Origin: Cercozoa sp. M6MM
Taxonomy: Eukaryota > Protista > Endomyxa: Ascetosporea
Assembly: GCA_040357565.1 (NCBI GenBank)
Contig: JBDODJ010000064.1
Strand: one strand, 5' to 3'
DNA: 61,948 bases
Part shown: positions 1 through 61,948 of the stretch, in pieces
Position numbering within the stretch: position 1 is the stretch's first letter
How the letters are laid out: each line of letters starts with the position of its first letter
Program-made: the position numbers and the translations under genes
Notes under the pieces: model-generated
The model's input: only the letters and a program-made list of their open reading frames with translations
What the model was told of the DNA's origin: nothing
Database searches by the model: none

Positions 1-1741
1 CGGTGTCGGCAGCGGACGCGTGCGAGTTCCAGCTGAGTGACGTGCTTCCATACGCGCGCGACGCTGCCTCTGTGGTGCTTTGCCCTCCCCCACCCTGCTT
101 TACCTCCCTTACCCCGCCTACCCTTAACCCCCCAGTGCGTGCGCGACGACTTCACACGTTGCTTTGCGCGGAATCGGAGTCGTCCGTGGAACTGGAACGT
201 TTACCTGCGTGTGGTGTGGTCGCTCGGCGTCGCATTTCGCTACGGCGTCGTTCTGCCGCTGCGTGTGCTTGTGTTCCTCACAGGCTGGTTCGCCTTCGCC
301 GTCGCTTTTGCCCTCGTCACACGCTTCGTAGCCTCTTGCTTTGGGACTGGGGTATGAGAGAAAGAGGGGGTAAGTTGGGGGGTAAACGCAGGTGAAGGAC
401 GAGCAGCGCCGAGCGCAGTTGGAGCGTCGTTTGATTTCTTTCGTATGTGGCGTCTGCGTGGCGTCGTGGACTGGTTTGCCCCCCCCCCCCCCCCCACCCC
501 CCCCGTTTACCCCCCCCCCCCCCCCAGGTGTGGTAAAGTACCACGGCGTGATCCCTCGTCGGCGGTCGCACCAGATCTACGTGGCCAACCACACGAGCAT
601 GATCGACATGATCATCCTGCAGCAGGCACACTCGTATGCCGTGGTGGGACAACAACACAAGGGCTGGGTCGGCTTCCTGCAGGGCACTGTCCTCCGGTGC
701 CTCGGCTGTATCTGGTTCCAGCGAGGTGAGCAACGCGACCGACGCCGTGCGGCCGCGCGGATCTCGCAGCACATCCGCGCGGACGGCAACAACCGACTAC
801 TGATCTTCCCGGAGGGCACGTGCGTCAACAATCACCATGTCGTTATGTTCAAACGCGGCGTCTTCGATCTGCCTGACGTCGAGATCTGCCCGATCGCTAT
901 CAAATACAATGTGCGTCCTTATCCCCTCTTTACCCCTCTTTACCCCTCTTTACCCCCCCCCCCCCCCCCCCCCCCGCGCAGGACGTGTTTGCTGACTGTT
1001 TCTGGTCGTCGCGCGATCGGAGTTTCCAGGGACACTTGTTCGACTTGGTAGTTTTACCCCCCCCCCCCCNNNNNNNNNNNNNNNNNNNNNNNNNNNNNNN
1101 NNNNNNNNNNNNNNNNNNNNNNNNNNNNNNNNNNNNNNNNNNNNNNNNNNNNNNNNNNNNNNNNNNNNNCCCCCCCCCCCCCCACTTTACCCTTTACCCC
1201 CCGCCCAACAGGCGAGAGTGCAAGCAATGATTGCGAAACGCGCCGGTGCCATTAACACGAGTTGGAACGGCTATCTGGTAGTTACATACACCCTTACCCC
1301 TACCCTTCCCTTTTACCTATCCTTCCTTTTACCTATCCTTTCCTTTTACCCCTGCCCTTCCCTTTATCCCTGCCCTTCCCTTTTATCCCTACCCTTCCCG
1401 TTTACCCTGGCCTCCCCTTTACCCTCCCTACATACGCTACCCTACCCTACCCCTTTTACCCCCCGGAGCAGAAGTACTTCCGGCCGAGTGCGCGCTTTGT
1501 GGAGCAGCGTCGCGCCGAGTTCGCGCGGGTGCTCAAGTCGCGTCGCGCGGCATTGCCGCACGGCGGCTCGGACGATGCCGAGGCCAAACAGAACAGTCCT
1601 CTTACTGCTGCTGTTGCTGCTGCTGCTGCTGCTGCAAAGTCGACGAGCGACGAGAATGCGCCGCTTGACAACACTAGCACTACCTGCAGTGACACAGGAA
1701 CAGGGACTGACGGCATGGGCAGCAACACGACTGCTGGTTAG
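1..1741 (+). CDS. ER glycerol-3-phosphate acyltransferase, GPAT3/GPAT4/plant GPAT9-like; 5'-partial, multi-exon, interrupted by an N gap
   Basis: Spliced translation has the acyltransferase motifs VANHTSMID and LLIFPEGTCVNN, then MFKRGVF, PIAIKYN, DCFWSSR and WNGYL-KYFRPS; also DDFTRCF and WNWNVYL near the N-terminus. GT-AG introns at 72-135, 328-391 and ~474-527; stop TAG 1739-1741. Confidence 0.93.
1070..1169. other. Assembly gap (100 N) flanked by poly-C; further gaps at 33561-33660 and 57242-57251
   Basis: Runs of N in the sequence, each bordered by a homopolymer or dinucleotide tract. Confidence 0.99.
1281..1463 (+). repeat. Degenerate C-rich (CCC(T)TTA / CCCTA)-type tandem repeat inside a GPAT intron
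   Basis: cccttacccctacccttcccttttacc...tttaccctgg...ctaccctaccctaccccttttacccc lies between a GT donor (~1278) and an AG acceptor (~1471). Confidence 0.85.
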
Positions 1742-2083
1742 TTTAATTTGGGTTTCTTCTCGCCTTTGCAAATTCAGTTAACCGCTACCTGGACGGAAGG
1801 TCAATATTCGATGAAAGAACGGAAATCGACGCGAGTGTACTTACCTACGTTCTCGGACTGGATACCCTGCCGACCGGACCGGACACCTTTTTCGTCTCCC
1901 TAATGCGGTTGAGATGCATAATCCTTTCCAGATCCCTGGTGAGGGAATTGCAGTCAGCGTTTCTCTCACCCTTTGAAGCGAAATGCCTGGCGTCAAAGTT
2001 TAGATTAAAGTGCCTTGCAGCCAATTCTGTAACGCCCGAAGCGCAAGCCAGGGCCAGAGAGCGGCACAAGCCCCAGAAATTAC

Positions 2084-3231
2084 ATGCCAGGCAAGTTGAA
2101 AAAGTCGAAGAAGAAGGGTGCCAAGAAGAAGGGCAAAAAGGCTGCCAAGCTGCCCACCGACGAGCCTCTAACAGCTGCACAGGAGAACCTTTTGCTGAAA
2201 GCTCAAATACAATCGCTAAAGCAACAGGTACAAGCTCTGCACGAGCTGCAGCAACGTTCTGAAGCGGTGGTGAGAAAGTATCGTGCGCGCATGATTGAGG
2301 TAGAAATAGATATGGATTCCTTAAAACTCTTTTAAATCGTCGTGACGTTAAGTTGTTTTGTCCAGCTCGACGAGTTGGTGCTGGAGGAACGAGCTCGTGC
2401 TGTTGACGTGACAGCAGACCTCAATCGGCAGATCGACATTGTACGAGAAACGATGCGCGACCAACTCGACAGTTCGCGCGACGAACTCACGTCGTTGCAC
2501 AATGAAATGCGTACAGTAGAATATAAAACTTTACTTTTCTCTCAACTTTTGGCATTCACCAAGCGTCTGATTGAGCAGAGAGCAAATGCGCCGCAAAGGA
2601 CGAAATCATCACCGACCAACAGCGCATGATTCAGCAGCGCGACGCGCAGATCCGCGAGTGGAGAATCAAGTTTGCCGACGCAACACGGGAGTTTGAAACA
2701 ATGCTGCAGGCCACGCTCGCGAAAATGTCCGAAAGGATCGAGGTCGATGTTGTCGATCCCGAAGTTGCCGAGTACCATTGCCTTTCAGTATCTTTTCTTG
2801 ACTATCACTTCGGACTGGTACTTGCAGACTGACCGGACGCGCTTCGGCACGCTATTCTTTGATCTCTGCAGCGAAAGCGAGAGAAGAAGGCTTGAATTCA
2901 AGTTTAGACGTGAGTCAAAAACGTTTGAAACCTCCGAGTCTTTGTTACTTGTGCGTGTGTGCCACAGCGACGCAAATCGAAAAGTGCGCGTCGCTTGCGC
3001 GAGTCATCACTCATGGCGCAAACGTCGGTGCCGGTCATTTCTATGGCAAGAGGCGGCACCAGCGAATCACAGTCTGCGGCAACAGACGCCGGTACTTCCA
3101 GTTCTGCAACAATTGATCCAACTGCACACTTAATGTTCTCGATAGAATTAGAGATCTCCAGCCAAAGCGCGCGCGAAGCTGATGAGGTTGCGTCGCTGTC
3201 GAGTAGTCGACTTTCCTACGATGCGCCGTAG
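2084..3231 (+). CDS. CCDC153: Coiled-coil flagellar protein, CCDC153/DRC12-like (dynein regulatory complex), with low-complexity C-terminal extension
   Basis: Lys-rich N-terminus MPGKLKKSKKKGAKKKGKK, coiled coil ...DVTADLNRQ...QQRDAQIREWRIKFADATREFETMLQATLAKMSERI follows the CCDC153 pattern; about 5 GT-AG introns; stop TAG at 3231. Confidence 0.72.
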
Positions 3232-3689
3232 ATGGCACATATTTTATCGCAGCTTCCTTCCATTAAACGCAAATTTAAGCCACTAAACCCTAATATACGT
3301 TAAAATAGCACACGGATGCACACGTGCATTAGCGCCTGTAGAATATCGAAAGGTGCCAGCGGAGCGCCGGCCCCAGGTACGGCAACAAAGAAACAAAAAC
3401 CAGTTCACAATAAATTCCGCATTTGTCGCTTCTAGACGTCAAGTGTCCTTCGGTACCCAGGCTTATACTTGTGTGATTTCTGTGCGCGTGCTGTTTTCCC
3501 GAAGCATTTTTTGCGGCTTGGTGCGCACCGGCTGGACCCGGTCAGCGCATGCCCACACATGTGTTTTCGTGTGTGTTTTCGTGTGGGAGTGCGTTTGTGC
3601 CAAGCACGGTGCTGGTTTTGTGTGTGCTGTGTTTTTGTTGGATGTTGTTACACTGGGCGTTTTTGCAGGGTTAAAGAACAAGAACTAAA

Positions 3690-4072
3690 ATGCGTTTCGT
3701 TGCTGCCTACCTGCTCCTGACGCTCGCCGGCAAGAAGGCCGACGCCGAGTCGATCAAGGCCCTGTTCGAGAAGACGGGCGTCTCTGTCGATGAGGAGAAG
3801 CTCAACAAGCTCGTCGCCGAGCTCGAGGGCAAGGACCTCGACGCTCTGGTCGCTGAGGGTCTCGAGAAGGTCGGCACCGTCGCCGTCGCCGCTGGTGGCG
3901 CTTCGGCTGGTGCCGCTGCCGGTGGTGCCGCTGAGGAGGTATTTCCCTGATCTTGTAAACTTGCTCGTGGTGTACGTTGTGATGATCGTGTTTGCGCCAG
4001 GCCGTCGCCGAGGAGGAGGAAGAAGAGGAGGAGGAGTCCGAGGAGGAGATGGGCTTCGGCGGTCTTTTCTAA
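3690..4072 (+). CDS. RPLP2: 60S acidic ribosomal protein P2
   Basis: MRFVAAYLLLTLAG...ELEGKDLDALVAEGLEKV, Ala/Gly hinge, intron 3939-4000, then AVAEEEEEEEEESEEEMGFGGLF* (TAA 4070-4072). Probable 5'-UTR intron ending ttttgcag at 3668. Confidence 0.97.
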
Positions 4073-4221
4073 GTCGCTCCGAGTCTACGCAGAACTTGTT
4101 CACCCTAAACGAACTGCTCTCTAGTTCAACGCCACCCTTCAGTTAGTCTAGCAGGTTCTGGTGGCAAATTCTTGGTCGGGCTTCCTGGTCTCAAGATATC
4201 GGAGACCCAGCCAGCTGGACG

Positions 4222-4497
4222 TTAAGATGCTGTCTAGTTGCAGGCCCTTCGTCCGTGCTACGCGCCGAAGCAGTTACACACAGCACTGTTGCAATCATTC
4301 GATCGACCTTCTGCACTCCGAACATTGAGATGAATCACTCGAAGCAAACTTAGTCAGTTTACTTTGAAAATCTTAACGAGTCGACCTGGAACTAGACAGC
4401 ATCTTAAATTGACTTCAGACAGCAAACTTAGTCAGTTTACTTTGAAAATCTTAAATTGACTTCAGGATTCGAAACGAGACACCGAGTCGACCTGGAA
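4222..4497. repeat. Mosaic of short direct and inverted duplications downstream of RPLP2
   Basis: 34-nt direct repeat 4343-4376/4421-4454; 18-nt direct repeat 4401-4418/4448-4465; 15-nt direct repeat 4377-4391/4483-4497; perfect 18-nt inverted repeat 4222-4239/4390-4407. Confidence 0.9.
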
Positions 4498-5375
4498 GTT
4501 GCAGCCACCGCTGCCACCCACGTACATGCAATAAACAGTACGACAACGAGGCTAAAGCGACAGCATTTGAGTTTGAAGTGAAAAGAGCAGCCACGCAAAG
4601 GGTGACGGTCATGTCATGTCTTTCGGCTGGCGTGCCAATGCTCTTTCAATTTCTTCGTACTGTCAGCTCTTGCACTTTGAACCGCGAGCCAGGCAAGCCA
4701 CCCGCATCTACAAGCGACGAATGAGTCGCCGCACGTCATCGATCGATCCGTTCCCGGTCGGTATGACAGATATTACTCTAATTCACGGCAAGCGTTTACA
4801 ATAGTTCGTTTAATCTCCTAAGAAATCTACCATGTGGTTTTCCGCCTGCACCAACCATGAAGTCGACTTCGTTGTCTGGGGAACGTCAGAAGGGGAGTTG
4901 TATGGCCCTATGTTATATATATGAGAGCAGAAGAAAGTGCGCTTGGAAGAGATCGACACGGCCATTGCTGAGCTGACGAAAACTGTGGCCGGCAACGACA
5001 GGGGCATCCTCGCGCAAACTGAAACTCGTGCTGTATTGACAGGATGTGCCGGACCTGGTGGACTTGCCAGGCATCACTCCTACGCTACCGTATGCGGGCG
5101 CAACGTAGACATGACCATGGACTTGTGACCCACCCGGACTGGTGCAGGGGAACAACTTAGCTTAGTTGTTTCAGATACGATAAGGCGAAGACTCAACAAA
5201 CAAACCGAACTAAACTCTCTCTGTGTCAAGTTGAGCGCTTGAGGCGGCCGTGTTGATACCAGTTGCAGTGAACTCACTGAGCGTATTGTTGTCACTGTAG
5301 CCGTTAACATCGGTGCGACTGCCAAGAGTGCGATTGATAGACTCGTGCATCGGCAGTGGCGATTCATCGAACGAC

Positions 5376-8300
5376 TCAGTTTCCGACTTTGCACGGACAA
5401 GCGACCGGCTAACTCAAGAGAAGACAAAATAAATGATGAAGCTACCTTAAACAACGGTAGGTAGTCTTCATCCCGGAATGGCACCAAACGAGCGTCGCAC
5501 GACAGCGAACGTCGCTGCCTTCGCGTATCCGCCTGCAGACAAAGACATGCATGCGATTTATCCGTCTAAATGTGACGTACCGAGGAGACACGCCGCTTCG
5601 CGTTACGACGACGCGTGAGTCGCTGCCACCGCGAGCTTTTCTGCACAACAACATCACTGCCTCTTCCAATGCCCTCTTAAGAAAGAAGCGAGAGAAAGTA
5701 CCTCCTCGCTGGGACCAGGCGACGCAACCGGCGTGTTCAAGCTCACTCCGCGGAAACACGGATCGTCGGCTTCTATGTACCATACAACCTTACAAACGTA
5801 CTTTCACACACACCAAAAGCACACAAAATCAGAGTGAACTACCGAGACCAAACAAGCAGCGCGCATGCATGAGGAAACACACGGGTGCCACCACCTCCAA
5901 AAAACGTCGCAGTGTCTGTGCCTCTTCCTGAACATGATGCGTCACCACTACCCTGACATAACATGTCTATCATATGTCTAAAAACTGAAACATACCAAGT
6001 TGGCGATGGCAGTACACCGGTGCGTCGCATCGCTCAGTGCTCGCCAGTATCGTCTCTGTACACAAAAGCAAGAAACTAAAAATCAAAAGAGAAAAACCAA
6101 AGCAGGTACTGCATCGCACGGCGACGGCGACGTCACACGATGCAACGGTGCCACCACATCGCCTAATAAATCAAACAAACTGCATACGCAATAACAAAAG
6201 AAGAACAGGCAACAGTAGAAACCGTAAAGTCGCAAGAAAAGTCGTTTTCGCTGCTTTCGCGTTTTCGCACTTGCCGTTGCAAACTGTAAAACCAGTTTAA
6301 ACTCTTCAACTTTAATTTGTGGAAAGCGACACGAGAACAGAGAAAAAAGTACATCCAGGTCTGCGGCGATCGTAAACAGTGTACGCAGTGTGTGCGGCAC
6401 TCGATGCGCCTGTTCGGGACAGAGAATGCCAAAAAAATTTACGAGTCTAAAACGGGAGATTTACGAGGCGGTGTCGCCGCTGACGCTCAGTCGGTGGTCG
6501 GACGACGTTTGCTACCACGTGCAAGTGGCCTTCCTGCAATCAAATTAGTTGAACACACAGGCTACGAGCATAACTATAAAACTACCTCGTCATCTTCTTC
6601 AGTTTCCTCTTCTTCGTCATCCTCATCTGAAGCAACAACACAACTCAAGTGCAACCTCAGTCAACAACGGCAGAAAAACTCTGCGAACCAATGCAAACGG
6701 CAGTTCGAACATGCCGAATGAAGTGTGCCATGAGTGCTTTGTTCTGTAGCAGTTTGCGGTCCATGTTTCTTAAGCTACGAGACCACAAACACGTTTGTTC
6801 GACCGATCAATCTGCAAAGCAAGTTAAATTACGAAAGCTGCGACACAAAAAGCGACATGAGGTTGGCATCGAGTTCGTTAGGCGCTACCGGTGAAGTCCA
6901 TCCCTGGTCAAACAAAAGCAAACACCATTTATTCTTATTCTGCAAAAGCACCAACGTTGTCGATCAAAAGGTGGTTCACCTCACGCAACAGACGCGCTAT
7001 GGCGAGACAATCGCTGAATCGCAGAGCCGACGCCAAACGACGTTGTTGCAGCGCCGGCCGATGCGCCGTCGAGTTGCCTATACAGTGTATCCATTCAATA
7101 CATTTCAACTGGCTTATAGTATTTGTATTGACCGAAAGATACCAAAATGCAGGCGATAGCGACACAAGAACATGGCCAAAGCGTAAGCGATTGCGTCGTG
7201 CCGTCTAAGGAGGTACCACTCACGCAGCAACACCTCATGAGGCAGTCGATTGACTCGTGGCAAAGTCTCGAGCGGAATCTCGACTCGATCCTGCAAAAAA
7301 GTTCGATTGAGTCAAAGAAAGACAACTAAAGTTCCACGCCACCTCAGCGAACGATGCTCGTCGGCGCAGTAGACCAAAAGGACGGCGCCACACCGATACT
7401 TCTCTTCCTGTCACGAACTTGGTCGTACATTGTTATTTTTTGTCCTTTCTACCGAGCACTAACTATTGATACCGATCGCGCGTTGAGATTGCCTGTCAGT
7501 GCCGATGCACGCCATCATCAAGGTTTGTAAGTTTCGCAACTGTCTCTGCTCAGCTAATTGCGTAAACTAGCAAGCGAGAAGTCAATTCGGGCATACCTGT
7601 GCTGTCACGAGACTAATGCCGTGCTGCTGGGCGCACTTTTGCACCATCTGTTTGAAAAACAATAAAAGAAAAAACTGAACTGAACTTATTAAACTACCTC
7701 CAGACACCGATTCGCCTTTTTTCGTTTTCTCACGTTCTCACCTACACATATCGATAGAACGAAACGGATCAAAGCGAAAAAACCGAAAAAGAAGTACCGA
7801 GAAGCACGCGCAAAAGTCGCCCATCAACAGCGAAATATGCTGCGACTTGGGCTGCATACTGCGCCGCCGGTACTGGATGCTCGAGCCTCTGTGCTTACAC
7901 TGATAAAAAGCAAGACTAGCACGCTTAAAGAGCGTGTCGTACAGAAAGAATCGACGGGTGTCGAAATGCGTGCTGCATGGCTTCACATGCTTGAAAAGTA
8001 GTTTCGATCTCGCGCGAGATGGCTGTGAAACACAGAAAAAATCGATTTAAAGTGACGACAAACTAAACAAAACCAAATTACCACTTTCGAGTCGTTCTCG
8101 AGCCTTTGCCGCGTCTTGTTCACTAAAACGCACTTCAAGTATTCCGATGGATACGTAGTGTAAAGCAAGTTTACGTGACATTGGAGTTCTCATGCACGGC
8201 GACAGAGCGTTCGTGGCGTGCCATATAGCTCCCATCCAAATGCAACTCGCTCAACGTGCGAACGTGGTGAGTAGACGCACCTCCTTCCACCTGCATTGGC

Positions 8301-8554
8301 GCATATTATCTCGATGCACCACGAGAACAACCGCATGAAATGAAATACACGGTATTGCTGTCGAAGCTGCTGCCGTAAGTCCTCGTTCACGAGTGCCTCC
8401 TCCAACGTCAGCCCTTGCCTGTGAATCCAACGTCGGACAAAAATAGAATGACATCAACAGGGTCCTACCGCCAGGAAGCTGCACAGGCATTATTCAAAAC
8501 CAGCGGGTCTATGACACTCGATGCGAACACGATGCAGGAGTCTAATGAGGGCAT
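5376..8554 (-). CDS. FIBP: Divergent FIBP-like protein (acidic FGF intracellular-binding protein family), about 20 exons; 3' end uncertain
   Basis: Spliced exons align by eye, in order, with human FIBP: ASWRQGLTLEEAL (LWLDGYSVTDAV), YFAVDGRLLRVLLG (YYAFDEAFVREVLG), HGISLVTAQRQLRNL (TGITLKSCRRQFDNF), WYLLRRHDAIAYALAMFLCRYRL ([23 protein letters not shown]), LRFSDCLAIARLLREGWT (LSFGDFAFCAELMIQNWT). Confidence 0.7.
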
Positions 8555-8781
8555 CTCCACCAGATTATATCGTGTTAGCACACCCAGGCAACCGTTGACC
8601 GGCTAAAATCCTCGTCTTCTTGAGCACTTGAAATCAATTCAACCGGCGTTCCGAATATTTAATAATAATATATTATTATTTATTCACGATCAGATTTTTG
8701 CGCTGTTTCGGGGCGGGGTTCTTGCGTTGAAAATTTCGTTTGTAGTATTAATTCTTGTGACATTTCGCCTGGACGACTTAG

Positions 8782-11069
8782 TTAACCAAAAGAAAAGAAG
8801 GTGCGACCGCCGCCGCCGTGCTGTCGCGTGAAACGGAAGCCTTGGAAAGGGTGTCCACCGTGGCCTGCCTGCTGCTGCTGCTGGAACGGGTCGCGTCCCG
8901 AGTCGTACAACGCACGCATCTCTTCGTTCGTCAGCTACAAGGAGGAAATGCGACCCAGAACACTTGACAAAGGCAAAGAAGCAAGGTACAACATCGTGCG
9001 CCTCGGTGATGTCCTGGAAGACACGTTTGGCAGTCTCCAGTGCCTCTGCATAGCACAAGGAAAACAAATACCAAGACTGATGCGATTTAAAAGCACGAAG
9101 ATACCATCAGCAGAGTCAAAGTAGACTGTGACGACATCGTCGTTAGACAAAAAGGCGCCCACACGGTCCGGGTGCAATCGGCGTGCCTGCTTTCGAAAAG
9201 CCTTCTTCACTTCCTTTTCCGTAGCCTAACATATACGATACGGTGGCTTCCAAACACGCATATGCGCACAGCGAAAGATACACGTTGTTGTAGTCCGAGT
9301 AGTTTGTAGTAGTCCTTTCGCGAAGCACGGTTCAACTGCTGCTCGACTTGACTGGCGAACTACCCCAAACACTATACATGGAGGGGAGAAAAAGAATCCC
9401 AATACCTGACGGAAGGAAGCATCGAGATCGGCGGCTTTTTTGGCGTCGGAGACAGCAGATTCGAGCAGGTCTAGACGCGTGTTGCCAGTCGCGAACTGCC
9501 GCAATTCGGCCAATACTGCGCCAGCTTTGTCTTGGCCAAGTTCAGTGCTTTTTTCGTCGCCCGTTTTGCTTTCTTTTTTGTCGCTGTTGTAAAGGTGCAG
9601 CGACGCACGTGCCCGAGTACGCAGAGCACGTGCACGAGTGCTATCATCAGTCGCGATGGAACCGTCGCACAGTGATTGACACACTTCGGTAGCACGCACC
9701 AGAGGCACGTGCTCACAGGCCTCCAACGCAGCTTCGCCCAGCAAGTGCTGCGAGGCATCGACGACACCTCGCAGTGTTTCTTCTGCTTCCTCCTGCAACG
9801 AAACAAATAAACAAAGATTAATCACAAAGAGTGAAAAGCTACGTATTGTCCATTTTGTCGCTGTTTTCGGTACTTTTTGAGTTGCTTGTGCAGCACCATT
9901 AGTGCTTTGTGCGATCTACACGATACAGAGTACATGCTGTACCTACGTTTGTACAGAAAGTAGCATACGGGTCACTTCGAAGACCTTCTCGCAGGTACTT
10001 TGCGGCTGCCTCGCTGCAAAACAACACACGTGCAGACACAAGGGAGTGCGAATGTACTATGGTACAGGTTGGAATCTCTTGCGAGTGCAACACGCGCTCG
10101 CAATAGCAAAGCCTGCGTTTGACGCATCATTCTCTTTACCTTCAAAATAAAGAGTTAAAGTGGGTACATCTGAATCGAGTGCTTTCTGTCTCAACAGAAG
10201 GTTCACGTCTAACAACGCTTCGTCGAGAGCCTGTTATAGACCAGAAAGCATGCCAAAACTACCAGCACAAGCTCAAAGCAGAAACTAACAGAAACTACCA
10301 GATTGCTAAGATGACAAGTTGCACGTTGGATCAGGAATTTCCGGTTGTAAGGCGCCAGTGTGAGAAAGGCATTCCGTGCTGCAGTGGTAGACACTTCGCA
10401 AGGGTCGCTATCCCGGCGTTTCTCCAATGCGGTTAAAGCACGTTTGCACTCGTCAGCGCGAACACGTGAGCTCTCATCAGTCGCGACATTGAGAGCTGCA
10501 TCACACTCGCCAAGTTTGATTAAGGTTTTGGCGCGGAACTTTTGGATTTTCGCACGCGCATTGTCGTCTTTCGCGTGTTGCAAAGCCTACAGAATTGAAT
10601 CTACTTTTTCTTGAAGCTGTGGTTCGACATATTTTGTCGCCAGCCTCGCGATCACAAAGGAAGAGTACCTCATTGAGATCAGCGAGGGCTTTTTGAACTT
10701 GTTTCTGCACGGTGAGTGCTTGTGCTCTTTTGTAAAGCAGAGCCTGCACACACCGATGCATGAACAAACAAAGTCGAAACTAATCCAGTTTCAAAAAAGC
10801 TTACATCGCGACGTGCCGACAGATTCACTGCATTCTCTCGACCGAGTTCTTTCAGTGCTTCTGTAAGCTTCTTGATGGCTGAAAAATAGTGCAAATACCA
10901 ACGACTAAATACACAAGCGAAGCCAAGGAAAGGTACCGATTTTATAATCGCCGAGTTTAAACGCGTTTTTTGCTTCCTCGCTCAGCAAGTCCGCGCTCTT
11001 GGCTTGCGCCCAGCAAAGCATTAGCGCGTGCACGCCGAGAAGTACGCGAAGTAGCATGAGAAGCCTCAT
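8782..11069 (-). CDS. DNAJC3: ER-lumenal TPR + J-domain co-chaperone, DNAJC3/P58IPK-like
   Basis: Signal peptide MRLLMLLRVLLGVHALMLCWAQA; TPR-like helices (ALLYKRAQAL...KALADLNE; YLREGLRSDP); J domain KDYYKLLGL...EVKKAFRKQARRLHPDR...FQDITEAHDV-LTNEEMRALYDSGRDP; tail GGHPFQGFRF...FFSFG*. Confidence 0.88.
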
Positions 11070-11369
11070 GCTTTCGCCCACGCCAGAGAAATTCCCAGAC
11101 AAAAGAGACTAGCCGCAGGAAGAATAACGCGAACAGGACGTTGCGGCACCTTGCCTACAATGCCTTCACGCGCTGGCTGTGTCTCACTCTCTGTTTTGTG
11201 GCACAGATCGCTGAGTGAAAAGCGAAAAATGGAAAAAGGCTTCGTGTGCCGCCGATTCCATATTTTTTCGGTAAACGTCTTTTTTTGGAGAGAGTTTCTT
11301 GCGCGATAGAATAGATCCGTTGCTGCTACGTGCTTTTTACACATCTAAAGTGCATCTCGTACTGCTAAA

Positions 11370-14300
11370 ATGTGGGAACTAGTGTTATCGGTGCTTCTGG
11401 TCACCTCCGCACCCGCACGCGGCGTGATAACCCGTAATTTTTGATCTTTCGTCGAAGCAGGCTTTTGGATTTTGATTTTTGTGCTTAGTGAACTCATGGG
11501 AGTCGGTGCCATCGTACGGCGTAGACATTCGCTACGTTTATGGCTGTCTAATCGAGACTCTGTTGTCGGGAGCATCGTCAGCGGTTTACACCAGTAAAAC
11601 GACATTCGTCGATCACCTGGCGCTTCCGACTTCATATGTCCAGCGTGAGTACGTCGACTCGGTATCACTTTGTTCTTTTCGTTCTGAAAATGTGTCTTTT
11701 TCGGAGTTTTGCCTCCTCGCTTTGCCTCGCTCTTTTCATGTCGCTGACTATTCCTTGGTATGATGGAAGCGCAGAAGGAATGCATGGACCATGCCTATTC
11801 GAGTTCCGAGTCATTGGACGGCAAACGCCTCGCAATGGCCTACGCTGAGGCGCAGTTGCACGCTGAAAAGCGTAAACGAAACCTCCTAACTATTGTTGAT
11901 CTAGTTTCTTCGCGTGTTTTACTCAATAGTTTTACCCTAATTGCATATACCTTATGTAGCTTCCCTCAACACACTTGAGGCTAGTCTGGACAAGGACGAT
12001 AACGGTGCCCGTTATGTTTACATGTACACAACAAGTTCATCGCCCGTGTTTTCGACGAGCACACTGGTGGGCTCCGTACCGAATACGGCCGATAACGGAG
12101 ACAGAGCCTTGGTAAAGGCCAAACTGTTCTCGACACGAAGTGTAAATACCATCTGTCGTTTAGGTGACTCGAACTGTTGCTTCCGCAACGCTCCTCTCAA
12201 TTGAAATCGTCGGCTTTGGTTCGAGTTACGACGTTCATGTGAAATGCACATCGGACAAAAACGGGTATGAAGGAGGGACAACTTGGTACCGTCCGTTGCA
12301 CCCGGAAACTCGTCCCGTCGCCCCAGCTGTACCCAGTTTTTTGAAGAAAGAAAATGCTGCCCGATACACAGGCAGCTTTCAGAAAAATTGAATCACTTTC
12401 AGGTCGCATGGTCGGGATCGACTGCCTCTGTTCAAGTGCAATACGATCTGCCAACAACACTAACTGACGTGCTTCCTGCACACAGTGATGACAAACTGCT
12501 CCTCGGCTTTGACATTCTGACTGCTGATGGCAATACTGTCACTACGAGTGCCACGTTTGATGTTACCGACTCTTCCAGAGTACGACTATCCCACAATTAA
12601 ATCTGCGTTCCAGGCAGAAGAGACAAATGTACCACGCTGATAGGTGTTGGCACAACTGCCAATTGCGAATTCCGTCAACGAAACCACGAGTGTCTCAATA
12701 GGCAAGCACCTGACCGAGTGTCGAGCATTGGGACTGGTCCCTGCGCTGCTGACACCGCGTTTTGCACGTGCTTTTGTAAGACTGTCTCTTCTCTTTAAGC
12801 TGCAGCGAAAATTCTCGTTGATCTGGTCAGGAAGTGATCACTTACTTTGATGGCAACTTGGGCACGCGCACAAGCACCTGGTACAACAGCGCAGCCGACA
12901 CGACAGTGAGTGCATTCAGCTTCCCGTGTGTACCATCCTCGGTGGTGAAAGACACTGATTGGTCGATTGCGTGCGACACTGAGGTGGGCGGAGCTTGTGT
13001 GCCAACTCTGCTGAATAGTGACTTCATCGCACTCGACGCTGCCAGCAATCAGTGGACGTTCACCTTTCAGTTCGCTTGCAGCGGCTACAGCACTATAAGC
13101 GGCATCTCGTCCGGTGGCCATGTGGTACAGTTTACTACATTTACCACCGCATCTCAGTTCTTGCTTGTCGAGCTAGAGTATGAAACCTGAGGTGTATTCA
13201 GTTGCTTCCGGGCGACGTCTCTTGTACCGTCAGCATGGTTGCAGAAGGCCCAAGCACGAACATTCTCATGTCGGCGGGCACGGTCTCTGTCTCTTCGTTT
13301 AGCACAACGATCCTCACACGCTCCACCTGGGGTGCACGTCATGATGCCTTTAACGGGTAGTCCTATATTTCACCCATTAAAGGCAGATGTTTGCATTCCT
13401 GACCTGCAGAGTGTTGTACGCCAATGTGCCTACCTTCCTGGATGAAGCATCGGCACAGGTACAATATCAGATCCGCGTGGAACACCTGGGCTCACAGCTC
13501 TCGAATTGCGGAGTCGACGCTGCCATCGTCTCAAGCGATGAAATTGCTTTGCCTTTGGTATGTTTTTTGATCGGACCTTGAAGTAAAACCGACATCCAAC
13601 TGATTGATACGCACGTGTAGTCAAGTGACTGTCCCATACTGTTCGGTTCGGCTCATGTTAGTGTCGATGTATGTGTCCAAGCGAATCCGGGCACATCCGA
13701 CATTGGCCTCGGCGTCTTTGATGCAGTGAGTTTTCACAAACTATTATTGTTTTCTGCTTTTATATTCTCAATCTGTAGGCTTGCACGACAGTAGAGATAC
13801 TGGACATGTCGAATGCTCCAGTTGTGGACACTTGGACCAGTGCGTGGGGTCTACAGTACAAGATCTCACAAGGCTGCCTCTATGAGTCAGACAACCCGAC
13901 AACCGTGCAGTCTTTCAACACAGCTGGCAACTGTCTTTCCACCAGCGGCACTGCCAATCGCGTTGCTGCCTTCCTTGCTGGCGAAGCTTTGTTGGTACAG
14001 CTACATTTGATTCGATTAACATCATTGCACTATGTTGCTGCAGGGGGAAACGAGTGCTCAACCAGACGAACAAGTGCGCTACGTGCAGTTCAACATGAGT
14101 GCCTCTGTTGCCGACGACGTTGTCATGAGTATCAATGTGCACTCTTTCACGAGTGCTTTCGTAGCAAGTCTGCTCGACAATAATACGGTACTTGGGTTGA
14201 GTTCTATCTGTGTATGCTTGTTATACTGCGTGTTGACAGTCGGTGGCACCTCACACAAGTGTGAGAGTAGTGGCGGCAGTTCCAACAGACGCATTCATGC

Positions 14301-17300
14301 TGGGCGTAGAGTATTCTGTTCCCTACGTCCCTTCGGCAACGGCAACGACAGGCACTGGATGCGACTTTTACAAGTACGCCTGGCCAAGTGCTACTCATTG
14401 CTACGACGCTTCCACATCTTGGGCGAAGCCACTAATGCTGGAAGTGCGACCAGAGACACCGAGCATTTCGTTCGATGCTCTGCAAGCGCAGTGGATCGAT
14501 GTGCAGTACGCATCGACTTCGCTCCCGACAGAACTGCAGGACTACACCGTCACTCTGACCAATGATACCATCGATGTCTCGTTCGACGCCGTCAACGCCT
14601 CGGGCACGACCACCAGTACAGCAATGCTGACTTCTCAGGGCTCGCTGTCACTTGACGCGCTTCTGACACTGTGCCGCTCCTTCTCCGGTACAGTTGCCTA
14701 TCTTCAGCTGTTTTATACACACATATCGTTTGATTTTCTCGGTTTAGAGATGGACAACACACTGGTGCAACCGTCAATTGAGCGCACATTCACAGCGCCC
14801 TATTACGTAGCACCACAACTTTATTTAAATTCATACTGGACCACGATTCTACTTATTTGTTCATACAGACACCGAGCACAATAACAGCGGGAGCAGTGGC
14901 ATCGAGTGACGCCGCCTTCCCTTGCATGAGCGCTCTCTTGCACAACGGAACTGATCTGTCGGTACAGTGTGACGCATACGCCTGCACTGTGGCACCTCTC
15001 GGGAACGTATCCTCTCTGGTGTCGATGTTGGACAACACTTTGTGGGCGCTGCAACTTGAAGTTGCGGGCAGTGTGCAAACCAAGACCTACAGTTACAGCA
15101 GTCGTCTGCTGCTGCCTGTCGATACCTACACAGTGACGGCAAAGACAATCTTTAACTCAAGCTTCTCCTTGTCAAGCACACTCATGTTCGGCGGCAGTCC
15201 GACTTTCAGTGTGTCTGACAACTTCCCAGCGATGACACTGAGTGCCTATCACAACGACACTGCCAACAGCCTTGTTGTCGAAGGCTTGCCTGTGCTCAAC
15301 GACGAATATTCCATCAACGTACCCACTGTTTTTGATACTCTATAAACACATCAGATTGTGGTTGCAGATTCCATACACGGTGTGGGTGGAGCAAGCCGGC
15401 ACCAATGTCACAGGATGCACGTGGACACAAACCCTGCCACTCGAACTTTCACTCTCCGTGTGCGTTGGACTGACCTACGACGCTGTTGCAACGCTCAAGG
15501 CGCGCGCCGTGCCGCTCAACAGTCAGTTCGGCGACGTGTACCCTGTGGTGCAGACCGACGTGCTGCTGCTGGCACAGACGAGTGTGCCCGTGTCACAAGT
15601 GTGGAACACTGCTGCCTCGTGGAACGTGCAGTATCGACTCGTGCCAGGTTGTGTCGTCACTGTCGATGGCACTCGCAGCATGATGGATGCCAGTGCGTGT
15701 TACAACAACGCTTTCACAGGCAGCAACAATGTCACGTTCGAGGCACTGTACGCAGCGACTGAGTTGCGACGCGAGCATGTGCACGACATTGACAGTTCCG
15801 TCAGTAGCAACGTGTCCAGCAGCAGCACGGAGTTCTCGCTGCTCGCGTTCGATTTGAACGGCACCAGCAACTACACTCTTGCTGCCACCAGTGAGCAGGT
15901 CGTGGAGCTGTGGCCCAGCACTACCGTATCGCAGTTTGATCTGTTGAGATTGAGGATCGCCGAAAGCTACGGCGTGGCATTCTCTGCTGGTTTGGGGTGC
16001 GTGCTCGTGCTGTCAGACAACACGACTACGTGCTATGACGTTTCGTTTGGTGCTTATGCTGCACCTTTGAGGTTTGAGTTGCGTCCGCTGGTATGCCACA
16101 CAGTTACTTTGACCCTCGACTAGTTGTTGGCTCTGTCAAGTGAATCATTGTTTCCACTGTGAACTGCAGGCACCAGTCGTATTAGCCTCTAACGCCAGCA
16201 TTTCACTGCAAACAACTGTGCCTGCACTTCCAGAGGCAGTATCTGCCTCGAGCGTTCCACTGGACAACGAATGCTCTGTGATTTGCTTTGACACGCTGAA
16301 TGCTTCGGACTTGAGTGTCGTTTCAAGTGGCACCTGTACCCAAAACAGCGCGAATGTCGGTGAACTCGTAAGCGTCGAAGAAATGATGATTGCTTGTCGC
16401 GCGGATGCACACCAAAATAAAATTGTTCGACCTCGGTTCGCACGCATATTCTCGACTTTCGTCGAGGGCAGCAGCACCTGGAACTCGGTCAGCGAGCTGA
16501 GTGCCGTTGTCGCAGACACCTATTTCCCCTGCCTGTCGGAGACTGTACCCAACAGTACGCTGGTGTCGGTGACTTGCGACGCATTCGCATTTTGTCAAGT
16601 TATCTTGCTGAACAATGCACTGGTGCCGAACAACTCAGCTTGGTCGCTCAGTGTGCGCGTCACCAGTGGAAGCGATACCCGCGCGTACCAACCTACGAGT
16701 AAAATCCTGTTGCCGGTCGGTTCCGCAACGATGCAGCTGGTGGCACACAATACTATCACTCTCGTCGACATCGTGAGTCTTATGGACAACGTCACTGTCG
16801 AGAACAACTTTGACGTGTCACCCAGCGCCTATCACAATGCTACTTCTGCCACACTGGTGCTCGAAAATCTGCCCGAACTGACAGATGAAGCGTCGGCAGC
16901 CATTCTCTATACGGTGTGGCTACAGCAAGGGGGGTTAAATGTGACTGCATGCACATGGACTCAAACGCCTCCTTTCGTCTTGTCCCTCGCTTCGTGTGTT
17001 GGGCTTACATACGACACTGTCGCAACAGTGAGAGCACGTGCTATGCCCTCGAACAGTCAGTTCGGTGACGTGTATCCCACCGTGGAGACCGAAATCGTGC
17101 TGCTTTCGCCAAGCAGTGTCGTGCTTGACTCATGGGTCCTCATGCCAACCTGGAACGTGCTGTACCGACTCGTGAGCGGCTGTTACGACTCAAACACGCC
17201 GACGCAGGAGTGCTTCCCCAGCGAAAGCAACGATATCGTTGCGCTGTTTGCTGTGAGTGAACTGCGACGACATCACATTGACAGCATCGATTTGCAGGGT

Positions 17301-20300
17301 CAAGTATTCATGGAGGCTTACGACGTGGCTGGCACTGGCACTTTCAACAGTTCCAACGGTCACCTGGAGTTGTGGCCAAGCACGCAGATCTCTCACTGGG
17401 ATATCGCCTCCGTCCATACCAACAGTAGCACATGCAGCATGACCGTCAACAATGTCGGCACTCCGATCACGTGTAATGACACCAACGTGTCTCCCTACGT
17501 GACACCGCTGCGAATGGAGGTAGAGCCATTGATACCGACGGTTTCGGTTAGTGCCGACGGCAGCATGAGTCTCAGCATGCCGACGGTTTCAGTGCCGAGT
17601 CATGTCTATTTGCCTCCGTACACCGACACTGTCGAACTCTGCCTCGACACCGATATCGCATGTGAGGCAACATCGAGCTCGGTTTCATTTGATTCTGTAC
17701 TTGAATGGTGTCGCCGACATGTGCACAATGCGCCTGTGTATCCTCGTTTCCGCCGCGTGTTCCAAACGGGGTCGAAAAACTTCTCTGGCGCGCTTACGTC
17801 CACGAGCGATAGCTATGAGCTGCCTTGCTTTGCGTCGCACTTGTAAGCTGCAGTAATAAAAAGTGTGAAGTGTTGTACCAAAAGTATTTGTTGCATAGGA
17901 GCAGCAGTGAAACTGCGATTGTGTGCGATCCAGTGTTCGGGGGTATTTGCGATGTGAGTATTTATCTCGCAACTTCATGGTCGACGAAGCTACGGGTTCA
18001 CATGGACAACGACACGCAAACAGCAGCCGTGAACACTACACTCGTGCTGCCAGCAGGAACAAACACAATAGAACTGGTGACCTACGAGACGGACAAAGAA
18101 GTCGTATCGCTTGTCGAAACTGTCACAGTGCTGACTGTCACCAGTTTGCCCAGTGCACAACACGACTTCGAACTAGACACATTGAACATAACGGTGCTGC
18201 CTCTGACCATCGGTGGAACAGCAGTGCCCTATGACATTCGAATCGAGCAAAGCACCGGCGTCGTTTGCAGTCTCAATGCGACAACGAACCAAACGATTTT
18301 GCTGCCACTCGCGCTGTGCCCTGCCATCGATCGGTCGGATCCCGTGAGCGTCTACGCAGCACCTCGTGTGACTGCCTTGAATGGAGCCCCGTACCCTGCA
18401 TTGGAGGCACACAACGTCACTGTGAAACATCTATATGCCCCGTTGGCGCTTGTGGTTGAGGGCGGAACAAATCGCACACTGCCACATGGCGGTGCCTTGG
18501 TTCTCGACATCTCGTACTCGCACGACGTCGTCAACACGAGCAACACGGACAGATTTGATCTAACGCTGGTGTGCACAGCTAACGCGACGCAGATTCCGTG
18601 CAACTTTGTCGACTTCATAAGCAAGTTGCCGTCGCGGTTCAGCGTCGCCATCGCTGCCGATGCCTTGATTGGACCTTCGCTGTACACACTGCAAATCACA
18701 GTGACGGACTCACAGCGCGAAGTTCCCACCTCCTCAATGACAGTGTCGCTGTTGGTGTTGAAGCCAGTGCAGGCACCTGTGGTCTACGTTGCTGCTGCCA
18801 TTGCTTCTGGAACGACTGGCACGGACTCGCACGTCATTCCTGCCGTTTTGGACAATGAGTACATTCGAATTGAAGGCTCCGCTGCGCTTTCCGTGAATGG
18901 GCAACCTGCGGTGGCCGCTGACGATGAAACTCTCGCTTTGCACAATGTATAAAACACACTTTGTATGGGCAGTTTCTGTTATACATTTGCGTGCTAGGCG
19001 ACGCTCGTATGGACCAGCAACAGCGTCAACCTGAGCGAGGCGTCGGAAACAATGGCAACGATGCGAGCACTCACACTGCGAATGGAAGCACTGCCACAGA
19101 ACGTGCCACTCGAGGTTGAACTGCAAGCACACGTGCTGTTTTATGGCGAATGGACGCTCTCATCGAGTGTGACGGTTCAGTTCGAAGTGAGAAGCTCCGG
19201 CAACGTGACGATAAACGTCAGCAACGACACCAGCAGTCTCCTGCTCCACTATCTGTTCCATCAAGCAGCGCAAACCGTCTCCATTGATCGCAAGTCAAAA
19301 CGAAAGATACTGGCCTCTTGCAGTGGAGTACCATCGCAGGTGTCACGTGTGCAGATGCGCTACGTTAGCGTCATCGATGGTCTTGTGCTGCCCATCACGG
19401 AGTGGCAACAACAAACTTTCCCCAGAGGCCAACAGAAGCTGTCACTGCCGTCTTTTGATACCACACTGCTGCCGAACGGTGTCATGCGCATTTACGTTGA
19501 ACTGATGGACGATCGTGGAGGTGGCAGTGTGTCGGCGCCGCTCGATCTTTCGATCTTTGACGACGTGGCAACCTGGGACACCAAGTGTCAGGCCTACCTC
19601 GACGATCTCGCTGTACCACACAACACATAGATTTACACGTTATTTTAACTACGCTAGTGTGTAGAGCGTGACTGCAACTGACGTGCGGGAGTTGCATGCA
19701 GCATGGCGAGTGGCCCGCAGTCTCGCCTATGACGCCGACGGTGCCGAAGCGACAGACGCCACTGCAGGCGACCTCACGCAGAGTCAAACCTGCCGTCGCT
19801 TGTACAGGCGTCTGCAGTGGCGCTTGCTCCGCGTGCAAGCCAGCGTGGGTGCCTTCACACGCGGCAACCGACATTCGTCAGAGGGGTACGCGATTGAAAG
19901 TGACGACTCGCTCGAGCAGGTGCTCCAGTTGGGCAGCGACACGGCCAGCAGTGTCGCAGCACTCGGCTTTGGCTCGACGAGCACTACCAAAGCAACGGCT
20001 TCGTATAGTACGACCACAGCACCCACGACACACGACGATGTCAGCGACGCAGAGGATGAATCAATCGAAACCGTCGGCGCCTTTGTCGGAGCAGTCAAGC
20101 GCCTCGCGCGTCCTTCCAGAGTACTGGGCAGTCTCACTTTTGACTGTACATTAATTTGGCAATAAATTTACAAATGTGATACAAGTAGAACCTGGTGCGC
20201 AACGTGGCTTCTGGACTGGGACAAGTGCTGCATGGCTCACGCCGCCGCTACACGCGTCGCCGCGCGAGTTTGCTGCAAGAAAGTCCCACGACCTTCGGCG

Positions 20301-22656
20301 AGGAGGTGCGGCACTGCATCTTGATGAACTGGGCGCTCAAGCAGGCTCAGCACCTACTCAAGGCGCAGGCGCGCGATATGCTCGGCGGCGAGCAGATCGA
20401 TCTGCACGAAATCTACGGCATGAACCTTTCTGTCGTGAATGGAGACACACCGACGCAGCTCCAGGCGGCGCGAGTGCAGGTGTATGACATTCTTCGCTCG
20501 AACCAAAGTGGCACTACCCCGACGTCTGTGTACAATGGCACCGCCTCCAGTACCGGTCTTGGTCGATCGACGCTGTCACTCCGAGTGGTGCAGTTGTCGC
20601 CGGAACTCTTCAAAGAAACCACCAACTGTCTGGCAGGTCACCGACCTCGCACGGTGTGTTGCTTTCTCTTCTTGATTTTTCTCGTTTAAACTCGTATTTT
20701 GTGGCTCCTAGGTGGACCGCATGGTGCCGCAACGTGCCTGCGGAATCGTGTCGATCGAGAGTGACTCGACAGTGAAAGACGTGTCACTGGACCCGTGTGC
20801 AGCTGGTCCTGTCAGTGACACCGCGGAGGACGTCGAATGCGTGTTCTGGACGGGTACAATCTGGAGTACGGAAGGCTGCGTCACGGAGCGTTCGGCTTCG
20901 GGCGTTCTCCAGTGCCGCTGCTCGCACCTGACCACCTTCGCTGTGGCCCGTCGACTCGTCGCGGAAGTGCAGAACGCCATGCTTGTACTCTTTACTCCCT
21001 CAACATGAGTAGCATAGTACGCTTTGCTGTCTGCAGAATGGCACGGAATCGCGAATGTCGATTCTGCAGTCGATGCATGCACTGCCACAAGAGGCAAAAC
21101 TGCCTCTCTTTGTTATTGGCGGTTTCTATGGCGCGATCTTCCTGGTCGGTATCGTGATCACGGTGCCACTGGCGCTGTCGCTACGCAGTCGACAGTCGCG
21201 ATTGTCGGGATCCGGCACCTCAATGTCGCTGCTGTCCGCATCAACGAAATCGCTGGTGAAGCGCGTGAGTCGGCGAACTCGGCGTCGTGCCTTTCTGCTG
21301 TCCGGTGTCACCACGCTGCTGGCCGGCATGCGCACAGGCAGCACACTCGTGTTGGCACTGTCGCTCGGAGAGGACGGCGTCCCCAGCGACATTGTGTCGC
21401 AAATTGTCGGTCTCGTGGTGTCGGCTTTGCCTGACGCACTCAAGTATTGGGCACTCTCCTGGGTCGTCATCGAGTGGGCCGCCATCTGTCACTGTACATT
21501 TCCCTTTGTCTTTTTAGTGATTGTGGAAACCTATGCTTTCATGTATAATTCAAAGTCTGCATGCGGCACTCGGCGAATCCGACGCGACCGCTGCAGCGAG
21601 TGTTTCTTGGCGCCAACAGCTCAGTTTCGCTTATCATTTCGGGAATAATGATTGCTGCTGCCGCACTCCTGCTGAGTGACTCAACGTATCAGCAACTCTC
21701 TGTGGTTATCTCGCTGCTCAACATCGGCAGCATTCTGCTCTGCCTCGCATCGGCGGCCACATGTGCCGCCTTCCTGTTGTACGGCTCTCTGCTGGCGCGC
21801 AAGCTGTGGCGCGAACACCGCCGACAGTACGCGAACCCGCAACCCGTCGTGCACATGCTGCTGATGAAGCGACCCGAAGACGAAAACAGCGACATGGACC
21901 CGTACCATTTACTATCTTCAAGCTTTCTTTGGAGTGTAAAATTGTATTGGTTTGCTTGCAAGCAGAGCGAAAAAGAAATTGTTAGAAGCGCTCATTGGCG
22001 CCGCTTCGCGCGTGCGACGCTTTGTTCTGACGCCGATGCAAGCGCGTACCTGGGCGCGTCTCCGCGGCTCCATCTTCCGCCTGTACGTTTAGTTTACTCA
22101 CTGCCTGTGTGGTATCAGTGTGGTGTGCACACACAGATTTGGAATCTCGAGTGTCGTTGCGACGCTGATGTTGCTGAATGCCTCGATCACGCTGTTCGCT
22201 CTGATGGCAAAGGAGATCTCGGAACGCACACTGATGCATGTCTTCCTGGTGTCGCTGTCGCTCGACGCGATGTTGTTTGCCTTCTTCCTCGTGCTGCAAA
22301 GCAAGGTACCTCAGTTCTTATGTTGTAAAGGACGCTGCCCTCACCGTTCCACCTGCACGTTTCAGACACTACGCGCACACCAAGCAGCCACACGGGCCTA
22401 CCGCTCCACCATGTCGGAGAGTAACTCCACCAGCACCGGTGACAAGACTTCCATCCCAACCCACGACGACCTGATCGCCAAGAAGGCACGAGCACTGCGA
22501 CAGGTACCTTTTGGTGACTTCAATTGTCATTTTATTTGGTAAACACCATCTTGGTAGGAGCAAGTGCGCCAAGCCAAACGCGCACGCCGTCGTGTGCAGG
22601 TGAACCTCAAGCTCAAAGCAGCGACCACACAGGAACACCCGCCTAGGCAAGACTAA
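11370..22656 (+). CDS. Giant adhesion-receptor-like protein: signal peptide, 4 large repeated modules, REJ/PKD-like region, GAIN/GPS, 7TM (roughly 3,000 aa, estimated)
   Basis: ATG 11370 MWELVLSVLLVTSAPARG; continuous chain of + strand exons joined by GT-AG introns; REJ-like PLALVVEGGTNRTLPHGGALVLDISYSHD (~18440); GPS at 20838-20946; seven hydrophobic segments 21100-22300; stop TAA 22654-22656. Confidence 0.82.
20838..20946 (+). other. GPS (GPCR proteolysis site) motif with intact HL|T cleavage triad
   Basis: CVFWTGTIWSTEGCVTERSASGVLQCRCSHLTTFAV matches the GPS consensus C-x-x-W...W...GC...C-x-C-x-H-L-T-x-F-A-V. Confidence 0.95.
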
Positions 22657-22817
22657 GCCCTGATCTTCATTCCTTCCAGAAACCGTACATTCAAATTATG
22701 ACGAATAAATTGATACAACTTCAGTTCAATAAACTATCGATAACTTCGAGAAGTGATATCTCAAAACTCAGCATCCAATGACGATTTAGTCACTTGAACC
22801 GTTTAGTTTCTTTTCAA

Positions 22818-23791
22818 ATGAATCATCCACAGCATCTGTTGCCTAAATTGGTATGTTTGTGTCCATTCTGCTCTTTTTTGTGCTTTTTCTCGTTTTGGCC
22901 TGCTCATGTGTCCTTGTGGCACTGTGGCAGAGGATAGAACGGCGGCAGTTCAAGCACGTCGTGCGTGCAGTGCTGCACACCATTTGCTTTGGCCGCCTGC
23001 TGGACAGGCAAGACTACTCAGAGGTACCCAGCGTGTGTGTTGAGGTGTGTCGCTCACCTTTGTTTTTTTTCTTGTGGGGGGCAGTTCGAAGTGAGTGGTC
23101 TGGGTGTGCGCTGCTGCCGAGTGGACGACGTGCAACTCGAGCGACACATTGAGGAGCAGCTGGACCTGCTGGAAAACCACGTCAGACAAAGTCGCGACCA
23201 CTTGTTCACTGTAATACATATGTACTCGTGACCTAACCAATGTTTAGTTTGTACATGTCAAAACACAGGTGACACTGGCGTTCTTCATCGAAAGCACTGG
23301 TACTCACAATACCACGTGTGTGTGATCTTGATTTAAAACTGGTTTCTGCCTGCAGAGAAAGGCATCCTGTCGACACGCAAGGTGCGGCACAACTGGGAGT
23401 CATGGACGCTGCCAGTACAGGTAGTTCACCACCAGCCAATGACACGTGACGAACTCGTCGGCGTTCTCGATCACGTCCAGGTAGACACTGGTCGCCTTTA
23501 TCTTTTTGTCCCACCTACCCCCCCCCCCCATAGTTGGTGTGCATGGAGCACACGTCGCACATCCCTAGTGAAGTGCTCGATGGCGCCTCACCCTTCCGCT
23601 GTGTCGTCACGTTCGATCGCAAGCGCAAAAAGAGCGGCGACGGGTATCTTTTTGACATACTGTCCCCGGCTACTGATTTTGGGGGACATGCCGATGCACT
23701 TGGTCAGATGGCTTGGGTCGGCCGCACGCTTCTTTGCTTCGGATGCGCCTCCTTTGGGTTAACACGACAGCTGCTGCCTCGCGTTGATTAA
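22818..23791 (+). CDS. ATG101: Autophagy-related protein 101 (HORMA domain)
   Basis: MNHPQHLLPKL-RIERRQFKHVVRAVLHTICFGRLL...CCRVDDVQLERHIEEQL...VTLAFF...NWESWTLPVQV...HTSHIP...PFRC matches the ATG101 pattern (AVLHT, WExW, HIP). Confidence 0.85.
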
Positions 23792-23994
23792 CTTACGTCG
23801 TAAGCAGTAGCAACTGACTCACGCTCAGAAAACGTGGTATGATGCTCGGTGCCATCAGCAAACCGGCGGGTATGTGGTCACCGGCCTATCACTGGGCAAT
23901 CGTTTGATCATGAAAAACGCGCAGAGCTTATAACTTTGTAGTTTTTACACACTTGCGCAGCAGTACAACGGCGAGCGCGCGCACTTGACACGCC

Positions 23995-28458
<4,464 letters not shown>

Positions 28459-29003
28459 TTTAGTAGTCGAGCCACCGTTAAATGATTAGTACTGCAATTG
28501 ACGTTCGGTTCGGTCCAATAACGACTGGAAGTCGAGTACGCTAACTTAGTTGCCGTGCGGCAGCGCAGTTCAATTGTCGAACTACAATTGATACCCGACC
28601 GAAACGAAAGTACTACGACTTAGGTTACGGCTTACTGTATACGATATTTAAATTTTTAATATAAATTTGCCTGGTCCTGCGCTGACGGGGATATCGATAT
28701 CGATATCGATGGGGTACGTCGAGAAACCGAGATGTTTACAATATTAGAGCTCGCGCTACTCCGTTGATTCGTTTCAGAGTTGTTCAGTTAAGTTTTAAGT
28801 TGATTCCGTGTCGTGGCTGAGGTACTTGACTGCGGGCAGAAAGTCCGAACAGCAGTGTTTTTAACCGTCAAGTATCGAAGTAAATATCGCAATACTTTAA
28901 GAGGTGCGTAACCAGTGCAGGTACACTACAGCATCAAGTCGCATTGTATTGCCTGTACCAGATATTCACTCAGGTAATCTGGAAGTCTTTACAGTTTTTA
29001 ACG

Positions 29004-30939
29004 ATGTGGGCGGGTAATGCGGGCGAGGCGGTTCTTCGCGATCCCTTCGCGGCAGCGCGCAGTATCTACGCCACTCATGCACGAGCATATCTGTCCGCGC
29101 GTATAATGTACGTATATTTTGCTTGGTAGGACTGAAGCCTTCCGTATCAGTATTTTTCTCATTTGCCAGGGCTGTGTTGGACGCAGTGGTGGCAGCCATG
29201 CTGCTGTCAGGTTGCCGTCTTTCGCACTGCACACACGCAACTTGGGTGGACACACTGCTGGGCACACTATTGAGCGTAAACGTGCTGTTGTTTTCTACCC
29301 TGTCGGCGCCGTGTATGCAGCACACGCTGCGGACACTGCGCACGGTCGAGCACATGCAAGCTCGCGCCGACGCGTTGCACACGCTGCTTTCGCTCACTTC
29401 GTATCATTGTCTCATTTTGTCTGTATTTTTCTTTGACTGAAATAGAACGAATGTCGACTGTGTTGACGCTGATACAGCGGAGTGCAAGGCAACAAGCTGC
29501 GGCAGGCGTCGAAACTCGCGGCAATGCAGCGCATTGTGCTGCTCGTCATGTCGTATTTCGCTCTTCACTTTGCTGCACCGACTGAGGTGGGAGACACCTT
29601 CAACTTTTGATACATAAATGACACACCGTAAGCACTTGAACTTAGGGCGACACCAAGACTGTTGACCCACTGTCGTTTGTGGATACTGCGCTCCTCCGAA
29701 CTACGCCAGTGTACCTGTGTATTGGGACGATTCTGGTAACCCCTTTTGGTCGTGCTTCAGGCTACTAAATTAAAGCACTCTGTGTCCACAGGCAGGGGCA
29801 GGTGTGCCACTAATGTACGCGGTGTACGGCGTCATTGGAGGTGGTCTTTTGTCCGTCATCTGGTCGCTTTCTCCCTACGCCGATGCAAGTAAACTGACAC
29901 TGCGACTTTCAGTTTTCGTATTTAAACAGGTCTGGGTGTACTGTGTTTTCGATTGACTATACTTTGAGTTGGTAGTGCCGAGTTTCGTATCGAACACGCT
30001 GAAAGAGGTTAGACAGTTCGTGCAGAATGATGCCATTCAGTCACGTAAAAGGAGTTCCAACTCAGCTATCCAATGAGTACTCTTGTTTGAGAACCTCTAG
30101 ATTGGTTGTGTCCGGTCAGCTCTCGGGATGTCGGGTGCCTCTTTGGTGCTGCTGATCGCTGTCGTGCGCAATTTCGTTTTGGTTGTTCTGCTGGTACAGC
30201 AGTTTTACATAACTTACATTTCATTGCTTTGTTGGTTGAAACACCCCCCCCCCCCCCAGATACAAGCAAACACTGACATTTGGAATCTGTGGAGCTCCGT
30301 GATGCGTCGACCCGCACAGTCGCTCGAGGTTGATTTTCTTAGTGTTTGTCATTGAAAACTGATAAAATTGACTCCGGTCTGTTGAAAGCAGCGAATTAAA
30401 CGGTCGCTCAAACAGCACGGAACAGAAGTCGTTCTGTCCTCCGACTTCGTTCTCAAGTGCTTCATGCGTATTCTGGAGTACTTCTCTTTTGCAGTTCTAC
30501 GCTGTATTCAGACCAAATTTACAAGGCTATAATCCGCGTCACTTTTAGTACTACGGAGGACTGCGCTATCTGCCTGCAAAAGTGGCGACCATACGATGTG
30601 CGTATCTGAATGTTAAAGCACCCTTGGGGGGATGTGTAACTGAATATCTAAAGCAGAAAGTGCAAGTACTTCCGTGTGCTCACGCGTTCCACAGCACGTG
30701 CATTCTCAGGTACAGTCTCGGTACTGTAAAATATTGCCTCCTGCCTGTCAACTGAGTGAGACTCCCCCAGGTGGCTCAAGCGGCGTCCGCAGTGTCCGCT
30801 GTGCCTGCACATGGTGGCACACGCCGCTCCGACTGCTCGCTCGCAGTCACAGCTGCTGGTGTTGCGTGCGAATGTCGGTCATGATGCCCGCACAGACACC
30901 AATCGCAGCAGTAACGACAGGGGTAATCATTCAGACTAA
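29004..30939 (+). CDS. Multi-pass membrane RING-H2 E3 ubiquitin ligase (TRC8/RNF145/Hrd1-like architecture); start codon uncertain
   Basis: Several hydrophobic exons, then spliced EDCAICLQKWRPYD-KVQVLPCAHAFHSTCILR-WLKRRPQCPLC (C3H2C3); stop TAA 30937-30939. Confidence 0.8.
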
Positions 30940-31405
30940 CGACAGCCGCACCATCTGGAATAATTTACTGTTTACAGTTAAATTCAGGCTGACGCTAACC
31001 GACGCGAACTGACTAATAGAAATTCACCAAAACAGTTGGCGTAAACACTCTGCGTGTCTGCTGCAGTGCGTGCCACTAGTAAGGTCCGTCGAGCTGTGTT
31101 CAGTTGGTATACTGCTGCCACGTTGCCGTGCGATGCGTTACGTTAACCGACGTGAACTTAGTCAACCGGACATCGCATCGCCGTTCTGAGTTCTGACGGA
31201 CGAAAATCGGCTGGTTAGTTCTGTATACTAAGAAACCAACGATGTAGTCCCCCTGTACCAGTCCTGGGGTGTGTCTGACCCCCTGGTGGTGGTGCCCCCC
31301 CCCTTTTAAGATTCCCCAGGACATCTTCAAGGTTACTAGTCACTTGGTACAGACGGGAGTCGTTATATACGTAACATACGAGATCACTCACTGGGCGGGG
31401 GGACG

Positions 31406-32150
31406 CCCCGACGAGGCTAACTCATTAATTCGATTAATGCGATGGCGATAGTTAGTTAGTTCAGTCTTCTAAGAACGTTGAAGCTTGGCGACACGAAGCC
31501 GTCAAACGTGCGTCATTGGGGTGCGAGGTCGTAGTGTCCACGCAGACTCCCTTGGCGTCAACGTTCGCCCTGCAGCAGTCTCGTCTCAGTCCTGGTTGGC
31601 GTCCAGCGACCCTCCGCGTCAAAGTCTCGGGCGTCACACAGTGGCAGACTGACGTCGACAGCGACGATCGATACGTCATGGTTGCTACAAGATCGCGGAG
31701 ACGGCGACGGCGGCACACGGCACGACGTCGTCTGGAAGTCGGCGTTCAAGCGCCGACGTAGCACACCTTTAGCCGGGCGGCGACGGCGGCGGACGACTTG
31801 CGTCCAACGGAGTGAGTCACATCGCCCACTTGCCTCTTGGGGCAACTCACTCCACAACACAACACGCATTGCCACTACGCAACACGCGCTGGTTGTTCAC
31901 ACACTTCCTGCGCTGTGCGCATGGCATACGCCAAAACACACACGGGTGACACTGGATCTCAGCCAAGTGTGGGCCCGCGCAAAAAGTGTGGGGGGCTTCC
32001 AAGCCACCCTTAGTGCACCCTGGCCGAGGCCGGTGTACTATATGCACACACTGGAATACACTTAGAGCAGCTAAGACAAAAGAAAACCCGCTAATGCGAT
32101 GGCGATAACCGATGGAGATTGCGTTAACTAATGAGTTGGCCTCGTCGGGG
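31406..32150. mobile_element. Candidate non-autonomous TIR element (MITE-like), 745 bp
   Basis: 25-nt inverted repeats 31406-31430 and 32126-32150 (23/25 match); ACG on both outer flanks (31403-05, 32151-53); subterminal 16-nt direct repeat TAATGCGATGGCGATA at 31435-31450 and 32092-32107; no transposase ORF. Confidence 0.45.
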
Positions 32151-32257
32151 ACGCGACGTCGACCTAAGCGAAGTAAGTACGCTACGCTGCAGTTTACGCG
32201 TCGCTACAATAACAAATGAACTGGCACGAGTCGCCTACGCTAACAAGAGCGCTGTGT

Positions 32258-35200
32258 CTACTTTTTCCGGCGGTGCCGCCTGCGACGCTTACGTCTGCCG
32301 ACCTGCACACAAGCACCAAGGAGGGGGGGGGGGGGGCAAGGGGGTAACGAGGGAGTGTGTAAATTGGATAAAGCTACCGACGTGGACCGACGCGGACGCG
32401 ATTTCGGTTCGGAGTTCTCGGCGGCCTGTGCGGGTCAAAAAGCGCGAGGGGAGGGGTTTAAACATCCGCGCGGAAGGGATACGGGACAGAAACGTACGAA
32501 CATGGAAACAGTGACAGTCGGCGGCGTCACGTCGTTGGCAGTAGCAGGCACATGCGCAGTGTCACCGGGTGCACCCGTCCCTACGCTGCTGTTGCTGTCA
32601 TCATCGATGGCATCAGTGACGCCGTCAGTGACACCGTCAGTGGCATCAGCAGCGACGGTGGCGGCGGAATCATCGATGACGTCGACACCAGCGTCAGTGT
32701 CGGCAGCAGGCTCCGCGCGGACGGCGTCAGCGCTCTCCTCGGCGTGGACGGCGTCGGCGCTCTCCTCCGCGTGGACCGTGCAGATCGGGTCTTCCGCGCG
32801 GACAGGATCACCGACCTCGTCCTCCGCGCGGACCTCAACGACTTCGCCAGCAGCTTCGTCCGCGCTGGCAACGTCGACAGGCTCCTCCGCGCGGATAGCT
32901 TCGGCCAGCTCTTCCGCGCGGACGTGAACAGAGTCTTCCGCGCGGACAGCATCAACGGTCTCCTCCACGCGGACGGCAACAGTATCTCCCGAAAGGTCAG
33001 CACCAACAATCTCCTCCTCCGCGCGGACAACATCAATGGTCTCCTCCTCCGCGTGGACAGGCTCGACAGGCTCTTCCGCGCGGACTTCAACAGAGTCTTC
33101 CGCGCTGACCTCAGCTGTCTCCTCCGCGCGGACGACGACAGCTTCCTCCGCGCGGACGGCATCAGAAGTCTCTTCCGCGCGAACGGCATCAGAAGTCTCT
33201 TCCGCGCGAACGGCATCAGAAATCTCTTCCGCGCGGACGGCATCAGAAATCTCTTCCGCGCGGACGGCATCAGAAGTCTCTTCCGCGCGGACAGCATCAA
33301 TTTCGCCAGCAGCAGCGCAATCAGCTGCCTCAGTGACAACGGTGTCATCGGAGCGACTCCTGTCGCCATCCCTCTCATCCGCGCGGACACTGACCTCCCG
33401 ATCATCACCGGCACCAACACTGACGGTAGCACTGACGGTTTTTTCGGCATCAGCGGCGGCTTTTTCGGCGGCGGCGCTGAGTTCGCGAATGCGCTGCTCC
33501 AGAAAGTGCACGCGGTCCTGCAGCGTCTGCCGCTCCTGCGCGCGCGGGGGGGGGGGGGGGNNNNNNNNNNNNNNNNNNNNNNNNNNNNNNNNNNNNNNNN
33601 NNNNNNNNNNNNNNNNNNNNNNNNNNNNNNNNNNNNNNNNNNNNNNNNNNNNNNNNNNNNGGGGTAAATCTACCCGACGACGCGGTGTACTCAACGAGTC
33701 GCGACTGCGTTTGCTGCAGCGGGGGGGGGGGGGTAAAAGGGTAAGAGGGGGGTAAAGCAGAACTACTCCTCGTCGTCGTCGTCGTTGGTGGAAACTGAAA
33801 CACTCTCATCGAAATCGTCGGCCGACGCGTCCACACCAAGCTCTGCAGTTTCATTGAGACTTACAGATACTTCCACCTCAACTGAGTCCGTGCAAAAAGT
33901 ACCAGTCGAGGCGACACGGGCCTTCACCAGCAGTCCGACATCGCCGCCGTACTCGAACATGTACACATCGCGTGCTTGCAGTCCCAGCAGCGACAGCGCG
34001 CCCTTAACAACAAAACAACATGCAAAGTAAAATCAAAAGAGAAAAAGAACTTGCAAAACACTCAGAACTTTTCCAGAAACCAAGAACCCATCTGAAGAAC
34101 CCAACTGGGCACACAAAAACACCTTGAAGCGGCCGTCCGACGCTCGAGCGTGCACCAGCACGTCATTGAACAGCAAAAAGCGATACTCCTTGAACTTGCG
34201 TTTCTTGAGCAGCTTGAGCGTTCGTTCGTTGAGAAAACGGCGGCCCAATCGCTCACTAAGCGCTGGCGGCGCCTGAGCAAACACACAAAGGTGGCTACAA
34301 CTGGCCACAGTTTCCAGGTTATTACATTTCGTAGTCGCTCACGTGTCACGAGACGCACAACCTCGAGATCGTCGTGTGCACCTGCAGGCACAGTGTTTGC
34401 TGGCATTTGGACAGGTCGGAAGCTGAGGTTAGGGGCACCCTTGTGTTCGTTAAAGGCTGAGGTGACATCGTAGACATGTTCCCTGGCACGCTGGAGTTCC
34501 TTGTAGCCTGGGTCGGACTCCTGCAGCGGCTTGAGCATCGACTCGAGCAGAATAATGTAGCGCGGCAGTCGCTGCACCGGCTCGATCTGTGCAGAACAAG
34601 CCCTATGTCCCATACCCTACCTTGGGGTACCCCAGTGTACCAGGATATCGCGCAAGTGACGTCGCTGCGGGTCGCTGCACTGCTTGAACTACGACAAGCA
34701 GGACAGATATTCAGGGTACAAACGGACCCCCTTTGACCAGGGCAAATGGACCAAAGATTAGGCGAACGTACCAGCATGACCAGCAACGAGCGGAAGTGCT
34801 TGCTGCGCCGGTGCAGTTTGTCGAGCGTCTTCATCACACTGTCGTAGTTGCCCTATCAACCACCATTCAGTCATTCAAGTGGTCACTCAGGTGGTCACTC
34901 AGGTGTTCAGTCAGCAAAATACGAGAAAGCAAGACGGGAAAAATACCACAAAGTCGCAGTAAACCTTCTCCAGAGTGTCGTCGAAGAACTCGACGAGCGA
35001 CGTGGCCATGGCGCCGAGTTTTCCGCCTACACACACCCTTAATTAAAATCGATGATACATCTGTCCAAATGGACCGTCCAAATCGCGAAAAGAGGGCAGC
35101 GTACCCTCCTGCTCCGAGGCCGAGAAGGTCATGCGCTGCATCAGCGTGTGGTACAGCGTCTCGTGAAGCTCGATCAGCTCGTGAATGCGGAAGAAAATCA

Positions 35201-35611
35201 CGTCCAGCGCGAGCTGCGGCACCAGGTTCGGCTGCGACTTCATTGGCGCATAGTAGTGTCTGCAAACGAACACACAGACGAGTCTCCGCGCGGAAGCTTG
35301 GGAGAAACGCTGAAACGGAAGAGAGTACGCTGTCAGCAGTCGCAGACGCGACAGGAACGTCGACTCAGTGTCGATGAGCTCCTTCAGAAACTGCTCGGCG
35401 TCGTCCAGACGCTGCACGCGGTCGATTTCGGCCTGCGACAGCAGCAGCTCCTCCTCGGGCATCGGTGGTGGCTACACGCACAGACAAAAATGAAAGCGAC
35501 AATGGCGGTGTTTTACTGTAACCCACAGACAAAAATGAAAGCGACAGATACCGGTTGGTCCGGCAATGGCGGATGCAGCACATTATTGCTCCTCTCGCGA
35601 GTCAATGTGAC
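32258..35611 (-). CDS. Dbl-family RhoGEF (DH-PH) with coiled coil, acidic repeat and polybasic C-terminus; 5' end unresolved
   Basis: DH motifs FLKELIDTESTFLSRL, VIFFRIHELIELHETL and IEPVQRLPRYIILLESMLK; PH start GRRFLNERTL...YRFLLFNDVLVHAR; last exons AAENSEPKSRPRRSTS-VGRRKRRRRHRRKK* (TAG at 32258). Confidence 0.88.
32716..33390 (-). repeat. Coding minisatellite, ~24-30-nt unit encoding (D)AVRAEE(T/I)S, more than 20 copies
   Basis: Recurrent cttccgcgcggac / ctccgcgcggac on the + strand; translation AVRAEETSDAVRAEEISDAVRAEE... Confidence 0.93.
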
Positions 35612-36200
35612 CTACAAAACACATGCAAACACGTCTATCAGCTTCACGCCTTCAAACAGCAAGTGTGTTTCACACTTGCCCTCAACGGAGTCGAAGTGGA
35701 GAAACGTTGAGAAAAACGCCGCACAACACGACAGGTGACAGGAGACACCAAAGGACAACCGACAGAACGACCCAACAGAGAACAACCAAAAGAACACAAA
35801 GAACAAACTGCTGGCCGATCAGAGGAAGTCGGAAACGGATGATCAGCAATTACACAAGGAGCTTTGGGCTGCACACGCTTTAGATCGAGTTACCGGTGGC
35901 TGACCGTCCATTGTGAGTCGTGAGTCACTGCACACTCAAGCAATCGACCCAGGGAGGCCCGTACAGTCTAAAGCAAAGATTGCTTCGACGCCTGTCGACG
36001 CAGCCTGGTTCACTAATAATAATACAAAGCACGCGTGTAGACACGCGCAGACCCGCGGAGAGAACTGAGGCTCTTGAGCTTTTTAGGTTGCCCCCTTTAA
36101 ATAAGATTGTGGCGCTGTTTCACTTTTTAGAGATACGTCGTGCACTTGATCGAGTTTAAAGCTTACGATAAACCTTGCCCACGTTATAGGTGCACGCTTG

Positions 36201-36895
36201 ATGGAGAAAACGCGGGACATTGTCGCGGCGAAGCTGCTTTCGCCGACACAGTTGTTCAATTTGGTTGGTTTTCACATGTTGACACAACAGTATTTAACTC
36301 CCATTGACAGGTGTTGACGCAAATAAGAAAATCAAAACAGATCGAAGACGACCATCTCGTGCTGTTGCATCACATCTTTCCGCGCGACTTTCAGAAGGCA
36401 GTATTTTTGACTTTACTCTAAAATTTAGTTTCCAAGCCTTTTATTCAGTTTTTATGTCCTTGTTGCAGTTGCAGATTGGAGAAACAAAAGTGACGAAAGT
36501 GGTTGCGCCGACTGACTCGTTCTTCCGAGTGGCAGGCACGCAGCAGTTCGACTATCTGGTGCGTACTGAGACGCCGTGGTTCTGCACGTGTCGCGCCTTC
36601 AATGACCGTCTTGCTAGTTCAGGTTTAATTTTAATCACTGCAGTGACTTTTTGCTGTGAAACGAAGCTTGTGACACACAGAATCCACGGTGTGCAAGCAC
36701 GTGATTGCGAGTGCAATATTTGATGCCACGGGATCCGTCGAGCAGCAGCACCTGAGCGACGCCGAGTGCGCTCGTCTCTGCGTGGGCCTGCTGTTCGCGC
36801 AGGAGACGGGCGACACCAACCGACAGTTCACTCAGCAGCTGGCGTCTTCGCGCGCAGCAGACACCCCCGAGCCCGACCGCTTTGTGTTTGGGTGA
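36201..36895 (+). CDS. ZSWIM7: SWIM zinc-finger protein ZSWIM7/SWS1 (Shu complex, homologous recombination)
   Basis: Small protein with FFRVAGTQQFDYLV...WFCTCRAF...VCKHVIASAI...QQHLSDAE: CxC...CxH SWIM motif in ZSWIM7-like context. Confidence 0.82.
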
Positions 36896-36949
36896 TTCGT
36901 TTCACTCGGTGAACTTGATTTAATCGCGCATTACTAATTGTTACCGTAC

Positions 36950-37311
36950 AGACTGACTCAGATTATGCAGTCTCCGCGGGGATAAACCCAGACAGACCAG
37001 TTGGTCTCCCATCATTGAAGTAAAAGAGAAAGAAGAGTTAAGAGTTTGTGGCTCTGCGATTGAGCCTGCCAGTTGGCAAAGAGAAAACCTCATCTACTTG
37101 GCATCAGCTGAGAGAAGGGGTTTTTTCTTTAATCTTCTCACGATTTCCCCGTGACGGAAGTTTCCGTCTACAACTCCGTCTAGTTTGACGTAAGAACCCA
37201 GTTGGGGTAATTCTTCTTTTCGCTTCTGCTACCTGAATCATTGATTCCCTCGCTTCATCTAATTGACGACTTACTTCTTTTATTTAGTTCTTTTCACTGA
37301 CAACCGTCAGT
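36950..37311 (+). ncRNA. Candidate structured RNA element (ZSWIM7 3' UTR or independent ncRNA) with repeated AGUU-loop hairpins
   Basis: Five AGTT-containing hairpins plus 13- and 14-bp helices whose non-Watson-Crick positions are G-U wobbles on the + strand; see findings. Confidence 0.45.
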
Positions 37312-37352
37312 AACATAATAATCTCGCTGTTGTTCGCGATCGGGGAACATAA

Positions 37353-40300
37353 TTACAACTGCGCAAAGAGCGTGGCAAACACGCCGAGCGCAGCGTGCTG
37401 CAGCGCATCGAAGACGAAGCGCGGCGCAAAGACGTCCCACACCATGAGATGTCGTCGCTGATGCCAGGCCACCCAGGCGGCAAAGGCGACGCGCAGCACC
37501 GAGAGCGACAGCTGGAGTCGCAGCAGTTGTTTCGGACAGTATCGCGTCAGACGTGCCACCAGAGCAGTCAGCAGCACCTGCAGCAGCACGCCCGTCACTG
37601 TGGACAGCGCCAGCAGCGAACCGGCCAGGTAGAACTGGAAGGAGGCCGACAGCAGGAAGGCACTCGAAACGTGCAAGGATGCGAACGAGGCCGCCGAGTG
37701 ACCGGTGGCGTAGAATAGAACCGAGCCCAGGTGCCACAGGATCACTGACAAGGCGACTGCGTCCAGCGACTCGTGCAGGCACGACAACACACACGCGAGT
37801 GTCACTGCGGCCACACACAGCAGTGGCATGTGCACGCCATGCAGTGCACACAGGACAGGCACCACACACAGTAGCCAAGACACCACTCGCTGCACACGGT
37901 GCTCTTGCTCCTGCGTCGCGCCTGGGGAGGGGGGTACATGTCAAGAGGTACACTTACACGCTTGACACAGAGCACAAGGGTACCGCCACTCAGAGCGACA
38001 TAGCCGTGTTTCGCACGTGTCTCTTGACGAATCAAAAAGACGGCATACACCGTTGTCACCACGAACAGCAACCGTACCGGCAAGTACATGGCACTGTCCC
38101 CCAAACCGTCCGCTGATCCATCGCCCAAACCGTCCGCTGATCCGTCCCTCAAACCGTCCCCGAAACCGGCATGCTGAGTCGAGCTGCGTCGGTGCCAGTG
38201 CCACAGCAGCAGCAGCGACGTGACGACGCTGAAGCACGCGTTTCGCCACTCCCAGCGACGGTTTCGCCAGTCGCATAGACGGTTCAGTCCGCGCGGAAGC
38301 AGTGCCAGTCCCGGCAGCGCCAACAGCAGCGACGGCGCCGCCGCGAGCACGTGCCACACGCCGCTGCCGTGTGTGTCGAGCGACGAGTCTGGACCCGAGA
38401 AACCGTCGCCGAAACCGATGGTTCTGAGTGCAACGGCCCCGATGATCCAAAGGACGGTGTTGCTGATGCCACTGCGACGGTTTAGCAGCACTTGATCCGA
38501 CGACGGTTCAGCCGTGAGTGCCGTCAAGGTCAGTGCGAACTGTGCGAGCACGTGCGATACCGGCACGGCCACCAGAGTGATCGAGTTGCCCAGCTGATTG
38601 GCCACGTGCCACACCGTCACGACAAGCAGCAGAACCGTCACTGGCCGGTCGCGTAGCCAGTCAGAAACCGTCGATGTCACTGTTGATGTCATTGCTGACA
38701 GTTTCGGTATCAATTTCAACAGTGTCGCCGACGGTTTCGATAGCTGCGACACCGACACGACGGTGGCGACTGTCAGTGCCAGCAGGAGCGACGTCGCCAG
38801 TGGCACTGTTACCAGCAGCAACGCCGCCGCTGTCGCCGCTGCTGCAGAGACGGCGTGCCACGTGACACGAGTCGCCAGTGGCACTGACACCAGCAGGAAC
38901 AGCACACCGCCGTACACTGCCAGCGGATCGAACGTGCTCCACTTTTGCCGACACTCTTGCAGCAGTGTGCGCGCACTCGCCACTGCATCCGAGAACGCCT
39001 CGCGCAGCAGTGTCTAGAGACACAGTCATTTTTTCAAATACCAATTGAGCCTGTTTTTTAAAAACCACGACTGCACCAGTTTGGTTTCATCACATGCGAG
39101 CGACTGAGCCTGCTGAAGCTTCTCAAACACGCGATGCGCTTCTTCCTGCAGGAAAAAACGATAAAGTCAAAGAAAACCGAGAAAAAGAAAAAAGAAAATG
39201 TTACAAAGTGATGAGCAAAGAAGGCCGCGCCGAAACTCTTGCTAACGCTGTCATAGGTCAGCAGATAGCGCCAAAACTGCGCCAGATGCGTTGCTTGAAA
39301 CTGAACGAGTTTTTGCCAGTTTTCGCAGGTTGAAATCCCGTTGTTGGCGACGTGTGAAAGTGCGACGTCGGGGATCAGCGTTCCCACGCCACCGAATGGC
39401 ACCGGCACATTCAGCAACGTGGCAAGTGTCGTTGTCAGGTCGACTTGCATGACAAGCTCGTCGTGCCGATCATTTTGATCGAAGCGATTGGCAGAGGGAG
39501 CTATCACCACAAGCGCTGCATCGGTCTCGTCGATGGAGGCGCCACCGTGGTTGCCTTCCGAGGTCATGCCATGGTCGCCTGTGATCACAGACAAAATAAA
39601 TCTAGTTGACAAAAAGAAGTAAAGTTGTAAGGCAGGTTCAATGCTTTCATTTTAACGCACCAGCAACGAAAATCCATGTGCGCTTTCCATCAGCCTACTC
39701 AGCAGGATACAGTTCGAACAGCATTCAGGGTGAATCAAACTCACTTGGTCCAAAAGTTCGACGTGTCTTTTGAGAAGTGCAATTTCCGCATCAACCTGAC
39801 GCAACTTGCGTCGCATTGTCGGATGCTCTGGTCGAAAGCGGTGTCCCTAAAGCAAGAGCATTCAACTGCAACATAGAAATACACTTTGGAAGGAATACCA
39901 CATGATCGACACCGAGCACATGTGCGACATAGAAGTCAAAATCCTCGATTTGCTCCTTAAGTTCGATCTGTTTGCGCAGCCTGTTGAACAGAATCTCCGT
40001 CACCCCTCGATCCACCGAGTCCTAAACTCACATACAAGCAGAAATTAGACCAAAATTGGAGAATTATTGTTTCACTGTACCAGATCATAGACGTCAAAGC
40101 TGTCAAAAGCGTCGTTCTTTGCAAATTCAGTCGGAAACAACGACATCCTGAAAATGATCGTTATTGGCTTTCAGACAATGATAGAACTGTAGGGGAAGAA
40201 ACCATGTGTCATCGCCAGCAAATTCTGCTTTCTTGCCTGCAGAAAATGACAATCCTCGAGCCAAGTTTGATTAAAATTAATTTGAAAAAGTACCCGCTCG

Positions 40301-41444
40301 TTTAATTTGAGTCAGAAGGTTGTCCTCTTCCACCGCGTCTGCTCCAAAGTTCGCACTGACGTCCTGCGCGAATCATGACATTGTGAGAACGCAAAATACA
40401 AATTCAATACACTGGGAAACTGAGTGTACCACGAAAGTGGGCAAGCCACCAGTCATGAGTGCTTTCAGCCGTAACATGGTGGCAGTTGGTGCATCCGCGC
40501 GGAACCTGTATTTCCGGACGCGCTCGCTCTGCAACACACGTGTAAACTCATCTGCAACAGATGAACTAATCAACATACCTCATCTGAAAGCATCTGTCTC
40601 AGCCGAGGCATGCGATGCTCATAATGCTTGCGACCGTCCGCGCGGACCTTTTCAGGAAAAACCAGAATTATATCTATATAGATACATATATATGTATATA
40701 TATAAAGCGAAAATTAAGGAGAAAGCAATACATCGTCAGCCGGTTCACCGCTTTCGTTCGTAGTTTGATCGGTTCGTCCTTTCTAAAAGACAGAAAACTG
40801 AGCGAAAATCAAAAGTTTCAAGTGAAAGCAGAAAGCTACAATGAGCGCTGAGATGTCGAAATCGAGCAACTGTTGTTTTGAATCATCGAGATCGCGCAGC
40901 AAATCAAACTTGCCACCAACAACGTCATCGCCTAAAGTTTGGTTAGTCAAGTTTAGTTTACAAAGTTCTTTGAGTCAAAAGGCAAAAAGAAAAAACTACC
41001 GAAATCAACGTCTTCGACAAACTCATCGACAAAATCAAATCGCAAAGCATCGACCAGGAACAGAATGACGCGCGTTTCTGCCTGGGCTTTTTCATCTTGT
41101 TCATGCCCTTTAAATAAAACGTCCGTCAGAGCAGTGTTGCAACTTGGAGAAGTGAGTTACAGCAGGAGCCAGCAGGCGGCGCTGTTTTCACTTCGTCTGA
41201 AAACGTGACAAAAAAAGGTACCAAGCGGCAGCAGATGAAATTTCAAGCATACCAGGCAACATAATAGTTGGAACTTCCTCGCAAGATGTATGGTCTGTCA
41301 ACTAAACTCAACATTAAAACACTACTTCAGAATGAACGCGGGCTCATATACCTCATAGCGTGTCAGGAAGAAGCCGCTCATGAACAAGCCAAGCGCAGCC
41401 AGCTGGAACAGCGTTAACGGGCCTATAACCTGCCATCCTGTCAT
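37353..41444 (-). CDS. PIGO: GPI ethanolamine phosphate transferase 3 (PIG-O/Gpi13)
   Basis: LGLFMSGFFLTRYE; RVILFLVDALRFDF; FRADAPTATMLRLKALMTGGLPTF; GDDTW; HVLGVDH; GDHGMTSEGNHGG; QVDLTTTLATLLNVPVPFG; FYATGH; RRHLMVWDVFAPRFVF. Confidence 0.94.
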
Positions 41445-41847
41445 TCCACAGCGCTTAATCCACACATACACACAATGCAATATTATTGTATGGCATTCTG
41501 ATGGGGAAAGTCTACCCCCTTTAAGAAATTATCGCAGCGCGGTTGGTCACGCGAAAACGAATCCCTGTGTGCATGCGCGTGCGCGTTTGTTTGAGTGTGT
41601 TTCTGGCTCCTGGTGGCGCCTATTAACGCAGCTGCAAATATAATCACTGAGGCTGGTCCGAGCGGATGAGTCAGCGACATGTGCTGAACCGCGTGTCCGC
41701 CGGTATGGTGGCCCTCCACGACACCGGTCGCGCCGCATGTGATTTGAAGACGTCCGCTTTGTTGACGTCGGAGGCTTTTCGCGATGGCAACTTCCGCCGG
41801 TATTAAACAAATGCGATAATTGATTTGGCTGTTTTCATCACTTGGTT

Positions 41848-44331
41848 TTGCAGCAAGCAGCTCGCGTCTGTTCGGTCACGGAAAAAGTCTCCAAGCAAGT
41901 CATCAACTTGGCAGCCGCTTTCTCAACTGCAGGTTCCGTCAGAGGAAGCGATTCGAACCGCGGAGTTTTTGGTTGCTTCATCGCTTCGGCATGGTGGTAT
42001 TTCGAACGTTATATTATCGTGTTTGAATTGACGACGTTAAATTTTTGTTTAGCGCAACCTGCGGTAACGGCGGAAATCCTCGCAAAAATGCATGGGTAAC
42101 GATCAGTTTTGAAAGCTGTCAGGTTTGTTTTTTCAAGAAGAGAAACTAAAAACTTAGCGATGGCGTCCTTATTGAAAAAAACCTTGATCGCGCAATCGAT
42201 GCTTTCGTAGTTTTCTCGCTTCATTTACCTCTGTGCATTCGAGCTTTTACGCCTGTGTCTTGCAGCTTCGGGCGAAGAAGGGCTCGCAGCCGATGCTTAA
42301 ATCTGTGGCCGCCATCCTTGCGCACACGGACTTTTCGTATGTTTGACATCTTGGAACAATGAAATTGTATGTGTTGGTGTTTTCAGGGACAAATTCACGG
42401 ACGGTGAGGCCGAAATGGCTCGTGAAACCTTGCGGTAAAGCTGGAAAAGGAACATAGATAAAAAATATCCGTACTTTGATCAAATGAGATATGCTACAGA
42501 CCATACCTGCCGCACCTGCGACTGGATCGCGTTTTGGAGTTGCGACAACGTGGCGGCATCGCAACCGGCGATGCTCATTTCGCGTCCTGCGTTAAAGGTA
42601 CGTGTTGTTGTTGGGTTCTTGTTTGCTTAAGCGAGCTTTGTTTTGTGTTGCAGTTGGAGAGGAATTCGCCTTCTCTCTGAAACCGCAAGACGCGTTCGAG
42701 GTGTGTTTGTTCTTTGTGCTTTCGATTGTGTTTTCGATGAGCTAGTTTCTTGAGATAGGCGATGACTTCGCTGCCAGAACAGAAACGCGTTCGTGTGACG
42801 AATCTTCCTTGGTGTGTTTTGTGTTCTTGCGCTTTAAAGAAGCCGTATACCTCGCTACCAGGTCGGTGCCGTTGCCGGAGATTTTGTCGTTTTTGACGCA
42901 CGTTTTCCCGTCGATCCAAGCGGCCGTATTTGTCGGCGACTCACGATCACGGCATGCTCGCAAGTTGAACCGGTAGCTTTGGGCTGTGTCTGCGGCCTGT
43001 ATGATTTTATCCTTATATCTATATACATCTGTGTGTGTGTTAGCTGGCTCAAGTCGCAAGTAACCTCGCAGGCCAGACGCGACGTGTCAATTCCGTTGCT
43101 GCTTCTGCACGCTCAACTGACACTCGCCATGCAGACTGTATCTTTCCCTTTGTCTCTCTTGATAAGGCTTTCTTCACGAGCAAAACATACGCAGGCAAGA
43201 CTGTCGAAAGACAACAAGTGGCCTGGATTCGATCCTGACAGCTGCATGGCTGAAGGAGAGCTGTTCATGCACGTGCGAAAGCTGCTGCCAATGCGTGATC
43301 AAGTACTTTCGCTGCATTTCTTTGACTGTGCAGTGGATAATCATTGGATTGGAGTGCAGCAAGCCATCGTGACAGGACTGCGGCAATACTTTAGCGAACC
43401 CGACGAAACCGACTCCGACGAAAACGGTACCGACGACGAATCACACGAAGACGACTCGCTGGACGAAATTGAGGAACACAGTGAGGAATTTGAGTATACG
43501 CGTGTGCTCATGCTGTCTGAACGACAATCGCATGTAAACTTCACTCCGTGTGTGTTTGTGCTTTGACTGTATACCTTGCTTTCTCGGGCAGGTTTCTCGA
43601 AGTGCCCGTGTGCGTGAACGTTTCCAGTCGGTAAACATTCGTTCCTTTGCGGTTTTGTATCATGTATTGGCACTCTGTTCAGCAAGCCTACGTCGATCTC
43701 TATCTGGACAACGACGCTGAGATTGAGAAGGCGTCACGTCGAGTATCTCATTCTTTATTGTTATTCCAAGGTATTCTCGAAAGTTAAACCTCTGTAGTCG
43801 ATGAGAGCACTCGGAATTGCGTTCAAAGCAACGAAATTGCGGTAGAGTGTTTATATGCTTCAGTTTTGTTTACTTTGTTTTGTTTTAGTGTGCGAAAGGG
43901 CGAGCAGACTGACACGTTTGTGCCAACAACTTACGGAAGCTCGAGCGACGTCGATCTTCAGCAAGATGAGTTCCTCGCTTCCGTCCACGAGACGCTGCGA
44001 CAAAGCTCGTACACTTTGTCTCTTTATGAAGAACATACATTTACTTGGTGTGCATAGAATGCGCGTGCACAACGCACAGTCGTCGCTGTCGCAAATGGAC
44101 GCTCAACTGCGCGAACGCATGGAGGAACTCATGCAGTTGCAGCTCGAGCAGCAGGATTCACACGATGTTGCAGAACAAGAGGTGCACGAAGAAGTGACCT
44201 TCAGTGAAGACGACGTGTTCGACCTGTTCAACACTCTTGGACTCGACGACGACGATGAGGACGAGAACGACGACGACGACAACATTGATAATGACTCCGA
44301 CGCCGATACCGACGCACGGACGCCCGAGTGA
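41848..44331 (+). CDS. Uncharacterised multi-exon protein with two strongly acidic tracts; start unresolved
   Basis: Regular + strand exon/intron alternation (T-rich GT...AG introns); exons include DETDSDENGTDDESHEDDSLDEIEE and terminal LGLDDDDEDENDDDDNIDNDSDADTDARTPE*. No family recognised. Confidence 0.6.
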
Positions 44332-44522
44332 ACCGACTAGCGCAGCCGCGGCTCATTCCGTTCCGTATACGCGACCTGCGCATTGCGTTGGCGTTATAAT
44401 CGAATTACTTTGATGTCAGTCGACTGGGAAGCTGAGGTTTTATTATAATAAGTTGAGTTCTCGTCGCGTCACGCAGGGCATGGCTCGTGTCGGATACGTA
44501 CGATGTTCTTCAGTCAAAGTTT

Positions 44523-45296
44523 GTCGCGTTTTTCAACTGGCTGGCAGCGAAAGCAGGAAGGCGACGCATACGCACGTGGCCGCCGAGGTGAGGCATAGCA
44601 GCACGCTGTCAATATCGAGCAGCGAGATGGCCACGGAGAGCTATGTTAGGTCCTGTCGCTCAGCAGGATCACGTACACGGAGCCGTGGGCCCGTAAAAAT
44701 TGAGCGCGTCTGGCAGGACAGGCAAACCAAAGATTTAACGCGTGTACAGGAGTCGTACTGTAGCCTCTCGCTTCGTCGCTTTTACACCAGTCCAAAAGTT
44801 ACGAGCGAATCCTTTGGGCAACAACGCGCCTGCGTTGCCCAAAAAGCCAAAAAACAACAATCTGGGCCGATAAAACTAGCACAAGGCCCAAAATACGACC
44901 CGGGGCATGTTAGCACCAACTACGAAGGTGCTAATCGCCAAGTTAGAGCCCAGAAAACGCATCACAGCGATCCGGCTCCCAAGGTTTCTGCGGAATCAAG
45001 CAAGCTCCTCGCATCGGCGCGAATTATTTTTCCAAAACAAGTCATTTTCCGACTGCTGTGGGACAACACAAAAAACTCGATTGTTAGATGTGCTAAGCAC
45101 AGCCGCGGTGCTAAACAGGATAACTGATCCGTTAGGTCTCTAGAAAAGCGAGCTATGCTGCTATAAAGCGCTTGTGAGGCTTTTGACTTGACCGAGCCTA
45201 TCATTTTTCGCCGTATGGGTGGCTACAGCCCTTGCGAAACGCCATCCCTGCGTTTCACGGCCTAAAGACTCAAAACTGAGCGTCTCATCTCAGTTT
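44523..45296 (+). ncRNA. Candidate long structured RNA (dense hairpin array); identity unknown
   Basis: At least 12 consecutive stem-loops (stems up to 10 bp) separated by A-rich linkers, with G-U wobbles favouring the + strand; see findings. Confidence 0.4.
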
Positions 45297-45341
45297 AAGT
45301 GTCAAAAGAGCTTTAAGAGACTGTACAAGCCCGCGCAGCCT

Positions 45342-46347
45342 ATGGGTGCTTCGTGTGAAATTGAGGCCGTCGAAAGACGTGAGCGCCGGTCGCGACTCGC
45401 CCTTGTAGGCGCATGCCTTGGCCAAGTGTGTGACGGAGCAGGTGACTCTCTGCATTTTGAGTGATTTTTGTGGATTTCGGTCCCTTGCTCCAAAGGAATA
45501 TGTTTTGTGTGTTTTTCGGTTTCAAGTCAACTTTTTTTTGGGCTGGGCCGTTTTTGGCCACCGATCCTGCCAGCTTGGACTGTTTTGTGCCGTAGCTATC
45601 GTATCAACTGGCCTCGTGGCCCCAGCGCTGTCGTGTGACAAAAACCCAGATGCGTCGGAGTGTTTGTCGTGAGTTCCTTTGTCCTGAGAGCATATTATTT
45701 TCTGAGTTGTTGTTTGTAGAGACGCACAACTGGGTCTGTTCAATGGCGTTATCTTTGTCGGCATGTTCCTCGGCTGTCTGGTGAGCGGAGCAGCGGCCGA
45801 TCGTTTCGGTAGAAGGCGGACATCGATGGCGGCCTTGATGGGTCTGATCGCAGCGTGCATCGCTTCAAGTATCTCGTCGGGCTACATTGCGAGCCTCCTG
45901 TGGCGCGCTTTGCTTGGCTTCTGGTACACAAACATCTGCGTTAGCTTTGTTGCCGTTATTGATTGCTTTTTCAGTGTGTCATTGACGGGCACGCCATTGT
46001 ACACCTTCGCGAGCGAGTGGTCGGAGACGGCAGCTGCGGCGAAAACGCGCGTCGCCATCGTGGCGGCCGCCTTCGTTGTGGTGACACACACAAAATCTGT
46101 TTCGATCCAGAGATATCGGCTATATTTATGTCTGTGCCCGTACTGCGTGTGAACTAATTGTGCACAGTGCATTTGTGTATGAATGCATGGGCATATACGC
46201 ACACAGTCACCATGGTGGTTTGAGGGGGACTGGGGGCTGCAAGTCAACTGGGCTGGACTCTTCCGGAGTGAGGAGGCGTGTGTGGGGTTTGTGTCACGCT
46301 GCAGCCTTCCTGTTTTGTGTGTGGGGTGTGTGTGTGTGTGTGCAATG

Positions 46348-46389
<42 letters not shown>

Positions 46390-47750
46390 GTTAATGTATA
46401 ATGTGTATATGCATGTATATTGGTAGGGCGCGGCCTACCCGGCCGCCTTGGCGTGCGCGGTGGTGCCGAAGGTGATGTTGCCCAAGTGGAAGTGGCAGTT
46501 CATCCTGGTGTGCCCGGTGCCTCCGGCCGTACTCACCGTCATCGTGCTGGCTCTGGCTGTACCCTAATATCTATTGTGTGCGTAGTTGTGTATTCTACTC
46601 CTGTGGACGTGCAGTACGACTCGCCGGTGTACTTGACGCTGTTCCGCGATGAGGACACGGAGGGATCGATCAATGTCACGGCCAGCGATCGCAGCAACAC
46701 GTCGACGTCGAGCGACCGTAGCGACAGTCGCGGCAGCTCCATGACGGACGCCAGTCAGCCGGACGACACGCCGCTGCTGGGACCCGACGGCGGCGCTGGT
46801 GACTCTGTATGGCAGCGCATAGGACAACTAGTGTCGATGCCGGCCTTCTATTTGCACACGGTGGCCTGGCTCGTCTGCACTGGTACACTGCCCTCTGCTT
46901 GTGTCTGTTTGTATAGATTATCTATGCATGGCTTGTAGGCGTGTACTTTGGCGTGCTGAACCAGATGCCGCTCTTCTTTAGCGACTCTGATAGTGCGCGC
47001 ACGCCCTTTGTCGCCTCGCTGATGTACACACGCACATTTATGTGAATCTGTAGGTGTGTGTGGGTGTGTATGTGTGGGTATGTCGGCAGTATCAATGCGG
47101 CGCAGCTGCCGGGCGCCGTGTCGGCCTTTATGCTGCTGCGCGCGCGTACCTTCCGCGCCAACACGCTCTTCATTGTGTGCGCCTCGCTGACGGGCGGCGC
47201 CTTGATCCGTATGCTTTGCTTTGTAGGGGACTTGGGGTGGTAGGTACGACAGTGTACTGTGTGTGTTGTTGTAGTGACGCCGTTCGCGGGCGTCGAAATC
47301 GTGACGCTCGCTTTTGGTGTTGCGGCGTGCACGTGCTGTTTCAACGGTGCGTGCTCCCTGTCCTCGGTTCAGATCGGTGCATTTATGTGTGTGCGTGTGT
47401 GTATGTGCTTAGTCCTGTGCTCACTGACGGCATCGGTCGTGGTTTTCCCCGAGCACCTGGCTGCCATCACATTGTACCACTCATTCGCTTGGGGGTACGG
47501 GTGATTGTATGTGTGTTGACGATGTGTTGGTGTAGCTCCGGCTGTATGGCGCTCGGTCGACTCGGTGGCTTTGTGTCACTCCTCGCGTTTGGTCACTTGG
47601 AGGACAACACCGTGCTCATTGCGTACGCATAGGCTTTTCTTTCTCTGATGTTGTGGTTTGTATGTGTGATATTGTGATATGGGCAGGTGCGGTGTCTGCA
47701 GCTTGGCAATGGCCTTGATGGCGGCGATGTGCCGCAAGTCGTTCCGCTAG
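45342..47750 (+). CDS. Major facilitator superfamily transporter (SV2/SVOP/organic-cation-like)
   Basis: GACLGQVCDGA in TM1; MFS motif A GMFLGCLVSGAAADRFGRR; WRALLGF; YTFASEW; late GCMALGRLGGF; ends AMCRKSFR*. Confidence 0.88.
46349..46385. repeat. (TA)n intronic microsatellite next to a (GT)n tract
   Basis: tatata tract within an MFS gene intron. Confidence 0.9.
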
Positions 47751-48063
47751 ACGCGCATCGCCGCTCTTCGATCGGTCGCACAATGCGATCTTGATTTTTT
47801 TTGTCGGCGAACGCAAACAACGCACGAAAGACACACGCGTGCGCCCGACTGCACAACTGCTACTTGAAATGTCAAATACACCAACCACACGTGTACAGAG
47901 CCTCGTCTAGTCTGGTCCTGTCCAGTTGCGGCTCGCGTGACGATTTGTTCTTCACTCACCGTCGTCACGGTTCGAGCTGATTTTTGTAAACAACGTAACT
48001 TACATGCCATTAGATTCCACTTGCATGCTGCGTCGCAACCACTGTCAGTTAACTCGTCATCGT

Positions 48064-48688
48064 TTACTCAGTTCGGAGCTGCCGTTGCGTGAAAGTGTCG
48101 TCGTCCACCGGATCCAAGATGGCGTCCTCCCTGCACACAAGAAGAAAACTTAGCATTGAACAACGAACTGGGTGCTGTTTTCAAGTACCACTGAACGTCT
48201 TCCATGGGACGAACGCGGCTGGCTTCGACGGCTGACCATGACTGATTGGGCTGGGAAACATTGTGTACGGTGGCGAAGAAACAAAATAGCCAGTTGCGAA
48301 GAGCCTTCAATACCTGACGCTCAGCACGGAACATGACGGGATCGTCCTGTCGGAAATCGACAAAGCCGTCATTGAGCACCTCGGTGTAGTGCAACATCAG
48401 CGTCTCGCCCGACCTAGCCACAAATAAAATGAGTCAATAAAAATAATCACCCTTCCGCGAATGTATCGGGACTGTGTTACTTGACTTCTTTGACGAAACC
48501 GTAGCTGCCGTACCACTTGGAGATTCGGCCAAGGTACTGCTTGCCGTCCTCGAGCACCTGGTCTGCACCAACACATGCCAGCATTTTCAGAACACTCCGC
48601 CAACGATCGATTTTTGAAACTTACGCAGGTGCGGGCTGTAGTAGCCGCGCGCGCCCGACGCGCCCACTCGGCGCACTATCCGCTGCAT
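48064..48688 (-). CDS. Small cold-shock-domain (OB-fold) RNA-binding protein, possibly mitochondrial
   Basis: MQRIVRRVGASGARGYYS (Arg-rich, no acidic residues), then YLGRISKWYGSYGFVKEVKSGETLMLHYTEVLNDGFVDFRQDDPVMF...EASRVRP (CSD pattern KW...GFV...H...GF...V.F...A..V); acidic tail, stop TAA at 48064. Confidence 0.75.
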
Positions 48689-48852
48689 CGAACACTCTCA
48701 CGGCCAGGTTGCTGCACGTGAGCGGGCAGTGCCGATTTCAGCCTGAGCTCCACTCGGCTCATTTTGAGCCGACTGGCCGCTCCTCGTGACTGCTCCGATT
48801 GACACATTGCGAGTGCTTAGGTGCGTGTGTTGCCAACTGACCGGGTCGTCCT

Positions 48853-51800
48853 ATGGACAAGGTGGGTTTCTTGCGGTGAGGGTGTTCTTGCGATCGGCAC
48901 CAAGTTATTATTTCTTGTGGTTCCATTTGTTGTTGTTTTTCTCGCGAAAATTCGTCAAACTGCCTATCCTGTTGATTCGTTTTGAATGTTGGTATACAGA
49001 ATGACCTAAATGCTCCGCGCGGACGGCCGCCTCCTGATCCGATTGGACCACCCCGACTGATGAATCAGCAGCGGCAAGCTCCTCCACTGTGGCAGCACGC
49101 TCCTGTGGGTTGGGGTCACCCGTTGCAGCCCTTGCCTGCTGACTTCTGTGCTTTTCCGTCTCCGTGGCCAGTTGGTGCCATTAATCAGTTTTCTCACTTT
49201 CAGCTTTTTTCTTTTTGCTTGAGCTTCCCAGCTTTCGCTTGAGCGTCCTTCGAGCTTTGGCTTGTTTTAGCTTTCGTTTTCGCTTTCAGTTGCAACTCAT
49301 TGTTTCTTTGGTACTTCTGAGCAGATCACCCGGCCTGGCGCGATCCTCCGCGTGCTTCGCTGCAACAGCAGCGTTTCGTGCATCACTACACGCAGATGAT
49401 GCATTCGCATGGCCCTCCTCAGCAGCCGTATTATCCATCCCATCCGTTTGGCGCCCCGTATGGAGCGCCGATGATGCCGGTGCCTCCTGGAATGCCAGTC
49501 GCGCCGTCAAAGCTGCACGCGGGACCTCCTGTCGTCATGAACGAGAATGCGAGAAACTTGCGAAACTTGCCGGCCGAGGTGCGTGCTGTCGAAACTGCGA
49601 CTCCGAAAGCGACGTACGCACCGCCTGCCGTCGCTTGCGAAATTGCTCGCACTGGTTCTCTCTCTCTTTGTTTCAATTTTGTTTGTCGTAAGTTGTTTTC
49701 TTTGATGAGGACAGCGTCGCGTGCCTCTGTCAGTGGATTGAAACTGAAGCCATCTCCTACTGTAAGCTTTCACTTTGAACTGGTTTTTTTTTTTTGCTTT
49801 CATTCTATGTTTGCACTTTGAACGTGTGGCTTTGCGTTTGCAGCACTGCGTGCAAAGCGCATCGACACGAGACTCCATGAACGAGCAATTGCGTCAAATG
49901 GTACGCGCTACGGCTTTGCTTTGGTACAGTCTTATGGCGTTTCTGCACAGCAATTTCCACAAGCGAATGTCGAGATTCCGGGCGGTTTGATCGAGTTTCT
50001 CAACCGTCGCTGGAGTGTGCTGCACCGAGAAGGCGCAATGTCGCTTCGTTGCGAGGCCAAGTTGCAAAAATACGGCAGTGCAGTTTCCGGTCTCGCGGTG
50101 CCCCCTGTGTCTGACCTGGACTTGTCGCTTTCGATGTTGTATTTCGGTAGTGCTGTCTGCCCACACACAATGTCTTTTTATATTGTATTCATTGCGTGTA
50201 GAGCCGGTGTCGCTGCCGAAAAAGAAGCGTCGAAAGCGTCGAAAGAAGTCGGATCCTGTGTCTGTTGACATCAGTTACTATCACAAGGTGTTCTAGTTTA
50301 TGTAGATATTGTACAGTGCCTTCGAAGACAAGTCCGTGTACGCCTATAAACCGGCTGATATTATTCGCTTTGCCGGTGTGTTCCGCCTTGTTTGTTGTAG
50401 TATCGATGATGTTTGTGTGCTTCGAAAGGAGAAGCACTCAAGTCGATCGCCGAAACAGTCGTGAGTGCCAAGACGGGCGAGGTCTCGTCTAACACGGAAC
50501 GAAGCGAGTCGCACGAGTCACTTCGCGTGACCAAACTCCTTGTGCTGCCTGCGATCACAGTGCCTGTGCTCAAGTGCAGCATGTACTCTTGCCTTCTCGC
50601 GTCACATCCACGGTCTTAATTTCTGTTAACGTGACACCTTTATAGCAATGGTCTCAAAGTTGACATCACGGCCGAGAACAACGTCGCCTTGCACAACACG
50701 GAGCTGCTGCGTCATTATTCACAGGTATCTCTGCTATCATCTGTGTGTGTGCTAGGCAACTTTGTTTGTGTAGTGCCACCCTGTGGTGCGACTCTTGTGC
50801 CTGCTGGTTAAGAAGTGGGCACGTGCACGACGCATCAACGACGTACACCGACTGATCTCTTGTGTACGGAGGTTGTATTGCTTGTGTAAAACAGGCCTTT
50901 TCGCACACGTTGTCGTCCTACGCGCTGATCTGCATGGTGCTCTTCTTCCTGCAGCACGAGGGCGTGCTGCCTGTGCTTCAGTTGCCGCACTGGGCGTACC
51001 TTTCACCATAGTTAATGTCATTCCGCAACCTTACAACTATGCCCGCAGTTCCAACCGACGCGACGAACTGGCGGCCAACGTTATTGGCACACTTCGAAGT
51101 CGATGGACGTACTTTGATGTGTTCATTTCATGTGATTTCAATCTGTGTCACCCATTGTCCTTGCAGCAAGGAGGTGCAGCGATTGCACCTCAAGCCGAAC
51201 TTGGAGCACTCTGAACCGACGACGTGCGCCGAGTTCGATGTTACCTTTGATCGGGTACGACCTCTTGTATCGGTATCTGCGTATGGATGGTTTTAACTGT
51301 TTGTGTGTGATGTAGGACATGTCGACAAAGTGGTTTGAAATTAAGAGTGAAACTCCGTCGCTCGCGTCGCTTCTGACGCGCTTTTTCGCCTTTTACGGTT
51401 TCCGCATCGATTGGGTACCTTTTGATTTTGGTTTTTCAGGTTTAGCTTCATGCTGCGCACTATGACTCAGAGTGAACACGTGCCGAGCATCCGACTCGGT
51501 GTGCTGCTGTCTCGGCGCTGCAAAAAGACTCTCTGTACCAAGAAGACGATGTGTATTGAGGTACGCATATCCCTGTCTGTATGATACCGTCGCTAGGCCT
51601 ACGTTTGGTTCGTAGGACCCATTCGAATTGGACCACAATTTGAGCAAGTCTGTCACACGAAAGACATTCCGCTATGTGTGTGACGAATTCCGGTGCAGTG
51701 AATTTCACACTCTCATCTTTGCTTTTGGGGGTGTTTTACCGACTGTTTTTGATTTGCAGAGATGCCTACGATATCTGTGCACAAACCGGCGACTTGGAGG

Positions 51801-51877
51801 AGCTGTTTAAGCCTTTTGACCCAGAGGAAGAAAACGCTGGCAACCCGGATGATGAGCTTGCTGCCTTCATTCGATAG
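48853..51877 (+). CDS. Non-canonical nucleotidyltransferase, Cid1/TUT4-7/URT1-like terminal uridylyltransferase with Pro-rich N-terminus
   Basis: YGSAVSGLAVPPVSDLDL; KVDIT...ALHNTELLRHY; LLVKKWARARRIND; TLSSYALICMVLFFLQ; LLTRFFAFYG; PAP-associated CIE-DPFELDHNL. Confidence 0.9.
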
Positions 51878-52086
51878 CTCGACTGCTCGAGTCGTGTGAA
51901 AGTGTGGTCTGCTCACGCGGTCTAGCTATCGTATCAATATCTGTGGCACGGTCCTTCCAGCGGCACTACGGCTAGCGCTGAGCTCGGCGCAAATCGTGCG
52001 TAGTCTAGATCTCATCTGTGTTTTACGTTAAATGATAGATATACCAGCCGTAGCCTCCTGGCGTATATTATGCGATGATGTTGGTT

Positions 52087-54761
52087 TTAAGTAACGTTAA
52101 GTCGCTGCTGTGCGCGCGCTCGTTCTCCAAGCACTTCTTGGTCATGCTTGCGAATTTTAGCGACAAGAGCGCGGTCGGCCGCTGCCTCGGCAGCGTAGAA
52201 CTGACTGGCCTCTAGCTGCTCGCGCAAGGCACGCTCGTGAGCTATCCTCCGCGCTTCGTCACGCGCTGCCTGCAACCGTTGCTTGTGCTCTTTGCGAGAA
52301 ATATCAAGCTCTCGTGCCTCTTTGTGTCGTTGCCTTTCCTCTTCTTGCGCTTTCGCGAGCTCGGCAGCGATTCGTTTGTCGGTAAGAGCAAGATCGCGCT
52401 GTACACGCTCGAGATGATTTTGCTGGTTAAGCTCGTTCTGTTTGGCAACTTCGCGAGCACGCCGAATGCTGTCGGCGAGTTGAAGCGCCGCGAGTCGCTG
52501 CTGTCGTTTCTTCTGTTTCTCCAAAATAGCAGCACGTTCCTTGTGTTGGTCAAGTCGTTGTTGGTATCTTTGCCTCTTCTTTAGTTGTTTCTTGCGCTTC
52601 TCCTGTCTCCGCGAATCATTTAGTCGACTCCTTTCTTCGCGACGTTTCAGTACTGCCTTCCATCGACGAGCGATGTCCGCTGCCTTTTCGGAGCGTCTTT
52701 GTGTTATGTCTTGGTGCAATTGCTCCAGGTTTTCGCGCTCAAACTGACGGATCTGTGTCAGGCGTTCGCGAAGTTCATAGATCGACATCTCTTCCAACAG
52801 ACCCAATCCGGAACCTACACTCCAAGAACGATTGATTAACGGTATTGTCAAAATGTAAAAATACAACTGAATTGCGCAACTCACTCTCGGTGGGATCAAA
52901 CAAACGTGGCTCTCTCGCACGCGCCGCTGCTGCGGCGTTCTCGACTTGACGAACGGCAACAGCGTCGCGAAGTTCCAGCATCTCTTGTTCTCGGCGACGC
53001 TTCAGCTCTGCCAACAGCTGTGCTTTTTCTTGGCGAAATGCATCTGCTGTCTCTGCTTTGGTATCCTCAAGTTGTCGTTTTGCTTCCTTGGTGTTTGCCT
53101 TTAGGCTCTCAGCCAGTCGGTTGGCTGCTGCTTTCTTCTCCTCGAGTTCGCGCTGCTGGAGTCTATGTTGTTTTTCTTTGAGTTGCTGCGCTTGCTGGCG
53201 CATCCGTCGCGCTTCTTCGGTCGCCAGCTGATGCACTTCTTCAGCCCGCTGTTTGGCACGCATGTGCGACGCTTCGATCTCTTTCTTGAGGTCGTCGACT
53301 GCCTGAGCGGCCTTCTGCTCCTCTTCTAGTTCTTGGCGTCGCTTCCACTCAATGAAATCGCTTTCGTCCAAGAGATTCGTCTCGTATTCGCGGATTACTG
53401 CAGCCTGACGGCGTTGGAGTTCGCGCAATCGCGCATCTTCAAGCATAACCGAAGCTTGAGTCATTTTGACATCCGAAACAGAGGTCCCCGTTGTCTTGAC
53501 GGGCGGTTGTTTTTCAGGCGGCTGCAACGCAGCAAGGACGTTCTCTTCAATCTCAGCTTTGATAGCTTCGAGGCGAAAAGGTCGTTGCTCTGTTTTTAGG
53601 TGGAACTTGCCCTGGCCTTTCTGTTCGAACAGCTCGTATTTCTTTTTTGTTCGTTGAGCAACGTCGTGCTTGCGGCGAAGCTTTTGTGCCTGAATTTTCT
53701 CCAACGACATAACTTCGGTCGAATTCGACTTTGGGACGGGTTTCGGCGGCTCAAGTTCGCGAGCACTCGCCAAAGATGGACTCGACCGCATTGCAGCTTC
53801 CTTCGCCTTCGCCCTCGATAGATTGAATGGCACTGCAACGGTGGGTTCGGATTGTTTCGCAGCGCGTCCTACTTCGATCCTTTCGGCGGAGCTTCGACTC
53901 TCTTTGAGTGCTTCGACGAGCTGCGCTGCTTCTGCGAGGTCGGCCAAAAGCTGCCGAGCCGGTACTTCTAGCTTCTTTAGCGTGGCATCAATGACCGAGT
54001 CGACATGCTTTAAGTCAAGAAACACGGCGAGTTGATCGACAAGCCACTCTCCCGCGGCTTTCTCCGACGTGGGATCTGTCAAAGAGTACCGTCGCGACGC
54101 AAAAAAGGCAAAGTTGAGCACGTGAAACGTGGTCGTCGGCTCAAGCTCGCAAGCGAGCCAGCGGAACTCTTTCCATGTCATCCAACCTCGCGGCAGAGCA
54201 AACAACAGCAACCACAGCACCGATTCGTAGAAAACGGTCATATTTCGGTTCGCTTTCTCTGGCCACCGAGCTGCCCAAGATGGCACAGTCCTACTATATC
54301 TCTGAAGTAGATACCAAAACAGTTCCATTGTACAATACCAAAGAGTCCTTCCACTATATGAGCAAGGAGTTGTTCGCGACGAAGGAGACCGTAGAAAACC
54401 TCTCGGATGAACACCGTGGCTGCCAGGGTTTCTGGGTTATCACCTTTCAATGAATCATCTTTCAGCTGCGCGACATAGTTGAGGGTCGTTCCCTTCTCTT
54501 CAGCTCGAAGCAAGCGCTGCGCCTCGTTCTTCAAGGCTTCTTGTGGCAGATTGTTTTTAGCGAGCCATTGCTCCAGGTGTGTATGCGGTGTTATCCCCCG
54601 TGCGTACTACAACAATCAGTTGCATCAGAGACAGGGTTTTCAAGAGCTCCGTCAATCAATTTTACCTTGTAACTCTTGAAAACTTGCTCGACAGTGTCCA
54701 AGAGCTTCGCTCCCGGCCAACCCCACGGCGAATGCTTCGCGTCTGCTGTCGTTTGTGACAT
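52087..54761 (-). CDS. CFAP99: Cilia- and flagella-associated protein 99
   Basis: VFIREVFYGL; EPTVAVPFNLS; PKPVPKS; KMTQASVMLED; LLDESDFIEWK; LFDPTE...GLGLLEEMSIYELRERL, followed by long charged coiled coils. Confidence 0.85.
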
Positions 54762-54915
54762 GCCTCACTCGACTAGCTGCACGTAGGTGCATGTTTAATT
54801 CGCCATTCCTGACCCCGGAGAAACGCTCTAACCGGGTGCGCACTTTCGCAAAAACCAAAATTCAATGGCGGGGTTCGAGTCATTGAAATCTATTCGCTTC
54901 ACTTGGCACTACCTC

Positions 54916-56546
54916 ATGATGCGTGCGCTACTCTCTCTCTTTGTCTCCGCTGCTACCGCGCAGTTGGACCAATATTTTATGCCAGCTCCGGGCGTCATCC
55001 CAGTATCAGGTGCGTCTCACTGCCCCCCCCCCACCCTTTTTACCCCATACCTCCTGCACACACACTTTCAAATAAAATACAATTTACATGTACTTATTTT
55101 TTACACCTTATGGACAGAAGTTAACAACTTTGAAATGGATGCACTGGACGCTCGCTTGTAAACTCTCACTCAAAGTGCAAGGCTATGCCCTGGCAGGATA
55201 ACCCCTTGGTGTGTTTCATTGGCAGAAGATCAGATGAGATGGCACTTACGGTACCCCTTGCCAGTTGTACCCCCGTATCGCCACAATATCCTAGTTGTAC
55301 CCGCACCTATCGATTGTTCTCGCATAAAACCTTGCAGTTCGACGACGGTCCAGACACCCTCACTAACGAGACCTTGAACCTCCTAAATGCTTACGGTGTG
55401 CGAGCAACATTCTTTGTGCTCGGTCAAAAGACAGTGTACGAAAGCGGCGCCTTACAGCGTGCTGCACTGTCGGGACACGAAATAGGCGTACACACCTACA
55501 CGCACCCTGCAATGACGTAACTCCCAGGACCTTTCAGAGTTATACAACCCTCTCTCACTTTGCATACAGAACGCTGCCTGCTTGGGACCAAGAGATCGAA
55601 CTGAACTCCACCATCGCAGCAATCCAGAACGTGCTGCCGGGATACACACCGCGTTACTTCCGTCCACCCTACGGAGACACCAACGAACAGTTGATGCAGC
55701 TGGCCCTGCAGAAATGTAACCTGTCACAGGCTCTTTGGTCGATCGACACGCTCGATTGGGACACCACGCGCAGTAGTGACGACATCGCCGCGGATTTGCT
55801 GCGGGCTAAAGGACACGTAGTCCTCATGCACGACGGCTTGTTCAACACGCCCGAAACAGTGTACTCTTTACATACCTACCTAAGTTAGAAACAGATACGG
55901 TACCTGACGGTTTACTGACCTGCAGAAAAGCACTCCAAAAGGCGCTGCCTAAGCTGATTGCCAGTGGGATACGGTACCCTACTTCTTCAAAGTGCCTGAA
56001 AATTGTACTTAATCTAATAACGTGGATATGTGTCAGATTCCGCACACTCAGCGAGCTAGACATGCGCGAAAACAGTTACGATGTGGACGCACTCTACCCA
56101 CCTCCAAAGTAACATACCATACCATTCCTACCGCAACCGTCATCCTTAACGTGCTGCTATGCTTTCCGTATTTAGACTGGTGAGTCGCCAAACTTGTGCC
56201 CCATTAAGTAACAACACCTCCAACTCCAACGAAAGTCTGGTACTGTGTCGATGTTCTTTCCTTTCCCACTTCCAGCTCAATTAATGTTTGCGTTTCACGC
56301 AGGCAGTCCTTCAGGCCCGTATCGCGTCCTTGCAGGCGCAGCTCGCTACGGTAGGCCCCTCGTTGTTCTTAATTCCAGTTATTGCGAGTATTGTTTTCTG
56401 TATCACTGCGTGCATCATATGCGTAGCGCGATGAGCTCATTCAAAGGTTCCGCGACGCGCTTGCCTACGTCGGCGACTTTGCCACCAACGCCTCGTCGCT
56501 CACGTTTCACGCCGCCAACAACACCTCGACCACGCTGCCACCGTGA
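54916..56546 (+). CDS. Secreted CE4/NodB polysaccharide (chitin/peptidoglycan) deacetylase
   Basis: Signal peptide MMRALLSLFVSAATA; all five CE4 motifs: ALT-FDDGP, HTYTH, YFRPPYG, DTLDW, VVLMHD; short coiled C-terminal extension (end less certain). Confidence 0.93.
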
Positions 56547-56714
56547 CTCCTGTACCACCTGTTGTGTACTGTCAGACCACAATACGAAAAGTACAACTCA
56601 GATACAACAGATATGGCGAACATTCCATTCCGCCTGCAGCAGGCCGTCGCGTTACGTTAGATTCGATTCAAATTCAGCGCGGAAATTGCATTCGGTTTAG
56701 TTACAGTATCCAAT

Positions 56715-57178
56715 CATACACTGCCGTGTAAATCGGCAAGCGAAGTAACTGTAAGGGTTGAATTCCTGTTCTCTGTAGAGCAGAAGAACCTACCGTACGT
56801 ACGGTAAACGAAAGTCTCAAAGCTGATGGTCAGAATCAGCACTATCGTATTATTTATTTCCCAGTTTCGCGGGTACTGTGCACCAAGCTACTTGGCGCCG
56901 GTCGAGCTCAGCGTCTGCCCAAGACATTCCAAACACCGGGAAACGAGAGAAGGAGAGAGCAAAGCAGAAGGTACCGAAGGCACGCGCATGGACTGGCCCA
57001 TCGAGATGGCCTGTGCCGACTCGTCCACGTCGAGGCCGGGGAACATTTCCTACGGAGAGCACAGGTCTCTACCCAAGAGAAAGATATATAGAAAGAGAAA
57101 GGGGTGAGACACACCAGAATGAGAGCGTCCAACACGACGAATCCAATGTGTCGCACCAGGCTAAACCAAGAAACGACA

Positions 57179-57241
<63 letters not shown>

Positions 57242-57251
57242 NNNNNNNNNN

Positions 57252-57300
<49 letters not shown>

Positions 57301-60300
57301 GACACACAATGACACACAATGACACACAATGAAGAAAGAAACACACGGCTCCATCTGCAAGAAACGGAAGATTTTGAGCACGCGATTGCGCGTGTAGTTC
57401 TTGCCGAGCACACGCGCCAATCCAGCTGAAACAAGTGCTCTCATAAACTAAACTGTATCATCTGTATGTAAACAAAACGCTACCAGGAATCATCGTAATA
57501 ATGGCCTTTTCCGCTTCGTTTCGCGCACGTTCCTGTTCCTCACTATCCCAAAAAACAGACGTAGTGTCCATTTGGACCATTTGGTTGAGAACACGTACAG
57601 TGAAGGCGCCTGTCCGGACACGAGCGACCACTCGCCCGTTGGAGACGCCCACAGCAGTTCTACCAAGGACAGAGTGCGTACAAACGTACAGTAGAAATGG
57701 ACGAGAGAGGGAAATACCGCGAACCCAATCGATCAAGGAGACAATGGCACTCACGTCAGTCGCCGCCGACACGGCCGATTCGACACCTGTCCACATCGTT
57801 AACACAACGGTACAGATAGACTGAGGCGTGGTACAAGTATTAATTGTACCGCGTTGGATCCAGCCGTCCAAAGAGAATTCCATCATCGACGTAACCAACT
57901 TGCCAGCATCTAAATCAACCAAGTGCATGTTGGAAGGGGGGGGGGGGGATAAAGAGGTATAACAAGATACGGTTGCGCAATGTGCCCTTCTTTTCGAGCG
58001 AGAAGATTTCGTTCAGCAACTGGTACACTGGCTCAGTCAACTACACACAAACAAAAACTCTGATTCGCATAAACAACATTCAGACAGAAGGTCGCACCTT
58101 GCGGTACTGCGCGAAACGTCGCTCTTCAAACTCCGAGTCCAGCGAGTCTGTTTAAAGTGAACTTCGGTCCGTATGGACACATAACATGCGTCCAAAGATA
58201 CCATGTGTATCATCGACATCGTCCTCACTGTCGGTGACCACGATATCTTCGTCCTCCAGATGGTCGCTACTCACGCCAGTGGTCGCAGAGAATCATCAAT
58301 TTACAGAAAGAAAAAAGTTTACGAATTCGTGGCTGTCGACGCAGAACGACGGAAAGGTAGAATTCGCTTCAAAACGCCGCTGAAGCAAGTTTTTTCATAT
58401 TTTTTCATATTTCAAAAGCACGAAACCTGGTAATTTTCTGAGTACCCATCTGCGGCTTCTGCCGCGCCAATCTACTCAAACCCGCCAAGAAAATCAAAAT
58501 ACAACAGAGCACATATGCAGTGAGTCAAAAGATACGTCCTCAGGCGCCAGATGCGACGGTCGAATGAACAAGCGGAACTCATCGCAGGTCCTACAGAGGA
58601 CACTCGACTTCGTACGATACCCAAACGAGCCGACGCGTGATACCTCACGTCTCGACGAATGACCAGATCGTCCTGTTAAAAAGGCGCACATGCTATAACT
58701 TGGAACGAACAAAGTGTTCTCAAAGCAGTAAATACCAGATATCGCTGAAGCTTCTGCTTTCGAAATTCAATCAGTTCCGGCTTGAGATTGTTCAGCAACT
58801 GCTTTGGCGGAAGCGACGCGTCCAACTGCGTCATTGTTCGCTTCAGCACTACAGAAACAGCGTGAAAACAGCAAATGTTTCGAAAAAAAAGCTTGCACAC
58901 CCTTGTGCAGTGCTTCGAAATCGGAGAAGCGCTTCGTCACTGTCCAGCAGTACTTCCAGTGATGCACATCGACCACGTAAACCACATGAGGTCGCTTGCG
59001 CGCGTCGAATCTGCAAGAAACAGATACATTCGTGCGCACAAGAGTTTTAAAAAGTCCCAAACACCGAATCGACGCCAACTTAATTCTTGCGCGCGGTGGG
59101 TCATCCTGAAAATACAAAAATCAAGTGGTCAAAAAGATAAAACCAAGTGGAACCGTGCCAGACTACCTCAAAGTCGATAGCTTGTGCTGGGATCTTCTCA
59201 TCACTGCGCTCGTCGGGTTTTGCAACTTTTTCCGCGATTTTGCCGTGTTTGCGCCGATCATCTTCACGTGGCTTTTCGGTCTTCTTTCGCTGCAATGCAA
59301 ACATGCTTCATTTTTCAAAGTATCATAGCAAAGGTTATACCGTGTTTGTTCGGGCGTACATTTGCCATCTGCTCACCAAAAACAGGGTTTGTTTTATTGA
59401 ACAAACAGCGCGATAAAATCTTAATGCACTGCAAATCCACGCGTCGCTTGAGTCGCTCGAAAGCGCGAATTTTGCTCGCTCGTTCGTCGCTCGGACACTC
59501 GACTTCTTTGCGTTGTTCCTCCTGCAAACCCAAATGACAGTGAGTTCTAACTAACAAAACAGACAACACACGTTGTACCAGCAGGTAGGCATGGAAGGCA
59601 TCCGACGCGTTCTCAAGTGACTTGCTTTCTTCCTTGCTGGGGGTGGACGTAGCAAGTCAAAAAAATGGTGAACCTGTGCAACATAGTACACAGGTGACGC
59701 CGCCGCACCGCCGATTCCGCAATTGATCTAAGCAAACAAGACGACATGTAGAAACAGCGAAGAGCAAGTCAATACACGTAGGTACCCAGTACGGCGTCAC
59801 AAAGCCCATAACCGGGCAAAGAATCTACGAAGTCAACACATAAAGAGGAATATAAAGAAAATTAAGAATCACGTACCGAGTTTGCAAGCACTTCGCGAAG
59901 CAACACGCGCGTCGCGGCGCAGTGCAGATCCTTCGGCAGCAAGATTCGCGTCGTCAAGGCAGCGCACAGTTTGCTGCAGCACACAAACATACGTAGGTTT
60001 GACTGGAACAATGTCGCTTGACAAAGTTGATGGACAAAGCAACTCTTACCGCAGATAATTGAGGTCCGCGCGCGCCTCGGGTTTCGTTGCGACGTGCAGA
60101 TTGTGCGTGCGCAAGATTTGGTCCTATTGGACAGACAAATATGCAGAACAAACAGCAGACCGTGTGCAATAGTTACGAGCACGAGCTTGTCCTGCTCGGA
60201 CTGCGAGAACTCGGCGAATCGCGAGATTTTCTTGTGCCGTTCGCGCTTAGAGAAAAAGGGATCAGTTGAGAACATTGAGTCAGTTTTTCTATCAATTGTT

Positions 60301-61880
60301 AAACACACTTCAGTGAGACGGTACAGTCGCATCATGTGCGTCAACACTGGCACAACATGGTCACTCACGAATGAGGTCCAGTCTGCGCAAGTACAGGAAC
60401 TGTAAGAACACATGAGTGCACGAGTGGAGTACACGAGTGTACCGACAGTTTGAGCACGTTTCGCGAACACTACAGACAGGGGAAGGTTGCACAAAGGATG
60501 CACAACGGTTGCACACAGCCTCTGCGAAGGCTCTGCAGAGAAAGGAAGCAGAGAGTACCGCACAAAGCGTGGTCCAGCGCTTTGCGCACCTCATCGGCGA
60601 ATTCGCGATCGTCGTCGCTCACGTTGACAAACCAGTTGTCGATGAAGTCGCGGATCACGAGTTCGCCTACACAGCGCATGGGCATTCGCAGAACATTCCA
60701 GGAACCAAACAAGAACAGACAGGAACCCCAGAAAGGAACAAACAAGCCAAAAGCAGCACAAAAGCAACGCACCGAGCGTCCACAGCGAGACAAACACCTC
60801 GCGCGGAACGTTGCTCACTAACTCGCCAATGACGATTTCGCTCTCCAATTCGCTCAACTCGTCGTTCACCGGCTCCTTTAAACAAAAAATTGTGTCCGCG
60901 CGGAAGCAAAAAATACTGCGAAGCAAATAAATCCTACCACATCAGGTTCTGGTTTGCGACTGCAGCCCGGTTCCTTTCTCTACATACATTGTCACTCTCA
61001 GCCGTCTACATCACCCTTACCGCAAAGTCAAGTCAGTAATCGCACCTTGGAGAAACGGAGAAAAACGCCGCGTTGTCGCAGCGCATCGACCTAGCGTGCA
61101 GTAAAAATTGCTGAAACTACTCGAGAGCCAAGAGTGCCAGGAAGTATACCTGCGATCGACGCATGGTTACTTCACGGTCGAGCGCGAGTTTCCGCGAGTA
61201 GAACGCCAGACCTCCTGCGAAGCAACAAGTCGCACAAGTCGCACAAGCTTCGCACCAAGTGCACCTTACCGACGAGTACGGCTCCGAGAGGCACAAGCAC
61301 CAACATCATCACTAGTCGATTGAACAGCAGAATCGACAAGAGCCACCACAGTGCCCAAAAGACGCTGGACAGCGCCGATGATAACAACATTGCCTTGTTG
61401 TGCACGCAAAAAAGTTATCTTTTAAACTTGGGCACCGTGGCCACCTATTTTGAGGCAGCCACGCGCAGCTTACACCTCCCACAACACTAAGACTGCCTTG
61501 TGAACTCAAAATACTGCTTGGTGGCCACATTTTGATTCTGTACAAAAACCGGACAATAGCCGCTGAGAAAACCACGCCACGGCAACTTGCGCGCGTGCCC
61601 TGATACGTGTCCAGTGTTATTAATTATTCTTTGGCACATTTAGAGGTGTGTTGGTTGACAGAGTGTGAATATCGTAACAGTATTCTTGAACTTTTGTTTC
61701 CAGAACGCAATGTCCAACGTCAGCGACAACATGGTCGGCAGCCGTCCAGGCCACGTACTGCTTCACTTTGGTAATGAGCTTGATTTGAATGGTACGATGT
61801 TGCACAGATCGACCAGGCGGACTGGGACGCCATGCAGTCGCAGCTGGGCCAACTCGGCCCCGAGACTGAGCGACAGGTCT
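56715..61880 (-). CDS. PXA-PX-PXC sorting nexin (SNX13/14/19/25, Mdm1-like) with N-terminal TM segments; both ends uncertain, may start beyond the window
   Basis: TM WWLLSILLF...LVLVPLGAVLV; PXA LVIRDFIDNWF..SDDDREF..EVR and LLREVLANS; PX HVVYVVDV...WTVTKRFSDFEALH, LPPKQLL...IEFRKQKLQRYL; PXC LARVLGKNYT...IFRFLQ...EMFP. Confidence 0.85.
57180..57330. repeat. (CA)n microsatellite with a 10-N gap, followed by (ACACAATGAC)-type units; intronic
   Basis: Directly visible. Confidence 0.95.
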
Positions 61881-61887
61881 GTTCTTC

Positions 61888-61891
<4 letters not shown>

Positions 61892-61948
<57 letters not shown>
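61892..61948. repeat. (GT)n microsatellite at the window/contig end
   Basis: Directly visible. Confidence 0.97.

Follow-up and report, generated by a model that had tools for sequence, protein, structure and literature searches.

A giant GAIN/GPS receptor, probably new in kind, in the marine amoeba Lemnamoeba sinaloensis

Results

A 29-exon gene with a repetitive ectodomain

The window analysed here is a stretch of 61,948 nucleotides from Lemnamoeba sinaloensis (earlier named Cercozoa sp. M6MM), a rhizarian and marine amoeba. It carries the gene for a protein of 3,185 aa, annotated as hypothetical protein MHM6MM_002728 (NCBI MES1910067.1) and termed P0001 below. When P0001 was mapped onto the window, each junction had a unique GT..AG solution, all 28 introns being GT..AG and 49-113 nt in size, and a phmmer protein search found exon 24 to be 100% identical to P0001. 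The first-pass annotation had placed the feature at 18435-22656; its end coincides with the end of the P0001 stop codon at 22656, whereas the exon map moves the beginning of the gene to 11370.

11370..22656, plus strand: whole gene, 29 exons and 28 introns, encoding P0001
11370..11433, plus strand: exon 1, with the start codon and, at residues 4-22, a hydrophobic signal peptide, Kyte-Doolittle 1.81 (hydropathy)
11960..17842, plus strand: ectodomain modules, about four tandem copies of about 450-500 aa each, rich in Cys and N-glycosylation sites (self-BLAST)
about 18413..18745, plus strand: faint REJ likeness within exon 19, covering 74-196 of the 452 positions of the REJ profile (PF02010 scan)

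The ectodomain is about 2,700 aa long and contains 45 NxS/T sequons and 61 Cys over its whole length. Self-BLAST brings out its modules as repeats spaced by about 500 aa (strongest pair 902-1185 against 1392-1646, E 3e-59), and a Pfam scan of the exons and of whole P0001 returned no match to them. A REJ-like region had been noted ahead of the GPS motif and read as part of a polycystin-like ectodomain. Such a region is weakly present, as PF02010 matches exon 19 alone with E 0.0037 and 16.4 bits against a cut-off of 25, but neither the whole-P0001 scan nor the six-frame genome search reports it at this gene. The only solid REJ domain of the genome belongs to a different GPS gene on contig C188, whose ectodomain has no BLAST similarity to that of the window protein. 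With REJ below threshold here and the solid copy elsewhere, the polycystin-like REJ ectodomain did not hold up, and a REJ domain is not established in this gene.

An intact GPS motif directly before the membrane domain

19665..20984, plus strand: presumed GAIN-like juxtamembrane domain, exons 21-23, P0001 residues about 2335-2744 (judged from its size and from where it lies with respect to the GPS motif)
20835..20945, plus strand: GPS motif, Pfam PF01825 (Pfam profile searches)
20928..20933, plus strand: predicted autoproteolysis site L2726 / T2727 (L 20928-20930, T 20931-20933), preceded by H2725 (direct reading)

The intact GPS motif of the first reading was borne out by profile searches, in which PF01825 matched the exon stretch 20712-21005 (E 1e-11, 45.6 bits, cut-off 22.5), the interval 20835-20945 in the six-frame genome search (46.9 bits) and whole P0001 (E 1.7e-9). 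Read directly, the motif is C..W......W....C...........C.C.H-L/T-T-F-A-V, with four of four Cys, both Trp and the H-L/T site present. The stalk downstream of the predicted cut starts T-T-F-A-V-A-R-R-L-V; the TxFAV stalk consensus was taken from PMC12716839. In phmmer searches of PDB sequences the GPS matched nothing but the C-terminal ends of adhesion-GPCR GAIN domains (ADGRE5, E 3e-5, with the alignment reaching 20 aa upstream of the motif), and likeness to the GPS gene on C188 reaches about 40 aa upstream (E 1.8e-5). By eye, the first part of residues ~2335-2744 is helix-prone and holds a low-complexity S/T insert, and the juxtamembrane part ending in the GPS motif is strand-prone; we infer that this region folds as a GAIN-like domain. 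A single-sequence AlphaFold model of the GPS-associated domain from C188 was poor (pLDDT 40.6).

Between the GPS and TM1 exons lies a single 52-nt GT..AG intron that keeps the frame, and the paralogue on contig C23 has its GPS motif and its TM1 within one unbroken open frame. Both observations support the assignment of GPS and 7TM to one gene in the predicted gene model, as had been proposed; the spacing, put at about 30 aa, is 41 residues from the predicted cleavage site to TM1 in the annotated splice form. TM1-3 share exon 24 of the window gene and TM4-5 share exon 25.

Layout of the seven-helix domain

21100..21183, plus strand: TM1, residues about 2766-2793, exon 24 (hydropathy)
21289..21366, plus strand: TM2, residues about 2829-2854, after a 37-aa Arg-rich loop (hydropathy)
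21388..21493, plus strand: TM3, residues about 2862-2896, family motif LP..L.YWA...V..WA.I.HF (tblastn, alignment, genome searches)
21606..21791, plus strand: TM4 (about 2914-2936) and TM5 (about 2944-2975, FLLYG motif at its end), exon 25 (hydropathy, ESM-Atlas)
21792..22136, plus strand: long, basic third inner loop of ~75 aa, running from the end of exon 25 through exon 26 and across two introns (16 K+R against 7 D+E)
22137..22299, plus strand: TM6 (about 3050-3075) and TM7 (about 3083-3105), exon 27 (hydropathy)
22300..22656, plus strand: predicted cytosolic tail, basic, 81 aa with 18 K+R, exons 27-29, with the stop codon (P0001 sequence, exon map)

The seven hydrophobic segments reported after the GPS motif are recovered as seven Kyte-Doolittle peaks (TM1 2.36, TM2 1.24, TM3 1.37, TM4 2.26, TM5 2.10, TM6 1.97 and TM7 2.47), with K/R-rich loops in alternation (ICL1, ICL3 and the tail, 16-18 K+R each); the presumed outer loops are short and acidic or neutral. 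Because of this positive-inside pattern we predict an N-out/C-in topology, with the ectodomain outside or luminal and the tail cytosolic. A TM3-ECL2 Cys pair and a TM4 Trp are hallmarks of class A and class B GPCRs; in P0001, as read directly, the short outer loops are free of Cys and TM4 lacks Trp.

Kinship of the seven-helix domain

That this 7TM is neither of the secretin/adhesion type nor of the polycystin type, as first suggested, was upheld: PF00002 (7tm_2), Dicty_CAR and PKD_channel (PF08016) gave no match on P0001 even at E<=10, no PLAT domain was found in P0001, and the helices number only seven. In PDB sequence searches, none of the solved adhesion-GPCR, secretin or polycystin membrane domains matched the P0001 7TM beyond the GPS. 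PF00002 also had no match in the six-frame genome search, which works exon by exon and was equally silent on the control genomes, so that this genome-wide result does not demonstrate absence.

The TM3 and TM5 motifs, which we take to resemble those of the THH1/TOM1/TOM3-GPR137 family, had been read as a sign of kinship. This likeness stands in part, through weak PF06454 (THH1_TOM1-3) matches in paralogues and through ESM-Atlas neighbours, but P0001 itself has no PF06454 match and every profile score lies below cut-off. When the TM3-ICL2 exon of the paralogues on C632 and C23 is scanned, PF06454 ranks first among Pfam families (E 2.5e-4 to 1e-3, 19-21 bits, cut-off 25). The match covers positions 82-148 of the 273 in the profile; by our own estimate, which spaces seven helices proportionally over that length, this is about where helix three and loop two would fall. 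Because this exon is so similar between the two loci (82% identity, or 91% over a shorter alignment), the matches are treated as a single observation. An unrelated bacterial family, DUF4153, is matched by this exon as well (E 2e-3), and the other paralogue exons have no PF06454 match. Window exon 24 matches ICE2 at 19.4 bits, surely spuriously, so scores of this size arise by chance on membrane helices. In the ESM-Atlas, GPR137_N/THH1_TOM1-3 clusters come first among the named neighbours of exon 24 (0.90, with 177 features in common) and likewise of exon 25 (0.88, with 172), values at or under the 0.9 line, which the tool itself grades as a lead only; the top-ranked matches of exon 24 are unnamed clusters, and GPR137/TOM1 agreement appears in three of the ten best family-bearing matches of exon 25. 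On these comparisons the 7TM does not appear to be of adhesion type; its closest likeness, weakly, is to the GPR137/TOM1 group, and membership in that group is unproven.

Paralogues and genome context

The GPS+7TM module occurs at four loci, the window gene and contigs C23, C632 and C88, each with H-L-T-T-F-A followed by the same 7TM in collinear helix order. TM3 is the best conserved segment across the four (tblastn E 1e-10 to 1e-11 against C23 and C632), the paralogue TM3 being 42% identical to that of the window. The three paralogues differ from the window gene in their much shorter, unrelated ectodomains, in a distance of ~20-25 rather than 41 residues from cleavage site to TM1, and in their larger number of introns, one of which falls exactly at the H-L/T junction in C632 and C88. 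Stalk positions 6-7 are A-R in the window protein and V-K in the paralogues, against L-M in adhesion-GPCR agonists. No relatives turned up beyond this genome in a phmmer search of 1.84 billion representatives, in word-indexed searches or in metagenome scans. The genome also holds >15 G-alpha loci, and its PKD_channel matches are confined to contigs C7 and C596.

Discussion

In the analysis by Arac et al., GAIN always sits directly ahead of the first TM helix, and only two membrane families were known to use it (PMC3321182); the linkage of GAIN to a 7TM has been reported as restricted to the adhesion GPCRs of holozoans (PMC12716839). With adhesion GPCRs (class B2) the window protein shares a big modular ectodomain, the same GPS Cys/Trp/H-L-T pattern right before seven helices, the T-x-F-A-V stalk start, an N-out topology and an organism equipped with G-alpha proteins. 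It differs in having no 7tm_2 signal, no readable class B or A hallmarks, A-R instead of L-M at stalk positions 6-7, no HRM or other metazoan adhesion domains, and a rhizarian rather than a holozoan host. Polycystin-1 and PKDREJ likewise have a GPS adjoining the first TM helix and a giant repetitive ectodomain, with a REJ domain that is faintly echoed here, and for PC1, too, a tethered agonist of the stalk type has been put forward (PMC11458180), but they carry 11 TM and PLAT. The THH1/TOM1/TOM3-GPR137 family (PF06454, PF27607) offers seven helices of similar spacing, the best Pfam match of the paralogue TM3 exon and the ESM neighbours of two window exons; its members, however, are ~290-400 aa long without extra domains (PMC12716839), against an ectodomain of ~2,700 aa plus GPS. 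In the literature searched, the pairing of a GPS with a GPR137/TOM1-like 7TM is undescribed.

We interpret the window protein as a real GAIN/GPS receptor, probably new in kind. At somewhat better than even probability, we read it as a giant, type-I-oriented, seven-pass receptor in which a GAIN module is joined to a divergent GPR137/THH1-TOM1 7TM, self-cleaving and signalling upon mechanical pull or shedding. An unlikely alternative keeps the GPS/GAIN and takes the 7TM for a lineage-specific orphan, its TM3 LP...W..I.H and TM5 FLLYG likeness being chance or convergence. No profile attains its cut-off on the 7TM, spurious matches of similar size (ICE2, DUF4153, 7tm_7) fall on the same segments, exon 24 ranks unnamed clusters highest, and no homologue of any sort was found outside the genome; yet three non-overlapping segments from two divergent paralogues each point to the same small family group among thousands in Pfam and the Atlas, the PF06454 match falls near the third-helix positions of our proportional estimate, and that profile matched 0 of ~14 other TM-containing stretches scanned. 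It is improbable that the protein is a genuine adhesion GPCR whose class B 7TM has diverged to an extreme degree, which would make GAIN-7TM older than Holozoa: a GAIN/GPS right before a 7TM is the defining layout of that class, the stalk start resembles its tethered agonist (PMC12716839), adhesion GPCRs supply all the best PDB matches of its GPS and G-alpha genes are many, but PF00002 is silent on P0001 (and, as a weak negative shared by the controls, genome-wide), PDB adhesion/secretin 7TMs match nothing past the GPS, the ESM neighbours are of GPR137/TOM1/TPRA1 type rather than 7tm_2, and the Cys pair and Trp are absent.

GPR137B and TOM1 reside on lysosome and vacuole membranes. The same architecture could, though we think it rather unlikely, sit in an endolysosomal or phagosomal membrane, where a luminal glycosylated coat would protect or sense, the GPS would serve folding or shedding, and the 7TM would regulate nutrient or trafficking signals and not G proteins. 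GPR137 is reported to be lysosomal and to act on mTORC1 (PMC12716839), the host is a phagotrophic amoeba (PMC13746701), heavy glycosylation is predicted from the 45 sequons and stalk positions 6-7 are non-hydrophobic; repeated large Cys-rich modules, however, are more usual in surface adhesion proteins, and this reading hinges on the unproven GPR137/TOM1 kinship. A polycystin-1-like protein, with REJ, GPS and a multi-pass channel-associated membrane domain, is very improbable and already largely refuted: the weak REJ match in exon 19 and the REJ+GPS gene on C188 favour it, against a sub-cut-off REJ missing from the whole-protein scan, only seven helices, a PLAT-free first inner loop of 37 aa, PKD_channel found only outside this gene, and a C188 ectodomain dissimilar to this one. 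Hardly credible is an annotation artefact fusing the gene of an extracellular GPS protein with a separate neighbouring 7TM gene; P0001 does come from automatic annotation of a draft assembly, but the exon gap is just 52 nt with canonical splice sites and frame kept, C23 reads through without interruption, the GPS-to-7TM order is repeated at four loci, and all known GPS domains require a downstream TM helix (PMC3321182).

Under the self-cleaving receptor reading that we favour, the GPS would lie within a GAIN-type fold and biosynthesis would include a cut of the chain between L2726 and T2727, after which the N-terminal fragment would remain bound to the membrane fragment, a very divergent GPR137/THH1-TOM1 member of GPCR fold, via the buried T-T-F-A-V strand. 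A pull on the ectodomain, or its shedding, as the cell adheres to a substrate, to prey or to the surface of a host would then free or move the stalk; the shift would change the state of the 7TM and send a signal inward through the long basic third loop and tail, with some member of the organism's large G-alpha set as a possible downstream partner. If true, this would place the GAIN autoproteolytic module on a third membrane scaffold, beside adhesion GPCRs and polycystin-1.

Gene model and the GPS-7TM junction

The GPS-7TM gene is real. A phmmer search of 1.84 billion representative proteins with exon 24, which encodes TM1-3, returned a single match, at 100% identity, namely P0001, a database protein of 3,185 aa (NCBI MES1910067.1, 'hypothetical protein MHM6MM_002728 [Cercozoa sp. 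M6MM]'), and no relative from outside the M6MM genome. Mapped onto the window, P0001 occupies 29 exons and ends at the stop codon 22654-22656, and the GPS-7TM part lies in the 3' third of this far larger gene. Its 28 introns measure 49-113 nt, and at each junction only one GT..AG choice yields the protein sequence. When the last eight exons were read directly in the raw sequence, the result matched the database model save for minor donor and acceptor choices. The splicing described here is deduced from the sequence itself and from the NCBI model, and the database searches used either single exons or P0001 as retrieved.

Features of the window gene and of related loci (window positions unless a contig of the M6MM assembly is named)
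11370-22656, + strand: window gene encoding P0001
20835-20945, + strand: GPS motif (PF01825, 46.9 bits in a six-frame genome search)
20928-20930 and 20931-20933, + strand: codons of L2726 and T2727, flanking the predicted cut
C23 54359-54574 and C632 3241-3480: TM3 exons of two paralogous genes, 82-91% identical to each other (protein)
C188:4000-13999, about 5154-9999 of that stretch, minus strand: a separate gene with REJ (E 4e-19) and GPS

Because the exons for GPS and TM1 are joined in frame across a 52-nt intron with canonical splice sites, because the same order recurs at three other loci, and because the GPS motif, stalk and TM1 lie within one unbroken open frame on C23, the sequence argues strongly that GPS and 7TM belong to one gene, as the first-pass annotation had proposed.

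Two further open frames lie in the window. The one at 386-1250 is acyltransferase-like (with an IFPEGTC block) and is broken by a run of N; the gap is flanked by poly-proline-coding repeats, which fit the SSR-bounded contig breaks reported for the assembly (PMC13746701). The other, at 3675-3947, resembles 60S acidic ribosomal protein P2 and has the usual N-terminus of that protein and a hinge rich in Ala and Gly.

An intact GPS motif with a predicted cleavage site

The GPS motif is recognized by PF01825 well above the Pfam cut-off of 22.5 bits, both on its exon (E 1e-11, 45.6 bits) and on whole P0001 (E 1.7e-9, 38.4 bits). Direct reading of residues 2696-2727 finds all four conserved cysteines, both tryptophans and the H-L↓T triad, after which the chain continues as T-T-F-A-V; the predicted cut falls between L2726 and T2727. 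The intact motif described by the earlier annotation is thus borne out, as is its juxtamembrane position, immediately upstream of the first TM helix; the distance of about 30 residues given there was slightly short, since the annotated splice form places 41 residues between T2727 and TM1. That the GAIN domain adjoins the first TM helix is a stated rule for these proteins (PMC3321182).

The only PDB sequence matches to the GPS region are GAIN C-termini of adhesion GPCRs, with ADGRE5 at E 3e-5. A full GAIN fold spans ~320 aa, with a helical subdomain A and a beta subdomain B that holds the last strand. Complex prediction of the presumed GAIN N-terminal fragment (2335-2726) with the stalk (2727-2768) gave scores of 0.19, 0.48 and 0.11 (mark 0.34), which speak neither for nor against the fold, and AlphaFold run without an alignment on the 530-aa GPS open frame of C188, a relative and not the window gene, gave a pLDDT of 40.6, too low for the model to be of use. 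The stalk, T-T-F-A-V-A-R, keeps five of the seven positions of TxFAVLM, the adhesion-GPCR consensus (PMC12716839), and has lost the hydrophobic positions 6-7, which read A-R in the window gene and V-K in its paralogues.

Paralogous loci within the M6MM genome

The TM3 motif of the window gene matches three other contigs, C23, C632 and C88, each with a GPS just upstream, and the H-L-S/T cleavage triad is kept at all four loci. The TM3-ICL2 exons of C632 and C23 are homologous to the window TM3 (42% identity, E 1e-10 to 1e-11), and for most helix-to-helix junctions one or more of the four genes has both sides of the junction in a single unbroken exon. The C23 and C632 copies may reflect a recent duplication, or may represent a single locus present in two versions in this draft assembly, which is SSR-fragmented. 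In C632 (about 2770-2820) and C88 (31000-40999, about 5320-5360 of that stretch), as read from frame translations alone, an intron apparently lies exactly between the H-L and T-T-F-A codons, where the cut is predicted; no such intron is present in C23 or in the window gene.

Word-indexed searches with P0001 2600-3185, the exon-24 stretch and the C632 TM3 stretch, which covered a fixed window of protein lengths, returned the protein itself and no relatives outside M6MM, and two metagenome scans returned nothing. The family joining GPS and 7TM appears limited to the M6MM lineage so far, so its general reach is limited until relatives turn up.

The seven-helix domain

Downstream of the GPS lie seven hydrophobic peaks, five of them strong, with TM2 and TM3 more amphipathic, in keeping with the seven segments first noted from sequence. 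Charge alternates along the loops in a way that suits a seven-pass protein with N-out, C-in topology: 16-18 K+R are found in each of ICL1, ICL3 and the tail, against acidic or neutral short outer loops. Class A and class B receptors normally carry an outer-loop cysteine and a TM4 tryptophan; on direct reading, the short outer loops here have no cysteine and TM4 no tryptophan.

As to what kind of bundle this is, P0001 has no match at E<=10 to 7tm_2 (PF00002), Dicty_CAR, PKD_channel or any other 7TM family, and the TM exons scanned singly have none either. Solved adhesion, secretin and polycystin membrane domains in the PDB match neither the protein, nor the TM1-3 exon, nor a TM3-exon profile. 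A six-frame genome search with PF00002 was also silent; the negative is weak, since that search treats exons singly and the controls likewise gave no match. The first inner loop is 37 aa long, has no Pfam match and holds no PLAT, and the helices number seven versus eleven in polycystin-1. From these comparisons, the sequence indicates that the window 7TM is not of adhesion or polycystin type, in agreement with the first reading. A hyper-divergent class B receptor would account for the GPS placed directly before a 7TM and for the T-x-F-A-V stalk start, both of which the window gene shares with adhesion GPCRs; adhesion GPCRs, however, have 7tm_2 and a hydrophobic L-M at stalk positions 6-7, while the window gene gives no 7tm_2 signal and has A-R there, and we regard this origin as very improbable.

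The likeness to the TOM1/GPR137 family proposed by the first-pass annotation was drawn from motif resemblance in TM3 and TM5; a text search of papers did not find the TOM1 motif strings. PF06454 (THH1_TOM1-3_dom) is nevertheless the best Pfam family for the TM3-ICL2 exon of C632 and C23, at 19-21 bits (E 2.5e-4 to 1e-3), below its gathering score of 25 bits; the two matches count once because the exons are 82-91% identical. The alignment covers profile positions 82-148 of 273, which, on our estimate from proportional spacing of seven helices, would roughly correspond to the third helix and second loop. The nearest named ESM-Atlas neighbours of exon 24 (0.90, 177 shared features) and of exon 25, which encodes TM4-5 (0.88, 172 shared features), are GPR137_N/THH1_TOM1-3 clusters, although for exon 25 only three of the ten best family-bearing hits agree on GPR137/TOM1; we treat these neighbours as leads only. 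The C632/C23 exon also matches the unrelated DUF4153 (E 2e-3), and an equally strong ICE2 match, surely spurious, falls on window exon 24; ICE2, DUF4153, 7tm_7 and DUF6541 were set aside as compositional.

The resemblance thus survives in part: PF06454 and the neighbours of two exons favour it, but none of the lines of evidence clears its own threshold, and PF06454 has no match on P0001 or in the six-frame genome search. Judged on sequence, the TOM1/GPR137 assignment is plausible and unproven, and a remote kinship of the window 7TM to this group is somewhat probable. The same sub-threshold scores would also suit an unrelated orphan 7TM, a reading that does not account for one small group of families recurring in the profile and in both exon neighbourhoods and that we consider unlikely.

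The ectodomain and the REJ question

The REJ-like region is the weak point of the first-pass annotation. PF02010 reaches 16.4 bits (E 0.0037; cut-off 25) on exon 19 alone, the match is lost in the whole-protein scan and in the six-frame genome search, and for the window gene the label is better dropped. The genome's only solid REJ (PF02010, 69 bits, E 4e-19) sits instead in the GPS gene on C188, where the GPS (E 1.4e-9) lies in a 530-aa single exon and is followed by different TM segments, without the TM3 motif. The C188 gene holds the organism's real polycystin-1/PKDREJ-like ectodomain; for the window gene a polycystin-like ectodomain is not supported. Polycystin-1 has REJ, PLAT in its first cytosolic loop and 11 TM; the window gene has a sub-threshold REJ, no PLAT and seven helices, and PF08016 (PKD_channel) matches in the genome lie on contigs C7 and C596 only. 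A polycystin-1/PKD1-like assignment is largely refuted on these points.

The remaining ectodomain consists of approximately four tandem copies of a ~450-500-aa module that has no Pfam match; the entire ectodomain carries 45 N-glycosylation sequons and 61 cysteines. The modules (window 11960-17842) are unequal in age: residues 902-1185 and 1392-1646 are 41% identical (E 3e-59), which points to a younger internal duplication, and the other pairs are 24-31% identical. BLAST found no similarity at E<0.1 between this ectodomain and those of C188, C23, C632 and C88.

A possible mode of action

By established GAIN biology (PMC3321182), the ~400 juxtamembrane residues would fold as a GAIN domain, the chain would cut itself between L2726 and T2727, and the two fragments would stay together through the buried T-T-F-A-V strand. 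With less confidence, we envision that the N-terminal fragment is pushed aside when the giant ectodomain is put under force or binds a ligand, that the 7TM is then switched, either by the stalk so released or because the ectodomain is gone, and that the switched 7TM may signal via its long basic third loop and tail. Classic tethered agonism is far from certain, because stalk positions 6-7 are A-R or V-K and not the hydrophobic L-M of adhesion-GPCR agonists. If the GPR137/TOM1 kinship is real, a serious functional rival would place the protein in endolysosomes or phagosomes, with its glycosylated domain turned to the lumen.

G-alpha (PF00503) gives 63 exon-level matches at more than 15 loci (e.g. 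C25:48939-49982, C28:85818-86845, C38, C213), a large repertoire for a genome of ~23.6-23.7 Mb. M6MM is a marine amphizoic amoeba of the Apofilosa, Rhizaria (23.7 Mb, 52.8% GC; PMC11069148), since described as Lemnamoeba sinaloensis; as it is in culture and has a chromosome-level genome (PMC13746701), cleavage, localisation and signalling are directly testable.

Relation to known GAIN/GPS receptors

Two membrane families are described as using GAIN/GPS, adhesion GPCRs and polycystin-1, in work that also found GAIN domains in Dictyostelium and Tetrahymena (PMC3321182). A 2025 choanoflagellate survey confines the GAIN/7TM linkage to holozoan adhesion GPCRs, dates it to stem holozoans and describes GPR137 as lacking accessory domains (PMC12716839). 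Among the papers searched, none describes GPS/GAIN together with THH1/TOM1/GPR137; InterPro architectures may already list the combination. The window gene is best filed among GAIN/GPS receptors, as a variant form. The more specific reading, a self-cleaving GAIN tethered-stalk module joined to a GPR137/TOM1-type 7TM outside animals and their relatives, is tentative, and we would not yet wager on it.

An intact GPS in a rhizarian, placed before a 7TM that is not of adhesion type, is relevant to the two-scaffold statement (PMC3321182) and also to the holozoan-only and GPR137 statements (PMC12716839), and would imply either independent recruitment of GAIN or a far older and more plastic GAIN-7TM partnership. 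If the specific reading is true, these genes would add an independent third class to the two kinds of self-cleaving receptor, adhesion GPCRs and polycystin-1, and the GAIN 'trigger' would be movable between unrelated 7TM scaffolds. Should the stalk activate this 7TM, tethered agonism would have arisen convergently, and for the orphan GPR137/TOM1 fold there would for the first time be a candidate ligand mechanism. The gene family also provides a natural test case for whether a GAIN stalk works on another kind of helix bundle.
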